Of a DNA stretch of 64,000 nt, positions 1 through 64,000 are shown one piece after another. The DNA comes from an uncultured bacterium (GTDB lineage: Bacteria; Zhuqueibacterota; QNDG01; DTFT01). A program made the position numbers and the translations under genes. Below the pieces are notes generated by a model, which saw only the letters and a list, made by a program, of their open reading frames with translations, was not told the DNA's origin and did no database searches. Location: NCBI GenBank assembly GCA_963736115.1, contig CAVTNR010000009.1, positions 1-64,000 of the forward strand. The letters are read 5' to 3'. Numbering within the stretch: position 1 is the stretch's first letter; every line of letters starts with the position of its first letter.

Positions 1-180
1 CATCCAGAACCGCTCCATGCGGTCGAGCTCCGGTTCGTCTCCGCTGAACCGGATCACGTCTCCCCGCGCCGTGATTTTCACGGGAAAAGCGGCTTCGATC
101 AGGCGGAGGTTTTCATCTCCGGCCCCGAGCAGGTGAAGCGGGTCAATGCCCCTGATGGATATCTGTCTTTCGCGGCTCAT
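1..180 (-). CDS. PhoH-family protein, N-terminus (runs off window edge)
   Basis: Hand translation MSRERQISIRGIDPLHLLGAGDENLRLIEAAFPVKITARGDVIRFSG resembles the PhoH/YbeZ N-terminus (LxGxxDxNLrxIE...ARG). Confidence 0.75.
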   Translation of the reverse strand, partial: MSRERQISIRGIDPLHLLGAGDENLRLIEAAFPVKITARGDVIRFSGDEPELDRMERFWM

Positions 181-186
181 GTCATA

Positions 187-231
187 GAAAAAGCTCTCAG
201 CCCATGAGCGGGCTCAAGGGCCGAGAGCTTT
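187..231 (-). terminator. Long hairpin with T-tract just upstream of the phoH start
   Basis: Minus strand AAAGCTCTCGGCCCTTGAGC-CC-GCTCATGGGCTGAGAGCTTTTT. Confidence 0.55.
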
Positions 232-383
232 CCTTGCTTTTTCATGTGCCGCCCGGCGCGGACTCCGCGGAAAACGCGGCCCGTCGGCCGGGCGGTGGTC
301 TCGATCATCCCGATGGTGAATCCCAGGACTGAATCAGGCCGGGGCGCAGTCCGTCTTGCGCCGTCCGCATCCCCGGGGCCCGG

Positions 384-1220
384 TTACTTCTTGGGAACGG
401 TCAGCACCTGCCAAGGATAAATCGTGTTGGGATTCGAGATGACGTCCTTGTTCGCCTCGTACAGTTTGGTCCACTGGGTCGGATCGCCCAGGACATCCGC
501 GTTTCCGGCGATTTTCTTCAGATAATCGCCCTTGGCGACCAGGTACTGGTTCTGGCCCAGCGTGCGCTGGATATTGAGGATCTGGGCCGGTTCAATCTTA
601 TCCGGATTGGAGATCTGGTCGCGGTTCACGCAGTAAATTCGAATCCACTGATAGGCATCGCCGTAAATGTCGGGCTTCTTCGCGATTTTCCACAGATAGT
701 CGCCCTTGACCACCGTATACTGGTCGTACACGCCCATGAGTTTCGTGTCGAGGGCCGCGAACTTGGCGTCGAGTTCCGCGATCTTTTTCTCGAATTCAGT
801 GAGGATGGCGATTTTGCTGCCCTTCGCCTCGGCCAGCCGCTTCTTCAGGTCGGCGATCTCAGCCTTGCGGTCCAGCAGATCCTCGGCGGACAGGGCGGAC
901 AGCTCATCCAGCTTGGAGCCGATGCTGCCGAGTTCCTCGCGGTACGAATCGACCGCGGCCTTGTCCACGCCCAGCATCGCATACACTTCGGCCCACACGG
1001 CATCGATCTGCGCCTGCGTCTCCTCGATCTGCTTGCGGAGATCGGCGTTCTCGGTCTCGAGCGCGGCGACGCGGGCCGCGTTGTCGGCTGCGGTTTTCTG
1101 GGACGCGGCCAGCTGCACCTTGTATTCATCCATGTTCATCTTTTCCTGGCTGAACACGGACGAAGCCGAAACGAGAAGCAGAGCGGCAAGCGTCAAGATC
1201 AGAGTGACCTTCATCTTCAT
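384..1220 (-). CDS. Secreted coiled-coil protein with two LysM domains
   Basis: Signal peptide, long coiled coil, two LysM repeats (YTVVKGDYLWKIA, YLVAKGDYLKKIA); SD AAGGAGG before ATG 1220. Confidence 0.85.
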   Translation of the reverse strand: MKMKVTLILTLAALLLVSASSVFSQEKMNMDEYKVQLAASQKTAADNAARVAALETENADLRKQIEETQAQIDAVWAEVYAMLGVDKAAVDSYREELGSIGSKLDELSALSAEDLLDRKAEIADLKKRLAEAKGSKIAILTEFEKKIAELDAKFAALDTKLMGVYDQYTVVKGDYLWKIAKKPDIYGDAYQWIRIYCVNRDQISNPDKIEPAQILNIQRTLGQNQYLVAKGDYLKKIAGNADVLGDPTQWTKLYEANKDVISNPNTIYPWQVLTVPKK

Positions 1221-1262
1221 TCTCAAGCCTCCTTCATCAATGGGACATACCGTTGGCCGGGA

Positions 1263-1526
1263 TTACTGTCCCAGCTTGGCGCGCACTTTCTCGCGTTCCG
1301 CCTTGGCGTACTCGAGTTCCTGCTGTTTCTGGGCGAGCTGGGCCTTGAGTTCCGCGTTTTCCTTTTCCAGCTGGGCGATCTTGTCCTGACTTGCCTGGAC
1401 GGCCGCCTGGGATTCCTCAAGAACCTGCATCTGCTTGTCGTTGGCATTGCGCGAACAACCCGACAGTACAAAGCCCGCCGCAAGCACGGTCAGCAGCAAT
1501 ACGAAAGACCGAAACCGCTTTGCCAT
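1263..1526 (-). CDS. Small coiled-coil lipoprotein
   Basis: SD AGGAGG; lipobox LSGC followed by Q/A/E/K-rich heptads. Confidence 0.8.
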   Translation of the reverse strand: MAKRFRSFVLLLTVLAAGFVLSGCSRNANDKQMQVLEESQAAVQASQDKIAQLEKENAELKAQLAQKQQELEYAKAEREKVRAKLGQ

Positions 1527-1797
1527 TCCCTGCACCTCCTTTTGGCTGATAGGATCGTAAAGCGTATTCATGAAAATATCTGAAAAATTCGGCATATTGT
1601 CAAGCTAAAAATGATTTTACAGCGCATTTCGGACCGCGCTCCGGACGGGTCATTGGCCCCTTCACGGGCATTTTCGCCAGGATCGGACACGTATAAAACC
1701 CACGCAAACCTGAAAAGCAGATATTAAAGGAAAGATTCCGCCGCCGAAAACGGCTTATGTCCTAGCAAACAATGCACTTACCTTCGTGTGGGCCTGC

Positions 1798-3567
1798 TTA
1801 TTCCGTGATTTTCAGCCCCAATTCCTTCAACTGGTCCTCACTGACCTCGGACGGGCATCCATCCATCAGGGAGAGCGCGCTTGTCGTTTTCGGAAATGCG
1901 ATCACTTCGCGTATGGATTCTTCGCCTGCCAGGAGCATGACCAGCCTGTCGAAACCGAAGGCGATTCCGCCGTGCGGCGGGGCCCCGAATTCCAGGGCCT
2001 CAAGCAGAAATCCGAATCTCCTTTCGGCTGTTTCGCTGTCCATGCCCAGACTGCGGAAAAGCGATTCCTGCACGGATTTCCGGTGATTCCGGATGCTGCC
2101 GCCCCCGATCTCGGAACCGTTCACCACCAGGTCGTACGCGCGGGCGCGCACACGGCCTGGATCCGTTTCGAGCAGGGGGATGTCCTCCTCTCTCGGCGAC
2201 GTGAACGGATGGTGCATGGCGGCCCAACGGCCGTCCTCTTCGCTCCATTCGAGAAGCGGAAAATCCGTCACCCAGAGCGGCGCGAAAGCATCCCCGGGGA
2301 TCAGGCCCCGGTCGTTCGCGAGCTTCTTCCGAAGGGCGCCGAGCGCGTCCCCGCATATTTTGGCCTTATCCGCGACGATAAAAGCGGCATCTCCGGCCTT
2401 CATGGACAGCGCCTCGCCGGCCGCGGCGAGGAATTCCGGGGTCGTGAATTTCAGAATCGGGGACAGCCACTCCTTCTCCGTTCGTTGAAGGACCACGAGC
2501 CCCTTCGCCCCGAAGCCTTTGACGTATTCCGTGAGTTCGTCGGTCTGCTTGCGCGACACCGGCCCCGCGGCCTCGAGCCGGATGCCCCGCACCGCGCCTC
2601 CGCTCCGCACCGCCTCCTCGAAAACCCTGAATCCGGAATGCTCCGCGGCCGGGCTGATGTCGGTGATTTCCATTCCGAAACGCAGATCCGGTCGGTCGGT
2701 GCCGTAGCGGGACACTGCCTCGTCATAGCCCATGCGCGGGAAAGGGTTCGGCAGGCGGATGTCCCGGAATTCCGCGAACAGCCGGCGCGTCAGCTCCTCC
2801 ATGATCGGGAGAATGTCCTCCTCCGTGACGAACGACATCTCCGCGTCGATCTGCGTGAATTCGGGCTGACGATCCGCCCTGAGGTCCTCGTCCCTGAAAC
2901 AGCGGACGATCTGGAAATACCGGTCAAAGCCGGAAATCATCAGTGTCTGCTTGTAAATCTGCGGCGACTGGGGAAGCGCGTAGAACCGGCCCTTGTGGAC
3001 GCGGCTGGGGACCAGGTAGTCGCGCGCGCCTTCCGGCGTGCTCTTCATCAGGATCGGCGTTTCGATTTCCAGAAAGCCATGGCTGTCCAGAAAGTCGCGA
3101 ACGGCTTTGGCGGCCCTGTGACGGAGAATCAGGTTTCTCTGCATCTGCGGCCGACGCAGGTCGAGGTAGCGGTATTTCAGCCGGGTTTCGTCCGTGGCGT
3201 CGCAGGGATCCTTGATCCCGAAGGGGAGAATTCCGGACTCATTGAAGATTTCACATTGTTCCGCTTCGATCTCGATTGCGCCCGTGGACAGCCGGGGGTT
3301 CACCATTTCCGCGGGCCTCAGTCTCACCTTGCCGCGTATGCCGACCGCCCACTCGGACTTCACCCGGCGCGCCGCCTCGAGCGCCGCGGCGTCGCCTTCG
3401 GGATGAAAGACGACCTGGGTGATGCCGTACCGGTCGCGCAGATCCACGAATATCACGCCGCCGTGATCGCGCTGATTTGCGGCCCAGCCGACCAGCGTAA
3501 CCGTGCTTCCGGCATCCTGCTTCGTCAGACCGCCGCATGTGTGCGTGCGGCGCCAGAGCCATTCCAT
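1798..3567 (-). CDS. aspS: Aspartate--tRNA ligase
   Basis: RTHTCG, RDHGGVIFVDLRD, STPEGARDYLVP, RCFRDEDLRADRQPEFTQ, GAPPHGGIAFGFDR motifs. Confidence 0.98.
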   Translation of the reverse strand: MEWLWRRTHTCGGLTKQDAGSTVTLVGWAANQRDHGGVIFVDLRDRYGITQVVFHPEGDAAALEAARRVKSEWAVGIRGKVRLRPAEMVNPRLSTGAIEIEAEQCEIFNESGILPFGIKDPCDATDETRLKYRYLDLRRPQMQRNLILRHRAAKAVRDFLDSHGFLEIETPILMKSTPEGARDYLVPSRVHKGRFYALPQSPQIYKQTLMISGFDRYFQIVRCFRDEDLRADRQPEFTQIDAEMSFVTEEDILPIMEELTRRLFAEFRDIRLPNPFPRMGYDEAVSRYGTDRPDLRFGMEITDISPAAEHSGFRVFEEAVRSGGAVRGIRLEAAGPVSRKQTDELTEYVKGFGAKGLVVLQRTEKEWLSPILKFTTPEFLAAAGEALSMKAGDAAFIVADKAKICGDALGALRKKLANDRGLIPGDAFAPLWVTDFPLLEWSEEDGRWAAMHHPFTSPREEDIPLLETDPGRVRARAYDLVVNGSEIGGGSIRNHRKSVQESLFRSLGMDSETAERRFGFLLEALEFGAPPHGGIAFGFDRLVMLLAGEESIREVIAFPKTTSALSLMDGCPSEVSEDQLKELGLKITE

Positions 3568-3625
3568 AGAGTCTTCTCCGCCTGGATTAATTTAAAGTCG
3601 GAATGATGGGGATCATACGGTTTTA

Positions 3626-3714
3626 AAGTTCATAGTTCATAGTTCATGGTTCATAGAGAAAGAAGGATAGTGGAATCTGGACGCGCTCTTTTCTTAACTA
3701 TGAACTATGAACTT
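3626..3714. repeat. Inverted heptamer tandem array
   Basis: (AGTTCAT)x4 at 3626-3656 facing inverted ATGAACT units at 3696-3714. Confidence 0.85.
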
Positions 3715-3752
3715 TATACCGCTGAAAAATATACTCTTTGCAGAGATAAAAA

Positions 3753-4763
3753 TCAAGACCCGAACGCGTACGTCTGCTTGAAGCTCACACTGCCTTCGGA
3801 AGAGGCGATGGGGTCGAAATCCTTCCACTGGCGGATACGGGAGAGAATGCACTGCTCGGCCTTCTCGTCGTTCAGCGTGGAGGAGACCACGGAGACATCG
3901 GACACGGTTCCGTCCGGAGCCACGGTGATGCGCACCACAACTTTTCCGGCGAGCGACGGATTCTGACGCAGGGACCGCTCGTAGCAGTATTTGATGGCCG
4001 GCACGTGGCGGAGCGTGACCTCGCGGAGCGACTCCGGACTCCGGGCCGTGTTCCGCTGGGCCGCGCCGGACACGTCGGAAGTCCGGTCGATTTTCAGCGC
4101 GCCTTTTCGTGACGCCGATCCCAGACGCATCGACCCGAGCTCGACCACCACGTCATTGATGTCCGACATACCGCCGGTGCGGCCGCCGCGCGCCGACTGG
4201 CCGCCGTCCGGCTCTCCGCTTCCGCCTGTCCCGCTTTCCGGACCTTCCCCGCGATTGCCCCCCTCGTTGAGCGATGACAGGAGTTCGCCGACCTCTCCTT
4301 CCAGCCCGCCGCCCAGGGTTTCCCCTTCCCCGGCCACCGGGTCCACATTCACGCCGGTCATCATGCCGAGAATGCCCTGGCCGTTCACCTGTCGGGACAG
4401 GGCCTCGCGCGAAAAACGACTCCCGCCGGTGCCGGCGCCCGTGCCGCCCGCTCCTCCGCCGCCTCCTCCGACTCTGCGGCGCCGGCCTGCCGAGTTCCCC
4501 TGATCGGACAGGAATTCGGCTTCGCCGACGTCCTCAGCCACGGACGGCGGGGGCGGGAGTTCGTTGTAGGTCATGACCCGCACCAGCTTGTAGGTGGATT
4601 TCTCCTCTTTGGGCGACAGCAGGTCGTGCGCCCAGTACCATCCCAGCAGGACGAAATGCAGAACCGCGGCAATCGCCATCCCGCGGATGATGTTCCCTCT
4701 GTAATTCTGCTTCAATTCCACGGCGCCGTAAAAGGACGACCCGGGAAAAATGATCCTCAGCAT
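3753..4763 (-). CDS. TonB-like protein with AgmX/PglI (GltG/GltJ-type) C-terminal domain
   Basis: N-terminal YGAVELKQNY motif and TM helix, PPPPS, Gly-rich linker, C-terminal IKYCYERSLRQNPSLAGKVVVRITVAPDG. Confidence 0.8.
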   Translation of the reverse strand: MLRIIFPGSSFYGAVELKQNYRGNIIRGMAIAAVLHFVLLGWYWAHDLLSPKEEKSTYKLVRVMTYNELPPPPSVAEDVGEAEFLSDQGNSAGRRRRVGGGGGGAGGTGAGTGGSRFSREALSRQVNGQGILGMMTGVNVDPVAGEGETLGGGLEGEVGELLSSLNEGGNRGEGPESGTGGSGEPDGGQSARGGRTGGMSDINDVVVELGSMRLGSASRKGALKIDRTSDVSGAAQRNTARSPESLREVTLRHVPAIKYCYERSLRQNPSLAGKVVVRITVAPDGTVSDVSVVSSTLNDEKAEQCILSRIRQWKDFDPIASSEGSVSFKQTYAFGS

Positions 4764-4769
4764 GCGGAT

Positions 4770-5117
4770 TCACTTCCTCTTCTTTTTGATCGAACTTCGG
4801 ATGCTGGGCGCGGGCTCCACCCTCCGGATGGACGTGTCCGGACTCATGAAACCGCCCGCTCCGCCGCGTATTTCATCCTTGAAGCTCCGGTCCAGGGACG
4901 TGTCTCCGAGCCCGGGGTCGAGCTTCGTCGGAACCAGGATGACATTCGGCTGTTCGATCCGTCCCTGAATCTCAATGTTGTCCAGATCGATCTCGCCGGA
5001 AACCGCGGGCGGCCCGACACCGGAAGTGTCGGCATTCACCGCGGAGGAAGCCGCGAAAACCGGAAACGTCAGAAAGCAGGCGAAGGCCATCGCGGCCCGT
5101 CTGAACGCAGGCATCAT
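4770..5117 (-). CDS. Small secreted protein, CglF/GltF-like
   Basis: Signal peptide; DLDNIEIQGRIEQPNVILV...RSFKDEI motif; coupled to the upstream TPR gene. Confidence 0.55.
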   Translation of the reverse strand: MMPAFRRAAMAFACFLTFPVFAASSAVNADTSGVGPPAVSGEIDLDNIEIQGRIEQPNVILVPTKLDPGLGDTSLDRSFKDEIRGGAGGFMSPDTSIRRVEPAPSIRSSIKKKRK

Positions 5118-8100
5118 CGGCCGCCTCCCGCGGACGCGGCTTCGGGAGCGGCTCCGGCCGCGTCTTCAGGCACGTATTGAACGGACAGACCTACCTCCAG
5201 CCAGAACGGTCCGGCCGCATCCGCGAAAACCTCGATCCGGTTTCGGCCCTTTACGACAAAACCGGATACGTCGGTCTCTGCTTCCCCTTCAGCGGGTTTC
5301 AAATCCGATCCATTGATGCGGACGACGCAGGCCGAACCCGATGTGAACCGGACGGTCGCGAATACCGGCCAGCCCGGCACATCCCACGTTTTTCTCAGGC
5401 TGCGCCGGACGGTCAGCGTGTCGCCCGGGGACGCGCCGATGCGAAGGCCGCCTGCGGCGCCTTCCGAAGAGACGGCCGGGGACGGACGGATCACGGCCGC
5501 GGGCGCCCAACCGGCCGCCGGACCCGGGCCCGGACCCGGTGCGCCTGCTTCCACGCGGCCGGCCTCCCAAGTGCTGTCCGTGCCGACCCGCGCCGTCAGC
5601 AGGGAAAGATTCCATTTCTTCAGATAACCGGCCGGATCCTTCCGAATCAGACGGCCGGCGACGGCCATACCGGACGCGGACGGGGGCTGAAATGCGTGGT
5701 CCGTCTCAACCGCGTCCTCCAGCAGAATTGTTTCATATTCGGTGAAATAAACCTGATTGTCCTCGAGCATGGCTGAAATGTCCTCATACTCCGTGTTCCG
5801 TCCGCCTTCGGCCAGTTTCAGCGTGAGGCCGGAGAGGGCCGCATTTTCCGACGCGAGAACCCGGAGCGTGTCCGAGAGCCTGAGGCTGAACGCCATCAGC
5901 CGTTCCCGGTCTTCGGCCGTAAAAGCGGAGCCGACTCCGGTCTTCGCGTACCTCTCAAGTCCGTCCCTGCCGAAAACCAGCGCGGCCTTGGAGTACGACT
6001 GGGACAGTTCCAGGCTGTTCACGACGGTATCGATCCATTCCTCGGGCAGGCCGGCCGGATCTTCCGGATGTTTCGCGTACCGGTCGAGCGCGTTCCGGTA
6101 CAGCCGCAGGCCGTCCCAGGTCAACGCCTGGTACCGGCCGCCGATCAGGCCGAACGTCCTCCGTATCTGAGACCTGGAGGAATCGACCCAGGCATTGCTG
6201 AGGCCAAGGCTGTCCGACACGGACAGGTTCCGCTGATGCGCCTGCCCCGCCGCATCCGCGATGGGCCGAATGACCTTGATGAGAACCTGGCTCCGGTATT
6301 CGAGGCCGGCCAGTTCGCTCAGCGTCTCCGGCACAGGCGCGGCCAGTATTCCGGACAGGGTGGCGGTGTGTATCCCGGCGATGCGGTACAGCGTTTCGGA
6401 AATCTTGGGGCGGATACGGTCGGCCCAGCGGCCGGACGTCGTCCGGAGGCTGTCGACCGGTCCGGCCCCGGCCGGCTCAGCGGACAGGCGGACCAGCACG
6501 GACAGGGCGGCGCGGAAGGCCTCCAGCCCCTGGCCGTAGACGGCCGCGGCCCGGTCACGGACCGCTTTTTCCCGGACGGCCCGTGCGATCGGCTCCAGGG
6601 CCGGAATTTCCTGCAGGCTCCAGGCACGGGCGAAACGCTCGTAGGTTTCGCCGATCCGGTACAGCGATTCCGGCATCCGTTCCGTGCGGAAAGACGCGAC
6701 TTTCGCGTAGTCCGCTGCAAGCCGCTCCATCATCGCCTGCATCCGGTCGATCCGCGCCTTCATTTCAGTCTCCGGCAGGCGGAACACGAAGCGTCCGTAC
6801 TCGCGTTCGCGGATCCGGCAGATGCGGAACAGCGCCTCCGCGGCCTGCGCCGGATGGCCCGGCATTCCCGCGGCCTGCAGGGAATCGTTCCTCTGGACCG
6901 CGCGCCGGAACCAGAACTCCGCGCGGTCGAGCGAATCGGATTCCTCGTAATGACAGCCGAGCTTCACCCACAGTTCCACGCCGGCCGGCGAGGACGGAAA
7001 AAGCGTCCCGTACCGGGCGTAGAGGTCCAGGGCTTTTTGCGGATGGGGCGTCCGGAGCGCGGTTTCGGCGGTCTGGTAGAACACGGCCGGCGCGTCCGGA
7101 GCGTCCGGATACGCGGCCGCATACGCCTCGCCGGTTTCGGTCGCCTTGATCCAGTCCTCCGCCTTCGCGTAGTACAGGCGGGCGTTGAACAGCGCATCGG
7201 CCGCGGCCGGGTCGGGTCGCCGGGCGCGATGCAATTCCTCGTAACGCGCCGCGGCCCGGAGAAACTGCCCCTGTTCCGCGAGGTTCACCGCGAGGTTCTG
7301 CAGGGCGTCGGGGAGGCGGGGGGACGCGGGATACGAGGCGCGCAGGTTCTCGTAGGCCCGGATCGCCGCGTCGTAATCGCCCGCCGCGTCGAAGCTTCTT
7401 CCCGCGTTGAAAAGCGCCCGGTCCGCGAATTCCGATTTCGGGGATTCCAGCGCCCCGCGCAGGAATTCCGCGCCCGCTTCGGCCTGCCGGCCGGCCGTGG
7501 CCAGGTTCTGGGCGGACATGAAGACCGCCTGGGCCAGACGGATGCGGAGCCGCTCCGCGTAGGGTTGGGCCTCGGGTTCCTGCGCCAGCTTCTTGCAGTA
7601 AATTTCAACGCTTGCGTAATCGTGTCCGGCCATGTAACTGTCGATGACTGAAAAATGAACCTGCTCGCGGTTCGGGTGGTCCGGGAACTGCCGGATCAGG
7701 GTGCGGAAGTATTTCAGCGCCTCGTCATAGTTGCGGTGCGTGAACTGGAGCGCGCCCGTGTTTGCGAGCAGAACCGGCGTGTTGGGATCCCGCGGGAACA
7801 GCCGGATGTAATTGTCCGCGGCCATGACCATCCACTTTTCCGCGTCCGTCAGCGGGACCGGCCGGCTGGTGTCCGCCGGAACCTCGGCCGCGGACGGCGC
7901 CGTCCGGCGTTCGCGCCGGACCAGCGTGTCGGCCATGACGACCGCGTTCTCGGCCGCATCCCGCGTCGAAGGCAGGCCTCCGATCCGGGCGGTTTCGACA
8001 TAGGCTTCGCCCGCATAGAGCATGCTGATCGTGAGGTATTCCTGCAGGGCTTCCCTGTAGTCATGCATTTTCGTGTCGAGCAGAAGCGCGAGGTTCCATC

Positions 8101-9427
8101 GCACCTGAAGGGCGCTCAGGTCCTCGGGAAAGGCCTCCAGATAAGTCCGGCCGAGATCCGCGGCGCGCCGGTACAGGGCCGGATCCGCGGGCTCGGACGC
8201 TTCCGCCCGGCGCAGGAGCCAGTTGAAATTGTCCCGCAGGGCCTGCTCGGACAGACGGTAGGCCTGCAGGCGCGCCTTTCCGTCCAGAACCGCGTTCCAC
8301 CACTCGCCGCCCGGCCGGCAGGTGGCGAAAAGCGCCTGCCGCGTATCGAATGCGCCGGTCTCATCCTTCATCCTGAGCCGGCATTCGGCGATGCGGCTGT
8401 GAATGACGGGCGTCTCCGCATGCAGAGGCGCCATTCGGATCAGGCTTTCGAAAGCCTGCACGGCTCCCGCGTAATCCTCCTTGTCCTCCATGTAGATCGT
8501 CCCAAGCCTGGCCAGGACGTCGCGGCCCCAGTCCGGCTGGCCGAGCTTCTCTCAGGTATTCGGCCGCCTTGGCGGGCCCGCCGTAATCCGTGAAGGCAAC
8601 GGCGATGTAATCGAGCGCCTCCCGGGTCAGGTCCACTGCCGAGGCCGACCGGTCCTCCGGACGGCCCTCGCCCAGGGTCTCGATCAACGTAGTGAAATAG
8701 CTGATCGCAGGCGCGTACTGTTCCAGTCGGTAATAGCTCCAGCCCAGCTTGTACAAGGCCTCGGGGAACCGGGGGCTCTGGGGGCGTTCGATCACCTTTT
8801 TATAGTAGTAAACCGCGTTCTCCAGATCGTTTCCCGGCGGATTGAACGCGTATTCCCCGAGCCGCATCGCCGACTCCACGGCAAAGGGGCTCTGGGGGAA
8901 ATCGAGAGAATCCGACGGTAGAGCACATTGGCCGAGTCGTTCCGGCCGGTCTCCTCCTCGAGATAGGCGCGGTTGTACAGCGCGTCGTCCGTGAATTCGC
9001 TTTTCGGGAAACGGTCGAGAATGCGCCGGTAAACCGCGAGGGCCTTCGGATAGGCCGGCGCCGGTTCGGGTCCCGCCGCCGCGGGCGGACGGGCCTCCCA
9101 GGTCTTCAGACTGTCGAAGAAATCCTCCTTCTCCTGCATCGCGTACAGATGCCCGAGTCGGATCAGGATGTCGTCCTCATAGGCGGATCGGCTCCGTTCC
9201 GCCAGCAGTCGCTCTCCGGTTTCGATTCCCCGCCGTATCAGGCCGCGCTTTTCCGCCTGGAGCGCGTCCAGCTCGCGGCTGTAATGCCCGCGGTATTCCT
9301 GCAGTTCCTGCATGGAGAGCGGCCAGAACGTGGAATCCGCCCCGCTCCTCAGGCTCTGATCCGCCGCGGGCCCGGCCAGCGCCAGCCCGACCGCAAACGC
9401 CGCGCATGTCAACCGCCCGATCCTCAC
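5114..9427 (-). CDS. Giant secreted TPR protein (about 1,430 aa), split by two frameshifts
   Basis: ORFs 8792-9427, 8361-8879 and 5114-8491 join into continuous TPR repeats if indels near 8906 and 8550 are corrected; N-terminal signal peptide. Confidence 0.8.
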
Positions 9428-12060
9428 GGCAGAACCTCCGCCTCGAACCGCGGCCGTTCCGGCACGGGCGCGCCCACGGGCGATTCCCGCCTGCGGGTGT
9501 CGAAATAGTCGGTCTGGAAAAAGCGGTCCCGCTCCTGGTCGTCCTTTTTCTGCAGATCGGCCTTCATCTGCCGTTCGATCTGCTCGACGTCCTGCAGAAG
9601 GGCCGCAATTCGCCGGCTCAGCTCCTCCCGCTTGACACGGTGGACCTCGTCGATCTGCCGGATCATGGACGCAATCTCGGTCATGCGGCCGTCAATCTCG
9701 CTGATGCGGGAGAAATTGATGTTGCTGATGCCGTATTCGCTGAAATTGGCCCAACGGTCGATCTCGACCGCGAAGGGCTGGGGCCGGTTCTCCCGCAGCC
9801 ACACTTCGTACTGGTTGAGCCGCAGGCCGTAATCATCGAGCTCGTCCCGCCGAATCTCCATGCGGATACGGATGGACATCGGATCGCCGGACCCGGACCG
9901 GACGGACAGGCGGTCGATTCCGGCGATGGACTCGGCCGTAACGCGCTTTTCCTCGAGCACATCGGACAGGAGCGTGTCGAACAGGTAACGGAGATAGACG
10001 GACATTCCCATGCGCCGGATCATGGGATCCTGGTCGCCGAGCCTGTCCGAGGACTTCCGGTTCCGCGTCTGCAGGGCCTGAATCGCGCCGCCGCGCAGCT
10101 TTCGGATTCGGTCCAGGGTCATCCAGTTCCGGCGGTCCTGGGCGCGGGCCTCGAGGCTGTCGAGCACGCCGATTTTCCGGTCGAGCGCGTCGGTCGCCAC
10201 ATCCAGACGGCCGTCCCCGGCGCCGGGAGCCGGATCGTCCGTCGGTCCGGCCGGCACTTCACTCAGGAACCGGGAGATCCGGTTCGCTTCGGCGAACAGC
10301 GTCCGGTTCCGAGCGTTTTCCAGCGAGTCGGCGGAGGCGGCCGGAAGCGAAGCGGCCGGCCGATTGCCGACGAGCCGCACGCGCTCCATGTCCCGGAGCG
10401 CTTCGTCCGACTGCCCCAGAAGCTCCTTTGACCGCGCGGCGAGCACCTGGGCCTCGTACTGGTAGCCGGAAAAAAGCGTCTGCGTCAGCAGAGTCTCGGT
10501 GTTGCGCAGGGCTTCAACCGGCCGGCCGGAGCGGTACGCGCTCCAGGCCCGGGCCAGCAGTGTCAGGTCGTCCTTCTGAAAATCGTCATCCACCTGATTG
10601 AACAGCGTGATCGCCCGCCGGTTTTCGCCGCGCTCGTAGTAGATCAGCCCCAGCTTCAGCCGCGCATTGTTCCGGATCCGCCGGAGCACGGGGTCGCGCT
10701 CCTGATTCGACGGTCCGGACACGAGGCGGTAATACACGGCCATCGCGGAATCGTCGTTGTTCAGGTTCGAATGACACGCGGCGGACAGATACCGCGCGGG
10801 GTACGCGTACGCGGTGCCGGCCGGAACCCGCGCCAGCGCGGACAGCGCGTCCCGGAAGGCGCCGCGGTTGAAGGCCGCCAGTCCGGCGACATAGGAGGCC
10901 ACGCCAAACGGCTCGTCTTCGAGCCGGTTCCGGACGGTCAGCAGACGGTCGTACGTTTCCTGGAGCGAATCGACGCTGCCGTACGCGTACTGGATGAAGA
11001 GCTTCTTGGCCAGCGCCTTGGCGGTGTACGGGGAGAGGGGATACCGACCGGCGAGGCGTTCGCCGGTCCGGAGCGCCTCATCCAGATAATTGAGCGCGAA
11101 GGACGCTTCGGCCGCATAGTAAAGCACGTCGTCCAGTATCGGGACGCCTGGGTACGTCTCGATCACGTCGCGAAGCAGGAGACGGGACAGGACGAAATCG
11201 CCGGCCGCATAGGCCTGAAGAGCCTCGCGCAGGTCCCGCCGGAACATGCGGTCCGCCTCCTCCTGGGTCGCGGTCTTCAGCAGTTTGGTCCGGATCAGTT
11301 CCGTCCGCGTCTGCCGGAGCTTGAATTCGAGCAGGCTGTTGTATTTCCATTGGTCCAGCAGGGTTTCGGCGAGTTCAGGCATCGCCGTTCCGGAGAGGAC
11401 GGACTGCGGGGACGCGGCCTCCGTCCCGGCCGACGCAGGATCCGGTTCCGGCGGGGCTTCCCCTGTTTTCCGCGCGGAACCGGTGTCCGCGGAGGCGGTT
11501 GTTTCCACAGCCGCGGACTGCACCGCTCTTTCGAGTATGTCCCGAACTTTCCGGCGGAGGCCGGCCAGAATTTCAAGCGCGGAGAGATTGGCCCGCCGCC
11601 GGGCCGTGGATTCCAGCTTCGCGATCTCGTCAAAAAGAGACAGGACTTTTCCGACCTCTCCCGCATAAGCGTCCAGAAATAGCTGCCTGGACGAGGTCGC
11701 CGCCGGCAGGTCGAGCGCGCTCAGGTCCCGGCCCTGAGCCCTGCGGGCCTTGGCCTCCTCGAAGATGTTCCGTGACTGTACGAGAAGGGCCTTCTCCTTG
11801 GGGATCATGAGCCGGAGAAATTCCTCGTTCTTCAGCCTGAGGTAATAACGGACATCCGCAGGCCCCGCGGGATTTGCGGAAGGGCCGGCGTCCGCGCTTC
11901 CGGCCGCGGCCGGAAGCGCGCATACCGCAAGCGCCCATAAGAGACCGGCAAGGGTCGGACGAACCGTCGGCCCGAAGGCAGACGGATTTCGTCCAGCAGG
12001 CCGGACGCGGCTAACCGGTAATGATACAGGGGACGGCCCGATGACGCTGAAAATATGCAC
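9424..12060 (-). CDS. Large secreted TPR/coiled-coil protein
   Basis: TPR-like repeats (DDVLYYAAEA, LKLGLIYYERG, LARAWSAYR); start uncertain (GTG 12060); stop overlaps the next ATG. Confidence 0.75.
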   Translation of the reverse strand: MHIFSVIGPSPVSLPVSRVRPAGRNPSAFGPTVRPTLAGLLWALAVCALPAAAGSADAGPSANPAGPADVRYYLRLKNEEFLRLMIPKEKALLVQSRNIFEEAKARRAQGRDLSALDLPAATSSRQLFLDAYAGEVGKVLSLFDEIAKLESTARRRANLSALEILAGLRRKVRDILERAVQSAAVETTASADTGSARKTGEAPPEPDPASAGTEAASPQSVLSGTAMPELAETLLDQWKYNSLLEFKLRQTRTELIRTKLLKTATQEEADRMFRRDLREALQAYAAGDFVLSRLLLRDVIETYPGVPILDDVLYYAAEASFALNYLDEALRTGERLAGRYPLSPYTAKALAKKLFIQYAYGSVDSLQETYDRLLTVRNRLEDEPFGVASYVAGLAAFNRGAFRDALSALARVPAGTAYAYPARYLSAACHSNLNNDDSAMAVYYRLVSGPSNQERDPVLRRIRNNARLKLGLIYYERGENRRAITLFNQVDDDFQKDDLTLLARAWSAYRSGRPVEALRNTETLLTQTLFSGYQYEAQVLAARSKELLGQSDEALRDMERVRLVGNRPAASLPAASADSLENARNRTLFAEANRISRFLSEVPAGPTDDPAPGAGDGRLDVATDALDRKIGVLDSLEARAQDRRNWMTLDRIRKLRGGAIQALQTRNRKSSDRLGDQDPMIRRMGMSVYLRYLFDTLLSDVLEEKRVTAESIAGIDRLSVRSGSGDPMSIRIRMEIRRDELDDYGLRLNQYEVWLRENRPQPFAVEIDRWANFSEYGISNINFSRISEIDGRMTEIASMIRQIDEVHRVKREELSRRIAALLQDVEQIERQMKADLQKKDDQERDRFFQTDYFDTRRRESPVGAPVPERPRFEAEVLP

Positions 12061-12094
12061 TTGGGACGCCTTCCGGGGTTTTTTCCGATAAAAA

Positions 12095-12110
12095 AGCAAA
12101 TTGCATGCCC
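12095..12110 (-). promoter_or_regulatory. Candidate sigma54 (-24/-12) promoter
   Basis: GGGCAT-GCAAT-TTGCT with exact GG-N10-GC spacing, about 35 nt upstream of the TPR cluster. Confidence 0.55.
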
Positions 12111-12205
12111 CTGCACAAAAAAATCCCCCCTGCTGGCCGATCAGACGCCGCACGGGGGATGGGAAACCGTGGTTGAAACGGGTGGAGGAAGCGCCCGCGA
12201 TCCGC

Positions 12206-12583
12206 TCAGGAAGTTTCCTCCGAATCCCGCTCCTCTTCCTTCATGATGCACTTCCCGTTGAAAACAGCCCCTTCCTCCACCACCAGCCGCGTCGCGCGGA
12301 TGTCGCCGAGCACCACTGCCCGGGTCTCAAGCACCACCTTGCCCTGGGTCAGAATGTTGCCGCTGACCCGTCCCGCGAGAAACGCATGACGGGCATGGAT
12401 GTGGCCCTCGACCTCCCCTTCCCTGCCTATTTGAACGGTGTCGGTGGCGGTGATGTTCCCGTTGACCTTGCCGTCGACGCGCAGACTGCTCTGGACCCGC
12501 ATGTCGCCCTGTATGACGGAACCCTTGCCGACCATGGTGTTGAGCTCCCCGCCGCGGCCGAATTCGGAATTCGTTTTGCTCAC
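12206..12583 (-). CDS. Bactofilin (polymer-forming cytoskeletal protein)
   Basis: TMVGKGSVIQGD...LRVDGKVNGNI...LVVEEGAVFNGKC; SD AAGGAG before GTG 12583. Confidence 0.93.
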   Translation of the reverse strand: MSKTNSEFGRGGELNTMVGKGSVIQGDMRVQSSLRVDGKVNGNITATDTVQIGREGEVEGHIHARHAFLAGRVSGNILTQGKVVLETRAVVLGDIRATRLVVEEGAVFNGKCIMKEEERDSEETS

Positions 12584-12637
12584 AGTGTTCTCCTTCAAAA
12601 GGAAATAAGAGATGAAAAGCCCCGCAGCAGCCGGCGG

Positions 12638-13534
12638 TCACCCGTCCGGGCCGGCTCTCTCCCGCTGAGCGGCGTAGAGAAACTCTTCGGGATTGATGGA
12701 TTCCCCGTTCTTCCACAGCTCGAAATGAAGATGGGGCGCCGAGCTGATGCCCGAACTGCCGACCAGTGCGATGGGCTGGCCCTTCTTCACTTTCATGCCC
12801 TGTTCCACCAGGGACTTCTGCGCGTGCCCGTAATAGGTCAGATACCCCATGCCGTGCGAGAGAATGACGAGATTGCCGAGATCGGGGGTCCAGTCCGAAA
12901 GCAGCACCACGCCCGAACCGGCGGCCTGAATGACCGTCCCCTTCGGAGCGGCGATGTCGATGCCGCGGTGGTTGCGGCGGGTCAGGGTCCCTGATTCGCG
13001 GTAACGCGTGGTCATCACGCCGTTCACGGGAAGCCGCGTGGGCAGGTTCTCCGGATCGAACTCCGAAGTCTCCCGGCGCGAGACCAGGACCAGGGGCGCG
13101 TTGTCCACGGCCTTCGCCGCAGTCGGGGGTTCCGAGGCGACGACCGCGGTTCCGGACGGGGTCTTGCCCGAAACCGTCCCGGCGGTTTCGGTTCCGGCGG
13201 CCGGCTGTTCGCCGACGCCGAGCGTGACGCCGAAGGCTTTCCGGATCTTCTCGTCCGTCCGCCGGATGCGGGCGAATTCCTTTTCAATCTCGTCGATGCG
13301 CCGGTTGCTGGCCCTGAGGTCCGCGTTCTCCTGCGTCAGAGACCGCTTCTGCGACTCCAGCCGGGCCACCCGGTAGTAGCCGAAAAAACCCCAGAGTATG
13401 TGGAGACCGAGAAGCGCCAGAAGAACCGCCAGGATGCGGCCCTTGGCGTACGACATGGAAATGCTTTTCGGATCCGCGTCCTGATCGGGGACATAAATGA
13501 GCGAGAGATAACGCTTCCGGTTCATCTTGGGCAT
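12638..13534 (-). CDS. M23 family peptidoglycan endopeptidase
   Basis: TM helix, coiled coil, HRGIDIAA and PHLHFE motifs; start approximate. Confidence 0.93.
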   Translation of the reverse strand: MPKMNRKRYLSLIYVPDQDADPKSISMSYAKGRILAVLLALLGLHILWGFFGYYRVARLESQKRSLTQENADLRASNRRIDEIEKEFARIRRTDEKIRKAFGVTLGVGEQPAAGTETAGTVSGKTPSGTAVVASEPPTAAKAVDNAPLVLVSRRETSEFDPENLPTRLPVNGVMTTRYRESGTLTRRNHRGIDIAAPKGTVIQAAGSGVVLLSDWTPDLGNLVILSHGMGYLTYYGHAQKSLVEQGMKVKKGQPIALVGSSGISSAPHLHFELWKNGESINPEEFLYAAQRERAGPDG

Positions 13535-13539
13535 GCGGG

Positions 13540-14412
13540 TCAATCCTGAAGTCGGTCGAACAGATCGAGTATCCGGTCCAGATCATCCTGAGAAAAATAC
13601 TGGATTTCGATCCGCCCGCCCTTGCCGGACGGACGGATGCGGACCTGGGTTCCGAGGGCGGACCGGACGCGGTCTTCGGCGCCGCCGAAGAAGGAATTCC
13701 GTTTCTCGGTTTTCCCCTTCCGCTTCGTCTCCGCCGGCTCCGTCATCCGGCGGACCTCCTCCTCCACCTTGCGCACGCTCCAGCCCTTCGCCGCCGCCCG
13801 CTTCCAGACCGACATCTGGTCGGAGCGGGATGACAGGCCCATGATCGCGCGCGCGTGTCCCATCGAGATCGTTCCGTCCGCCAGGCTGGCCTGGATCGGA
13901 TCGGGAAGCTTGAGAAGCCGGAGGAAATTGGCCACCGTGGCGCGGTCCTTTCCGACCTTGCGGGCGACCTCCTCCTGGGAAAGGTGGTACTGGGCCTGCA
14001 GCTGCTCGTAGGCCTGCGCGAGTTCGACGGGATTCAGGTCCTCCCGCTGGATGTTCTCGACGAGCGCCATTTCGAGCATCTTCTCGTCGGAATCGACATC
14101 GACCACATACGCGGGAATGCGTTCAAACCCGAGTTCGGTGACGGCCCGCAGGCGGCGCTCGCCCGAGATCAGTTCGAATCCGCCGTCCACCCGGCGCACG
14201 GTGACCGGCTGGATCACGCCGTTTTCGGAGATCGACTGCTTGAGCTCCTCGATCCGGGCGGGATCGAATTTCATACGGGGCTGTCTGGGATTGGTCCGGA
14301 TCCGGGAGGTGAGAACGGTGTCAAGCCGGCCCTGATCCGCGTCCCCCTCCGTATCGGCCGATGGAATCAGCGCCTCGAGCCCCCGGCCCAGACGGTTACT
14401 TTTGCTGCTCAT
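13540..14412 (-). CDS. parB: Chromosome partitioning protein ParB/Spo0J
   Basis: LGRGLEALI, NPRQPR, GERRLRA, ENIQREDLNP. Confidence 0.96.
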   Translation of the reverse strand: MSSKSNRLGRGLEALIPSADTEGDADQGRLDTVLTSRIRTNPRQPRMKFDPARIEELKQSISENGVIQPVTVRRVDGGFELISGERRLRAVTELGFERIPAYVVDVDSDEKMLEMALVENIQREDLNPVELAQAYEQLQAQYHLSQEEVARKVGKDRATVANFLRLLKLPDPIQASLADGTISMGHARAIMGLSSRSDQMSVWKRAAAKGWSVRKVEEEVRRMTEPAETKRKGKTEKRNSFFGGAEDRVRSALGTQVRIRPSGKGGRIEIQYFSQDDLDRILDLFDRLQD

Positions 14413-15166
14413 GGGCGATCAATTCCTCGGCGAGACGGATGTAATTCTCGGCCCCGATGCTCACCGCATCGTAGAGGATGACGGGCTTCCCGAAACTGGG
14501 CGCTTCACTGAGCCGGACGTTCCGGTGAATCACCGACTGGAACACCTTGTTGCCGAAAAATTTGGTGACCTCATCCGCGACCTGGTGCGAGAGATTCAGG
14601 CGGTTGTCATACATGGTGAGCAGAACGCCCTCGATCTCCAGGTTGGGATTGAGATTCTTGCGGATCAGGTTGATCGTATTGAGAAGCTGGCCGAGACCCT
14701 CCAGCGCGTAGTATTCGCACTGGATGGGGATCAGCAGCGCGTGCGCGGCCGTCAACGCGTTCACCGTCAGCAGGCCGAGAGAGGGCGGGCAGTCGATGAA
14801 CACGTAGTCGTAATCGGCGTCCACTTCGGCGAGAATCTCCCGGAGCACCTTCTCGCGTCCGATCAGGTTGATGAGTTCAATCTCCGCGCCCACAAGACGG
14901 ATGCTCGAGGGCACGATGTCGAGATAATGAATCTGCGTGTGGACGATGGTGTCGCGGATGGACCGGTTCTTCAGGAGGACTTCATACGAGCTGTTCCGCA
15001 CCTTTTTGTGATCGATGCCCAGCCCGCTCGTGGCATTCGCCTGCGGATCGAGATCAAACAGCAGCGTGCGCCGTTCGGCCACGGACATGCAGGCGGACAG
15101 ATTGATCGCCGTGGTCGTTTTGCCCACGCCGCCTTTCTGATTGGCAATGGTGATGATCTTTGCCAA
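14396..15166 (-). CDS. parA: Chromosome partitioning ATPase ParA/Soj
   Basis: NQKGGVGKTTT, DLDPQANAT, DCPPSLG, QCEYYALEGL. Confidence 0.96.
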   Translation of the reverse strand: MAKIITIANQKGGVGKTTTAINLSACMSVAERRTLLFDLDPQANATSGLGIDHKKVRNSSYEVLLKNRSIRDTIVHTQIHYLDIVPSSIRLVGAEIELINLIGREKVLREILAEVDADYDYVFIDCPPSLGLLTVNALTAAHALLIPIQCEYYALEGLGQLLNTINLIRKNLNPNLEIEGVLLTMYDNRLNLSHQVADEVTKFFGNKVFQSVIHRNVRLSEAPSFGKPVILYDAVSIGAENYIRLAEELIAHEQQK

Positions 15167-15530
15167 AAAGCGATCTCCGGTGATTCGACTTCGGACGCGC
15201 CGGCCGGAACGGATTCCGGAACGGCCGCTGACCGAGCGGTTTTTCCCCAGCGGATATAATTCCCGGTCGCTGGAGGCCGGGAAAAATGAACAATCTAATC
15301 AATATAAGAGATTTTTCAGGTAAAATCAAGACTAAACAGGCATGGATGACGGCGGGGGGATAAAACTAATTTTATTATTTTCAGTAATATAGCGCTGGGG
15401 GCGGATGCGCAGGAGCACGATCACATCACCCAATTCCGCATCCGGCCGCTTGCAGAGCCGGTGCGGCCTTCTCCGATGGTCGGTTCGGCGCGGAAACCGG
15501 CCGGCAGTCGGTATAATCCGGCCGCGATTT

Positions 15531-15769
15531 TCAAAGGTCCGAAGCCGGCTTTTCCTTTCGCTCCCACCGGTACCGTTCAAGCCCGCTGAGCAGTCCGATA
15601 AAAGCCCCAGGCCGGTGAAAGAAAGCCGGATGACGGCGGACCCGTGAATGCGCACAGCGATCAGCTTCAGGTTGAAACCGATGACCTTCCCCAGAATCAA
15701 CCCGGTCAGCGTGTTCTGCAGAACCGGGTTTCGAATCGGTCCGGAACCGGCGTCCCGCCAACGACGCAA
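15531..15769 (-). CDS. Small two-TM protein, paralog of 15815-16096, frameshifted near 15604
   Basis: SD AGGAGG and TTG; PIRNPVLQNTLTGLILG... then shifts frame to FIGLLSGLERYRWE, matching the neighbour. Confidence 0.6.
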
Positions 15770-15814
15770 GCAGCCTCCTGTTTCCTCATCCGCAGGCACG
15801 GGGCCCGGCCCCGC

Positions 15815-16096
15815 TCAGGGGTCCAGCCCCGAGGACATCGGATAATTCTTCTCAATGATTCTCTTCCGTTTTTTCGCTTCCATGCGTTTCCGCTCGATTC
15901 CGCTGAAAAATCCGATCGCGATGCCGAAAACGAAGAAAAGGATCCAGACGATAGCCGGGCCCTTCACCTTCAGATAAAGCACCCGCAGGTTGATGCCGAC
16001 CATGATCCCGATCACAAAACCGAGAATCGTGTTCTGGACGACCGGGTTGGTGATGGGATCCCAGTTCAGGTACTTCTTTTTCCATGGATTCGTCAT
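15815..16096 (-). CDS. Small two-TM membrane protein
   Basis: SD GGGAGG, two hydrophobic helices, basic C-terminus. Confidence 0.75.
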   Translation of the reverse strand: MTNPWKKKYLNWDPITNPVVQNTILGFVIGIMVGINLRVLYLKVKGPAIVWILFFVFGIAIGFFSGIERKRMEAKKRKRIIEKNYPMSSGLDP

Positions 16097-16583
16097 TCCG
16101 CCTCCCTTGTCTGTGTTCTGTCAGCAGCCTGCGGCGAGGTCCTCGGAACTGCCGGGCCGCAGATTTGATTGCAAACTGAATTCCCGGCCTGATTTGAAAT
16201 GCCCGGATTCCCGCCTGAACCTGTTTCCGGTTCCGTTCGGAACGGTATTCCGGGGCCCGGGAGAAACCGCGGAGCTGGAGTCTTGGAGCCGGTCTTTCCG
16301 CAAGATTAACATTATCAAGCGGTTCTTATTGCGCCGCAGCCAACGGCGCCGGACCTAAGTTCCGATTATTCCGGAAAACCTTGGGTCACGGACTTGAAAA
16401 CCGGCCTTTTCATGCGAACCGGATCCTATATAATCGATGAACGCAAATAAAATGCCTGCGGGTCTCCCGGAGCCGGGCCCGGATGTGTTTAATTCTTGAA
16501 GAATTTGAAACAAATGACTGAGGTGTCCGGAGGCGGTAGGATCGCTGTGCGAAGCGGTGGTCATCCACCCGGGAGGGTTTCTG

Positions 16584-18752
16584 TCATTCCATGCCCGCAC
16601 GGCGGCGGAGAATCCACTCGAAGCACAGGAGTATCGCCATCGGAATCAGGAGCCACGGCATGTCGACGAAATTAATGCGAACAGGCGTGACGATTCTTTC
16701 GGCGACCGGCAGGGGCAGTCCTGCAAGCGGCTGAGGGTCTGCCGGATTGAGCACGGCACCGCCCGTGGCCGCGGAAATCAACCGCATCAATTCCGGACGG
16801 CTCCGGCTGTCGACCAGCTCCGGCAGAAAGGGATTCACGCGGACGGACAACGTGTCCCGTCCGATCAGACTGCCGTCCACCCGGGCCTCGGCCGTGATTC
16901 GGTGCGGGCCGGGCTCGGCCGGCCGCACGTGTCCCCTGTAAATGCCGGGTTCCGTCATCTCCAGCATTTCGATTGCGCGTCCCGAAGGGCCCTCGACGGT
17001 TACATCCACCCGGCCGCCGGCCGCGGGTCCGGATGCGGCATTCATGACCCAGACGGCAACCGGGAATGGGCGGCCCGCATCCGCGGAACCGGTTTCATCG
17101 ATGAAACGGACAGGCCGGCCGTCGTCTTTGCGGACGAGCCAGCGCACCGCATTTTCAAGAAACGGCGCGAGCACCGCATCCGCTGATCCGAGACCTGCCG
17201 TGACGAGTTCCCACCGGTAAATCCCCTCTCCCAGAACGGCCAGGCATTTTCCGGCCGCGCCGCTCCCAGCCACGATCAGTGGAAGGCCGCCGGCCGGCTC
17301 CGCGGGCCGTCCGTCCGCGGGGCCGCTTTCGACAACGGCCGCGGCCCACGGTTTCAGGTCCAGCCTGTGAGCCTGCGCCGTCACCGGCGGAAGGGACAGC
17401 CATGCCCTGCGGTTGGCGTCCGCCCCTTCCCTGAGCCGTACGGCCGGATGATCCGCTCCGGCCGCGGTCAGCCGACCGGTCACGGTCCGGCTTCCGTCAC
17501 GAATCAGAGCCGTGAACGGCAGTCTGTCCCCGAGCGCGCCCAAAGCGCCGTCGTCCTCCGCTTTCCCGGCGAACCAGGCGAAAGGAAGACGGGACGAAAG
17601 AATCGCGGCCGCCGCGTTTCTCCACGCCGGTTCCGGAAATCCAGGCGCCGGAACATGCACGAGGAACACCGCATCCGCGCCGGACAGTTCGGCCGCCGTA
17701 AAAGCCGGGCCCTCATAAAAACCGGAGCCGCCTTTCCATATCCGCGTCTCCACCCGGAAATCCCCGATGGACTCAAGACTGCGCCGGATGAATGAAAGAT
17801 CCGGACCGGGCCCGCCCGCCAGAAGCAATATGCGGAGACGTCGCTTGAGCGCCTGCACGGTCCAGAGCCGTTCGTTATTGCCGGCCGACCCATCGCCCGG
17901 CAGCCGCGTCACTTCTGCGCGAAGCGTCCAATCCCCGGGCGTTTCGGGTTTCCAGACGAACCGCGCATCCGTTTCCCGGCCGTCGGGGGGAAGGAGGACG
18001 GTCTTCGCGTCCGCCTTCCGGCCTCCGGCGTAAAGGGTGACGGTCACGGACCGTCCCCCGAAACCCCGTCCGGACACCGACACTTCGACCGGGCTCTCGG
18101 ATTCCGCGAATACGGTACGGCCGCTGAGAGCCCGGACGATCCGGATGTCGGGCGTCGGGCTCGAGTCGCCGACGCAGAGCGTATGCACCGGAACACCGAG
18201 TTCCGTGGCCGCCCGTACCGGATCGCCTCCCAGGTTGACCGCGCCGTCCGAGACGAGCAGTACGGCGGAAGGCCGCTTCTCCTCCGGAAGCGCGGCCAGC
18301 GCCCGGAAAGCGGCCGCCATGTCCGTGGCCGGTCCCCGGGCCCTGGAGGAATCGACGCCGTCCGGACCGAGGAATCGCGTCCTGTCCGAAAACAGGACGA
18401 CAGACAGGCGCCCGCCGCCGTCCGGGGACAGGAACCCACGGCCCGCGGCCGGCCTCAGGCCGGGGATGGATTGCACCGCTCTGTTCCGATCCGCATCCGC
18501 CATGGACCGGGAATCGTCAAGCAGGAGCGCGACGGACGGCTTGCGCTCCGCAGTCCGGTCGAATTCGAGAACCGGGGAAAGCAGGACGAATCCGGCGAGG
18601 GTCAGCGATGCGGACCGCGCCGCGATCAACAGACGCCGCGTTTTCTCGGAAGGACGGGGTGAGGATCTGCGGGTGGACCAGGACGCAAGACCGAAAGCCG
18701 CTGCCGCGAGGCCGGCGGCCGGAAGCAGTGTTCGAAGCAGGATGGAAATCAT
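16584..18752 (-). CDS. Membrane-anchored vWA-domain protein with Ig-like and GATase-like domains
   Basis: MIDAS LLLDDSRSM, TD and LVSDG; C-terminal TM ending EWILRRRAG. Confidence 0.8.
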   Translation of the reverse strand: MISILLRTLLPAAGLAAAAFGLASWSTRRSSPRPSEKTRRLLIAARSASLTLAGFVLLSPVLEFDRTAERKPSVALLLDDSRSMADADRNRAVQSIPGLRPAAGRGFLSPDGGGRLSVVLFSDRTRFLGPDGVDSSRARGPATDMAAAFRALAALPEEKRPSAVLLVSDGAVNLGGDPVRAATELGVPVHTLCVGDSSPTPDIRIVRALSGRTVFAESESPVEVSVSGRGFGGRSVTVTLYAGGRKADAKTVLLPPDGRETDARFVWKPETPGDWTLRAEVTRLPGDGSAGNNERLWTVQALKRRLRILLLAGGPGPDLSFIRRSLESIGDFRVETRIWKGGSGFYEGPAFTAAELSGADAVFLVHVPAPGFPEPAWRNAAAAILSSRLPFAWFAGKAEDDGALGALGDRLPFTALIRDGSRTVTGRLTAAGADHPAVRLREGADANRRAWLSLPPVTAQAHRLDLKPWAAAVVESGPADGRPAEPAGGLPLIVAGSGAAGKCLAVLGEGIYRWELVTAGLGSADAVLAPFLENAVRWLVRKDDGRPVRFIDETGSADAGRPFPVAVWVMNAASGPAAGGRVDVTVEGPSGRAIEMLEMTEPGIYRGHVRPAEPGPHRITAEARVDGSLIGRDTLSVRVNPFLPELVDSRSRPELMRLISAATGGAVLNPADPQPLAGLPLPVAERIVTPVRINFVDMPWLLIPMAILLCFEWILRRRAGME

Positions 18753-18767
18753 GGACGCGGCCGCGGT

Positions 18768-19763
18768 TTAAAAATTAAGGGACGGGGCCGGAGCGAGGGT
18801 CAGGGGCGAAGTCATGCCTGAAGAAAGCCGGCCGAGTCCGGCCGCGGCGATCATTGCGGCATTGTCCGAGCACAGATGCGGAGGCGGGAAATAGACAGCC
18901 AGGCCCAGCGGCGCCGCGTGTTCGGCCAGGCGCTGTCTCAGGGACCGGTTGAGCGCCACGCCGCCCGCAAGACACACCGACCGGACGCCGGTCCGCTCCG
19001 CAGCGGCCAGGGTTTTCCGGACCAGCACGTCCACAACCGCCCGCTGGAATCCGGCGGCGATATCAGGCAGGGTCCGGCGCGTTTCCTCCTCGCCGATCGT
19101 TCGGACATGGTTGAGCACCGCGGTCTTCACGCCGCTGAAACTGAAATCCAGGCTGTCCCCCCCGAGAAAGGCTCTCGGAAAACGGACGGCGTCCGGATCG
19201 CCGGTTTCCGCCGCGGCTTCGATCACAGGGCCTCCGGGAAAACCCAGGCCGAGCAGCTTGGCCACCTTGTCGAAGGCCTCTCCGGCGGCGTCGTCGCGCG
19301 TGCGTCCGAGAACCTCATACCGGAATCCGGACCTCACGAGGACCAGCTGCGTATGCCCTCCGGAAACGATCAGTGAGACCAGAGGAGGCTGGAGTTCCGG
19401 GGTGGCGAGAAAATTGGCGAAAAGATGCCCCTCGAGGTGATTGACGCCCACGAAGGGCAGACCGAGCGAGAGTGCCATGCCTTTGGCGGCGCTCAGGCCG
19501 ACAAGCAGGGATCCGGCGAGTCCGGGGCCGCAGGTGGCCGCGATGCCTTCGAGCGTTTCTTTCGCAATCCCGGCCTCGGCCAGCGCCTGCCGGATCACAG
19601 GGAGGATGAGGCGGACATGCTCCCGGGAGGCAAGCTCCGGGACTACGCCGCCGAAATTCCGGTGCACCAGCTGGGTGGACACGACATTCGACAGAAGCCG
19701 GCCGCCGTCCACCACGGCCGCGCCCGTGTCGTCGCAGGATGTCTCGATTCCGAGAACGATCAC
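18768..19763 (-). CDS. tsaD: tRNA N6-adenosine threonylcarbamoyltransferase
   Basis: VLGIETSCDDT, GGVVPELASREH, NHLEGH, SGGHT, DDAAGEAFDK; GTG overlaps the upstream TGA. Confidence 0.96.
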   Translation of the reverse strand: MIVLGIETSCDDTGAAVVDGGRLLSNVVSTQLVHRNFGGVVPELASREHVRLILPVIRQALAEAGIAKETLEGIAATCGPGLAGSLLVGLSAAKGMALSLGLPFVGVNHLEGHLFANFLATPELQPPLVSLIVSGGHTQLVLVRSGFRYEVLGRTRDDAAGEAFDKVAKLLGLGFPGGPVIEAAAETGDPDAVRFPRAFLGGDSLDFSFSGVKTAVLNHVRTIGEEETRRTLPDIAAGFQRAVVDVLVRKTLAAAERTGVRSVCLAGGVALNRSLRQRLAEHAAPLGLAVYFPPPHLCSDNAAMIAAAGLGRLSSGMTSPLTLAPAPSLNF

Positions 19764-20698
19764 GGCTGCTCCGCCACCTCGAAGTACTGGGGGATGACCT
19801 CGGAGAAGGCGACGTCGCGGGGGATCTGGATCCGGGCGGGAAGGCGCTTCGAGCCGTACCGCTCCCGCGCCCGATAGTCCACAACGGCCTGAATATCGCC
19901 GCTCGTCAGGCCGCTGAGAAGTCCGACCCCGCCCTGGACCTTGAGGGAAAGCACGGCCGGGGTGACCGCCAGGCGCCTGTCTTCCGGGCCGTTGATTACG
20001 GTTACGGGAATGCCCTCGAGCGTCCGCTCCCCGATTCTTTGAACGTCCGCCGCGAAGCGGACGGAACCGGAAGAAGCCCGCACCCGGGTCACGGGATCCA
20101 GTGCAAGCGGCGCCCGGTCCCGGACCTCCTTGATCAGCCCCGTGAAGGACCGCGGCTCCGTCCATACCTCCTGCGTGGAATCGACCACGGACTGGGGCCC
20201 GCTGATGCGGACGGTGTCGGGATCGAACCGGACGTCGCCGACCAGAGTGAATCCGTCGGCCGGCGTAAATTCGAGCCTGGACCGGACCGGAACACGGCGT
20301 TCCGCCAGCCGGTCCCATTTCACGTCCGCGGTTTCCGGCTGAAGGATGGACATCACCCGGATGCCCGTGGGCAGATCCTTGATCATATCCGGATCGAGTC
20401 GAACGGCCGTGTTGTTCGGAACCTTGCGGAGATCCATTTCCAGCCTTCGTTCGCGGAAGCGGTAGCTGACGAACTGGCGGCCCGTTCCCTTGAATAGAAC
20501 ACGGACCTGCGACGGCAGGGGCTGCAGGAGAATCCAGCCCGGCGGCGCATGCTCCACGCGCACCGGCACATCCACCGTGAATTCGTAGGTGTTCTCGAGC
20601 GAGATGTAGAACCAGAAAAAGAGCGCGCTGAGCAGGCAGAACAGCTTGATCTTGTAATTGTGGATGAAAAAGCGGGTGAAGAAAGATCGGGTTGTCAT
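19760..20698 (-). CDS. CdaR/YbbR-like protein
   Basis: N-terminal TM (KLFCLLSALFFWFYI) followed by three YbbR-like repeats (PDTVRISGP). Confidence 0.8.
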   Translation of the reverse strand: MTTRSFFTRFFIHNYKIKLFCLLSALFFWFYISLENTYEFTVDVPVRVEHAPPGWILLQPLPSQVRVLFKGTGRQFVSYRFRERRLEMDLRKVPNNTAVRLDPDMIKDLPTGIRVMSILQPETADVKWDRLAERRVPVRSRLEFTPADGFTLVGDVRFDPDTVRISGPQSVVDSTQEVWTEPRSFTGLIKEVRDRAPLALDPVTRVRASSGSVRFAADVQRIGERTLEGIPVTVINGPEDRRLAVTPAVLSLKVQGGVGLLSGLTSGDIQAVVDYRARERYGSKRLPARIQIPRDVAFSEVIPQYFEVAEQP

Positions 20699-20926
20699 GG
20701 TTCGGGTCCGGTCCCGGGGAAAGGGCTCCCCGGGCGCGTTCGATCGGGCCGCCGGAACCCCGCCGCTGATCCGAGGCCGCCGGATCCGTCGTCTTCAGCG
20801 GGTTTTCGACTGCCGCGACGGGTTCATCTCAGGGTCCGGTCGGAGGCTGGCGCGTCTCCGCGCATGAGGGACCTCCGATTTCGGCGAAGGCTTTCGGCGG
20901 GCCTCCGGTTCGGGTCTTAAAACCCA

Positions 20927-21118
20927 CTATTTATGGGAAGCTTCAAGCGGTTTGCCGAAACTGATCTCGCCGTTGTCGATGCGGATACTGAATCCGCAGT
21001 CAGGCCGGGTGCACACCCAGGCCTTGTACCGGATGGAAGCGCCGTCTCGTCCGTAGTCCGAGAGCGGCACCAGAACACCCCGGCCGCATTTCTGGCATTC
21101 GGGATACTTGTTTTCCAT
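20927..21118 (-). CDS. Small zinc-ribbon-like protein
   Basis: CQKC...CTRPDC; SD GGAGG. Confidence 0.7.
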   Translation of the reverse strand: MENKYPECQKCGRGVLVPLSDYGRDGASIRYKAWVCTRPDCGFSIRIDNGEISFGKPLEASHK

Positions 21119-21254
21119 CTCCGTCACCTCCCTGGCAAAAATCCGCCCGCCGGGTACGGGTTGTGCCCGGTCCCCGGCTGACAGTCATGCATGGCCGGAA
21201 CCCGGGCGTATCGGCCCGGTCCGGGGATTACAGGCGCCGGTCCGTCCGGTCCGT

Positions 21255-21698
21255 CTATTCCTTGACGACCCAGAGACGGACCTTGACCTCCACTTCCGGG
21301 TGAATCTTGATCGGGACACTGTACACGCCCAGCGCCTTGATGGGCTCGTCGAGCAGGATCTTGCGCTTGTCGATGGCGTATCCCTTCTCCTGGAGCAGGT
21401 CGGCGATGGTCTGGGAGGTCACCGAACCGAACACGCGGTCCTCCTCGCCGACGGCCACGGCGGCCGTGATGGACACGGCCTCGAGGTCCTTGGCCTGGGT
21501 CTCCGCCGCCTTGCGGTCCTTCTCCTGACGTCGGGTTTGCGTCCTGCGCTCCTCCTCGATCACCCGCTCGCTCGAAGGCGTAGCTTCGAGCGCGATGCCC
21601 CTCGGGAAAAGGAAATTCCGCGCGAAGCCGTTCTTCACCGAGACGACATCGCCCCGTTTCCCGAGATTTTCCTGGTCCTGACGCAGCAATACCTTCAT
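21255..21698 (-). CDS. rplI: 50S ribosomal protein L9
   Basis: LGKRGDVVSVKNGFARNFLFP; FGSVT. Confidence 0.97.
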   Translation of the reverse strand: MKVLLRQDQENLGKRGDVVSVKNGFARNFLFPRGIALEATPSSERVIEEERRTQTRRQEKDRKAAETQAKDLEAVSITAAVAVGEEDRVFGSVTSQTIADLLQEKGYAIDKRKILLDEPIKALGVYSVPIKIHPEVEVKVRLWVVKE

Positions 21699-21722
21699 GG
21701 ATGCCTCATTTGATTCCGTTGC

Positions 21723-21950
21723 TTACTGGTTCGATTCCGCCACATAGGGCATCATCGCGAGGTACCGGGCCCGTTTGATGGCCTGGGTCAGATGTCTCTG
21801 ATGCCTCGCGCAGTTGCCCGAGGTCCTGCGGGGAATGATCTTGCCGACTTCGGTCGTGAACTTCACGAGTTTCTTGGGGTCCTTGTAGTCGACGTATTCC
21901 ACGCGGTTTTCGCAGAACCGGCAGATGCGTTTCTTTTTGGGTTTGATCAA
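21723..21950 (-). CDS. rpsR: 30S ribosomal protein S18
   Basis: CRFC...VDYKD...GKIIPRR...AIKRAR. Confidence 0.96.
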
Positions 21951-21993
21951 AACAGCCTCCAGTGATAAATGGTCGGCCGGCCTCCGGCGGGGG

Positions 21994-22500
21994 CTACAGT
22001 TCGAGCTCCTGATACCCGAAGTCGAACCTGCCCTTCATCGGATTGGGCTCCTCCGCCTCCTCCCCGGGGGTCTCGGTCTTCTCCCGGACCGCGGCCGGTT
22101 CGGCGGTCTCGGCCTGCGACGGCGCGGGCTCGCCGATTTCGGTGTTCCCCTCGTCGCGCCGGTTGAGGAACTGCACGCGGCTGGCCTTGATTTCGACGAT
22201 GTTGCGGTTCCGTCCGTCTTCGCCGCGCAGGCTCCGGCTCTGCAGTTCGCCCTCCACCAGCACCGCCGCGCCCTTCTGCAGGTTCTCGGCGCAGGTTTCG
22301 GCGAGCTTGTACCAGGCCACGACTCCGACGTAGCAGACATTCTCGCGCCACTGTCCGGTGTTGTCCTTGAACCGGCGGCTCGAAGCGATCCAGAAATTAG
22401 CCACCGGCGTCCCGTTTGTGGTCCGACGGAAAGACGGCTCACGGGTGAGATTCCCCGCGATGACCACCGAATTCACGTCGGGCATTCGGATTTCCGCCAT
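21994..22500 (-). CDS. ssb: Single-stranded DNA-binding protein
   Basis: [13 protein letters not shown]...[16 protein letters not shown]; located between rpsF and rpsR. Confidence 0.93.
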
Positions 22501-22505
22501 GCGCG

Positions 22506-22919
22506 TTAAACCTCCTCAACCCCGGGGGTTTTCCTGGATGCGGCGCCGTCCGATTCCGCTGCGGGGCTCGCGCCTTCCGCGGGTTTCTCCGGGGATTGAA
22601 CTTTCTGTTCTTCGGCCGCTTTCAAAGCCGCCTTGGGCATCACCACGGAGAGAAACCGGATCACCACGTCGTCGAGCCTGAAGGAACGGTTCAGTTCCTG
22701 GCAGAGCGGGCCCTCACCTTCGAAGCGGATGTACACGTAGAAACCGTACTGCTTCTTGGCGATTTCATAAGTCAGCCGCCGCTTGCCCCAGCGCTCGACC
22801 ACGTGAATCTTGCCGCCGTTTTTTTCGATCAGCTGAACGGTCTTGTTGATCGTGGCTTCGATCTGCTCGTTGGGTAAATGCGAGTCTGCGATGAAAGTGG
22901 TTTCGTATTGCCTGACCAT
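22506..22919 (-). CDS. rpsF: 30S ribosomal protein S6
   Basis: YETTFI, WGKRRLTYEI. Confidence 0.96.
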   Translation of the reverse strand: MVRQYETTFIADSHLPNEQIEATINKTVQLIEKNGGKIHVVERWGKRRLTYEIAKKQYGFYVYIRFEGEGPLCQELNRSFRLDDVVIRFLSVVMPKAALKAAEEQKVQSPEKPAEGASPAAESDGAASRKTPGVEEV

Positions 22920-22975
22920 GCGTCACCTCCCTTCGGTCATTGGGTCCTCCCGCACGCGGGGGAGGACAGGGATTG
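22920..22975 (-). ncRNA. S6:S18 ribosomal protein leader (candidate)
   Basis: TCCCT/AGGGA stem overlapping the SD, inner stem GTCCTCCC/GGGAGGAC and a CC-containing bulge directly upstream of rpsF. Confidence 0.65.
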
Positions 22976-23024
22976 TGAGAGCGTCCGCGCCGCCCGGCCA
23001 GTGAGGGCTGAGCGGAAACGGTCG

Positions 23025-23594
23025 TTATTCGGAATTGCCGCGGTTGTATCGGTTCATGGCCCACTCGAATCCGTTCTCGGCCGCCGCGATCAGGGCGTCC
23101 GCGCCGTCTTCGACCAGGGTATTCACCGCGGTCTGTTCCTTTCTCGGAAATCGCGAAAGAACGTAATCGACTGTGTCGGCGCCGGGCCGGAGCCCGATTC
23201 CCATGCGGAGGCGGCCGAAATCCGACGTCCCCAGGGCCTGAATCACCGATGCAAGTCCGTTGTGGCCCCCGTCGCTTCCTTTCGGCCGCAACCGGAGCAT
23301 GCCGAGCGGAAGGTTGAAATCGTCACAGACCACAATCAGCCCCGAAAGCGGCACCTCGTAGCGCCGGACCGCGTCCTGCACGGCGGCGCCGCTCCGGTTC
23401 ATGAAGGTGGACGGCTTGACCAGCAGGATCTTCCCGCCCGAAACCTTCGTCTGAAAAAAATCGTACGGCCCGAAACCGGGCTTGAAGCGGCCGTCCCACC
23501 GTTCGGCCAAGCGGTCCAGAACCATGAATCCGAGGTTATGGCGCGTCTTCTCGTACGTCTTCCCCGGATTACCGAGGCCCACGAACAGGTGCAC
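23025..23594 (-). CDS. pth: Peptidyl-tRNA hydrolase
   Basis: VGLGNPG, TRHNLGF, KPSTFMNRSG, GGHNGL. Confidence 0.96.
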   Translation of the reverse strand: MHLFVGLGNPGKTYEKTRHNLGFMVLDRLAERWDGRFKPGFGPYDFFQTKVSGGKILLVKPSTFMNRSGAAVQDAVRRYEVPLSGLIVVCDDFNLPLGMLRLRPKGSDGGHNGLASVIQALGTSDFGRLRMGIGLRPGADTVDYVLSRFPRKEQTAVNTLVEDGADALIAAAENGFEWAMNRYNRGNSE

Positions 23595-23624
23595 AGGATT
23601 TCCTCCCGGCGTCGGAACGCCGGG

Positions 23625-24380
23625 CTATTTCTTCGATTCCTTGCCCTTGGCTGCCGGGGCTTCCTTGCCCTTGGCCGCCGGGGCTTCCTTGCCCTTGGCC
23701 GCCGGGGCTTCCTTGCCCTTCGCGTCCTTGGACTCCTTGCCGTCCTTCGCGCCTTCGGCCGCTTCGGGCTTCGCAACCGCGCCTTCCGCGCCTTCCACGG
23801 TCGCTGCGGCCGCGGTCTCGGTATCGGACTTCACGACCTTCGGCTGGACCACATTGGCCACAACCTGACGGGTGTCCGTGATGAACCGGAACTTGCCCGC
23901 AACGGCCGTTTCCAGCGTGATGGTGTCGCCGATCTCCAGATGGTCCACCGCGAACTCGACGTGCTCGGGCAGGTCGAGCGGGAGGCCTTCGACTTCCACC
24001 ATCCGGAGCAGCTGCTCCAGAACGCCGCCGTTCTTGACGCCGGCCGGCGATCCTTTCAGGACGATGGGAACCGAGAGACGGACCTTTTCGGTCAGTGAAA
24101 TGCCCATCAGGTCGACGTGCACCAGCGCGTCCGAGACGGGATCCCGCTGGATGCCGCGGATAATGGATTTCCGGATCGTGCCGTCCGGAAAGATCACGTC
24201 CATGATGTTGGCTTCCCGGTGGAGTACGGCCGTAAACTCCCGTGCGTCCACGGACAGCGGAACGGTGGTTTCGTTGCGCGCATAGAACACGGCGGGCACC
24301 CGCCCCGCGTGTCTCAGGGTCTTGGCGATCTGGTGGCCCGTCTTCTCGCGAGCCGCCACGTGCAGTTGAACTTCCGGCAT
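23625..24380 (-). CDS. rplY: 50S ribosomal protein L25/Ctc
   Basis: GRVPAVFY, IQRDPV, HVDL; prs-rplY-pth synteny. Confidence 0.92.
   Translation of the reverse strand: MPEVQLHVAAREKTGHQIAKTLRHAGRVPAVFYARNETTVPLSVDAREFTAVLHREANIMDVIFPDGTIRKSIIRGIQRDPVSDALVHVDLMGISLTEKVRLSVPIVLKGSPAGVKNGGVLEQLLRMVEVEGLPLDLPEHVEFAVDHLEIGDTITLETAVAGKFRFITDTRQVVANVVQPKVVKSDTETAAAATVEGAEGAVAKPEAAEGAKDGKESKDAKGKEAPAAKGKEAPAAKGKEAPAAKGKESKK
23638..23720 (-). repeat. 24-bp in-frame tandem repeat (AKGKEAPA) in the rplY tail
   Basis: cttgcccttggc(c/t)gccggggcttc x3 plus a partial unit. Confidence 0.9.
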
Positions 24381-24401
24381 ATCGTATTCCCCTGTTGGTT
24401 T

Positions 24402-25331
24402 CTAAGTAGGGTCAAACAGTGAACTGATCGATTCCTCGTTGTGGATCCGCTTGATCGCCTCTCCGAAAAGGGCGCCCGCAGAAAGCACCCGGATTTTCCC
24501 GTCGAGTTTTTCATGCGGGATATACAGCGTGTCCGAAACGACCACGGCCGACATCGGCGACGCCTCGATGGCCTGCGGCGAACGGCCCGACAGGATCGCG
24601 TGCGTGCAGGCCGCGAGGACGCGCTTGGCCCCGGATTCCTTGACCAGGCTGGCGGCGGCGCAGAGCGTCCCCGCCGTGTCGATCATGTCGTCGAACAGGA
24701 CCACGTCCCTTCCGGTCACGCTCCCGATCAGCGTGACCGAATCGACCGAGTTGGGTCCGGTCCGCTTTTTGTCGACGATGGCGATGTCCGTGCCCAGCCG
24801 GTTGGCGTAGGCGCGCGCCCGCTTCACGCTCCCGATGTCCGGGCACACCACCACCGGATTCTCGAGCGCCTGGGACTTGATGAAATCCACGAAAATGGCC
24901 GACGAATACAGGTGATCGAACGGGATGTCGAAGAAACCCTGTATCGAAGGCGAATGCAGGTCCATGGTCAGGACGCGGTCCGTGCCCGCCTTGGACAGCA
25001 TGTTCGCGACGAGCTTGGCGGACAGCGCCACCCGGGGCTGATCCTTGCGGTCCTGGCGGGCATATCCGAAATACGGAATGACGGCCGTGATCCGCTTGGC
25101 CGACGCGCGGCTGGCCGCGTCGATCATCAGCAGCAGTTCCATCAGGTTGTCGCCCGGCGCGCACGTCGGCTGGACGATGAAAACGTCGGCACCCCTGATG
25201 TTCTCGTTGTATTTAACCGCGATCTCGCCGTCGCTGAAACGACTGATTTCAGCGTCTCCCAGCGAGACGTTCAGATAGGCCGCGATCTTCTCCGCCAACG
25301 GCCGGTTGGCGTTGCACGTAAACAGCTTCAT
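24402..25331 (-). CDS. prs: Ribose-phosphate pyrophosphokinase
   Basis: FSDGE, PYFGYARQDRK, DLHS, DDMIDTAGT. Confidence 0.97.
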   Translation of the reverse strand: MKLFTCNANRPLAEKIAAYLNVSLGDAEISRFSDGEIAVKYNENIRGADVFIVQPTCAPGDNLMELLLMIDAASRASAKRITAVIPYFGYARQDRKDQPRVALSAKLVANMLSKAGTDRVLTMDLHSPSIQGFFDIPFDHLYSSAIFVDFIKSQALENPVVVCPDIGSVKRARAYANRLGTDIAIVDKKRTGPNSVDSVTLIGSVTGRDVVLFDDMIDTAGTLCAAASLVKESGAKRVLAACTHAILSGRSPQAIEASPMSAVVVSDTLYIPHEKLDGKIRVLSAGALFGEAIKRIHNEESISSLFDPT

Positions 25332-25395
25332 GCGTCACTCACTTGATGATGTCGCGACCATCCCCCGCACCGGGACTCCGGCTGGTGGATCCGTT

Positions 25396-25470
25396 TGGCT
25401 GGGGCGGAAGGATTCGAACCCTCGGATGCGGGGACCAAAACCCCGTGCCTTTCCACTTGGCGACGCCCCA
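25396..25470 (-). tRNA. tRNA-Gln(TTG)
   Basis: TGGGGCGTCGCCAAGTGGAAAGGCACGGGGTTTTGGTCCCCG...GGTTCGAATCCTTCCGCCCCAGCCA cloverleaf with encoded CCA. Confidence 0.96.
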
Positions 25471-25534
25471 GAGTGATGCCCGCGGGAGGCGGCCTCCGTC
25501 GGAAAACCGGAAAATGCGATGCGTCGGGATTAAA

Positions 25535-25826
25535 TTGAATCTCCCCGCCGCCCGCTGCGCGGGACCAAGCTATTATATGCCTTCTGGTTGAAGGCAAGCG
25601 GCGGAGAATCTTCTATCTGTAGAGAAGAGACATCCGATATTCGCTCGCTTGCCCCGCGGCCCGCTACGCGGGATCAATCCATTATATGCCTTCTTATTGA
25701 AGACAAGCCGCGGGCCTTCAATAATGAAATAATCCGATAGCTTGGTCCGGCGAAGTCTTCAATAACCGGCATCTGCAGATTGATCCCGCATCGCGGGACC
25801 GGGGAATGCGCTCGCTGTCAGATTCA
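25535..25826. mobile_element. Two-hairpin non-autonomous element (IS200/IS605-end-like) carrying four nested mini-elements
   Basis: Backbone aligns to the uninterrupted copy at 52525-52640; inserts at 25551-25594, 25660-25703 and 25715-25802 (the last containing 25756-25798). Confidence 0.75.
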
Positions 25827-26102
25827 GTTGGACCCGGGAGCCGAATTCCGGCCGACTTCCTCCCAGTACTTGTCCAGGACGACCTTTTCAAGCCGGGTTC
25901 GGAATTCGCTCGTAATGGGGTGGGCGATGTCTCGGAACGAGCCGTCTCTCTGCTTCCGGCTGGGCATGGCGATGAAGTAGCGGCCGATATGTTCAATGAT
26001 CTTCAACCCCCTCACCACGAAGAGATCATCGATCACGATATTGGCAAAAGCCTTGAGCTTTTCATCGTCCATCAGGGATACGGAGACTTCGGTGATTTCC
26101 AT
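25824..26102 (-). CDS. spoVG: SpoVG family protein
   Basis: MEITEV...LKAFANI...VVRGLKII...FIAMPSRK...FRDIAHPI. Confidence 0.95.
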   Translation of the reverse strand: MEITEVSVSLMDDEKLKAFANIVIDDLFVVRGLKIIEHIGRYFIAMPSRKQRDGSFRDIAHPITSEFRTRLEKVVLDKYWEEVGRNSAPGSN

Positions 26103-26106
26103 GCGT

Positions 26107-27033
26107 TCACTCCTTCCGTTTGGCCGTTTCGTGTTCCCGGAATTTCCCTTCGGAAATCCAAGATGCCCGAGCCAAGGAGCGAACCGGTTCACACAGAAAT
26201 GTCTTTACCCGTTTGTCAATGGAAAAGAACGCACGGGCCGCTTCCGCCTGTTCCTGCCGATGGAACAGACCCAATACGGACGACCCGCTACCCGACATGC
26301 TGGCATAAAAGGCATCCCACTTGTACAAGTTTTCCTTGAACAGTTTCAGCAGGGGATGCCTTTGAAAAACCACGTCTTCGAGCTCGTTTTTCAGCGAAGC
26401 CCGGAGAGAGTGTAAATCGCGATTTTGAAAAAGCGAATCAAATATAGCCATTTTTATATCTCTTGTCAAGACGATTCTGGCTTGGCTGTAAGCCCAGGCA
26501 GTGGAAACAGATACGTCCGGACAAATCAGCAGAACCCAGAAATCGGTTTGTATTTCGATGGGAGTCAATATTTCGCCGCGGCCCTCGCCTATGGCAGTGC
26601 CGCCCTGTATAAAAAAAGGCACATCCGAACCGATCTCTTCCGCCATTTTTTCAAGCTGTTTGATGGTTAAGTCCTTTTTAAACATAATATTGAGGGCGGT
26701 CAATGTGGAGGCGGCGTTGCTGCTCCCTCCGCCCAGGCCAGCACCGATTGGAATCCGCTTCTCCACATTGACTTCCAAACCGCCCTCTAAATGATGATTT
26801 TTCTTAAATAGTTCATATGCCTTCCATATCAGATTATCCCTGTCCAATGGAATCGGGATGCCCTCAGATCCAAGTCTCAATTCCGGAGATAGGGTTCTGG
26901 TGAAACGGAGGGTATCAAACAGGCTGATCGTTTGAAATAAAGTCAGGATGTCATGATAGCCATCCATCCGCTTTTTCAATAGATAAAGCCCGAGATTGAT
27001 TTTTGCCGGGGATTTCAGAATCAGGGAATCCAT
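26107..27033 (-). CDS. ispE: 4-diphosphocytidyl-2-C-methyl-D-erythritol kinase
   Basis: SPAKINLGL, DGYH, KRIPIGAGLGGGSSNAA, GSDVPFF, MSGSGS. Confidence 0.96.
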   Translation of the reverse strand: MDSLILKSPAKINLGLYLLKKRMDGYHDILTLFQTISLFDTLRFTRTLSPELRLGSEGIPIPLDRDNLIWKAYELFKKNHHLEGGLEVNVEKRIPIGAGLGGGSSNAASTLTALNIMFKKDLTIKQLEKMAEEIGSDVPFFIQGGTAIGEGRGEILTPIEIQTDFWVLLICPDVSVSTAWAYSQARIVLTRDIKMAIFDSLFQNRDLHSLRASLKNELEDVVFQRHPLLKLFKENLYKWDAFYASMSGSGSSVLGLFHRQEQAEAARAFFSIDKRVKTFLCEPVRSLARASWISEGKFREHETAKRKE

Positions 27034-27493
27034 TCAAGTCCTCTCAATCTCGTTTTATGAACTACAAATAGTATTCCAAATAGGATGTATTCATAAAAGA
27101 AATGAAATATCAAGGAGATATCGTATCCGATATTTTATTCATATGCCGGATTATTGAGTGATTGTCAGGAAAAGGTGACAGTGCATGTATTGAAAATCAT
27201 ACATAACTGATCATGTACAATCCGGTTATTCTCTTGTCCGCGATAACACGGAATCCAGATTCCGGACTCGGGCCCGGCTGGAGCTACACGCGTAATAAAA
27301 AATGTGCATGCCATACGCCTCTCTATCGGCGGAGTTTGACACCTTCCGAACCGGCGGCACTTCAGCGCGGGTCCTCAACGGCCTGCCCCAAAAAAATATC
27401 AGCGGATCCGGGGCTTCAATATACGAAGAAAAGGATTGCATTTTCAGGCGATATTCCATACATTTTTGTTTTAATAATAATTGACGGCATTTC

Positions 27494-28225
27494 ATGGCTA
27501 CTGCCTATTTTATTTCAGATGCCCATCTGGGAATCGGAACCGCCGAGTTCCAGGACCGCCAGGAAAAAAATCTCGTTGATTTCCTGGACAAGGCCTGCCG
27601 GCCGGGGGATACCCTGTTCATTCTCGGTGACCTTTTCGATTTCTGGTTCGAGTACGTATCCGTCATCCCATGCCGTTTCTTCCGCACTCTGGTCGCGCTG
27701 GAGCGGTGCCGGCTGCGGAACGTAAAAATCCGCTATTTCACGGGGAATCACGATTTCTGGCTCGGGTCCTTTTTCCCGGACCGTCTGGGCGCGCAGATCC
27801 ACACGGAACCGCTGAAGACCCGGATCAGCGGCCGGACATTCTGGATCGGGCACGGCGACGGGATCATGAAGCAGGACCGGGGATACCGCCTGCTCAAACG
27901 GGTTCTGCGGAACCGGGCGGCCGTTTCGGCATACCGATGCCTCCACCCGGACCTGGCCTACGGCATCGCGCATTTTTTCTCCCGGTTGTCGCGCAACCAT
28001 CCGGCCTTTCCGGACCGGGACCGGGACTATCTCGAATTCGCGGAAAGCCGGTTCGACGAGGGCATCGACTGCGTCATCATGGCCCATACGCACCGGCCCC
28101 TCCTGCACCGCAGAAGGTCTTGCGTCTACCTCAATACCGGCGACTGGATCCGGCATTTCACTTACGGCCGGTTCCGGAACGGCCGGCTGTCGCTTGAAAA
28201 ATGGCCGGTCGGCCGCGCGGACTGA
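27494..28225 (+). CDS. lpxH: UDP-2,3-diacylglucosamine diphosphatase
   Basis: FISDAHLG, LGDLFDFWFE, GNHD, HGDG, HTH, NTGDW. Confidence 0.85.
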   Translation: MATAYFISDAHLGIGTAEFQDRQEKNLVDFLDKACRPGDTLFILGDLFDFWFEYVSVIPCRFFRTLVALERCRLRNVKIRYFTGNHDFWLGSFFPDRLGAQIHTEPLKTRISGRTFWIGHGDGIMKQDRGYRLLKRVLRNRAAVSAYRCLHPDLAYGIAHFFSRLSRNHPAFPDRDRDYLEFAESRFDEGIDCVIMAHTHRPLLHRRRSCVYLNTGDWIRHFTYGRFRNGRLSLEKWPVGRAD

Positions 28226-28244
28226 CCGGACCTCTGGAGAAACC

Positions 28245-30431
28245 ATGAACCTGAAAAAAATTCCGGCCGGCATCCGGCGCGCGTTCTGGAAAGTCTTCGG
28301 CTTCTGGCCCGAACGGAAGCGGTGGATGCTGATTCCGGTTCTGACCGTCGTGTCCTTCCTGTTCATCGCGGCCGCGCTGATCCTGATCTTCAGCCGCGGA
28401 CTGCCTTCCCTGACCGTACTCGAGCATTACGACCCGATGCTCGCGACCCGCATCTATTCGGCGGACGGCCGCGTGCTCAAGCAACTGTACATGCAGAACC
28501 GGCAGGAAGTCCGGCTGGAGCAGGTGCCGGAGAACATGATCCAGGCCGTTCTCGCCACCGAGGACCGCCGTTTCTTCGAGCACTGGGGATTCGACCTGCG
28601 GCGGTTCTTCAAGGCCGTTTATGTGGACGTCACCACCCTGAGCAAGAAACAGGGCGCCGGCACCATCACCGGCCAGCTCGCGCGCCAGCTGTATCTCAGC
28701 CTGGAGAAAACCTGGGGCCGCAAGATCCGCGAGGCGCTGACCGCCATTCAGATCGAACGCACGTATTCGAAATATGAAATTCTCGAAATGTACCTGAACC
28801 ACATGTACTTCGAGAACCGGGCCTACGGCGTGCAGGCGGCCGCCCAGCGGTACTTCGGCAAGAACGTCGAGGACCTAAGGACCGAGGAATCGGCCGTGCT
28901 CGTGGGCATTCTGAGGAGCCCGGCCAATTACTCGCCGATCAAGCATCCGGAAGTGGCCCTGGGACGGCGCAATCTGATTCTGAGCAACATGTTCAACGCC
29001 GGCTTTCTGACCCAGGCCGAAACCGATTCGCTGAAAAGCCTGCCCATGAACGTGCTGGATAAACCGGACGACGATGCCGACACCATTGCGCCGTATTTCT
29101 GCGAGTACGTGCGGCAGATGCTCGAGGCGAAGTACGGCGTGGGCGTGGTCACGGACGGACTCTCCATTTACACCACCCTGGACTCGCGCATCCAGGCCTG
29201 CGCCGAAAAGGCCATACAGGACAAACTTCCCCAGCTCGAAGCGACGGTGCAGCGGAAAATGCTGAACCGCCGGGAGTTCGCCGAATGGGTCAAGGCCACC
29301 CACCGCGATCCCGCCGAGATGCGCGAGATTCTGCGGGATACGACCTATCTGGATTCCCTGATGGCCGCCAAGACCCGTTTGCAGGTGGCCATGGTGGTGC
29401 TCGACCCGTCCAACGGGAACATCCTCGCCATGGTCGGCGGCCGCGACTTTGCTGAATCCAAATTCAACCGCGCCGTTCAGGCCAAACGCCAACCCGGATC
29501 GGCTTTCAAGCCCATCGTGTACACCGTGGCGATCGACAACGGGTATCCTCCCTGCTTCGAACTCCTGAATCAGCCCGTCGTCGTGCCCATGATGGACGGC
29601 ACGGTCTGGCGGCCGAAGAATTATTACGAGGACACCGGCGGGCCCACCACCCTGCGGGAGGCCCTGAAGCGCTCTCTGAACCTGGTGAGTATCCGCCTGG
29701 TTCAGGAAGTCATGCCGCCCGAGAAGGTGGCGTTGTTCGCGAAACACTGGGGGTTCACCACGCCCATCGACGCCTTCTACGGTATCGCGCTCGGCGTGTT
29801 CGAGGTGATTCCCATGGAACTCGTCAGCGCCTTCACCGCGTTTCCGAACCACGGCGTGGTGGTCGACCCCACGGCCGTGCTCCGGGTGGAGGACAAGAGC
29901 GGCAACCTGCTGGAGGAAGCCGCTCCCAGGAGCCGGGAAATCTTCAGCGAGTCCACGGCCTATATCATGACCAGCATGCTCCGGGATGTCGTGGATCACG
30001 GCACCGGATACGAGACGAGGCGGTCGTACCACTTTACGCGCCCGGCCGGCGGCAAAACCGGAACGACCAATGACTTTACCGACGCCTGGTTCGTGGGCTT
30101 CACGCCCCAGATCTGCGCCGGCGTGTGGGTGGGATTCGACGACAAGCGTATCAGCCTGGGCGACCGGCAGTCCGGCGCGGTTGTGGCCCTGCCCATCTGG
30201 GCGCCGTTCATGCGCATGGCATACGACACGCTCCAGCTCCCGGAAGCGGATTTCAAACAGCCGGCGGACGCGGCATGGATCAAAATCTGTGATACCTCGA
30301 AAAAACTCGCGGGCGAATACTGCCCCGAAACCCGGTACGAGGTGTTCCGCAAGGATCTCGCGCCGGCCGAGCCGTGCGACGTCCACCGGACCCAAGGGGC
30401 CGAACAGCGCGCTCCGGAGAACGTGTTCTGA
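28245..30431 (+). CDS. Class A penicillin-binding protein (PBP1A family)
   Basis: Transglycosylase EDRRFFEHWG, GAGTITGQL, RKIRE; transpeptidase RQPGSAFKP, SLN, KTG. Confidence 0.95.
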   Translation: MNLKKIPAGIRRAFWKVFGFWPERKRWMLIPVLTVVSFLFIAAALILIFSRGLPSLTVLEHYDPMLATRIYSADGRVLKQLYMQNRQEVRLEQVPENMIQAVLATEDRRFFEHWGFDLRRFFKAVYVDVTTLSKKQGAGTITGQLARQLYLSLEKTWGRKIREALTAIQIERTYSKYEILEMYLNHMYFENRAYGVQAAAQRYFGKNVEDLRTEESAVLVGILRSPANYSPIKHPEVALGRRNLILSNMFNAGFLTQAETDSLKSLPMNVLDKPDDDADTIAPYFCEYVRQMLEAKYGVGVVTDGLSIYTTLDSRIQACAEKAIQDKLPQLEATVQRKMLNRREFAEWVKATHRDPAEMREILRDTTYLDSLMAAKTRLQVAMVVLDPSNGNILAMVGGRDFAESKFNRAVQAKRQPGSAFKPIVYTVAIDNGYPPCFELLNQPVVVPMMDGTVWRPKNYYEDTGGPTTLREALKRSLNLVSIRLVQEVMPPEKVALFAKHWGFTTPIDAFYGIALGVFEVIPMELVSAFTAFPNHGVVVDPTAVLRVEDKSGNLLEEAAPRSREIFSESTAYIMTSMLRDVVDHGTGYETRRSYHFTRPAGGKTGTTNDFTDAWFVGFTPQICAGVWVGFDDKRISLGDRQSGAVVALPIWAPFMRMAYDTLQLPEADFKQPADAAWIKICDTSKKLAGEYCPETRYEVFRKDLAPAEPCDVHRTQGAEQRAPENVF

Positions 30432-30470
30432 TCAAAGCGGACCGGTTCGCGGTCTCGTGTTCAAAAAGCT

Positions 30471-30510
30471 AAAACGGCGGCCTTCCTGAAGAAAGCCGCC
30501 GTTTTCTTTT
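30471..30510 (+). terminator. Intrinsic terminator (likely bidirectional)
   Basis: AAAACGGCGGC...GCCGCCGTTTTCTTTT. Confidence 0.75.
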
Positions 30511-30524
30511 CGCTCAATTTGGAT

Positions 30525-30658
30525 GTCCGAAAGCCTCGCCTTCCCGTCCCGTCCCGCTACGCGGGACCAAGCAACAGATGCCGGCTATTGAAGGCTACGC
30601 GGGACCAATCGACAGATTCCCGCCATTGAAGGGCTTCGCAGGACTCGGCATTTCGGAC
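30525..30658. repeat. Palindrome containing two nested mini-elements
   Basis: Outer GTCCGAAA...TTTCGGAC; mini-element 30552-30594 interrupts the hairpin of a second copy ending near 30632. Confidence 0.75.
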
Positions 30659-31990
30659 CTACAGCAAACCCGACTTGCTAACCTTCCGTTCCCGGACAAA
30701 AACCGCCAGTAGCAGCATCGAGACGAAGGCGAGGCCCGCGCCGGTTCCGAAAGCGGCCGCGGCCCCGAACTTCTGGTAGATCAGCCCGAAGATCAGGCTC
30801 GCCGGAAGCGCGCCCAGTCCGATCGTGAAATGATACAGGCCGAACGCGCTCCCCCGCATGTCAGGACCGGCCAGGTCCGCGACGAAGGCCTTTTCCGCTC
30901 CTTCGGTGAAAGCGTAGTAAAGGGCATACACGGTAAAAAGCGCGAGGGTAGCCGCGATCTGCATGTTTTCCGGCAAACGGTCCAGGAAAGCGAAGCCCAC
31001 GTACACGGCCGCGTATATAAACCACCCGATCAGGATCACCCGCTTGCGGCCGAGTGTATCGGACCACCCGCTGAGGGGCGTGGAAAAAACCGCCTTGATG
31101 ACGTGAAAAAACGACCAGAGCAGGGACAGAAACAGGATGCCGGCCAGCATTTCGCGTGCCGACGGATCGGCGAGACGGCCGAGCATGTCCCCGATGAGCG
31201 GCAGTCCGGAGAACCGGGACACGAATCCTCCTCCGCTTCGTCCGGCCTCCTGAACGCGGAAGAGCAGAAAGGCGTCCGACGAATTGCCGAGCGTGAACAG
31301 GAGAAGAACCGCGAGATACGCCGTGAAATTCCGGCCGGAAGGTTTAAGGGAAAAGGACCGCTTGACGGCCGGCGGCAGATCTGCCACGTTCTCGCGGACG
31401 AACCCCCACACCGCAACCACGGCCATAAGGCCGGGCACTGCGGCCAGAACGAACGTCCACCGCAGTACGCCCAGTGTGTCCGTCATTCCGAAACCGGTCA
31501 CCAGAACGGTCATTGCCAGCACCGCGAGCAGAGGGCCGAGCACGGCGCCTGTGTGGTCCATGGCCCTGTGGAATCCGAAGGCCCGGCCCCGCCTGTCCGC
31601 GTCCGCTGAAGCCGCGATCAGCGCGTCCCTGGGCGCCGTACGGATCCCCTTGCCGACACGATCCGTCATCCGGACGAGAACGATGTGCCAGGCCGCGGAC
31701 ACGACGCCTGTGAGCGGACGCACCAGCGAGGATACCGTGTACCCGGCCGCGACCAGGAGCTTGCGCCTGCGAAGCCTGTCCGACAGCGCGCCGCTGAACA
31801 GTTTCAGAAAGGCCGCGGTGGTCTCGGCCACGCCCTCGATCACGCCCAGGATCACAGCGCCGGATCCCAGCGCGGCCACGAAAACCGGGACCAGCGGATA
31901 AATCATCTCGCTCGCCGCGTCCGTGAGCAGGCTCACAACACCGAGCACGACGATGTTGCGGGGGATTTTTCTCACAGTCTCTTTGGACAC
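30659..31990 (-). CDS. MFS transporter
   Basis: SLLTDAASEMIYP, GALSDRLRRRK, DRVGKGIRTAPRDA; about 12 TMs. Confidence 0.92.
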   Translation of the reverse strand: MSKETVRKIPRNIVVLGVVSLLTDAASEMIYPLVPVFVAALGSGAVILGVIEGVAETTAAFLKLFSGALSDRLRRRKLLVAAGYTVSSLVRPLTGVVSAAWHIVLVRMTDRVGKGIRTAPRDALIAASADADRRGRAFGFHRAMDHTGAVLGPLLAVLAMTVLVTGFGMTDTLGVLRWTFVLAAVPGLMAVVAVWGFVRENVADLPPAVKRSFSLKPSGRNFTAYLAVLLLFTLGNSSDAFLLFRVQEAGRSGGGFVSRFSGLPLIGDMLGRLADPSAREMLAGILFLSLLWSFFHVIKAVFSTPLSGWSDTLGRKRVILIGWFIYAAVYVGFAFLDRLPENMQIAATLALFTVYALYYAFTEGAEKAFVADLAGPDMRGSAFGLYHFTIGLGALPASLIFGLIYQKFGAAAAFGTGAGLAFVSMLLLAVFVRERKVSKSGLL

Positions 31991-32030
31991 GATCCAAATC
32001 TCCTGTTCAACTGACAGAATCCCGCGACTT

Positions 32031-32096
32031 GGATGCATGGATGGATGGTTGCATGGGAGCAATCATGCATTCATACATCCATTCATCCATGCATGG
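32031..32096. repeat. Inverted tetramer/octamer tandem array
   Basis: ATGCATGG-ATGGATGG-TTGCATGG facing CATGCATT-CATACATC-CATTCATC-CATGCAT. Confidence 0.75.
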
Positions 32097-32098
32097 TT

Positions 32099-33403
32099 TC
32101 ACCCGATCCGCCCGGCAATCAATGGAACGGGCGCGGGCGGCCGGTCCGTTATTTCATACGCCGCCTGCATCCGCCGGACCGCTTCCCCCGTGTCGATGTC
32201 CCGGTCCGCGTGGAGCACGGCGATGGTCTCTCCCCTTTCGACGCGATCCCCCGTCTTCTTCAGAAGGACGGCTCCGGCCGCAGGATCGATCACATCCTCC
32301 TTGCGGCTTCGACCCGCGTCGAGATCCGTGCAAAGAACGCCCACTGCGGCCGCGTTGATACCCGCCACCCATCCTTCCTCAGGACTGGGGACGGAAATTT
32401 CGTGCTTCGCCTTTGGCCATCGATCCGGGTATTCGACGAAAGAGACATCCCCCTTCTGGGATCGGACCATTTCCAAAAATTTTTTCCACGCCGCTCCCGA
32501 ATCGAGGAGCCCGCGGAGCATGGGCATACCTTCCTCAGAAGTGCGGACCTTTCCCGCGAGAACCAGCATTTCCGCGCCGAGCGCGAGTGTGAGTTCGCGG
32601 ACATCCCGCGGGCCCTGGCCGCGGAGCGCTTCGATGGATTCGAGCACTTCCAGCCGGTTGCCGACCGTTCGGCCGAGCGGCTGATCCATGTCCGTGAGCA
32701 GGGCCACTGTTTTCAGTCCGAGACCTTTCCCGAGCCGGACCAGGGATTCGGCGAGTCTCTCCGTATCCTCGCGTTTCGGAAAAAACGCGCCGCTGCCCAG
32801 CTTAACGTCGAGCACGAGGCCGTCCGTTCCCTCCGCTTTCTTTTTGGATAGGATGCTCGCGCAGATGAGCGGGATGCTCGGCACCGTGCCGGTCACGTCC
32901 CGAAGCGCGTACACCTTGCGGTCCGCGGGCACGATGCGCTCCGACTGGCCGATGATCGCGCATCCGACGGTAGCGAGCTGGTCCCGGAACGCGGATTCGG
33001 AGAGTTGCGTCGTGAACCCCGGGATGGATTCGAGCTTGTCGAGAGTGCCGCCGGTGTGGCCAAGGCCGCGGCCGGCCATCATGGGCACGGGCACGCCGGC
33101 CGCCGCGACCAGCGGCGCGAGGATGAGCGAGATTTTGTCTCCCACGCCGCCCGTTGAATGCTTGTCCACCTTGATTCCGGGTATGGAGGACAGGTCGATC
33201 GATTCGCCGGAATCGATGAACGCTTTGGTTAGCGCGACGGTCTCGGCCTCGTCCATCCCTCGGAGCACCACGGCCATCAGAAACGCGGACATCTGGTAAT
33301 CGGGCACTTCGCCTGAAACGTATGCGCGCACCAGTCCGGTTATTTCGTCCCCGGACAGGGATCCGCAGTCGCGTTTACGGACAATGCATTCGACCATGTT
33401 CAT
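32099..33403 (-). CDS. pdp: Pyrimidine-nucleoside/thymidine phosphorylase
   Basis: DKHSTGGVGDK, GRGLGHTGGTLDKLESIPG, YALRDVTGTV. Confidence 0.95.
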   Translation of the reverse strand: MNMVECIVRKRDCGSLSGDEITGLVRAYVSGEVPDYQMSAFLMAVVLRGMDEAETVALTKAFIDSGESIDLSSIPGIKVDKHSTGGVGDKISLILAPLVAAAGVPVPMMAGRGLGHTGGTLDKLESIPGFTTQLSESAFRDQLATVGCAIIGQSERIVPADRKVYALRDVTGTVPSIPLICASILSKKKAEGTDGLVLDVKLGSGAFFPKREDTERLAESLVRLGKGLGLKTVALLTDMDQPLGRTVGNRLEVLESIEALRGQGPRDVRELTLALGAEMLVLAGKVRTSEEGMPMLRGLLDSGAAWKKFLEMVRSQKGDVSFVEYPDRWPKAKHEISVPSPEEGWVAGINAAAVGVLCTDLDAGRSRKEDVIDPAAGAVLLKKTGDRVERGETIAVLHADRDIDTGEAVRRMQAAYEITDRPPAPVPLIAGRIG

Positions 33404-34302
33404 GACGCGTTTCCCGGTTTTCCCGCTGCAGACGGTTGCCCGATCACGGCCGCGAATCCCGCCCACTCCTTCATCTCCTGTTTTTCAATCAGGCGGAAAG
33501 GCGGCTTTTCGATCAGATCGAGCACCATCCCCTGTTCTTCGATGAGTATGCCGGACAGGATGAGCATGGCGCCGGGCTTCGCGAAGCGCGGGAAATCGGG
33601 TATCATGGGAACCAGCGTGCGGCGATCGATGTTGGCGAGGATGAGGTCGAAGGCGCGGCCCTGGGGGGCCGCCTCTCCAAGGATATCCAGCGACCCCAGC
33701 CTGACCTCGAACCGGTCCGAAACGCCGTTGATGCCCGCGTTCTCGGCCGCGTTCTCCACCGACTCCTCCTCCACATCCAGACCGAACGCGGATGCGGCGC
33801 CCAGTTTCAACGCCGCGATCGCGAGTATGCCGGACCCGGTGCCGACATCGAGCACGGTCATGCCGGGTTTCAGGTGGCGTTCGAGCATTCCGATGCAAAG
33901 ACGTGTGGTCTCATGCGACCCGGTCCCGAATGCCATTTTGGGTGATATGTCGATGACGAGATCGCCCGGAGCCGCGGTCCAGTTTTCCCAGGGCGGCTTG
34001 ACCACGAAACGGTTCCCGACCCGTGTCGGTTTGAAATAGGCCTTCCAGGCCAACCCCCAGTCCTCTTCCGGCACCGGCCGCAGGACCGGATCCGATATGG
34101 AAAAGCCCATTTCCCTGAGAGACCGGCCGTAATCCGAAAGGGATTCGAGTATGCCGTCAGGCGACAGGCCCTCGGGAAAAAAGAGGCGAATCCCGCCGTC
34201 GATTTCCTCGATGCCGGAGGCCCCGATTTCGAAAGCGCGGTTCGCCGCGCCTTCCAGCGCCTCGGCGGATCCGGAGAAGGATATTTCGGTCCAGGTTTTC
34301 AT
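33400..34302 (-). CDS. prmA: Ribosomal protein L11 methyltransferase
   Basis: EEDW, PKMAFGTGSHETT, LDVGTGSGILAI, LSGI. Confidence 0.95.
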   Translation of the reverse strand: MKTWTEISFSGSAEALEGAANRAFEIGASGIEEIDGGIRLFFPEGLSPDGILESLSDYGRSLREMGFSISDPVLRPVPEEDWGLAWKAYFKPTRVGNRFVVKPPWENWTAAPGDLVIDISPKMAFGTGSHETTRLCIGMLERHLKPGMTVLDVGTGSGILAIAALKLGAASAFGLDVEEESVENAAENAGINGVSDRFEVRLGSLDILGEAAPQGRAFDLILANIDRRTLVPMIPDFPRFAKPGAMLILSGILIEEQGMVLDLIEKPPFRLIEKQEMKEWAGFAAVIGQPSAAGKPGNAS

Positions 34303-34330
34303 TTGATCACAATAAAGGGGAACGGGCGGC

Positions 34331-35251
34331 TCAGGGTTTGGCTTCGTAGATCAGGTGCAGTACCAGCGTGCCCACGGACTGCAGGCTCTCGGCGCTGCAT
34401 TTGTCCGGCGTGTCCTGCACGGTGTGCCAGTAAGGATAATCCAGGTCGATGATGTCCACTGCCGGAATGCCGGCCTTGATCAGCTCGAGATGATCGTCCA
34501 CCACTTCATACCCGTCCGCGGACGAAAAGGCGGAGAGGCCGAGCCTGCGGGCCGTGCCCCAGACCAGGTCCACGACCCCGGCCGCGTAACGGCGGGAATT
34601 CGCCTCCACCGGAAGGGACAGGTTCCGGTCGCCGATCATGTCGAGCAGAACCGCGTACCGGAACGCGGACGCTTTCGGCCGGACCGAGGTGAAATGCCGC
34701 GATCCGAGGCACCAGGTCGATAGGTCGTTTTCAAGACCCCCATCCTCGCCGTCGAAGAAGACGAGATCCACGCCGACCGGCGGAGGCGCGGTTTTCATGA
34801 CTGCCGCCGCCTGCAGGAGAACGGCCGTGCCCGAGGCGCCGTCGTTCGCGCCCGGCACGGATTTTTTGCGGTTGACGGGATTCGGGTCGAGGTCCGCGAA
34901 GGCGCGGCAGTCCCAGTGGGCACAGAACAGGAGGCGGGTTTTCAGCTCGGGCCTGAAAGAGGCGATCAGATTGGTCATGTCCGCGCGTTTCTTCGAAACG
35001 GCAATGAAACCCTGGAACCGCTGGGGAACGACGGAAGCGCCGCAGGCCTTCAGCTCAGCTGTCATGAATTCAAGACATTTCGCGTGGCCGGCCGTTCCCG
35101 GAACCCGGGGGCCGAATGCGCACTGTTTTTCCAGAAGCGCGAAAGCCTTTGCGCCGGAAAAAGCGGGAACCGGCGCCGTGGCTCGAGGCGGCTTCACTGC
35201 CGCGGACAGGAGCAGAAGAGCGGAGGTCATGAACATGAAGGGCCAGGGCAT
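34331..35251 (-). CDS. M28 family peptidase / glutaminyl cyclase-like
   Basis: FGPRVPG, AHWD, GANDGASG, FFDGED, LLDMIG, DDH, WHT; signal peptide. Confidence 0.88.
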   Translation of the reverse strand: MPWPFMFMTSALLLLSAAVKPPRATAPVPAFSGAKAFALLEKQCAFGPRVPGTAGHAKCLEFMTAELKACGASVVPQRFQGFIAVSKKRADMTNLIASFRPELKTRLLFCAHWDCRAFADLDPNPVNRKKSVPGANDGASGTAVLLQAAAVMKTAPPPVGVDLVFFDGEDGGLENDLSTWCLGSRHFTSVRPKASAFRYAVLLDMIGDRNLSLPVEANSRRYAAGVVDLVWGTARRLGLSAFSSADGYEVVDDHLELIKAGIPAVDIIDLDYPYWHTVQDTPDKCSAESLQSVGTLVLHLIYEAKP

Positions 35252-35433
35252 GCTATTCTTTTCCTTAATTTTAAATCGACAATAACGCACTCCCGGACGT
35301 ATCGCGTCCATCGTCCATTTCCACCATAAAAGAATATAGGAAACAGCCCTTCCAATGTCAACCGAAACCCGGACCGCCCGGACTGCGACTTTCGCCTTGT
35401 AATGACCCCGGTTTTTAATTAACTTTTCCGGCA

Positions 35434-36750
35434 ATGGGAACCCCCGCCACACGCATGACCTACCGCCAGGCCGTCGATTACCTGTTCCACCGCGAACGCA
35501 GGGCGATGCGCTTCGGCCTCGACGCCATACGCGACCTGCTCGGCCGTTGCGGCGATCCCCAGAAGTCCTTTGCTTCCGTGCACATCGCGGGAACGAACGG
35601 CAAGGGCTCCACAACGGCCATGCTCGAGGCCGTGCTCAGGGCCTCGGGGTTTCGCACGGGCCGCTACACGTCCCCGCACCTGACGGACATGCGGGAACGC
35701 ATCGATGTTGCCGGCCGGAACATCTCGGGCGCCGCGGTTTCGGCCTGGCTGGACCGGCACCGGGCCGACGCCGAAGCCGCGGGAGCGACGGTTTTCGAAA
35801 TCCTGACCGCCATGGCCTTCTCGCATTTCAGGGATTCCCGCGTAGACATCGCCGTGATCGAAACCGGCCTCGGCGGACGGCTGGACGCGACCAATGCAGT
35901 GGAACCGGTCCTGACCGCGATCACCGCGATCGGAAAGGACCACGCCGAGCTTCTCGGCGGCACGCTCGAAAGCATCGCGCGGGAAAAGGCGGGTATTCTC
36001 AAGCCGGGCGTGACCTGCGTGGCCGCGCCGCAGGCCAGTCGCGTCCGGGCCGTGCTGACGTCCTCGGCCGCTTCGGTTCCATGCCCGATCGTCTTCTCCC
36101 GGGACGCGGTCACCATCCGAAACCTCGAATGCTCCGACCGGTTTTCGCGTTTCGACGCGTCAACGGAACAATCCGAATACAAGGGCCTTCGGCTCTGCCT
36201 GCTCGGCCGGCACCAGATCGACAACGCGGCGCTGGTGATCGCGGCCGTGGAAGCGCTCCGGAAATCCGGGTGGGCGATACCGGACAAAGCCGTGACCGCC
36301 GGATTGCGCGGCGTTGTCTGGAGGGGCCGCCTGGAAGTGCTCCGGAGGAACCCGACCGTCCTGGTCGATTCTGCGCACAATCCGGCCGGCGCCACCACGC
36401 TGGCCCTCGCGCTCCGGACCCTGTTCCGGTACGACCGGCTGATTCTGGTTTTCGGCGTTCTCGCGGACAAAGATTTCCGGTCCATGCTGAAGATACTCGC
36501 CCCGGCCGCGCACCGGATCATCCTCACGCGCCCCCTGTCGGAACGGGCCATGGATCCAGTCGTCCTGTCCGGGCTTACGGCGTTGAAGGGAAAGCCGGTG
36601 ACCGTGATCCCGGACATCGGGCAGGCTTGGGAAACCGCCCTGCGTTCGGCCCGGCGCGGAGATTGCGTATGCGGCGCGGGATCCATCTATTTCGCGGGCG
36701 AGGTGCTGAAACACCCGCTCGGCAAGCGGAAGCGGGCAAGTTCCCATTGA
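35434..36750 (+). CDS. folC: Folylpolyglutamate/dihydrofolate synthase
   Basis: HIAGTNGKGST, YTSPHL, ETGLGGRLDATN, WRGRLE, DSAHNP. Confidence 0.95.
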   Translation: MGTPATRMTYRQAVDYLFHRERRAMRFGLDAIRDLLGRCGDPQKSFASVHIAGTNGKGSTTAMLEAVLRASGFRTGRYTSPHLTDMRERIDVAGRNISGAAVSAWLDRHRADAEAAGATVFEILTAMAFSHFRDSRVDIAVIETGLGGRLDATNAVEPVLTAITAIGKDHAELLGGTLESIAREKAGILKPGVTCVAAPQASRVRAVLTSSAASVPCPIVFSRDAVTIRNLECSDRFSRFDASTEQSEYKGLRLCLLGRHQIDNAALVIAAVEALRKSGWAIPDKAVTAGLRGVVWRGRLEVLRRNPTVLVDSAHNPAGATTLALALRTLFRYDRLILVFGVLADKDFRSMLKILAPAAHRIILTRPLSERAMDPVVLSGLTALKGKPVTVIPDIGQAWETALRSARRGDCVCGAGSIYFAGEVLKHPLGKRKRASSH

Positions 36751-36775
36751 CATTTCATCCGCTATCGGGTATATT
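36747..36775 (+). promoter_or_regulatory. Sigma70-type promoter for the REC-phosphorylase gene
   Basis: TTGACA-17 nt-TATATT. Confidence 0.7.
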
Positions 36776-36835
36776 AAAGGATACCCCGGCCTCGGTCCGG
36801 CCGGGACCCGGCAAGAACAACCAGGTGGGTTTTTA

Positions 36836-39409
36836 GTGGAAGACAGAAAAATACGCATTCTGCTGGTCGAAGACGACGAGTCCGTGGCCCAGACGATGAG
36901 GGAGTTGATGAAGCGTCTGGGTTCTTTTGTTCAGGAAACGGTCCGCGTGGGCACGCTGTCCGGAGCCATGGAAGCCGTATCCGCAGGCGCTTTTGACGTC
37001 GTGATTCTCGACCTCGGGCTTCCGGACAGCCAGGGGCTCGATACGTTCATGCGGCTCCACAGCCGCGTGCCCCGGGTGCCCATCGTGGTTTCCACCGGTC
37101 TGGACGACGAGAACATCGCCATGAAGGCGGTACGCGAAGGCGCCCAGGACTACCTGGTCAAGGGATCGGTGGACGGCGCGACCGTCATCCGCACCATCCG
37201 CTACGCCGTCGAACGCAGCCGCGTGGATTCCAAGACCGCGGCCGGCAACGGGGCCGTCGATCCGGCCGGCCTCAAGCGGGCCAATTTCCCCAATCTCCCG
37301 GACCCGCTGGCCCGGCTGTCCGACCTCGCCTACAATCTCTGGTTCAGCTGGCACCATGAAGCCTACCGGCTTTTCCGGCATCTCGACATCAAACTCTGGG
37401 AGGACGTCCATCACAATCCCGTGCAGCTGCTCAAGGAGCTCGACCGCCACCGGTTCGAGGAAGTCATGCACGAGAGCGTGTACATGTCCAAATACAACTG
37501 CGTGCTCCAAGCCTTCGACCGTTACATGGGACAGAAGGACACCCGGTTCGCGCTGAAATATCCGGACTGCCTGGACAAATGGACGGCCTATTTCAGCATG
37601 GAATTCGGCATACACGAAAGCCTGCCCATCTATTCCGGCGGCCTGGGCATTCTCTCCGGCGACCATCTGAAATCGGCCAGCGACCAGGGCATCCCGCTCG
37701 TGGGCGTGGGACTGCTGTACCGCGAATCGTACTTCACCCAGCTCATCTCCCTGCACGGGAACCAGCAATCGGTGTACGAGCCGAACAACTTCTCCAACCT
37801 GCCCGTTCTGCCGGTGCTCCGGGAGGACGGCAAGCCGCTGACCATCCGGGTGCGGTTCGACCATTCGGCGGTGTCCGCCCGTGTCTGGAAGGCGGATGTG
37901 GGCCGCGTCCCCCTGTATCTCCTGGACACCGATTTTCAGGACAACACAACATCCGAGCGGAAGATCACCGAGCGGCTCTATGTGTCGGACCGCGAGCTCC
38001 GGCTGACCCAGGAAATGCTCCTGGGAATCGGCGGACTGCACATGCTTGAAGCCGTGGGCATCCGCCCGGCTGTCTGGCACCTGAACGAGGGGCATTGCGC
38101 GCTTTCGTCCTTCGAACGCATGCGGGACGACCTCCTGGAGGGGACCCCTCTGGCCGAAGCGGTGAAGCGGATCCGTCCCGCGACGGTGTTCACCACGCAT
38201 ACGCCCATCGCGGCGGGGAATGAAGTGTTCGAGACGGGGCTGGTGGAACACCTGCTCGGCGACTACCGGGATATCATGAAAATCCCGAAGGACGACTTCT
38301 TCGGGCTGGCCCGCAACGAGCGGAACCCGGATCATAACGCATTCAACATGACCATTCTCGCCTTGAAAACCTCGTCCTACGCGAACGCGGTCAGCGAACT
38401 CCACGGCGCCGTCAGCCGCCGCATGTGGCATCCCCTGTGGCCGGACCGGCCCGTCGAGGAGGTTCCGATCACCCACATCACGAACGGCGTGCACACCCGC
38501 ACCTGGATGTCGAGCCTGATGAAAGGCCTGCTCGACGAACACCTGGGCCCGGACTGGCGGTACCGGCTTTCGGACGCCGACTACTGGAAGGTTCTGGACC
38601 GGATTCCGGACGAGGCGCTGTGGAAAGTGCACCACGACCTGAAATACCGGCTCATCGAACAGGTCCGACGGAACCTCTCGCGCCAGCGCGAGCGCAACGG
38701 TGAATCCCCCGACTCGGTGGCCGAGGCGAGGCGACTGCTGAACCCGGACGTGCTGACCATCGGATTCGCCCGGCGCTTCACGCCGTACAAGCGCGGCACA
38801 CTCATCTTCCAGAACCGGGACTGGCTCAAGTACATCGTGTCGCGCGAGAACATGCCCGTCCAGATCGTATTCGCAGGCAAGGCGCACCCGGCCGACCAGA
38901 TGGGCAAGTCGCTCATCCAGACCATCGTGGGCGAAAGCCGCAATCCCGACTTCCACGGAAAAATCGTGTTCGTCGAAAACTACGACATGTCCCTCTCGAA
39001 AATCCTCATCTCCGGCGTCGACGTATGGCTGAACCTGCCGCGCCGGCCCCTCGAGGCCAGCGGCACTTCGGGCATGAAGGCAGCGGTGAACGGCGCCATC
39101 AACTGCAGCGTGATGGACGGATGGTGGCGCGAGGCGTACGACGGAACGAACGGATGGGCCGTGGGCGAGGACAAGGAGTATTACAACGACATGGAGCAGG
39201 ATGGACTCGACGCCGAATCGCTGTACCGGATCCTGCAGGACGACCTCGTTCCTCTCTATTATAAGAAAGACGAATCCGGTCTCCCGGCGGAGTGGATCCG
39301 CAAGATGAAGCGCTCCATGGAAACCGTGATCCCCCGCTTCAGCACCTGCCGCATGCTCGAGGAGTACGTGGACCGCTTCTACGTGCCCGCGATGCGGCAA
39401 GGAAAATAG
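36836..39409 (+). CDS. glgP: Receiver domain fused to alpha-glucan (glycogen/maltodextrin) phosphorylase
   Basis: REC motifs LLVEDD, ILDLGLPD, VVSTG, DYLVKG; phosphorylase motifs AYFSMEFG, YSGGLG, HLNEGH, ITNGVH, FARRF, EASGTSGMK. Confidence 0.93.
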   Translation: MEDRKIRILLVEDDESVAQTMRELMKRLGSFVQETVRVGTLSGAMEAVSAGAFDVVILDLGLPDSQGLDTFMRLHSRVPRVPIVVSTGLDDENIAMKAVREGAQDYLVKGSVDGATVIRTIRYAVERSRVDSKTAAGNGAVDPAGLKRANFPNLPDPLARLSDLAYNLWFSWHHEAYRLFRHLDIKLWEDVHHNPVQLLKELDRHRFEEVMHESVYMSKYNCVLQAFDRYMGQKDTRFALKYPDCLDKWTAYFSMEFGIHESLPIYSGGLGILSGDHLKSASDQGIPLVGVGLLYRESYFTQLISLHGNQQSVYEPNNFSNLPVLPVLREDGKPLTIRVRFDHSAVSARVWKADVGRVPLYLLDTDFQDNTTSERKITERLYVSDRELRLTQEMLLGIGGLHMLEAVGIRPAVWHLNEGHCALSSFERMRDDLLEGTPLAEAVKRIRPATVFTTHTPIAAGNEVFETGLVEHLLGDYRDIMKIPKDDFFGLARNERNPDHNAFNMTILALKTSSYANAVSELHGAVSRRMWHPLWPDRPVEEVPITHITNGVHTRTWMSSLMKGLLDEHLGPDWRYRLSDADYWKVLDRIPDEALWKVHHDLKYRLIEQVRRNLSRQRERNGESPDSVAEARRLLNPDVLTIGFARRFTPYKRGTLIFQNRDWLKYIVSRENMPVQIVFAGKAHPADQMGKSLIQTIVGESRNPDFHGKIVFVENYDMSLSKILISGVDVWLNLPRRPLEASGTSGMKAAVNGAINCSVMDGWWREAYDGTNGWAVGEDKEYYNDMEQDGLDAESLYRILQDDLVPLYYKKDESGLPAEWIRKMKRSMETVIPRFSTCRMLEEYVDRFYVPAMRQGK

Positions 39410-39436
39410 GACAAAAACAGCGGCACCGGTCATGCG

Positions 39437-39459
39437 GGCCCCGTAATCGGGGCCTTTTT
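39437..39459 (+). terminator. Intrinsic terminator
   Basis: GGCCCCG-TAAT-CGGGGCC-TTTTT. Confidence 0.75.
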
Positions 39460-39511
39460 AATAGTGGATTTCACCCTTCAGGGTTTCATCCCGCGCCCCC
39501 AGTTTTTAGTT

Positions 39512-39540
39512 TTGACTTTATCCCCCGTTTTTATTATCAT
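39512..39540 (+). promoter_or_regulatory. Sigma70-type promoter
   Basis: TTGACT-17 nt-TATCAT. Confidence 0.55.
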
Positions 39541-39573
39541 TCATGTATAATTTCAATCGGGCGGCCAGAAGCC

Positions 39574-39757
39574 TAGTCATTCTGGTTCCCGTTTTTCTGG
39601 ATGATCGGAAATTGGGCTTCTGGCCGCTCCGACGGGTCTGATTCCCCGCCGCTTGCCTTCAACCAGAAGGCAAATAATAGCTTGGTCCCGCGAAGCGGGC
39701 GGCGTCCATCATCCAAGTTTCTTGTGATACCCCGCTGCTTGCGGCGGGGTCCTTCAA
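39574..39757 (-). mobile_element. Two-hairpin IS200/IS605-end-like element with one mini-element insert (39656-39699)
   Basis: Minus strand begins TTGAAGGACCCCGCCGCAAGCAGCGGGGTATC; second hairpin is interrupted at G^CAAG; left boundary approximate. Confidence 0.6.
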
Positions 39758-39794
39758 CCCCATGGACCAAACCCGCAGACCGGGAGGGGAACGC

Positions 39795-40679
39795 ATGACC
39801 GACAGGAACCGATCCGGACACCGCGTCCGAAGAACCGGAACACTCGCAGCCGCATTTCTCATCGCGGTCCTCGCCTGTTCCGTGGACCACGGACTGGAGC
39901 CGATCCGCAGCCGGATCAGCGGCCGCGTGTTCTTTTCCGGGGACGCGAACCCCGACATCACGGACGAGGTGCGGGTCGCCGTACTGAAGAAATTCCCCCC
40001 CAAGGACATCACCGAACTGACCTTCAGCGAAATCATATTCGGCAATTCCGACCAGCCCCCGGACACGGTACCCTGGGAAATCTACCTGGAACCCGGCAAT
40101 TACGAGATCGCGGCCGTGATCTGGAAGGCCCACAACCAGTCATGGAACATATCGGACATCATCGGCATGTGGGGCGGCCAGATCATCGGGGACCAGCTCA
40201 TCCCTCCCTTCCCCTTCGTCCCGATCGAGCTGAAGGGCCCACGCTCCGTCGTGGACACCATCGACATCCAAGCTAACCTGAACCGTGTCAACCGGGACGG
40301 CCTCATCGAGGGCACGCTGACGTTTACCGGCGAGTGGCCGGCCAACACGGGCGTCGTGGGCATCGGCGCGTTCAGCGAAATGCCGAAGCCCGGCGATGTC
40401 TTCGATTATCTTTTAAAGAACATCGCGCTCGACTACAGCGTGCCGATCTTCACCGGAAGCGCGACGTACCGGCTTCGGGTCCGCTCCACTGAAACGATCC
40501 GGTATGTCGCCCTGATGTGGATCAACGACGCATTCGACTTCAACGGGATACGCGACATCGGGTTTTACCGGAATCCCGCGGACCCGTTGCAGCCGGGGTC
40601 CGTGGATCTTTCGGGGAAGCATGTCACCGGCATTGACATCCACGTTGATTTTGCCACAGCTTTCGGAGGCGGGGCATGA
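39795..40679 (+). CDS. Lipoprotein with two related beta-rich domains
   Basis: SD GGAGG, lipobox VLAC; coupled to the TonB receptor gene. Confidence 0.75.
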   Translation: MTDRNRSGHRVRRTGTLAAAFLIAVLACSVDHGLEPIRSRISGRVFFSGDANPDITDEVRVAVLKKFPPKDITELTFSEIIFGNSDQPPDTVPWEIYLEPGNYEIAAVIWKAHNQSWNISDIIGMWGGQIIGDQLIPPFPFVPIELKGPRSVVDTIDIQANLNRVNRDGLIEGTLTFTGEWPANTGVVGIGAFSEMPKPGDVFDYLLKNIALDYSVPIFTGSATYRLRVRSTETIRYVALMWINDAFDFNGIRDIGFYRNPADPLQPGSVDLSGKHVTGIDIHVDFATAFGGGA

Positions 40680-42886
40680 GAACGTCGGCCGGCTTCGACC
40701 GCAATCAGCACAGCCCGGGCCGGACTGCCGCGGGTTTCGGGCTCCGGTCCGTCCTATGGGTCTTCGTTCTCGCAGCCGCATGGATGGCCGCCTCAGTCAG
40801 GGCCGGGACCCTGACCGGCACAATCTCGGACGCATCCGGAAAGCCCATTCCGGGCGCCAACGTGTTCCTGCGGGGGACTTTGCTCGGCGCCGTCAGTGGG
40901 CCGGACGGCGCATTCTCAGTGCCTGATGTGCCGGACGGTGACTACACCCTCGTCGTCTCCATGATGGGTTTCAGGACCGTTTTGAAAAGCGGACTCTCCG
41001 TCTCCGGAGAGACGAAGGAAATCTCCGTCCGGATGAACGAGGCGCCCCTCTCCGGAGATCCGGTCGTGGTGACCGCGTCCAAACACGCCGAAGCCCTGTC
41101 CGCGGCGCACCAGAGCGTCACCGTGATCGGCGCGGAACGCCTGGCGGAGCGCCAGACCCGCAGGCTGGAGGAGGCGATCGGCGCGGTGCCGGGCGTGCAT
41201 TTCAACGAGGAGAATATCAGCATCCGCGGATCGTCGGGCTACAGCGTGTTCAATGTGGGCAGCCGCGTTCTGCTCCTCGTGGACGGCGTTTCCACCGTGA
41301 CCTCGGATCTCGGCGGCATCAACTGGAAGATACTGCCCCTGCTCGACGTGGAACGCATTGAAATCGTGAAAGGCGCGGGTTCGGCCCTCTACGGGTCCTC
41401 GGCCATGGGCGGTGTGATCAACCTCATCACACGCGAGCCCTCCCGCCGCCTCCGCGTGCGTCTGCGCACGCTCGCCGGTGTGTACGACGACCCCGCATGG
41501 CCGGAATGGAAATGGACGGACCGGCGCCTGCATTTCGAGCGCACCGACGTGTCGGTCAGCCGGAGCTTCGGCCCAATCGGCCTCCAGCTCGGCATGACCC
41601 GCCATACGTCCACGGGATACATGGAGAACAACGAAGCCGACCTCTGGAACGTCTCGGCCAAGGCCGGCATCCGTTTCCGCGGCGGTTCCAGGCTCGACCT
41701 GTATGCCGCCCGGATGCGTAACCGCGAGGGCGGGTTCATCCAGTGGCTTTCGCAGAACCGGCCGCTGGAGGTGCCTCCTTACAACAAGGAGGACGCCATC
41801 GAGTACCGGGCCACGGATTTCCATGCCCAATACCACCTGCCGGTCACCCCGCGTTTCGGCCTGAAAGCGCGGGTTTCGTTCCTGCAGACCGAAATGGGCA
41901 ACCAGCTCACGGCCTACAATCCAGGCGCATTCAAGCCTGGACGCGGCCCGGGAATCGAAATCCAGGCCGATTGGCTTCCCGCGCCGGAGCATCATGTCAC
42001 GTCCGGAGTGGAATACAGGCGCGACCTCAGCGGGTCGCAATATTTCGGAGACCATGAGGGATACACCCTCTCGCCCTACGTTCAGGACGCCTGGTCCCCG
42101 GACAGCCGGTTCACGCTGACCGCGGGCGGCCGATGGGACCGGCACGTGCTGATCGGGGAAACGTCCGAGAACCGCCTCAGCCCGAAGATCGGGCTGAACT
42201 TCCGGCCGCGGGAGGGTACGGCCCTGCGCGCAACCTTCGGCGGCGGATTCCGGACCGCCACCGTGTTCGAAAAATACATACGCGCGGATTATTCGGGATT
42301 CAACGTCATCCCCAACCCCGGACTTCGGTCCGAGCATTCCTGGTTCACGGACGCCGGGATTTCGCAGGACATCGGAAACGCCGGCCGGCTGGAGCTGACC
42401 ATATTCCGGTCCGACTACTGGGACATGATCGATCCGGTGATCAATTTTCTCGGCACTATCCAATTCCAGAACTTCGTCCGCGCCCGCGTCACGGGCGTCG
42501 AAGGCGCGGCGGAATTCCGGTTCTGGCGCCGGCGCCTGGGCCTGGCCGCAAACGCGGCCTGGCAGAATCCCCGGGATCTCGAGCGGAAGGAGGACCTCGC
42601 GTACCGGCCCCGGTTCCATGCGGTGATGACGGGAAAAGCCTTTGTGGGTCCGCTCTCCCTGGAGGCGGAATACCGCTACGCGGGCCGGATCCGGACCGTC
42701 CAGCTCAATCCGCTGGACCCGCGTGTGCCCCTGAAACTGCTGGAATTCCGCGCCGGTGTCAAGGCCGGCATCTGGACCCTGCAGGCCTCGGTGCGCAATG
42801 CGCTGAATTATCATTACACGCAGATCGAAAGACGGATGGGTGAAATCCGCAGTGCAAGCATATCCCTGACAGCGGATATCGATTAG
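40676..42886 (+). CDS. TonB-dependent receptor
   Basis: CarboxypepD-like N-domain, plug (VVVTAS, IRG, LLVDG, IEIVKGAGSALYGSSAMGGVINLIT), beta-barrel. Confidence 0.93.
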   Translation: MRTSAGFDRNQHSPGRTAAGFGLRSVLWVFVLAAAWMAASVRAGTLTGTISDASGKPIPGANVFLRGTLLGAVSGPDGAFSVPDVPDGDYTLVVSMMGFRTVLKSGLSVSGETKEISVRMNEAPLSGDPVVVTASKHAEALSAAHQSVTVIGAERLAERQTRRLEEAIGAVPGVHFNEENISIRGSSGYSVFNVGSRVLLLVDGVSTVTSDLGGINWKILPLLDVERIEIVKGAGSALYGSSAMGGVINLITREPSRRLRVRLRTLAGVYDDPAWPEWKWTDRRLHFERTDVSVSRSFGPIGLQLGMTRHTSTGYMENNEADLWNVSAKAGIRFRGGSRLDLYAARMRNREGGFIQWLSQNRPLEVPPYNKEDAIEYRATDFHAQYHLPVTPRFGLKARVSFLQTEMGNQLTAYNPGAFKPGRGPGIEIQADWLPAPEHHVTSGVEYRRDLSGSQYFGDHEGYTLSPYVQDAWSPDSRFTLTAGGRWDRHVLIGETSENRLSPKIGLNFRPREGTALRATFGGGFRTATVFEKYIRADYSGFNVIPNPGLRSEHSWFTDAGISQDIGNAGRLELTIFRSDYWDMIDPVINFLGTIQFQNFVRARVTGVEGAAEFRFWRRRLGLAANAAWQNPRDLERKEDLAYRPRFHAVMTGKAFVGPLSLEAEYRYAGRIRTVQLNPLDPRVPLKLLEFRAGVKAGIWTLQASVRNALNYHYTQIERRMGEIRSASISLTADID

Positions 42887-43104
42887 CACGAAATATGCAG
42901 TCTACTTTTTCCTCAATTTGCCGCTGGACGGCCGCACGGTTGCGGCCGCTTAAGTTATTTATAATAAAATCAAGAGATTCCACGACGCCGCAAATTGCCG
43001 GAAGGGTGCCGGCGTGAAAACCGGCGTCGCATTCGAAATGAAAATCCGTTGTCATCCTGCATTGCAGGGATGAGCGGATGGACAAACATTTTTTGAAGGG
43101 ATAA

Positions 43105-44412
43105 ATGGAAGCCTACAACCTCGTCAGCCTCGCCGGCCTGTTCGTGCTTCTGGGCCTGGCCTGGCTGCTCTCGCCGAATAAAAAGGCGGTGAACGGACGG
43201 GTGGTTTTCTGGGGTCTCGTCCTGCAGGCCGGCTTCGCGTTCTTCATCTTCGTCGTCCCGGCCGGCTCGAAACTGTTCCTGATCGTCAATGACCTCGTGG
43301 TCCGCATACTCGACAGCGCCTCGGCCGGCACCCGCTTCGTCTTCGGCCGGCTCGCGCTCCCGCCTGGAGCGACGGATGAGAACGGCATCGAATCCCTGGG
43401 GTACTTTTTCGCCTTCCAGGGCGTTCCGACCATTGTCTTTTTCTCCTCCCTGATGGGTCTCCTGTATTTTTTCCGGATCATGCCGAAAATCGTCGGAGCG
43501 TTCTCGGCCGTGTTCTCGCGACTGATGGGTATCAGCGGCGCCGAATCGCTGGCCGCGAGCTCCGAGATTTTTCTGGGAATCGAATCGTCCTTCGCCGTGC
43601 GCCCCTACATCGAGCGGATGACCCCGTCGGAACTCACAACCCTTCTCACCGCGGGCATGGCCACCGTTGCCTCCAACATTCTCGCGGTGTACGTCATCAT
43701 GCTCCGGCCGGTTTTCCCCGCCATCGCGGGACACCTGGTCTCGGCTTCCCTTCTCGCCGCGCCTTCGGCCCTCGTCATGTCTAAACTGCTGATGCCGGAA
43801 ACCGGCAGGCCCGAAACGCTCGGCATCCGCGTCGCCCCGGACGTGCCCCGCGAAAGCAATGTGATCGAGGCGATTTTGAATGCGGCGAACGCGGGTGTGA
43901 AGCTGATCGTCGGGATCTGCGCCCTCCTACTCGCGTTCCTGGGCCTGGTCGCCCTGGTGGACCTCATCCTCAACGCCGCGGGCGGATGGATCAACGGCCT
44001 GGCCGGAATCCGCTTCGACTGGTCCCTGAAGGGCCTGCTGGGCATGGTCTTCTATCCCTTCACACTTCTGATCGGCGTGCCGGTTCAGGACGCCGCGGCT
44101 GTCGCCCGGCTGATCGGGGAGCGCAGCGTGGTCACCGAGGTCACGGCCTATCAGGACCTCGCCGGATTGATGCGGCGCGGCGCCCTGGTTCATCCGCGGT
44201 CCATCGTGATCAGCGCCTACGCCCTTTGCGGATTCGCCCATGTCGCGTCCCTGGCCGTGTTCGTCGGCGGACTGTCGGCCCTCGCGCCCTCGCGCCGCGG
44301 GGATCTGGCCCGCCTCGGCCCACGCGCCCTGCTCGCGGCCACCCTGGCCTGCCTGATGACCGCCGCGATCGCCGGGGTCTTCTTCAACCGGGGCATGGTC
44401 GTCCTGCGCTGA
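43105..44412 (+). CDS. Concentrative nucleoside transporter (NupC/CNT)
   Basis: FVFG, PTIVFFSSL, ISGAES, YALCGFAH. Confidence 0.9.
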   Translation: MEAYNLVSLAGLFVLLGLAWLLSPNKKAVNGRVVFWGLVLQAGFAFFIFVVPAGSKLFLIVNDLVVRILDSASAGTRFVFGRLALPPGATDENGIESLGYFFAFQGVPTIVFFSSLMGLLYFFRIMPKIVGAFSAVFSRLMGISGAESLAASSEIFLGIESSFAVRPYIERMTPSELTTLLTAGMATVASNILAVYVIMLRPVFPAIAGHLVSASLLAAPSALVMSKLLMPETGRPETLGIRVAPDVPRESNVIEAILNAANAGVKLIVGICALLLAFLGLVALVDLILNAAGGWINGLAGIRFDWSLKGLLGMVFYPFTLLIGVPVQDAAAVARLIGERSVVTEVTAYQDLAGLMRRGALVHPRSIVISAYALCGFAHVASLAVFVGGLSALAPSRRGDLARLGPRALLAATLACLMTAAIAGVFFNRGMVVLR

Positions 44413-44471
44413 AACCGGGTTCCGCGCGGTTGCGCGGGAGTCCCGGAACCCAATTGAACACCGGAGGTTCT

Positions 44472-44663
44472 ATGCAGAGAGTCGTGGTGATGGAACTGCA
44501 GAGTCACTTTCACAAGGACATGGAAGAGCCCTTCCAGAGCTTTCTGGAACAGGGATGGAAAGTCGTTTCCATCCAATCGTCCGCGGCCAATATGAACGAA
44601 TCCAAAGCTGCTTGCTGGATCACTGTATTGCTTGAGAAAGAGGATCCTGCTCCGGCACGGTGA
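44472..44663 (+). CDS. Small hypothetical protein (DUF4177-like)
   Basis: SD GGAGG; 63 aa with LEQGWKVVSI motif. Confidence 0.6.
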   Translation: MQRVVVMELQSHFHKDMEEPFQSFLEQGWKVVSIQSSAANMNESKAACWITVLLEKEDPAPAR

Positions 44664-44785
44664 TCCCCGGAGATGCGCTGGAACCCGACGCAGTCCGGTG
44701 ATTCGTTCAATGTCCATGGGTGATTCGATGACCGAAACTGAGGCGCAACAAAAAGAACAATCAATCTGTTAAGAGGAGGGATTGC

Positions 44786-45340
44786 ATGAAAATCAAGGGA
44801 ACCGCCATTCTGGCACTGCCCGCCTTCATCCGTCACCAGTTTCCGGACCGCTTCGAAGAATGGCGCGATGCCCTGCCGGCCGGAGCGAAACAGGTGCACA
44901 AGTCCGTCATCCTGGCCTTCGAGCATTACGACGTATTCGACGCGCTCTACGAGCCCACGCGCGTGATGTGCGACCTGTTCTACGGCGGAGACCGAAAAGG
45001 CGCCTGGCATTCCGGCCACTACAGCGCCTCTTACGCCCTGAACGGTTTTTACAAGATCTTCTTCAAGATCGGTTCGCCTCAGTTCATCATCGACCGCGCC
45101 TCGCGCGTATTCAACGATTATTACCCGGAAGGCGAGATGCGCATTTCCGATTCCTCCTCCCACCGCTGCATCCTTCAAATCGTGAAATTGCCCCAACCCC
45201 ACTGGGTTTCGGACATGAACGTCTGGGGCTGGGCCCAGGGCGCGCTGGAACTGATGGGGAAAAAGGAAGTACAGGTGGCGCTGAATCAGTCCCTGTCCGC
45301 GGGCGATCCGCTCTCCGAGTTCGAAATCAGCTGGCAATGA
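44786..45340 (+). CDS. DUF2378/V4R-like ligand-binding protein
   Basis: MKIKG start, G-x-YSA...GFYKIFFKIGSP, GWAQGALEL, C-terminal EFEISW; SD GAGGAGG. Confidence 0.6.
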   Translation: MKIKGTAILALPAFIRHQFPDRFEEWRDALPAGAKQVHKSVILAFEHYDVFDALYEPTRVMCDLFYGGDRKGAWHSGHYSASYALNGFYKIFFKIGSPQFIIDRASRVFNDYYPEGEMRISDSSSHRCILQIVKLPQPHWVSDMNVWGWAQGALELMGKKEVQVALNQSLSAGDPLSEFEISWQ

Positions 45341-45439
45341 GCGGTCCGCCTGCATCCGGCGGGAAGCGGACGGATGATCCGTCGCTCGAAACCGGATGAA
45401 CAGACGCGGGAATGATTTCAATCCGCAAGGAGGAAGGCT

Positions 45440-46021
45440 TTGAAAAACCTGTCTGGAACCATTCTTCTGACTCTCCTTTTAACAGGAGGAACCGCCATGA
45501 CGCAAAGCCTGTATGATTTCACCCTGAACGACATCACGGGGAAACCCGTGTCCCTGGCCGGCACTGCCGGCAAGGTGGTTCTTGTCGTGAACACGGCCAG
45601 CAAATGCGGATTCACGCCGCAGTACAAGGGGCTGGAGGAACTGTACCGGGCCTACAAGGACAGCGGGCTGGTGATCCTGGGTTTTCCGGCCAACAACTTC
45701 TTTTTCCAGGAACCCGGTTCGGACGGAGAGATCCGGCAGTTCTGCACCCTGAATTACGGCGTGACCTTCCCCATGTTTTCAAAAATTTCCGTCAAGGGAA
45801 AAGGCCGGGCGCCGTTGTACAAATGGCTCACGGAGCAGAAAACGACGCCCGAAGGCCCTGGCGCCATTTCCTGGAACTTCAACAAGTTCCTCGTCAACCG
45901 CTCCGGCCGGCCGGTGTACCGGTTCGGCTCGAAGGTCGAACCGCTTTCGGACGAACTGGTCACGGCCCTGAAGAAACTGCTCGCGGAGCCGGCGCCTTCG
46001 GGTTCCCCCGCAAAAGAATGA
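45440..46021 (+). CDS. Glutathione peroxidase family (Cys type)
   Basis: VNTASKCGFTPQY, LGFPANNF..QEPG, WNFNKFLV. Confidence 0.95.
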   Translation: MKNLSGTILLTLLLTGGTAMTQSLYDFTLNDITGKPVSLAGTAGKVVLVVNTASKCGFTPQYKGLEELYRAYKDSGLVILGFPANNFFFQEPGSDGEIRQFCTLNYGVTFPMFSKISVKGKGRAPLYKWLTEQKTTPEGPGAISWNFNKFLVNRSGRPVYRFGSKVEPLSDELVTALKKLLAEPAPSGSPAKE

Positions 46022-46166
46022 AACGGAATCGGACCGGCGCACGCCGACGTGCGCCGGTCGCGACAGGGCTGCCATTTCCCTCCGCTCGTTGACGGCATGC
46101 GCCGCATGGTCCGTACCGAAGAAAATTCCTTGCTTTTTCCCTGCCTGAATCCTATTTTATCCATCT

Positions 46167-47100
46167 ATGACCGACGCTGTAATCACTGTTGAAAACCTGC
46201 ACAAGTCCTACGGCCCGCTCAAGGCCGTGGATGACGTGTCCTTCTCCGTTCCCTCGGCCTCCTGCTTCGGCTTTCTGGGCCCGAACGGCGCCGGCAAGAG
46301 CACGCTCATGCGCATCCTCTACGGGATGGCCGAACGCGAGCGCCGTCCCGGAACATCGGTGCGCGTGTTCGGATTCGATCCCGCGCAAAACGAACTCGAC
46401 ATCAAATTTCTACTCCGGTGTGGTGCCCCAGGACAACAACCTCGACGAGGAACTGAACGTCGAACGGAACCTGCTCGTGTATTCCAAATTCTACGGAATG
46501 GGAAGACGCGAGGCCGACCGCCGCATCGACGAACTGCTTTCATTTTTTGAACTGTCCGAAAAGCGCAAGGCCAGGATCCGGGAACTCTCGGGCGGCATGA
46601 AGCGACGGCTGACCATCGCCCGCGCCCTCCTGCACGCGCCGCGCCTGCTCATCCTCGACGAGCCGACGACCGGACTCGACCCGCAGGTCCGCCACTTGAT
46701 CTGGGACAAGCTCCGCCAGCTGAAAAAAGACGGCATGACCATCCTGCTGACCACGCATTACATGGACGAGGCGTACCAGCTCTGCGACACGATCCTGATC
46801 ATGGACAAGGGCCGCAAGGCCATGGAAGGCCCCCCGCAGGAACTGCTCGACAGCCACATCGAGCGGTATGTCCTGGAGATCGTCGGCGCGGAAGCGGCCC
46901 GGGATCTGTCGGCCGCGCCCGTGCCCGAAGGCGTCCGGTCGGATCCGTCGCGGGACCGCGTGGTTTTCTATTCGAACGAAGCCCACGTGCTCAGGCGGAT
47001 CGCGAAAAACCTCGGGCACGGCGAATACCATCTTCGCGAGTCCAACCTGGAGGATCTCTTCCTCAAGCTGACCGGGAGGGCGCTCAATGAGCTCCAATAA
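46167..47100 (+). CDS. ABC transporter ATP-binding subunit (NodI-like), frameshift near 46408
   Basis: Walker [10 protein letters not shown] in one frame; Q-loop, LSGGMKRR and LDEPTTGLD in another. Confidence 0.88.
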
Positions 47101-47866
47101 GCTTCCCTCCCTCGGCCACCGGCTTTACAGCGTCTGGTTCCGGCATGTGCTCGTGTACACGCGGAACCTGGTCAGCAACGGGCTTCCACCCTTCATGGAC
47201 CCGTTGATTTTTCTCGCGGGCGTCGGGCTCGGCCTGGGCCGGTACATCGTGTCCATGGACAACCTGCCCTACATCCAGTTTCTCGGATCGGGCCTGCTGG
47301 TGACATCGTCGATGTACACCTCGGCGTTCGAGTGCACATACGGCACCTTCATCAGACTGGAATTCGACAAGGTATACGAAGGCATGCTGTCCGCGCCGAT
47401 CACGACATCGGACCTCATCGTCGGGGAAATCCTCTGGGCCGGTACCAAGGGATTGTTCTTTTCATTCGCCGTGTGCGTGGTGTTCGCGGTGTTCGGCGTG
47501 ATCCCGCTTTCCGCGAGCGTGCTCGCTCCGTTCGTGGGATTCCTCACGGGCCTGATGTTCGGGGCGCTGTCCCTTCTGATCACCTCTTTCGTCAACACCA
47601 TCAATCATTTCAGTTTCTATTTCACGGGCGTGCTGTCGCCCATGTTTTTCTTCTCGGGTGTGATCTTTCCGGTATCCAATCTGCCGAAACTCATACAACC
47701 TGTCGCCTGGGTCCTGCCGCTGAGTCATCCTGTGTCCATTGCCCGGGCTTTGACTGTGGGTCATTTATCTCCGGTTCTCCTCTTAAACCTCCTTTATATC
47801 ATATCACTTACAGTCATCACCGGATATTTTGCAGTTCGCCGGCTGAGGAAACGTCTGGTTCAATAA
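47087..47866 (+). CDS. ABC-2 permease (NodJ-like)
   Basis: Six TMs; [17 protein letters not shown]. Confidence 0.9.
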
Positions 47867-47892
47867 ACTCACACAACAAGTAATTAAAAATA

Positions 47893-47945
47893 TTGACTTT
47901 AGATTCAATATTTTTTAAATTGTTCTGTATTGGCTTATTAGTACA
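47893..47945 (+). promoter_or_regulatory. Promoter with YtrA-type operator
   Basis: TTGACT-17-TAAATT followed by palindrome TGTATTGGCTTATTAGTACA (47926-47945). Confidence 0.65.
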
Positions 47946-48001
47946 CTGTCTTTATCGAGAACTCCCATTTTTCGATAATTCGACTACAGGAGAGACGACT
48001 C

Positions 48002-48388
48002 GTGAATTTTATCAGGGACAGATCGATTTATCTTCAGATCTCGGACGATTTTTGCGATAAAATTCTGACGAGAGAGTGGAAACCGGGGGATAGAATTCCG
48101 TCAGTCAGAGACATGGCAGCGACCTTTCAAGTCAATCCCAATACGATGATGAGGGCTTACACACTCCTTCAGGAAAAGGGGATTATCGTCATACGGCGAG
48201 GCATCGGCTTTTTCGTCTCTGAAGACGCCTACGCGTACGCGACGGACCTCCGGAAGGACGATTTTCTGAATCGGGATCTTCCCCGGTTCTTCTCGACACT
48301 CCGGTCTCTGAACCTGAATCTGGACGATCTGAAAAACCGTTACGAGGGGTTTTCAAGAAGGCAGGAATCCCTTTCGTGGGAGAAATGA
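48002..48388 (+). CDS. GntR family regulator, YtrA subfamily
   Basis: IYLQI...IPSVRDMA...VNPNTMMRAY...RRGIGFFV; 128 aa. Confidence 0.92.
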   Translation: MNFIRDRSIYLQISDDFCDKILTREWKPGDRIPSVRDMAATFQVNPNTMMRAYTLLQEKGIIVIRRGIGFFVSEDAYAYATDLRKDDFLNRDLPRFFSTLRSLNLNLDDLKNRYEGFSRRQESLSWEK

Positions 48389-48488
48389 CCTGCCCCCGGA
48401 TGATGGCTCGGATGAATTGATCTGACTCGCTTGTATCGGGGGAACATAATTTCAGCGGGCGCACCCGTAACCGGTCATCACTCCGGTG

Positions 48489-49763
48489 TTATCTTAGATG
48501 CCGGTCCGCGAATTGGATTATGGCCGCCCAGTCCACGGGAGTCATGGAATGCCGGCCCGGCCGGATGAACCAGCCAAGCTGCGATTTCACGAGTTTTCCT
48601 TCTTTCGGCATGCGCCTCGCCTTCAGCCCCTGAACTCCCAGAAATTCGTAAACAACGCCCGCTCGTTTGGCCATCTCAAACACGCCTTCCGGATTTCCCC
48701 AGGTATCCTCAGTCGCGGCTGTCAACAGAACAGGCCTGGGCGCCAGGAGCGAGAGAAGGGCGTGCTGGTCGAAAGGCAGTCTTTCCGGAGCGTCATTGAA
48801 TTCGTGGAACGCCCCGCAGAACCAATGCGGGAACTTCGTGTTGATAATCCGGACGGACTCTCCGACATGGGAACGGTCCGGCGCCGCGCCTCCGCATCCG
48901 GTCTGATGGCCGATCACGACTGACAGCCGGGTGTCGAGCGCGGCGGCCAGCAGGGCGGCCTTGCCGAGCCGCGAGAACCCGACCACAGCGATGCGTCCCG
49001 GGTCGATTTCCGGTACCGTGATCAGATAATCGACCGCGCGGGAAATCCCCCACGCCCACGCCGCGATCGTTCCCCAGTCATGCGGGCCCGGTTCGGTGCG
49101 TCCGTTCACCGGAATTCGATAACGGACGCCATCGCGCAGGTCGGGGTTGTCCGGCTCCACATCCCCCCGGTAGAAAGTCGCGACCGCATACCCCCGGCTG
49201 ATCGTCTTCTCGATGCACCACTCATCGGTTCGGGTTCCCCGGCCCGCTTCCGTCGCGCGGTTGTCTGTCACGCCCGGGCTTTTCTCGGACATCCAGCCCG
49301 CTGGGAGGGCAACCGCGGTGTCGTTCAGAAGCGTATGGTTCCCGTCAAAATTCGCGCCCACGAAGCAGGGAGACGGCCTGCGGCCCCGGTTGGGCACGAC
49401 AACCATGAGCCGCATAACAATAGACGGTTCCGTACCAAGGCGGATCTCGACTTCGCTGAGCGTGGCTTTTCCTCCGAACGCGGCCGGATTCGTCCGCCGC
49501 ACGGCCGCGCGGAGTTCCGCCGGAGCCGGAGGCGGAAATCCGTACATGTAATGCTGGAACAGGTTTTTCAGTTCGGGCACCCGTTTCCCGTACCAATCCT
49601 CAACGGATCGAACCGGGCTTCCGTCTGCCATGACCAGCGGATCGGGAAAATCCGGGACGGACGGAAGGCTGTCGAAAGGCGCGTAGGACGGCTGGCTGAG
49701 ACAGGCTGCCGCAAAAAAAGTCAGAATAATGCGGATCGGGCGGCTGATCGTTCCTATTTTCAT
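48489..49763 (-). CDS. CE15 glucuronoyl esterase-like alpha/beta hydrolase
   Basis: WGTIAAWAWG, GFSRLGK nucleophile elbow, FPHWF, LPFDQH, APRP; signal peptide. Confidence 0.85.
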   Translation of the reverse strand: MKIGTISRPIRIILTFFAAACLSQPSYAPFDSLPSVPDFPDPLVMADGSPVRSVEDWYGKRVPELKNLFQHYMYGFPPPAPAELRAAVRRTNPAAFGGKATLSEVEIRLGTEPSIVMRLMVVVPNRGRRPSPCFVGANFDGNHTLLNDTAVALPAGWMSEKSPGVTDNRATEAGRGTRTDEWCIEKTISRGYAVATFYRGDVEPDNPDLRDGVRYRIPVNGRTEPGPHDWGTIAAWAWGISRAVDYLITVPEIDPGRIAVVGFSRLGKAALLAAALDTRLSVVIGHQTGCGGAAPDRSHVGESVRIINTKFPHWFCGAFHEFNDAPERLPFDQHALLSLLAPRPVLLTAATEDTWGNPEGVFEMAKRAGVVYEFLGVQGLKARRMPKEGKLVKSQLGWFIRPGRHSMTPVDWAAIIQFADRHLR

Positions 49764-49891
49764 GTCTCCTCCGTACGATGAAGGGATCGAACCCTTATTA
49801 ATATCGATAAAACAGCGGACACATGCAATCCGGATTTTATGCTTGATTTTTCCGGGCTGGATGGGTATTTTAAAAAAATACAGGAGCGGAT

Positions 49892-50401
49892 ATGCCCTCT
49901 TCCCGCGTCACCCGCAAGCAGGAGAACAGCAAATTGTGTCTGGTCTGCGGGCTTCAGAATCCTTTCGGATTGAAAACCTCCTTTTACGAGACGGAGACGA
50001 ACGAGCTGGTCGGCATTTTCACGCCGGGCGAAACGCTCCAGAGTTATCCCGGGCGCCTGCACGGCGGCGTCACCACCGCGATTCTCGACGAGACCGTGGG
50101 ACGCTCGATCAATGCGAACCGGCAGGACATGATATGGGGCGTGACCGTGGAATTCACCGTGCGGTTCAAGAAGCCCGTTCCGCTGGATACGGAGCTGAAA
50201 GTCGTGGGCCGCATCACGGCCGAAACGAGCAGGACATTCGAGGGTCAGGGCGAACTGATCCTGCCGGACGGCACCGTGGCCGCCATCGGTACCGGGAAAT
50301 ACCTGAAACTGCCTCTTGATAAAATCGCGGATTTTGATTTCGATGAACAGGACTGGAAGATCGTGCCGTCGGAGAAGGATCCGGGGAGCGTGGAGTGGTA
50401 A
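49892..50401 (+). CDS. PaaI family thioesterase
   Basis: CLVCG..NPFGL, YPGRLHGG...LDE. Confidence 0.88.
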   Translation: MPSSRVTRKQENSKLCLVCGLQNPFGLKTSFYETETNELVGIFTPGETLQSYPGRLHGGVTTAILDETVGRSINANRQDMIWGVTVEFTVRFKKPVPLDTELKVVGRITAETSRTFEGQGELILPDGTVAAIGTGKYLKLPLDKIADFDFDEQDWKIVPSEKDPGSVEW

Positions 50402-50407
50402 GAAATC

Positions 50408-50490
50408 GGTTCCGAGTTCCGAATTCCGGGTTCCGAGTATACTGACCAGTCAGAAGCATTTCTTTCGACCCGGAACTCGGAACCCGGAAC
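50408..50490. repeat. Inverted heptamer tandem array
   Basis: (GTTCCGA-like)x4 facing (CGGAAC)x3 with 7-nt period. Confidence 0.85.
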
Positions 50491-50527
50491 ATTTTGAATG
50501 CTTGGCGAAAAAAACGTACTTGTTCCT

Positions 50528-51802
50528 TTATATTCCGAGATATTTCAACAGCCCGCAATACTGTTTTTCCCCCGGAAACTTCGCGTACACAGTGATTTCT
50601 CCTCGCAAGGCACGGACTTCTCCCTCAAACCATTCCCCGTTCCGCTCGAGCAGTCTGAAGCTCTTCCCCATATCGACCATGACTTCTTCCGCGCCTGGAA
50701 CGCGCAGACGAAACGGAATTCCGGTTCCGGATCGGAGCCGTCCGGTCAGAGGGGCGGCCAGATACGCGCCATGCTCCATGAAACCCTGATAGGTCTCCGG
50801 GAAAACGACACCCACCCCGGACCGTCGCAGGCCGCGGACACGGTAATCGACCGCCCATTCCGCGGGTCCGGAATCGGAAGCGTCTTTGGCAAAAATACGG
50901 AGAATGTAATCTCCGGATTTCGGAATCGCGGCATGGACCCTCAGGGTTCCGCCGTGCCTCTGGCTGAATGTAGTTCCCGGATCAAGGGATGATTCCGTAA
51001 CGGATGTCAGAAGGCGGGCGAGCACAACGGTTCCGGCTGGCGCGGCCAGCGTGACGAGCACCGTGTCCACGGCCTCAATGCGGCAGGTCCCGTGGCTTGC
51101 CGTTTCCAATCCGAAACGAAAAAAAGCCGGACGGATGAACGGCTGTCCGTCGAACTGAGCCCGGGTTACGGCCGGATCAAGCAGCTGCCATGCGGCATCC
51201 TCAGGGAAGTGCGTGGCAATGAGCTTTTCCGGCGGAGTGAAGAAAAAATACTCATCGAAGCGGCGTACGTATTTCCCGGCCTCGTCCAGAACACCGCCGC
51301 CCCAGGTGGGATCCACAAGCTTCCAATGTCCGTTGACGCGGACGGCGTTCCACGCATGGTCAGGCCCGCCGCGAATGGGCTCTCCGACCTCGGACCCGTA
51401 ACCCCGCGCCCAGCCGCTGACCGTGACGATCTCCAAACCCGCGGCCTTGCCCAGCGCCTCGAACAGGGATGAGAATCCCTCGCACACCGCGGTCCGGTTT
51501 CTGAGCGCGCCTGCAGCTCCCGAGGACCGGAGGCGGCCTGAAAAATATGCCTGCGTATCATACCGGATATTCGCGGCCACCCAGCGGTAAATCGCCCGCG
51601 CTTTCTCAGTGTCGTTCCGGCATGGTTTTGTCAGATACCGCGCCAGCGATTGAACGGAAGCTTCCGCGGAGCGTGGCGCTGCCAGCGCGTGGCGGTCTAT
51701 GGCGGCATACGGATTGGGATCGGCCGCCGATCCCGAAAAAACTGCGGCGAGGATCAGCGCGATGGGGTGACTCCGCCGGACTCTATTTGTCACCGGCTTC
51801 AT
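50528..51802 (-). CDS. Secreted transglutaminase-like protein (KY/Cyk3-like)
   Basis: KARAIYRWV, AVCEGFS, HAWNAV, VDPTWG (Cys-His-Asp triad). Confidence 0.85.
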   Translation of the reverse strand: MKPVTNRVRRSHPIALILAAVFSGSAADPNPYAAIDRHALAAPRSAEASVQSLARYLTKPCRNDTEKARAIYRWVAANIRYDTQAYFSGRLRSSGAAGALRNRTAVCEGFSSLFEALGKAAGLEIVTVSGWARGYGSEVGEPIRGGPDHAWNAVRVNGHWKLVDPTWGGGVLDEAGKYVRRFDEYFFFTPPEKLIATHFPEDAAWQLLDPAVTRAQFDGQPFIRPAFFRFGLETASHGTCRIEAVDTVLVTLAAPAGTVVLARLLTSVTESSLDPGTTFSQRHGGTLRVHAAIPKSGDYILRIFAKDASDSGPAEWAVDYRVRGLRRSGVGVVFPETYQGFMEHGAYLAAPLTGRLRSGTGIPFRLRVPGAEEVMVDMGKSFRLLERNGEWFEGEVRALRGEITVYAKFPGEKQYCGLLKYLGI

Positions 51803-52343
51803 CCTGCTCCACGCGAATCAGTTTCGAAACGTCGAATCCGTTTTCGCTGACGTATTGCACCAGCGATTTGTACAGGGCTTCGTCCATGACCGGTTCGCGA
51901 CAGAGGAACCAGAGATAGTTATTCTGACTGCTGGTCACCACGGCCCATCGGTATTCCGGATCAAGCCGGATGATCTTGTATTCCGCGGAAAAAGGCCAGA
52001 AGAACCGGACCTTCAGCCGGGCCGGGACATCCGGATCCGGAACCCAGGCCTTTCCCTCGGCCTGCGACCATTTGTTTTTGGCGGCTTTGAATCCGCGGTT
52101 CAGGACCTGGATGGTTCCGTTCGGGTTGAGGGTGTAGGTGGCAGTCACGCGGGACAAGCCTTTTTCGAACCGGTGCGGCAGACGGGCGATTTCATACCAG
52201 GTGCCGAGATAACGGTTCAATTCGAAATCCGGAACCGGCGGTATGTTTTCCGTGCTCTCCGCGGCCCCGGCGGTCCCCGCCCCCGCGACAGCGATCATCA
52301 TCAGCACGATCATTCTGGTCAAGATCATGACGTTTTCCTCCAT
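51783..52343 (-). CDS. blc: Lipocalin (Blc family)
   Basis: RYLGTWYEIARL, ATY, LKVRFFWPF. Confidence 0.88.
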   Translation of the reverse strand: MEENVMILTRMIVLMMIAVAGAGTAGAAESTENIPPVPDFELNRYLGTWYEIARLPHRFEKGLSRVTATYTLNPNGTIQVLNRGFKAAKNKWSQAEGKAWVPDPDVPARLKVRFFWPFSAEYKIIRLDPEYRWAVVTSSQNNYLWFLCREPVMDEALYKSLVQYVSENGFDVSKLIRVEQDEAGDK

Positions 52344-52524
52344 GTGGCCTCTTGCCTGTTGAACGTCGGGAACCGGATATTGGATTCAGCCCGTCCGGTC
52401 TATTGAAAAGGTATCACAAACAACCGGCATTTCAAAACGGAAAATGCGGGACCCGGAAGGGGATGGAAGAGAATATGCGCTTAACAAACTCCGCCGCCCC
52501 GCTGCGCGGAGGGCGTCAAAGACA

Positions 52525-52640
52525 TTGAAGCTCCCCGCGGCAAGCCGCGGGGAATCTTCTATCTGTAGTGAAGAAAATATATTATATTCGCTCGCTTACC
52601 CCGCCGCAAGCGGCGGGGAATGCGCGAGCGATCAGATTCA
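52525..52640. mobile_element. Uninterrupted 116-bp two-hairpin non-autonomous element (IS200/IS605-end-like)
   Basis: TTGAAGCTCCCCGCGGCAAGCCGCGGGGAATC...CCCCGCCGCAAGCGGCGGGGAATGCG...GATTCA; homologous to the 25535-25826 backbone. Confidence 0.75.
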
Positions 52641-52654
52641 TTTGAAATCCGACA

Positions 52655-52689
52655 GAGCCCCGCCCCGGATCAAGCTCGAGGCGGGGCTC
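52655..52689. terminator. Hairpin downstream of the signal peptidase gene
   Basis: GAGCCCCGCC...GGCGGGGCTC. Confidence 0.45.
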
Positions 52690-52759
52690 GCAGTGACACC
52701 CCTGTCAGATGACAAGCGCCCAACAGTCAGGGTAACGAACCGGACACATGAAAATTGGA

Positions 52760-53617
52760 CTATTGAACGATTTTCCCGATCCTCCCCAACCTCCACCGGA
52801 ACGGCCCGTTGGACGAGAAATAAACGAACATCGGCTTGCCGCGGATGAGATGCCGCGGAATCGGGCCGAACTGCCGGCTGTCTTTCGAATGATCCGGGTT
52901 GTCACCCGTGACGAAATACGCGTCCCGCGGCACCACCACGGGATCGAATGATCCGGAGTCCGAACGCGTTCCGGAAAAAGCGGGACCTGGAGCCGTATTC
53001 CCGTTCACCATCAGCCTGCCTCCCGCCATCTGAACCGTATCCCCGGGCATCCCCGTGATCCGCTTGATGAAATTCGATTTCCCGTCCTCCGGAGACTTGA
53101 ATATCACGACGTCTCCCGCCGCCGGGTTGTGATCCGTGAAATAGAGTTGATTGCTCAACACGTGATCGCCCGGCTCGAGCGTGGGCGTCATGGATCCGGT
53201 TGGAATGCGGAAAGCCTTGAGTATGTGCTCGCCTACGGCCGAAGACAGTGAAGCCTGAACGGTCAGGCACACCGCCAATACCCCCGCGTAAAGAAGGGGC
53301 GTGTTGTATTTCCGCGGCGAAAAATCCGCACCGGCCCGGAGGGCTCCCCGCATCGCCTCGACCGCGACGGCCAGCTGGGCGGCCAGGCCGAGAAGGAAAA
53401 GGCCGGTCAGCGCGGCAGCGGAACCGGCCGTGACGGAAAGCTTCAACGTCCGGATCAGGACCGCGAACACCACGCCGCCCCAGATCGTGAACAGAAAATT
53501 AAAAAGAAGTCCTTTCGCAGCCTGTCCATTGTACACCTGCCCCAGGCCAGGCACCAGATAGCTGAGCAATCCGGCTACCCACCAGCGCCGGGTCGATCCC
53601 GCGCGTTTCTTTTCCAT
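52760..53617 (-). CDS. lepB: Signal peptidase I with multi-TM N-terminal domain
   Basis: IPTGSMTPTL, FIKRI, GDNPDHSKDSR; N-terminal PGLGQVYNG. Confidence 0.9.
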   Translation of the reverse strand: MEKKRAGSTRRWWVAGLLSYLVPGLGQVYNGQAAKGLLFNFLFTIWGGVVFAVLIRTLKLSVTAGSAAALTGLFLLGLAAQLAVAVEAMRGALRAGADFSPRKYNTPLLYAGVLAVCLTVQASLSSAVGEHILKAFRIPTGSMTPTLEPGDHVLSNQLYFTDHNPAAGDVVIFKSPEDGKSNFIKRITGMPGDTVQMAGGRLMVNGNTAPGPAFSGTRSDSGSFDPVVVPRDAYFVTGDNPDHSKDSRQFGPIPRHLIRGKPMFVYFSSNGPFRWRLGRIGKIVQ

Positions 53618-53650
53618 TCTTTCCTCTCTTCTTGATTGGGACAAGGTTGG

Positions 53651-53890
53651 TCAGAACCCGATTCGGAAAACTGAGGCGATGCGGCCGACCAGGAACCATC
53701 GTTCAGGCAAAAGCAGTTCGAGCAGCCATCCCGCCGTCACCGCGGCGCCGAAAGCGTTTTCCCACCGGGATAATCCCCGCTGGACGGCCGGAGTCCCCGC
53801 GTATGCGGTCCATGCCCGGGGGCGTTCCGCGTCCGGCAGAGCGGACAGCTGATGCTGGTAAAACCGATTCATGGTCCTCTCAATTTTCAT
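53651..53890 (-). CDS. Small membrane protein, possible anti-sigma factor
   Basis: Overlaps the ECF sigma stop; C-terminal hydrophobic segment. Confidence 0.45.
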   Translation of the reverse strand: MKIERTMNRFYQHQLSALPDAERPRAWTAYAGTPAVQRGLSRWENAFGAAVTAGWLLELLLPERWFLVGRIASVFRIGF

Positions 53891-54440
53891 GATCCGCCAG
53901 TACCTCCTTTAATGCGCCGCGTATCGCGAACAGCCTCGATTTGACAGTTCCCTCGGGCAGGTCGAGTATCTCCCCGATACTGCGGTTTTTCATCCCCTCG
54001 AAATACCGGAGAAAGGCCATTTCCCGCGAGTCCGGGTCGAGCGTCGCGAGTGCTTCCCCGATGATCCTGTTCCTTTCGCTTTCGATGAGCATGGATTCCG
54101 GGGTGTCGGGATCGATGAATCGACCGTCCCCGTCTTCGGGAACCCCGGAGGACCTGATCTCAGGCTTCTTCAGCGCCGCCTGGTTGATGCAATGATTCCT
54201 CGCGATAGTGAAAACCCACGTAACGAAAGGACGGGACGGGTCGAACCGGTCCAGGTTCCGGAAAACCTTGATGAAGACTTCCTGCACCAGGTCCTCCGCT
54301 TCGGACGGATGACGCTGCCGGACGAAGTACAGGATGCGTTTGTGATAGAGCCTCCAGATACGGTCGAATGCCTTCTCGCGGCCTGCTTCCCCGCCCCTGG
54401 ACATCCAGTAAATGATCCATTTTTCCAGACGTTCGCTCAA
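53880..54440 (-). CDS. ECF RNA polymerase sigma factor
   Basis: AEDLVQEVF, TWVFTIARNHC, EGTVKSRL; start approximate. Confidence 0.92.
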   Translation of the reverse strand: MSERLEKWIIYWMSRGGEAGREKAFDRIWRLYHKRILYFVRQRHPSEAEDLVQEVFIKVFRNLDRFDPSRPFVTWVFTIARNHCINQAALKKPEIRSSGVPEDGDGRFIDPDTPESMLIESERNRIIGEALATLDPDSREMAFLRYFEGMKNRSIGEILDLPEGTVKSRLFAIRGALKEVLADHEN

Positions 54441-54532
54441 AAATGGAGTCTCCGTAGTATTCTCTATCCAGGTATACCGGAAAAGGACGAAAGAGTTTAA
54501 AAAAAGGGACCCCGGGGTCCCCCTGACAGGAA

Positions 54533-54568
54533 AACCTCCCGCAGGTTCATACAAACCCGCGGGAGGTT
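54533..54568. repeat. Palindrome/terminator-like hairpin
   Basis: AACCTCCCGC..GTT....AAC..GCGGGAGGTT; resembles 59741-59773. Confidence 0.5.
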
Positions 54569-54604
54569 CCTTTTGAGGCCTATTAAAACAATGGGTTGGG
54601 CGTA

Positions 54605-56368
54605 TCAATCCTCCGCCAGTACCGCCTCCCTTTCGCCCTGCACGGAATTCACGAGCAGGATCCGATCGCATTTTCGCAATTCGTCTACTGGGAGAATCCG
54701 CTCACGGATGAGGCCTCTGGACAGCATCCACCCCCGGTACGTCCCCGCCAGAAGGCCTGACGACACCGGCGGCGTCCACAGACCGCCGTCCGATTCGACG
54801 AAGATGTTCGCGATGGAGGATTCGGTCACCTCGTTCCGCTCGTTCCATAAAATGACGTCATCACAGCCGGGTCGGCCGCGTCTGGCTTCGTCATATACTG
54901 ACCTGTGCGTCGTCTTGTGATATAGAAACGGATCAGAGGAATCCACGGGCGACAGGGAGAGACAGACGCGCACCGGGCCGGAAGTTCGAGGCTCCGGAAG
55001 CAGCTCGGCCCCGCATTCCGTAATGCCCTTCCGGTTTACGGTCAGGCGGACTTTGTGCCTGGCCCGCGGTAAATCGGCGGCTGTTGCATCCAGGCTTTCT
55101 CGCCACCCCGCAGGATCCGCCGGAATCGAGAAATAATCTGCGGATTCCGCCATCCGGCCGATATGGGCATCCAGCAGAAAATATCCCTCTTCAGGTGTCC
55201 AGAGTAAAGTCTCCAGCAGAGAAAAGGCGGGAACAGAACGGGTCAATATTTTTGCTTTCAACAGACACTCTTCGTACTCGTCCCCGGTCTCCGAATCCCA
55301 GACCACACCGCTTCCCAATCCATACTCTGCGGTGCGCCGGTCCAGGTCGACCAGTACCGTCCGTATGGCCACATTGAACTGCGCGATCCGGCCAGGCAGA
55401 ATAAATCCCGCGGCCCCGCAATAGATCCGCCGCGGATCCCGCTCGAGTTCACGGATGATTTTCATGGTTCCCGGCTTTGGAGCGCCGGTCACGGATGCGG
55501 GCGGGAAGAGGGCATGAAAAACGCCGGAGACAGACGCATCCGTCAAACAGGTCACGGTGGAGGTCATCTGCCAGAGCGTCGGATAAGCTTCCATCTCGAA
55601 CAGCGCGTCGGCCCGGACGCTTCCCATCCGGCCGATCCTGCCCATGTCGTTCCGCACCATGTCGACGATCATGATGTTCTCGGCGCGGTTCTTCTCTGAC
55701 TGCTTCAGGGTGAGCGCGGAAAGCGAATCCGCTTCGCGTGTGGGCCCGCGGGGCGCGGTTCCCTTCATCGGCCTGCTTTCCGCCTTTTCCCCGTCCAGGC
55801 GGAAAAACAGTTCCGGGGAAGCGCTCAGAATGGCCCAACGGCCCGCATGTAGAAAAGCGCCGTAGAGGCCCTGCTGGCTGGCCGCCATCCGGAGAAACAA
55901 TTCCCAGGGTTCGCCGGCGAACGCGGCTCTCAGACGGAATGTGTAATTCACCTGGTAGGTATTGCCGGCCAGCAGGTGTTCCCGTATGCGCCGGACCGCT
56001 TCGCGGTAATCCTCCCGGCTGATACTCGGCTCCCAATCGATGGATTCTGCGATATCGGATGCGTCCGGCTCCGGCAGGATGATTTCCTCCGAACGCTCGA
56101 ACAACCCGAACCAGAGCAGGGGGAAATCTCCGTCCGGATGGACTTTCAGCGCTTCGTCGAAGGCCGGCGCCGCCTCGTAGGAGACGAAGCCCGCAGCCTG
56201 CAGGCCTTCCCGTTCGACCCGCTCCTCGATTCGGTTCAGGGCCGGCATGACTTCGGAGCGGGAATGGATTTCGATGATCTCTGAGGGACAATGGAAAGCA
56301 AGCCAGGTTTTTCGCCTTGCATCAAAGAGAACTGCTCGGTCAGGCACCCGCATTTCGGCGGCTGTCAA
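54605..56368 (-). CDS. pabB: Aminodeoxychorismate synthase component I fused to a class IV aminotransferase/ADC lyase domain
   Basis: YQVNYT, SPELF, PMKGT, KNRAENIMIVDMVRND, SVTGAPK; C-terminal HKTT, SGLLAGT. Confidence 0.9.
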   Translation of the reverse strand: MTAAEMRVPDRAVLFDARRKTWLAFHCPSEIIEIHSRSEVMPALNRIEERVEREGLQAAGFVSYEAAPAFDEALKVHPDGDFPLLWFGLFERSEEIILPEPDASDIAESIDWEPSISREDYREAVRRIREHLLAGNTYQVNYTFRLRAAFAGEPWELFLRMAASQQGLYGAFLHAGRWAILSASPELFFRLDGEKAESRPMKGTAPRGPTREADSLSALTLKQSEKNRAENIMIVDMVRNDMGRIGRMGSVRADALFEMEAYPTLWQMTSTVTCLTDASVSGVFHALFPPASVTGAPKPGTMKIIRELERDPRRIYCGAAGFILPGRIAQFNVAIRTVLVDLDRRTAEYGLGSGVVWDSETGDEYEECLLKAKILTRSVPAFSLLETLLWTPEEGYFLLDAHIGRMAESADYFSIPADPAGWRESLDATAADLPRARHKVRLTVNRKGITECGAELLPEPRTSGPVRVCLSLSPVDSSDPFLYHKTTHRSVYDEARRGRPGCDDVILWNERNEVTESSIANIFVESDGGLWTPPVSSGLLAGTYRGWMLSRGLIRERILPVDELRKCDRILLVNSVQGEREAVLAED

Positions 56369-56847
56369 TGGAATTCAGTCCACAAAAGAGTTCCGGAGAC
56401 GGGACGCGTTCCGGTCCACCCAGGGATGTCGAGACAAATACCAGCCGCGCCCGCACGCGGGAAAGCCGATGAAAAAGCAGGGCAAAGCGCGCTGGTCAGA
56501 TCGCCGAGAACCGGCTGATGCCCCACAAGCAGGACGACATCGTCCGCGCCATCGAATTCCCGGATCACACGGATAAGATGGCCGGCTACCGACGCCTCGT
56601 ATATCCGGTCGTCCATGATGACGCGGCTTTCATCTGTCTTCAGAATCTCCGCCACAATGGTCGCGGTTTCTGCCGCGCGATCCGCCGGGCTGGTCATGAT
56701 ACGGTCCGGACGGATGGACCGATCCGCCAGTCTCCGGCCGGTTTCCCGGGCCTGCCGGACGCCCTCTCCGCTGAGCGGACGCCTCTCGTCAGATCCGTCC
56801 TTCGATGTGCCGGCGGCCGCGTGCCGCACAAGGATGAGGGTTTTCAC
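56365..56847 (-). CDS. sixA: Phosphohistidine phosphatase SixA family
   Basis: LVRHA, RPLS, TSPADRA, VGHQP. Confidence 0.85.
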   Translation of the reverse strand: MKTLILVRHAAAGTSKDGSDERRPLSGEGVRQARETGRRLADRSIRPDRIMTSPADRAAETATIVAEILKTDESRVIMDDRIYEASVAGHLIRVIREFDGADDVVLLVGHQPVLGDLTSALCPAFSSAFPRAGAAGICLDIPGWTGTRPVSGTLLWTEFH

Positions 56848-57437
56848 GCCTTCCTCCTGCCGGACGGACGCGCCAGTTCGCCATGGCGGAAACAGCTCAC
56901 CAGGTGGTCGTTCACCACGCCCACGGCCTGCAGGTGGGCGTATATCACGGTGGTGCCCGTAAACCTGAAGCCCCGCTTCTTGAGGTCGCGGCTCACGCGG
57001 TCCGAAAGCGGTGTTCTGGCAGGCAAATCCTTGAGGCGCCTGCGCCGGTTCTGCGCGGTTTTTCCGTTCACAAACTTCCAGAGATAGGCGTCAAAGGTTC
57101 CGAATTCCTTCTGCACCTCCAGAAACCGGTTCGCATTGTTCACGGCCGCGCGTATTTTCAATTGGTTGCGCACAATGCCCGCATCTTTCAGCAGGGACTG
57201 GATCTTCCGTTCATCATACCGGGCCACTCGGCGGGGATCGAATCCATCGAATGCTTTGCGGAAATTCTCCCGTTTCTTCAGTATGATGTGCCAGCTCAGA
57301 CCGGCCTGCATGGCCTCGAGCACGAGGAACTCGAAATGTTTTCGTTCATCATGCACCGGCGTTCCCCATTCCTTGTCGTGGTATTCGACATACAGGGGAT
57401 CGTTCACCGGCCAGGGACAGCGGATTTTTTCTTTCAA
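56844..57437 (-). CDS. tag: DNA-3-methyladenine glycosylase I
   Basis: RCPW, YHDKEWG, QAGLSW, NDHLVSC; start approximate. Confidence 0.95.
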   Translation of the reverse strand: MKEKIRCPWPVNDPLYVEYHDKEWGTPVHDERKHFEFLVLEAMQAGLSWHIILKKRENFRKAFDGFDPRRVARYDERKIQSLLKDAGIVRNQLKIRAAVNNANRFLEVQKEFGTFDAYLWKFVNGKTAQNRRRRLKDLPARTPLSDRVSRDLKKRGFRFTGTTVIYAHLQAVGVVNDHLVSCFRHGELARPSGRRKA

Positions 57438-57515
57438 TCGGGTGTTCCCTTCAATGGGAGTGGAATGTCCCCGCAACGGATCTTCGAGAAACATTGACCC
57501 CGGGGTCAACGAACC

Positions 57516-59654
57516 TCACTTCACCACCGCGATCTTCCTTGACGCCGTGAACCCCTCCGCCTCCATGCGAACGACGTAAACCCCGGACGCCAGGCCGGAC
57601 GCGTCGAAGCGGATCGAATGATTTCCGGCGGCGTAACGTCCATCCGTGATCGCGCGCACCGTCCGGCCGGTCATATCCGTCATGTGTAGCCGGACACGGC
57701 CAGTTCCGGCGGCCTCGAACCGGATTGTCGTGTAAGGATTGAAGGGATTGGGATAATTCTGCTCCAGTGAAAACCGGAGAGGCGCAACCGTCCCCGCGTC
57801 CGCTCGCACCGCGTCCGGCTCCTGAAAACGGATAACCCAAAAACCGGTCGTTTCATCGCAGAGATAGACAAGCCCGTCGTGCACGCACACGCCGGCAGAA
57901 CTCTCGCCCGCGAGATAATATCCTGACTCGACAGGATGGCCGGGATCGGACACATCGATCACACGGAGGCCACTGTTGTCCTCCGCGAGGTACGCGAACG
58001 ATCCTTCCACCCACACCCGATAGGCGGATTCCCGGGTATTGAAAAATCCGATCTCCAGAGGAGAGCCGGGATTGCTTACGTCCACGATCCACATTCCGTT
58101 CTCATCCGCGACATAGGCCGTATGATTCAGGACCGCAATCCCGGAAACCCAGTCCGGGGGCTTGAAGAATCCGGCCTGCACCGGATGAGCGGGATCGGAG
58201 ACGTCGATGATGCGTAATCCTTCGTTCCCGGCCGCAACATATGCGATCGTTCCCTCCACCGCAACATCCCGCGTTTCCCCCCCGGTCTCGAGAAAGCCGA
58301 TTTCCACGGGAGCCGCGGGATCCGAAACATCGGCAATTCTCAATCCTTTGTTATAATCCGCGATAAATGCGTATTGGCCTTTGATTGCGACGCCCCAAGC
58401 AGATCCGGGAGTGGCCAGCAATGCCACGGCAGCCGGTGATGCGGGATCTGCGATATCCACGATTTGCAGGCCGAAACCGTTTCGCGCGACATACGCGTAA
58501 TTCCCCGCAACCGCCACGTCCAGCGCCCAGATGCCCTCAAAACGCCCGACTTCGACCGGATGTCCGGGATCGGCCATGTCGAAAATCCGGAGACCGTCCA
58601 GCCCGTTGGCCAGACAGGCGATGGAACCGGCGAAAGCCATGTCAAACGAGCCGCCGGCCGCTTGCCGTCCGATTGACGCGGGATTCGCCGGATCGGACAC
58701 ATCGAATGCATAGAGGCCTCCCTCATCCACGCTCAAATAGGCCTTGCCCGCGGCCACGGAAACCCGGCTCACATTTCCGGTCGGGCGAATACTTTTAATG
58801 AAGGCCGGATGGGCCGGATCCGAAAAATCGATGATGTTCAGTCCGTTCGAGGCGTTCGCCGCATAAACCGTCTGACCGTCGATGTCCATGCCGTAACAGC
58901 CGCTTCCTCCCGAGTAAACGCCTAATTCAAAAGGATGAGTAGGATCTGTTATATCCACGGCACGCGAGTATCCCGATACGTCCACCAGAAAGGCGGTATT
59001 CCCGCTCACCCGCACTCCGGACACGTTTGTGCCGGTGGCGAAAACACCGACCTTCATGGGATTCCATGGATCCGAAACATCAACAATGCTCAGGCCGTTC
59101 ATTAATTCGGCCAGAAATGCGGTCGTACCGACGACCGCAACGTCCTCCACGCTTGCGGACGTCGGTGCGCGGCAAAGCACATCCGGATTCGAAGGATCCG
59201 AAACGTCGACAATGACGAGCCCGTTCCCGCCGCAGGCCGCATATAGATGCGTCCCGCTTATCGCCAGATTCGTGCACCAGGCATTGAGATCCAATTCTGC
59301 GCGGAAGGCCGGAGCCGACGGGTCGGACAGGTCCAGGATGTGCAGGAACCCGCTTTCATCCATCAGATAACAATCGGTTCCCTGCACGCCGAGTGCCAGA
59401 ATTCCCGCAGAAAGATGCGCCTCCGCCAGATGGACGGGAAGAGCGGTGTCCGAATAATCGACCATGCGGAGCACGCCCCCGTCCCCGAAATACACGGTAT
59501 CCCCGGAGGCGGCGATCGCGTTGCATGGGCCGTGCGCCCAGCGTCCGACGGGTGTGCAGTTCAGGCTTTCCTGTGCGACAACCACCGCTGTGGACAGGCT
59601 CATCCAGGCTGCCCCGAATAAAACGGATGCAGTATGAAGAATTCGTGTTCTCAT
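57516..59654 (-). CDS. Secreted LVIVD-repeat protein with T9SS-like C-terminal sorting domain
   Basis: More than 10 GLxIvDvSDP repeats; LEQNYPNPFNP CTD; SD GGAGGAGG. Confidence 0.9.
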   Translation of the reverse strand: MRTRILHTASVLFGAAWMSLSTAVVVAQESLNCTPVGRWAHGPCNAIAASGDTVYFGDGGVLRMVDYSDTALPVHLAEAHLSAGILALGVQGTDCYLMDESGFLHILDLSDPSAPAFRAELDLNAWCTNLAISGTHLYAACGGNGLVIVDVSDPSNPDVLCRAPTSASVEDVAVVGTTAFLAELMNGLSIVDVSDPWNPMKVGVFATGTNVSGVRVSGNTAFLVDVSGYSRAVDITDPTHPFELGVYSGGSGCYGMDIDGQTVYAANASNGLNIIDFSDPAHPAFIKSIRPTGNVSRVSVAAGKAYLSVDEGGLYAFDVSDPANPASIGRQAAGGSFDMAFAGSIACLANGLDGLRIFDMADPGHPVEVGRFEGIWALDVAVAGNYAYVARNGFGLQIVDIADPASPAAVALLATPGSAWGVAIKGQYAFIADYNKGLRIADVSDPAAPVEIGFLETGGETRDVAVEGTIAYVAAGNEGLRIIDVSDPAHPVQAGFFKPPDWVSGIAVLNHTAYVADENGMWIVDVSNPGSPLEIGFFNTRESAYRVWVEGSFAYLAEDNSGLRVIDVSDPGHPVESGYYLAGESSAGVCVHDGLVYLCDETTGFWVIRFQEPDAVRADAGTVAPLRFSLEQNYPNPFNPYTTIRFEAAGTGRVRLHMTDMTGRTVRAITDGRYAAGNHSIRFDASGLASGVYVVRMEAEGFTASRKIAVVK

Positions 59655-59698
59655 TACAGCCTCCTCCCTAGATTTATCGCCAGCCGAGGATGGTCGTT

Positions 59699-59722
59699 GT
59701 TGGGGCGACGCGTCGCCCCTAC
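59699..59722. repeat. REP-like palindrome (GTAG type)
   Basis: Minus strand GTAGGGGCGACGCGTCGCCCCAAC. Confidence 0.6.
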
Positions 59723-59740
59723 GCAAAACGGACGCCGACA

Positions 59741-59773
59741 ACCTCCCTTGGGTTTTTAAAACCCACGGGAGGT
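59741..59773. repeat. Palindrome
   Basis: ACCTCCCTTGGGTTTTTAAAACCCACGGGAGGT. Confidence 0.55.
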
Positions 59774-59782
59774 ATCAATCAT

Positions 59783-62156
59783 TCACCTCACCACCGCCAT
59801 CTTCCTCGCAGCAGTGAACCCCTCCGCCTGCATGCGGACGACATATACCCCTGAGGCCAGACCGGACGCGTTGAAGCGGACCGAATGATTTCCGGCGGCG
59901 TAACGTCCATCCGTGATCGCGCGCACCGTCCGGCCGGTCATGTCCGTCACGTGCAGACGGACGCGGCTTTTCGCAGAGGTCTCGAAACGGATCGTCGTGT
60001 AAGGATTAAAGGGATTGGGATGGTTCGGAAACAGGCGGAATCCTGAAGGGTTTTCATTGAGCTGCCGCACGGCATTTGTGTCATCAACGCGCCAGGCATG
60101 AACCACGAGGCGACCTTCCGCCTCCCGTATGAATTCCACCGCGTACAAAATATGGTTTTCGGAATCGAACGTTGCGGAAAAAATCTCATGGTTGGCTCCG
60201 AAGAACAGATCTTCGGCGAGCCTGAGCGCCGCGTACGGTTGGGGTTCCCAGGGCTGGAGCGTTCCCGCGGCTACCGCGGCCAGGTCGTCCGGGTTGTAAA
60301 AAACGATCATGGGCTTCCGGTTGTGGCTGCGCCAGCCCTTTCCGTCCGGGTCCGTTTCCCAGAAATCCGGATAGGGCACATCAGCGATGACCCAGTCGTG
60401 TCGCATCCGCTCGCCGGCATACCCGTACCAGTTGGTGCCGAGCGCCTTGTTGCCCATCAGCGCCACTGCGCCCGAGCCGCCCGCCGACACCCACATCGCG
60501 GCCCGCCATTCATCCGCATGGTTGTACCCGTCGATCGAATTCGGAAAATGAACATTGTCCGAGGCTTCAACAGGACCGTACTGGAGAAGAGTTGTTGCCT
60601 GCAGAACGGATCCGGGCCCCGGAGGCGCGTTTCCGACTCCCGCGAATGCGTACAGAGTCGGCCCCAGACCGCTCAATCCTCCGTCCCTGCTCCGTCCGGA
60701 AACGAGGAACCGGCCCGAGACGTTCACCGACGCCCAGTCCGCAGGCAGGCTGAACAGCCAGTCTCCCGCTCCGGCGTCAGTTGGCGGTTCGTCACCAGAG
60801 CCGAGGTACCAGGCTCCGTGGACACCGCTTACAGAGAGATCGGACAATTCGCAGCAGGTGATGGAGGCGTGTTTCTCCCCGGTGACGGTATAATGAGTAA
60901 CTCCAGGCGCTGTAGAGCCGACCTTCCTCAGGAACCACCGCGAGCCCGGTCCGCCAAATGTCGACGAAATTCCATGCGTCTATGTTTGCGGGCCTGATGT
61001 TCTCAGGTTCCCGTAGAACGCGGGCGACCGGAAGTTCGGAGAGTGCGCGGGATCCGGAGACAACCGGAGCCGGAAGGCTCACCTCGCCGACCCATCCGGT
61101 TTCGGCCTGATTCAGATTCGTGACGAACAGGGACCCCGGCGTTCCGTCGGAGGAGGATCCTGAACCGCCGTCCCCATCCGGCCGGAAGGCGACTGCCTCG
61201 CCTCCCCAGGCGAATGTTTCCGGCAGGGTGAATGCGCCCAGATATTTGAAGACGTCCGGCCGCACCGGACCGTCTCCGGACAGGAACCCCGGAGTCCGGA
61301 TTTCAACAGGATCGGAAAGGCCGCTCTCGTTCCCGGCCGCGTCAAGGGCGGAAACCCGGAATGCGTAGGTCCGGTCCGGTTCCAGGAACACGCAGGTATC
61401 CTCGACGGATTGTGCGTATTGCTCCACCTCTCCGTCCATGTAAACAAGATACTCGACGGTCCCGGTGTTGTCCCCCGCCGCATTCCAAACCAGACGCACC
61501 TTGGAATGGGAAACAGCCGCGGCCGTCAATCCGGTCGGCGTTTCAGGCGCGGTCAGATCCGCGTCATCGAGCAGTTCAATCCTGTCGCAAACCAGAAAAG
61601 GTTTCTGAAAGGTGGATCCCCATTCTACCGCCAGGTTGATATTGACCAGGGACCAGTTGCCGTCCGTTTTGTGAACCCCGGAATTTTCAATATTATAGAC
61701 AGTCTTCGCGGTTCCATGCGGCTGAATTTCGGTGTATGTGAACCGATAATCCGTGAACCGTCGCATGGTGTACCAGTTTCCGCCCGGCGCCGTTTCAGAC
61801 GGTTCGTCCGGGTCCGTGAAGCTGATGCGCGAGGTGAACGAAACGGTTTCATCCGAATCGTTGAACCAGGTCACAACGATTCTTGCGCCCTTATTGAAAG
61901 GCCGCGGCGTCCCCCGGACTCCTCGAAAATCGCCGTATTCCCCGGGGTCGGTCACTACCCGCACTCCCCCGCCTCCGACGGCGGTATGGGACAGATTGGC
62001 GGATATTATAGGGGTGTTCCATCCGGCCAGACCGTAGACATTCGCGGCCGCGGAAGACCCGAAATCGACGAGTGTGACACCGAAGGACGCGTGCGTCCCC
62101 ATCGCGCAGAGCATGACGATCGAGACGGACAGAAAACGACGGACGCGAGCGATCAT
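59783..62156 (-). CDS. Secreted protein with FN3 domain and T9SS-like CTD, frameshift near 60899
   Basis: Signal peptide; FN3 (DLTAPETPTGL...DAAGNES); removing one base joins SAWS-THYTVTGEKHASITCC to the downstream ORF ending in an NHPNPFNP CTD. Confidence 0.8.
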
Positions 62157-62278
62157 GACTCTCCCCCGGCGGCAAAGCCGCTTTTTTCCATCCGGCCTTA
62201 CTTCTTGCGCAAGCCGCGCTGGACGCTTCCACCGCGGCACAGCCGAAATCCCGCCCTATCAGGTGACGGCGCGGAAGT

Positions 62279-64000
62279 TCATCTGAGCGGATTCAGTACC
62301 GTTCCGAAAACCTCGGCCGCGGCCTTGATTTTCTCCTCGTTGCCGTACACGCAGAAGGCCCGCTGGTCGAGAACGTCCGACACGAGCGGCGCCATGGCGC
62401 GGATGTCCGCGGCCGTCGTGGACAGCACGGCGTCGCGTTCCGCCTGCAGGTGGACTGCGCTCACCCGCTCGAATCGGCACCGGACCGCCTCCCGGCCTTT
62501 TTCCGAGGGTGTCCGGGGCTGGTCGAGATTGGCGACGGTTCCGATGATGTACCGCGTCATGGCCGTGGAGTCGGCCTCGAAAGTCCGGAGATACTCGGGC
62601 GTGGCCGCGTAGGTGTCCAGGGTTTGCCCGAGATTCGGGTCGCGGTAGGAGCAGAGCAGAAACGTTCCGTTCGGATTTATCCTGGAGAACCCGCCGTACG
62701 CGCCTCCGATGACGCGGATCCGCGTCTGAAGCCAGTCGGTCGAGAGCACCTGAGTGAGCACGTTCATCCTGCCGTTCCAGGAGTGACCGAGCTTTTTCAG
62801 GTTGTATCCCTCGACCACGTACTGCACCTTGGAGGGGGTGGCGAACCCCTCGTTCTTCTTCCGGATGTCGAAGGTCCCAGGACTGCGGTTCCGGCCGGCC
62901 CGGCGCCAGCGCCTTCGCGAATCCTTTGAAGGCTTTGGTGAAGGCCTCGGTCTCCTCCGGGCCGCCGGTCGCGGCCGCGGTCAGGTTGCCCGACGTGAAC
63001 AGGAGGCCGGCGGTCCGCTTCAGGTTCGCGGCGATGGTTCCGGCCTGCACGTCGAAGGAATCGGCGAGATCGGACACGAACCAGTAATAATCGAATCCGC
63101 GGGTTTTTTCATTGAACATGCCTCCGTCGCCGATGTACGACAGGGCGCGGTTGGTCGCGAAACCGAAGCCGTTGCGCCGTGCGGCGCCGTCAAGCCTCGA
63201 CTGGTGCCGTGTGAGCACGGTCCGGATCCGGTCCGGATCGTCGAATTTCGTCCTGTTCAGCACTTCCCCGGCCAGGTCGAACATTTGGCCCGTCTTCGGG
63301 CGCAGGGCCTTGACGGACACGGTGAATTTCGGGAGGAGCCTGGAGTCGTCGCGGTCCTCAAGAAACATCTCCGTCGCGGTGGAAAACCCTCCCGTATGCA
63401 CGTTGAGCGCGGTTTCGAGCTCGGCGAACGGGTAACGCCCGGTGTCCAGACTGCCGAGCATTTCGGACAGTAGGGCCGCGTAGGGGATCAGTTCCTGCGG
63501 CAGAACCCGCATATCGAAGTACAGGCTGGCGTACACGACCCCATTGGTGAACGCGTCGTGAAACAGCACGGGCACGCCGGCCACTTTCCGTTCTTCGACG
63601 CCGTACCATTCGGCCCTGGGGTTGACGTCCGTGAGCCTCAGCAGGGGGATGGTCGCCAGCGCCTCCGGGCTGTCCTCCCGGCCCTGGTAGGCGACGAGTG
63701 CGGCCGTCTGCGACACGAGCGTGTCGATTTCAGCCTGCGTCAGCGTCGACTTGCGGCCGGCCAGGACCGAATCCGCGGCAGCCGCGTTGCGCGTCTCAAG
63801 CCCGGGTTCGGGCGCGAGCGTCATCAGCAGGGCGTGGGGATTGTCGATCAGATGACGGCGCAGAACCGTCTCGAGAAAGTCGGAAGTCATGGCGGTCTTG
63901 AGCCGGGCCAGCGGTTTCTCGTATTCGAGGCCCAGAAACGGATCATCGGCGAAAAACCAGCCGGCCAGCGTCTGCATGCTGTAAGTGATGCCCTTCTGGG
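62279..64000 (-). CDS. M16C (presequence protease/insulinase-like) metallopeptidase, C-terminal part, frameshift near 62877
   Basis: ATIPLL, TNGVVY, TGG, IRVIGGAYGG, SYRDPN; 5' end lies beyond the window. Confidence 0.88.

Follow-up and report, generated by a model that had tools for sequence, protein, structure and literature searches.

Mini-elements of 42–46 nt that appear to move into DNA hairpins, and into one another, in uncultured bacteria

What kind of DNA unit, only some 44 nt long, can turn up in the hairpins of other repeats and even in the hairpins of its own kind? The question is raised by the window, i.e. the whole 64-kb stretch of DNA analyzed here, which holds exactly seven copies of such a mini-element (Table 1). 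Each unit measures 42–46 nt: it starts at base 1 with a terminal 5-bp hairpin (CCCGC-NNN-GCGGG), continues with the block AYCAAKC and 15–18 variable nt, and closes with the conserved motif TTGAAGR. The mini-elements are thereby far smaller than ordinary transposons. A sequence-only reading of the window had described seven copies of a discrete, hairpin-targeting unit, and all of them lie where it had placed them. The strict pattern CCCGCNNNGCGGGAYCAAKC-N12-22-TTGAAG has five exact matches in the window and none in any of 100 dinucleotide-preserving shuffles of it. In the two remaining copies, numbers 3 and 6, the 5' arm is not contiguous, since their hairpin is interrupted by another copy. A covariance model (CM) trained on 121 relatives recovers the same seven copies from the window and nothing more.

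Table 1. Mini-element copies, host repeats and empty sites in the window (^, junction; L numbers denote loci of the wider sample)
Feature	Position	Strand	Description and site	Basis
Copy 1	25551..25594	+	44 nt, subfamily A, C15/G44; loop of host-1 hairpin 1, CCCCGCCG^...^CAAGCGGCGG; empty counterpart 52533-52552	Exact pattern (25551-93, +); CM 58.7 bits
Copy 2	25660..25703	+	44 nt, subfamily A, T15/A44; loop of host-1 hairpin 2, CCCCGCGG^...^CAAGCCGCGGG; empty counterpart 52599-52618	Exact pattern (25660-702, +); CM
Copy 3, body (loop, 3' arm, spacer, TTGAAGG)	25715..25755	-	Outer copy, subfamily C, 45 nt, variant hairpin CCGGC/GCCGG; foot of host-1 hairpin 2, with one extra base	
Copy 3, displaced 5' arm CCGG	25799..25802	-	Copy 4 lies between arm and body	Complementary to GCCGG of body
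Copy 4	25756..25798	-	Subfamily B; 42-nt core 25756-25797 plus extra 5' T at 25798; nested in copy 3 hairpin at CCGG^CTTC	Exact pattern (25757-97, -)
Copy 5	30553..30594	+	Subfamily B, 42 nt; extra T at 30552; nested in copy 6 hairpin at CCCG^CTAC	Exact pattern (30553-93, +); CM
Copy 6, body	30595..30632	+	Outer copy; 5' arm CCCG at 30548-30551	
Orphan CCCGT beside copy 6	30543-30547			
Copy 7	39656..39699	-	44 nt, subfamily A; loop of hairpin 1 of host-2 repeat	Pattern (39657-99, -); CM
Host-1 repeat with copies 1-4	25535..25824	+	Begins TTGAAT-CT-hairpin 1, ends hairpin 2-AATGCGCTCGCTGTCAGATT	
Empty host-1 repeat	52525..52638	+	114 nt; two hairpins CCCCGCSGCAAGCSGCGGGG; reference empty site	
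Host-2 repeat	39600..39762	+	Ends approximate; slot 1 (39636) and slot 3 (39741) empty, slot 2 holds copy 7	Alignment with L045, L078
Palindromic host-3 repeat	30525..30658	+	GTCCGAAAGCC...GGCATTTCGGAC; apical loop harbors copies 5 and 6	
Window-empty site	20820..20826		GACGGGTT^CATCTC	L038 has a host-1 repeat with five mini-elements there
Window-empty site	21138..21144		GGCAAAAATC^CGCC	L074 has a host-2 repeat with two mini-elements there

Beyond the window, one collection scan together with local detection, covering 1.06 Mb of about six related MAGs, yielded at least 168 copies, scattered over at least 78 loci rather than arrayed at one place. The lineage carrying them consists of uncultured bacteria. 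With copy boundaries assigned by an anchored parser, 144 copies entered the covariation and target counts (21 of the 165 detected rows had been dropped beforehand because their post-hairpin block fell outside the parsing pattern); such copy counts overstate the number of events, since host repeats carrying mini-elements are copied themselves and the copies are therefore not independent. Three matches outside the lineage were excluded from all counts, namely one in coding-like sequence of Ramlibacter (L036) and two copies with common flanks in a deltaproteobacterial MAG (L077); by our own arithmetic, about three chance matches are expected in 596 Gb. The majority of the copies (114/144) fall outside greedy ORFs, which cover 91% of the DNA, and Rfam searches of the window at the gathering threshold and of positions 25300-26000 at E ≤ 1 returned a tRNA-Gln only. 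Relative to local GC skew, the copies show no overall strand bias (79/144). The 'caaaagaa' class of the JBDRSZ and CAZTZL MAGs lies on the G-rich strand in 14 of 14 cases; for copies at the foot of REP-like hairpins this holds in 20 of 27 cases and for copies in REP-like loops in 17 of 47, and these two skews probably reflect the orientation of the host repeats, which is inseparable from the direction of transcription.

Do these units move on their own? The empty host-1 paralogue and its filled counterpart in the window differ by clean inserts with no duplicated target, just as the sequence-only reading had it, and empty orthologous sites exist as well. The host-2 orthologues of two species and the window copy have their three slots filled or empty in differing combinations, with one slot occupied by different subfamilies in the two species, and the slot of copy 7 is vacant in L078, a member of an orthologous pair. 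In other words, the two species differ by individual units within corresponding host repeats. At least 24 host-1 copies carry different, combinatorial sets of mini-elements: each of their hairpins holds 0–4 copies in varying combinations, with nothing inserted in the region of hairpin 1 in 8 out of 20 copies that could be scored, and nothing in hairpin 2 in 4 out of 21. Moreover, an identical 44-mer is found in two unrelated contexts inside one MAG, and mini-elements occur in at least 12 unrelated hairpins. An apparent footprint in the pair L031/L043 turned out to be a non-collinear match and was discarded.

The host repeats are mobile, too, as their orthologous empty sites indicate. The whole host-1 block of the window is an insertion that is missing at the orthologous site of L038, which reads GGGATTGAATT^CAGTTGG; the host-3 repeat has relatives in L014, L034 and L072. 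This mobility favors an explanation in which the units are immobile alone and are multiplied as passengers, i.e. as conserved modules of host-1, host-2 and host-3. Composites do recur as blocks (that of copies 3 and 4 in L019, L042, L061 and L046), and the association of subfamilies with targets is in part what passenger copying predicts. Nevertheless, the gain or absence of single units inside orthologous host copies, the combinatorial occupancy of 24 host-1 copies, the 44-mer in different contexts and the dozen or more unrelated hairpins all speak against this explanation, which we find hardly credible. We are instead confident that the mini-element is independently mobile and hairpin-targeting. 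A discrete unit without target duplication, which prefers hairpins and nests in itself, had been proposed from the window, and the comparisons of empty and filled sites, the target classes and the occupancy of the host repeats bear this out.

The junctions reveal where the units land. Among the relatives, 45 of 131 junctions fall in a predicted loop no more than 2 nt away from the hairpin 5' arm, compared with 81 of 1500 control sites, which upholds the proposed preference for hairpin apices; of the loop sites, 45 of 51 are nearer to the 5' side (controls: 108 of 232). The 5'-arm/loop boundary of REP-like hairpins is the target of 47 of the 144 copies, and another copy's hairpin that of 19, nested copies landing one base before its loop. 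About a quarter (38/144) are not at an apex, being placed at a hairpin 5' foot or head-to-tail, and the foot of REP-like hairpins, with 27 copies, constitutes a recurrent second target class. In the window, three copies lie at G^CAAG in REP-like loops, two in another copy's hairpin, one at a hairpin foot and one in a palindrome loop. The element's 3' end is exact to the base in all 144 copies, while the 5' end comes with 0–1 extra base: in the REP-loop class, 19 of 30 parsed 5' junctions have no extra base, nine have a C and two a T. The base preceding copies with their own arm is C in 69, T in 31, G in 30 and A in 3 cases, and the natural head-to-tail junctions have a constant one-base spacer (9/9).

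These data refine the rule that had been read from the window, by which six of the seven copies entered at a G^C step at the top of a hairpin's 5' arm. The three G^CAAG sites in host hairpins agree with it, but the nested pair and the palindrome case differ. The nested sites described as G^CTTC and G^CTAC do lie inside another copy's hairpin; yet the inserted copies bring an extra 5' T, so that the junction reads CCCG-T-CCCGC and not a bare G^C. Such a T precedes the core in 20 of 25 subfamily-B copies. The more degenerate G^CTTC site assumed for the host-3 palindrome finds no support: the stack at 30543-30557 comprises three CCCG arms for only two bodies. L014 carries copy 6 uninterrupted within the same palindrome, as a single copy that is likewise flanked on the right by GCTTCGCGG but lacks a CCCG partner; in the fold of the reconstructed empty site, this copy lies in the apical loop of the palindrome, followed by a G. 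Copy 3, set apart as an exception, is indeed lower in the stem, but as one of the 27 foot copies it is not unique. Finally, the claim that targeting depends on structure rather than sequence is borne out only in part: a C follows directly in 135 of 144 copies, REP-like loops are entered in the CAAG reading (47 copies) and not in the CTTG reading (none in the filtered set, one in the wider set), the subfamilies each show target classes of their own, and the 38 copies mentioned above are off-apex. The variable spacer showed no convincing complementarity to its target that would indicate a guide role, in a comparison that composite passenger copying confounds, and the mutual information between element and flank columns reflects class structure only.

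Sites of this kind could conceivably arise with no dedicated enzyme, if extruded hairpins were nicked by host hairpin nucleases or stalled replication, with the unit then being copied in by template switching or microhomology repair, or spreading among similar hairpins by gene conversion. Many insertions are placed precisely at the 5' side of a loop, where SbcCD cuts; slippage-like (CCCGT)n stacks with orphan arms are seen in the window (30543-30547) and in L009 (six); REP-loop copies are flanked by 8-nt homologous arms on both sides; and our transposase searches in the scanned ORFs of the 1.06 Mb came out empty. However, identical or close copies occur in contexts without common flank homology, with 3' boundaries that are exact to the base in 144 copies and an orientation that is strictly one-sided, as the counts for loop sides (45/51 vs 108/232) and for CAAG (47 vs 0) attest. 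Together with the covariation of the ends described in the following, which implies selection on a specific folded substrate, this makes an enzyme-free origin unlikely.

The covariation between the two ends of the element is a new result that goes beyond the initial description. The Y and C that stand just 3' of the hairpin can pair with the final two bases, G and R (Y15-R44, C16-G43). Base 15 and the last base form C-G in 77, T-A in 63 and T-G in 4 copies, and C-A in none (n = 144; Fisher 1.6e-36); among 121 distinct sequences, there are 63 CG, 55 UA and 3 UG combinations and no unpaired one. The covariation score of 0.228 is reached by 0 of 500 shuffles, and slid controls stay at or below 0.073. 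Both pairing states are present in subfamilies A (23/10), B (10/17), D (8/21) and C (20/1). The pairing is within a copy, given that in nine head-to-tail junctions the upstream last base fits the downstream base 15 only once. The hairpin itself varies in a compensatory manner at pair 3-11 (CG 104, GC 13). Where an extra 5' T is present, its partner is A14, which is invariant. Joining the ends of a single copy yields a stem of up to 8 bp across the junction, GR(Y)CCCGC/GCGGGAYC. As the stem of the hairpin thus runs on through the junction, a circle or fold of single-stranded DNA is implied, and we consider a single-stranded intermediate with paired ends rather probable. By analogy, the covariation fits the recognition of a single-stranded hairpin-plus-guide DNA, as in IS200/IS605 and TnpA-REP systems.

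Paired ends are also what one would expect if a tyrosine recombinase of the integron-integrase or Xer type acted on the folded single-stranded junction hairpin. The element would then be a gene-less mini-cassette with a site complete only when its ends are joined, and it would recombine into the 5' strand of a different hairpin. In integrons, the recombination hairpin of attC is completed when the ends of a unit join, and the folded single strand is recognized by its structure; attC boxes have the form RYYYAAC...GTTRRRY, with extrahelical bases. The topology of the mini-element, with the hairpin first and the last bases completing the stem, is that of a folded-strand integron cassette, and the observed end pairing, the head-to-tail arrays with their constant one-base spacer, the commonness of 5'-foot insertions (27/144) and the targeting of structures instead of long sequences are in line with it, as is one integrase fragment in the sample. 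On the other hand, the stem shows no sign of RYYYAAC/GTTRRRY-like boxes or of extrahelical bases, the copies are dispersed and not arrayed by an integrase and attI, and nested and loop inserts break the donor and target stems at positions that do not correspond, unlike a symmetric synapse. The sole integrase fragment (L073:25-417), which is truncated, resembles an ordinary chromosomal gene, and the nearest copy is 9.6 kb away. A tyrosine recombinase is thus an improbable agent.

A second route to such junctions would be RNA, i.e. a structured transcript or an RNA circle that is reverse-transcribed into nicked hairpins. It would match the asymmetric junctions, exact at the 3' end and with 0–1 extra base at the 5' end, and the fact that all four non-Watson-Crick exceptions are G-T(U) wobbles. 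The 525 scanned ORFs include no reverse transcriptase, though; the 168 matches listed comprise no 5'-truncated copies, A-tails are lacking, no Rfam family is detected even at E ≤ 1, and 44 nt are too short for a known ribozyme. We therefore deem an RNA route very unlikely.

We prefer, at about even odds (roughly 0.5 for the statement as a whole), to view the mini-element as non-autonomous mobile DNA of 42–46 nt that takes a single-stranded form and is moved by a hairpin-binding nuclease-ligase supplied in trans, most likely an HUH Y1 enzyme. The data show that a copy moves as a whole, without target duplication and in one orientation, into the 5' strand of DNA hairpins, landing at the arm/loop boundary of REP-like hairpins, in another copy's hairpin, which leads to nesting, or at a 5' foot, which leads to head-to-tail arrays. 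Its active form would be single-stranded, either as a circle of 44–45 nt or as a fold of an unwound strand with the ends side by side; a double-stranded circle of 44–45 nt cannot close. The nuclease-ligase would bind the hairpin, cut after R44 and before C1, and rejoin the strand into a hairpin that is exposed as a single strand. An enzyme of the TnpA(IS200/IS605)/RAYT kind, as the sequence-only reading had suggested, would be the most likely candidate for this task; taken by itself, the assignment to this HUH class, which is made by analogy, is tentative.

We searched for this putative enzyme in several ways. Pfam models were run on 525 of 553 ORFs of 100–480 aa from the 1.06 Mb of about six genomes, including 112 of the 140 ORFs of 370–480 aa, and they detected no HUH, DDE, IS110, TnpB or reverse transcriptase domain, only the integrase fragment above. 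A phmmer search with Escherichia coli RayT against 11049 six-frame ORFs of the same 1.06 Mb gave a best E-value of 0.33, and an all-against-all blastp comparison of 854 greedy ORFs returned no transposase-like paralogue family within a MAG. Only five ORFs have repeats on both sides. They encode YchF (L009:8721) and an alcohol dehydrogenase (L070:4256), match no Pfam family (L049:4760 and L062:3593), or were outside the Pfam scan, having been merged as a redundant representative (L007 9513-9968). The absence of an overall strand bias and the one-base variation of the 5' junction also speak against the preferred view. In a different and rather doubtful reading, the element would be a self-synapsing 'hairpin cassette' and the smallest kind of mobile DNA, whose ~44 nt are nothing but its own recombination site, existing only when the ends pair. 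It would move as a single-stranded circle of ~44 nt that is cut and pasted into exposed hairpins by an enzyme class new to transposition or by a housekeeping hairpin processor; there would then be no transposase near the 168 listed copies, because none of a known kind would exist.

How does the family relate to known systems? The REP/REPIN-RAYT system resembles it in that both consist of short, high-copy, intergenic and GC-rich hairpins limited to a lineage, and both are thought to move single-stranded by means of a single-copy trans enzyme. The host hairpins of the window look REP-like themselves, and the mini-element has a short motif beside its hairpin that pairs with its end bases and may correspond to the guide of REPs. 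According to PMC8266576, a guide beside the hairpin in TnpA-REP and IS200/IS605 systems base-pairs with the cleavage dinucleotide. In contrast to REPs, the foot of the mini-element hairpin lacks GT[AG]G, as neither GTAG nor GTGG is found in the alignment and flanks; the hairpin-adjacent motifs are TTGAAG-N1-2 on the 5' side, which occurs only across junctions or within host repeats, and, 3' of the hairpin, AYCAA. Unlike REPINs, it is a single 5-bp hairpin rather than an inverted pair, with single units gained and lost. Its ends are base-defined and mutually pairing, it inserts into hairpins and into itself, and no RAYT, the cognate gene that in a REPtron has the repeats on either side, was found in the 1.06 Mb of about six genomes.

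In IS200/IS605 elements, a subterminal hairpin is needed at each end and insertion takes place 3' of a set target of 4–5 nt; their gene-less derivatives exceed 100 nt. The mini-element, by contrast, has one terminal hairpin in 42–46 nt, and its target is mainly a hairpin plus one C, with no fixed tetra- or pentanucleotide. With these elements and their derivatives (PATEs and Nezha-type MITEs), it shares the lack of target duplications and of terminal inverted repeats as well as hairpin ends. IS200/IS605 elements form a single-stranded circle (PMC6006769), and their cleavage sites are read by guide base-pairing (PMC8266576); in the mini-element, the bases that pair with the presumed cleavage site stand on the 3' side of the hairpin. 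Set beside Y1 systems in general, it has one hairpin instead of two, terminal instead of subterminal, a putative guide 3' of the hairpin, no conserved 4–5-nt target and no GT[AG]G tag, and these departures count against the HUH assignment. Classical MITEs differ from it as well, since its ends (CCCGC.../...TTGAAGR) are not inverted repeats and no target is duplicated.

Integron cassettes are similar in their site completed by joined ends, their structure dependence and their head-to-tail arrays. Unlike them, however, the mini-element has a stem without attC boxes, is dispersed and 3- to 20-fold smaller, nests near loops and has no integrase/attI platform in the scanned ORFs. IS1397-type elements are full-size, gene-carrying DDE elements with target duplications, whereas the mini-element has 44 nt, no gene and no duplication; the parallel lies in REP-like hairpins as preferred landing sites (references cited in PMC3116915). 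Tiny, too, are the mobile small dispersed repeats SDR4-6 of Nostocaceae: in the work of Elhai et al. (2008, Genome Res 18:1484), they are reported to measure 21–27 nt and to insert into each other, and reportedly neither end-to-end covariation nor a terminal hairpin was described. As with the mini-element, no enzyme is known for these minute mobile repeats, and they are reported to insert into the palindrome HIP1. The mini-element differs from them in its lineage, which is not cyanobacterial, its length (42–46 vs 21–27 nt) and its apparently unrelated sequence. The statement in the sequence-only reading that no element this small had been described was too strong in view of these repeats, and we rate the family as belonging among the tiny hairpin-associated mobile repeats such as REP and SDR.

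If this interpretation is true, the mini-elements are near the lower size limit of mobile DNA, and the minimal information for mobility would consist of a 5-bp hairpin, 2–3 bp of end pairing and two short conserved motifs. They also offer a concrete substrate for studying how hairpin-specific single-strand nucleases choose their cut sites, with the Y15/R44 pair lending itself to compensatory mutation. The interpretation would furthermore account for the growth of REP-like repeats into mosaic, nested clusters, and similar reasoning may hold for clusters of the BIME type as well as for the cyanobacterial small dispersed repeats, which still lack an explanation. Finally, clean insertion into hairpins such as terminators and attenuators could rewire gene expression in small steps.

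A covariance model of the mini-element, a 42-46-nt unit composed of a hairpin (CCCGC-NNN-GCGGG), AYCAAKC, 15-18 variable nucleotides and a terminal TTGAAGR, recovers all seven copies that the sequence-only reading had counted in the window and no others in its 64 kb, and the strict motif matches five times there versus zero in every one of 100 shuffles. The clean insertion that this reading had noted is borne out as well, since the filled copy of host-1, a larger repeat, equals the unfilled copy plus discrete units. Host-1 starts with TTGAAG-CT, followed by two REP-like hairpins of the form CCCCGCSG-CAAG-CSGCGGGG. The sole Rfam match near the mini-elements is a tRNA-Gln at 25396-25470.

Mini-element copies and their host repeats in the window
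Feature	Position	Strand	Context
Host-1, filled copy	25535-25824	+	four extra units relative to the unfilled copy
Host-1, unfilled copy (114 nt)	52525-52638	+	compared with 25535-25824
44-nt unit	25551-25594	+	precisely at 5' arm/loop border of host-1 hairpin 1
44-nt unit	25660-25703	+	precisely at 5' arm/loop border of host-1 hairpin 2
45-nt unit	body 25715-25755, arm 25799-25802	-	foot of host-1 hairpin 2
42-nt unit plus one T	25756-25798		splits hairpin of the 45-nt unit
Two nested units			apical loop of palindrome 30525-30658
One unit	39656-39699		within host-2

A motif scan of a genome collection yielded at least 79 loci, those listed coming nearly all from six MAGs (prefixes CAZNXX, JAFGAX, JAUCQC, JBDRSZ, CAZTZL and JBFZEN). 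The relatives' DNA is the roughly 1 Mb surrounding these matches, in which repeats may be collapsed or broken by MAG assembly (L009 stops within an array; L023 and L051 have masked runs). An anchored parser found at least 168 copies in 78 listed loci and the window (1.06 Mb; L056, a duplicate of L032, was left out), and 2 in reversed decoy sequence. Among the matches listed, 150 of the 168 copies retain their own 5' arm, while in 18 it is displaced by a nested copy. Statistics refer to 144 copies, phylogenetically related to one another, after removal of 3 rows from two unrelated MAGs and 21 rows whose post-hairpin block deviates from the parsing pattern; 114 of the 144 lie outside greedy ORFs, which span 91% of the DNA. 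The window shares about 90-92% identity with L038 and L074 across 20 kb, and the three thus represent sister species. Pfam matches in these genomes (T9SS sorting domains, FlgD-Ig, PorV) suggest an FCB-group-like lineage, a placement that we only infer. Farther afield, a deltaproteobacterial MAG has two pattern matches that have the same flanks and show a T15/G-last wobble (L077, 5464 and 10008), which may be a distant relative, and a match within coding-like sequence of a Ramlibacter MAG (L036, 2281-2323) is probably due to chance.

With a probability that we put at about 90%, the units are independently mobile and hairpin-targeting. Alignment of syntenic loci from different MAGs revealed empty orthologous sites: one host-2 repeat is filled in three mini-element slots in L045 and in slot 1 only in L078, where the unit belongs to a different subfamily from that of L045 (42 vs 44 nt, CCCGC vs CCGGC hairpin). 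In the host-2 copy of the window, slot 2 alone is occupied. Likewise, 24 host-1 copies carry 0 to 4 units per hairpin in varying combinations, two copies being wholly empty. An identical 44-mer occurs twice in one MAG with unlike flanks, once in the hairpin 2 loop of a host-1 copy and once in hairpin 1 of another, head-to-tail with a further unit; copies also reside in hairpins with no relation to host repeats. Passive passenger copying alone is ruled out by the host-2 slot differences, the host-1 occupancy and the two contexts of the 44-mer.

The host repeats are themselves mobile, so that copy counts exceed the number of independent mini-element events. The orthologous L038 site lacks the entire host-1 block 25535-25824, and conversely L038 and L074 have host repeats where the window is empty, at about 20823 and 21140. 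Empty host-1 sites read TT^C, with ^ marking the insertion point, at four distinct sites in five pairwise comparisons, the TT being assignable to flank or element. The 114-nt host-1 (TTGAAG-CT-hairpin ... hairpin-AATGCGCTCGCTGTCAGATT; noted also at L007 9309, L033/L057 2155 and L038 9761) is a mobile MITE-like element. At its left end the modules run TTGAAG-NN-hairpin, the order also seen when the two ends of a mini-element are joined.

Other repeats accompany these two. Host-2 itself (window 39600-39762; GGGCGGCCAGAAGCCCG ... GGGCTTCTGGCCGCTCCGAC ... two hairpins ... TCCTTCAA) differs in presence between species (L074 9899-10147 vs window 21140; L058 5587 vs L079), and a short direct repeat at its junction, AATC or possibly TTCATCG, hints at an insertion mechanism of another kind. 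A composite nearly the same as the window palindrome with its two nested copies occurs at L072 1923-2010, on a contig assigned to a MAG of another name (labelled Leptospirales) from the same co-assembly. No synteny with the window was detected outside the repeat; a mobile composite and a binning error are the two explanations. In the more distant JBDRSZ (L003, L005, L013, L020, L024, L026, L054, L063, L070, L076) and CAZTZL (L001, L029, L075) MAGs, a repeat of about 90 nt surrounds the unit, GTTCTTTTCTT-NN-GAAGAAAAGAACC[unit]CAAAAGAACCGGCCTTTTTGCC. The strand that carries the copy is locally the G-rich one in 14/14 cases, and the T-run of the repeat suggests a terminator-like module. A further family (GGTAGCCGCAACCTTCAGGTTGCG...) at L051 5428-5641 harbors mini-elements in the loop GCSGCCTTT^YAGGCSGC and is missing from the orthologous L057 site. 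At 23637-23756 of the window, a 24-nt unit, TTCCTTGCCCTTGGC(T/C)GCCGGGGC, is repeated in tandem four to five times within long ORFs of both strands; no Pfam family matches the 406-aa ORF 22878-24095, which may encode a low-complexity repeat protein. A 244-nt segment present twice at 86% identity (57516-57759 and 59783-60026), with repeats in between that have periods of about 126 and 249 nt (57934-59226), looks like a repeat-domain gene pair; a T9SS sorting domain is present in one of the ORFs nearby, 59786-60847.

As to target sites, 47 of the 144 copies occupy a REP-like loop (CCCCGCSG^CAAG), 27 the 5' foot of a REP-like hairpin in opposite sense (ATTC^CCCGCSG), 19 the hairpin of another unit (CCCG^CNNNGCGGG), 14 a composite repeat that occurs in JBDRSZ and CAZTZL and 11 a head-to-tail position with another unit, leaving 26 with other targets. 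A C directly follows the element in 135/144, and the REP-like loop reads CAAG in 47 cases and CTTG in none (one in the wider set). We removed each copy in silico and folded the flanks as DNA (stem of at least 4 bp), so that site calls are predictions. By these predictions, 45/131 junctions lie in a loop at most 2 nt from the 5' arm, compared with 81/1500 non-coding control sites preceding C, a loop class that is underestimated because neighbouring copies were left in the folded flanks; this agrees with the hairpin preference proposed from sequence. The 5' arm is the closer one in 45/51 predicted loop sites vs 108/232 controls. Such sites could also arise if host enzymes cleaved hairpins and repair followed, an explanation to which we give little credence. 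Subfamilies A and D account for 42/47 REP-loop copies, B for 18/19 copies within other units and C for 13/27 REP-foot copies, a preference that must partly be due to passenger copying.

The ends of the units covary. Base 15 (Y of GCGGGA-Y-C) and the last base (R of TTGAAG-R) combine as C-G in 77, T-A in 63, T-G in 4 and C-A in 0 of 144 copies, or CG 63, UA 55, UG 3 and unpaired 0 among 121 distinct sequences, next to an invariant C16-G43 pair. The covariation score of 0.228 is reached by 0/500 shuffles, and slid controls give at most 0.073. Compensatory changes occur within the hairpin too (pair 3-11: CG 104, GC 13), and 99.3% of cells are paired overall. Both base-15/last-base states are present in each of subfamilies A, B, C and D, and the switch therefore occurred several times. 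At natural head-to-tail junctions, the upstream R matches the downstream Y in 1/9, which places the constraint within one copy. The resulting stem, G-R-(T)-CCCGC / GCGGG-A-Y-C, spans up to 8 bp, crosses the meeting point of a copy's 3' and 5' ends and sets the optional T against invariant A14. From this pattern we conclude that both ends of a copy would be physically paired at some stage.

Junctions are exact at the 3' boundary, while the 5' boundary has 0 or 1 additional pyrimidine: T in 20/25 subfamily-B copies and C at 9/9 head-to-tail pairs. Among the 30 parsed REP-loop junctions (17 unparsed), 19 lack an additional base, 9 have C and 2 have T. Repeated nesting stacks up arms, as at window 30543-30632, where CCCGT CCCGT CCCGC precedes tandem 38-nt bodies and arms outnumber bodies by one. 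CCCGT stands ahead of nested copies twice at window 30543-30552, three times at L023 (about 10040-10057) and six times at L009 9966-10000, there up to the contig end; L034 has one fewer than the window in the same place. The surplus arms look like slippage of a 5-nt unit made by nesting.

A 44-bp duplex is too stiff for ring closure, and the paired-end stage should consequently be single-stranded. We consider a single-stranded intermediate with paired ends probable; it would take the form of a small circle or of an unwound strand folded so that both cut sites become adjacent. An integron cassette's recombination site is likewise completed upon joining, and an integron- or Xer-like recombinase acting on the folded hairpin would share this topology, yet we regard it as unlikely; an RNA route appears very improbable. 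The preferred catalyst would be a HUH Y1 enzyme supplied in trans, a tentative choice by analogy. Published work describes single-stranded circles and hairpin binding for IS200/IS605 and TnpA-REP, and a guide beside the hairpin that selects the cleavage dinucleotide by cross-complementarity (PMC6006769, PMC8266576). Of the HUH mechanism envisaged in the sequence-only reading, the guide logic fits the Y15C16/G43R44 pairing, whereas a Pfam scan of 525 of the 553 ORFs of 100-480 aa in the 1.06 Mb around the matches, and a phmmer search of its six-frame ORFs with E. coli RayT, found no HUH Y1 gene. Unlike in those systems, the mini-element's hairpin is single and terminal, with the pairing partner 3' of it.

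The mini-element differs from REP/REPIN in having neither GTAG tag nor inverted pair, from IS200/IS605 derivatives in having neither two subterminal hairpins nor a fixed 4-5-nt target, from attC cassettes in having neither attC boxes nor platform, and from MITEs in having neither inverted repeats nor target duplication. By analogy, it would work most like REP/REPIN and IS200/IS605 derivatives. In the literature searched, its core motifs returned one unrelated primer only, and queries on nested or hairpin-targeting small repeats surfaced only REP/RAYT, PATE and stem-loop surveys. Compared by description, the SDR families of Nostocaceae come closest as a precedent for repeats that are this small, nest and have no enzyme; SDR5, according to a passage citing the SDR study, reportedly may insert into the HIP1 palindrome. 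We file the mini-element with the tiny hairpin-associated non-autonomous repeats, among which end-to-end pairing is this family's distinctive, testable feature.
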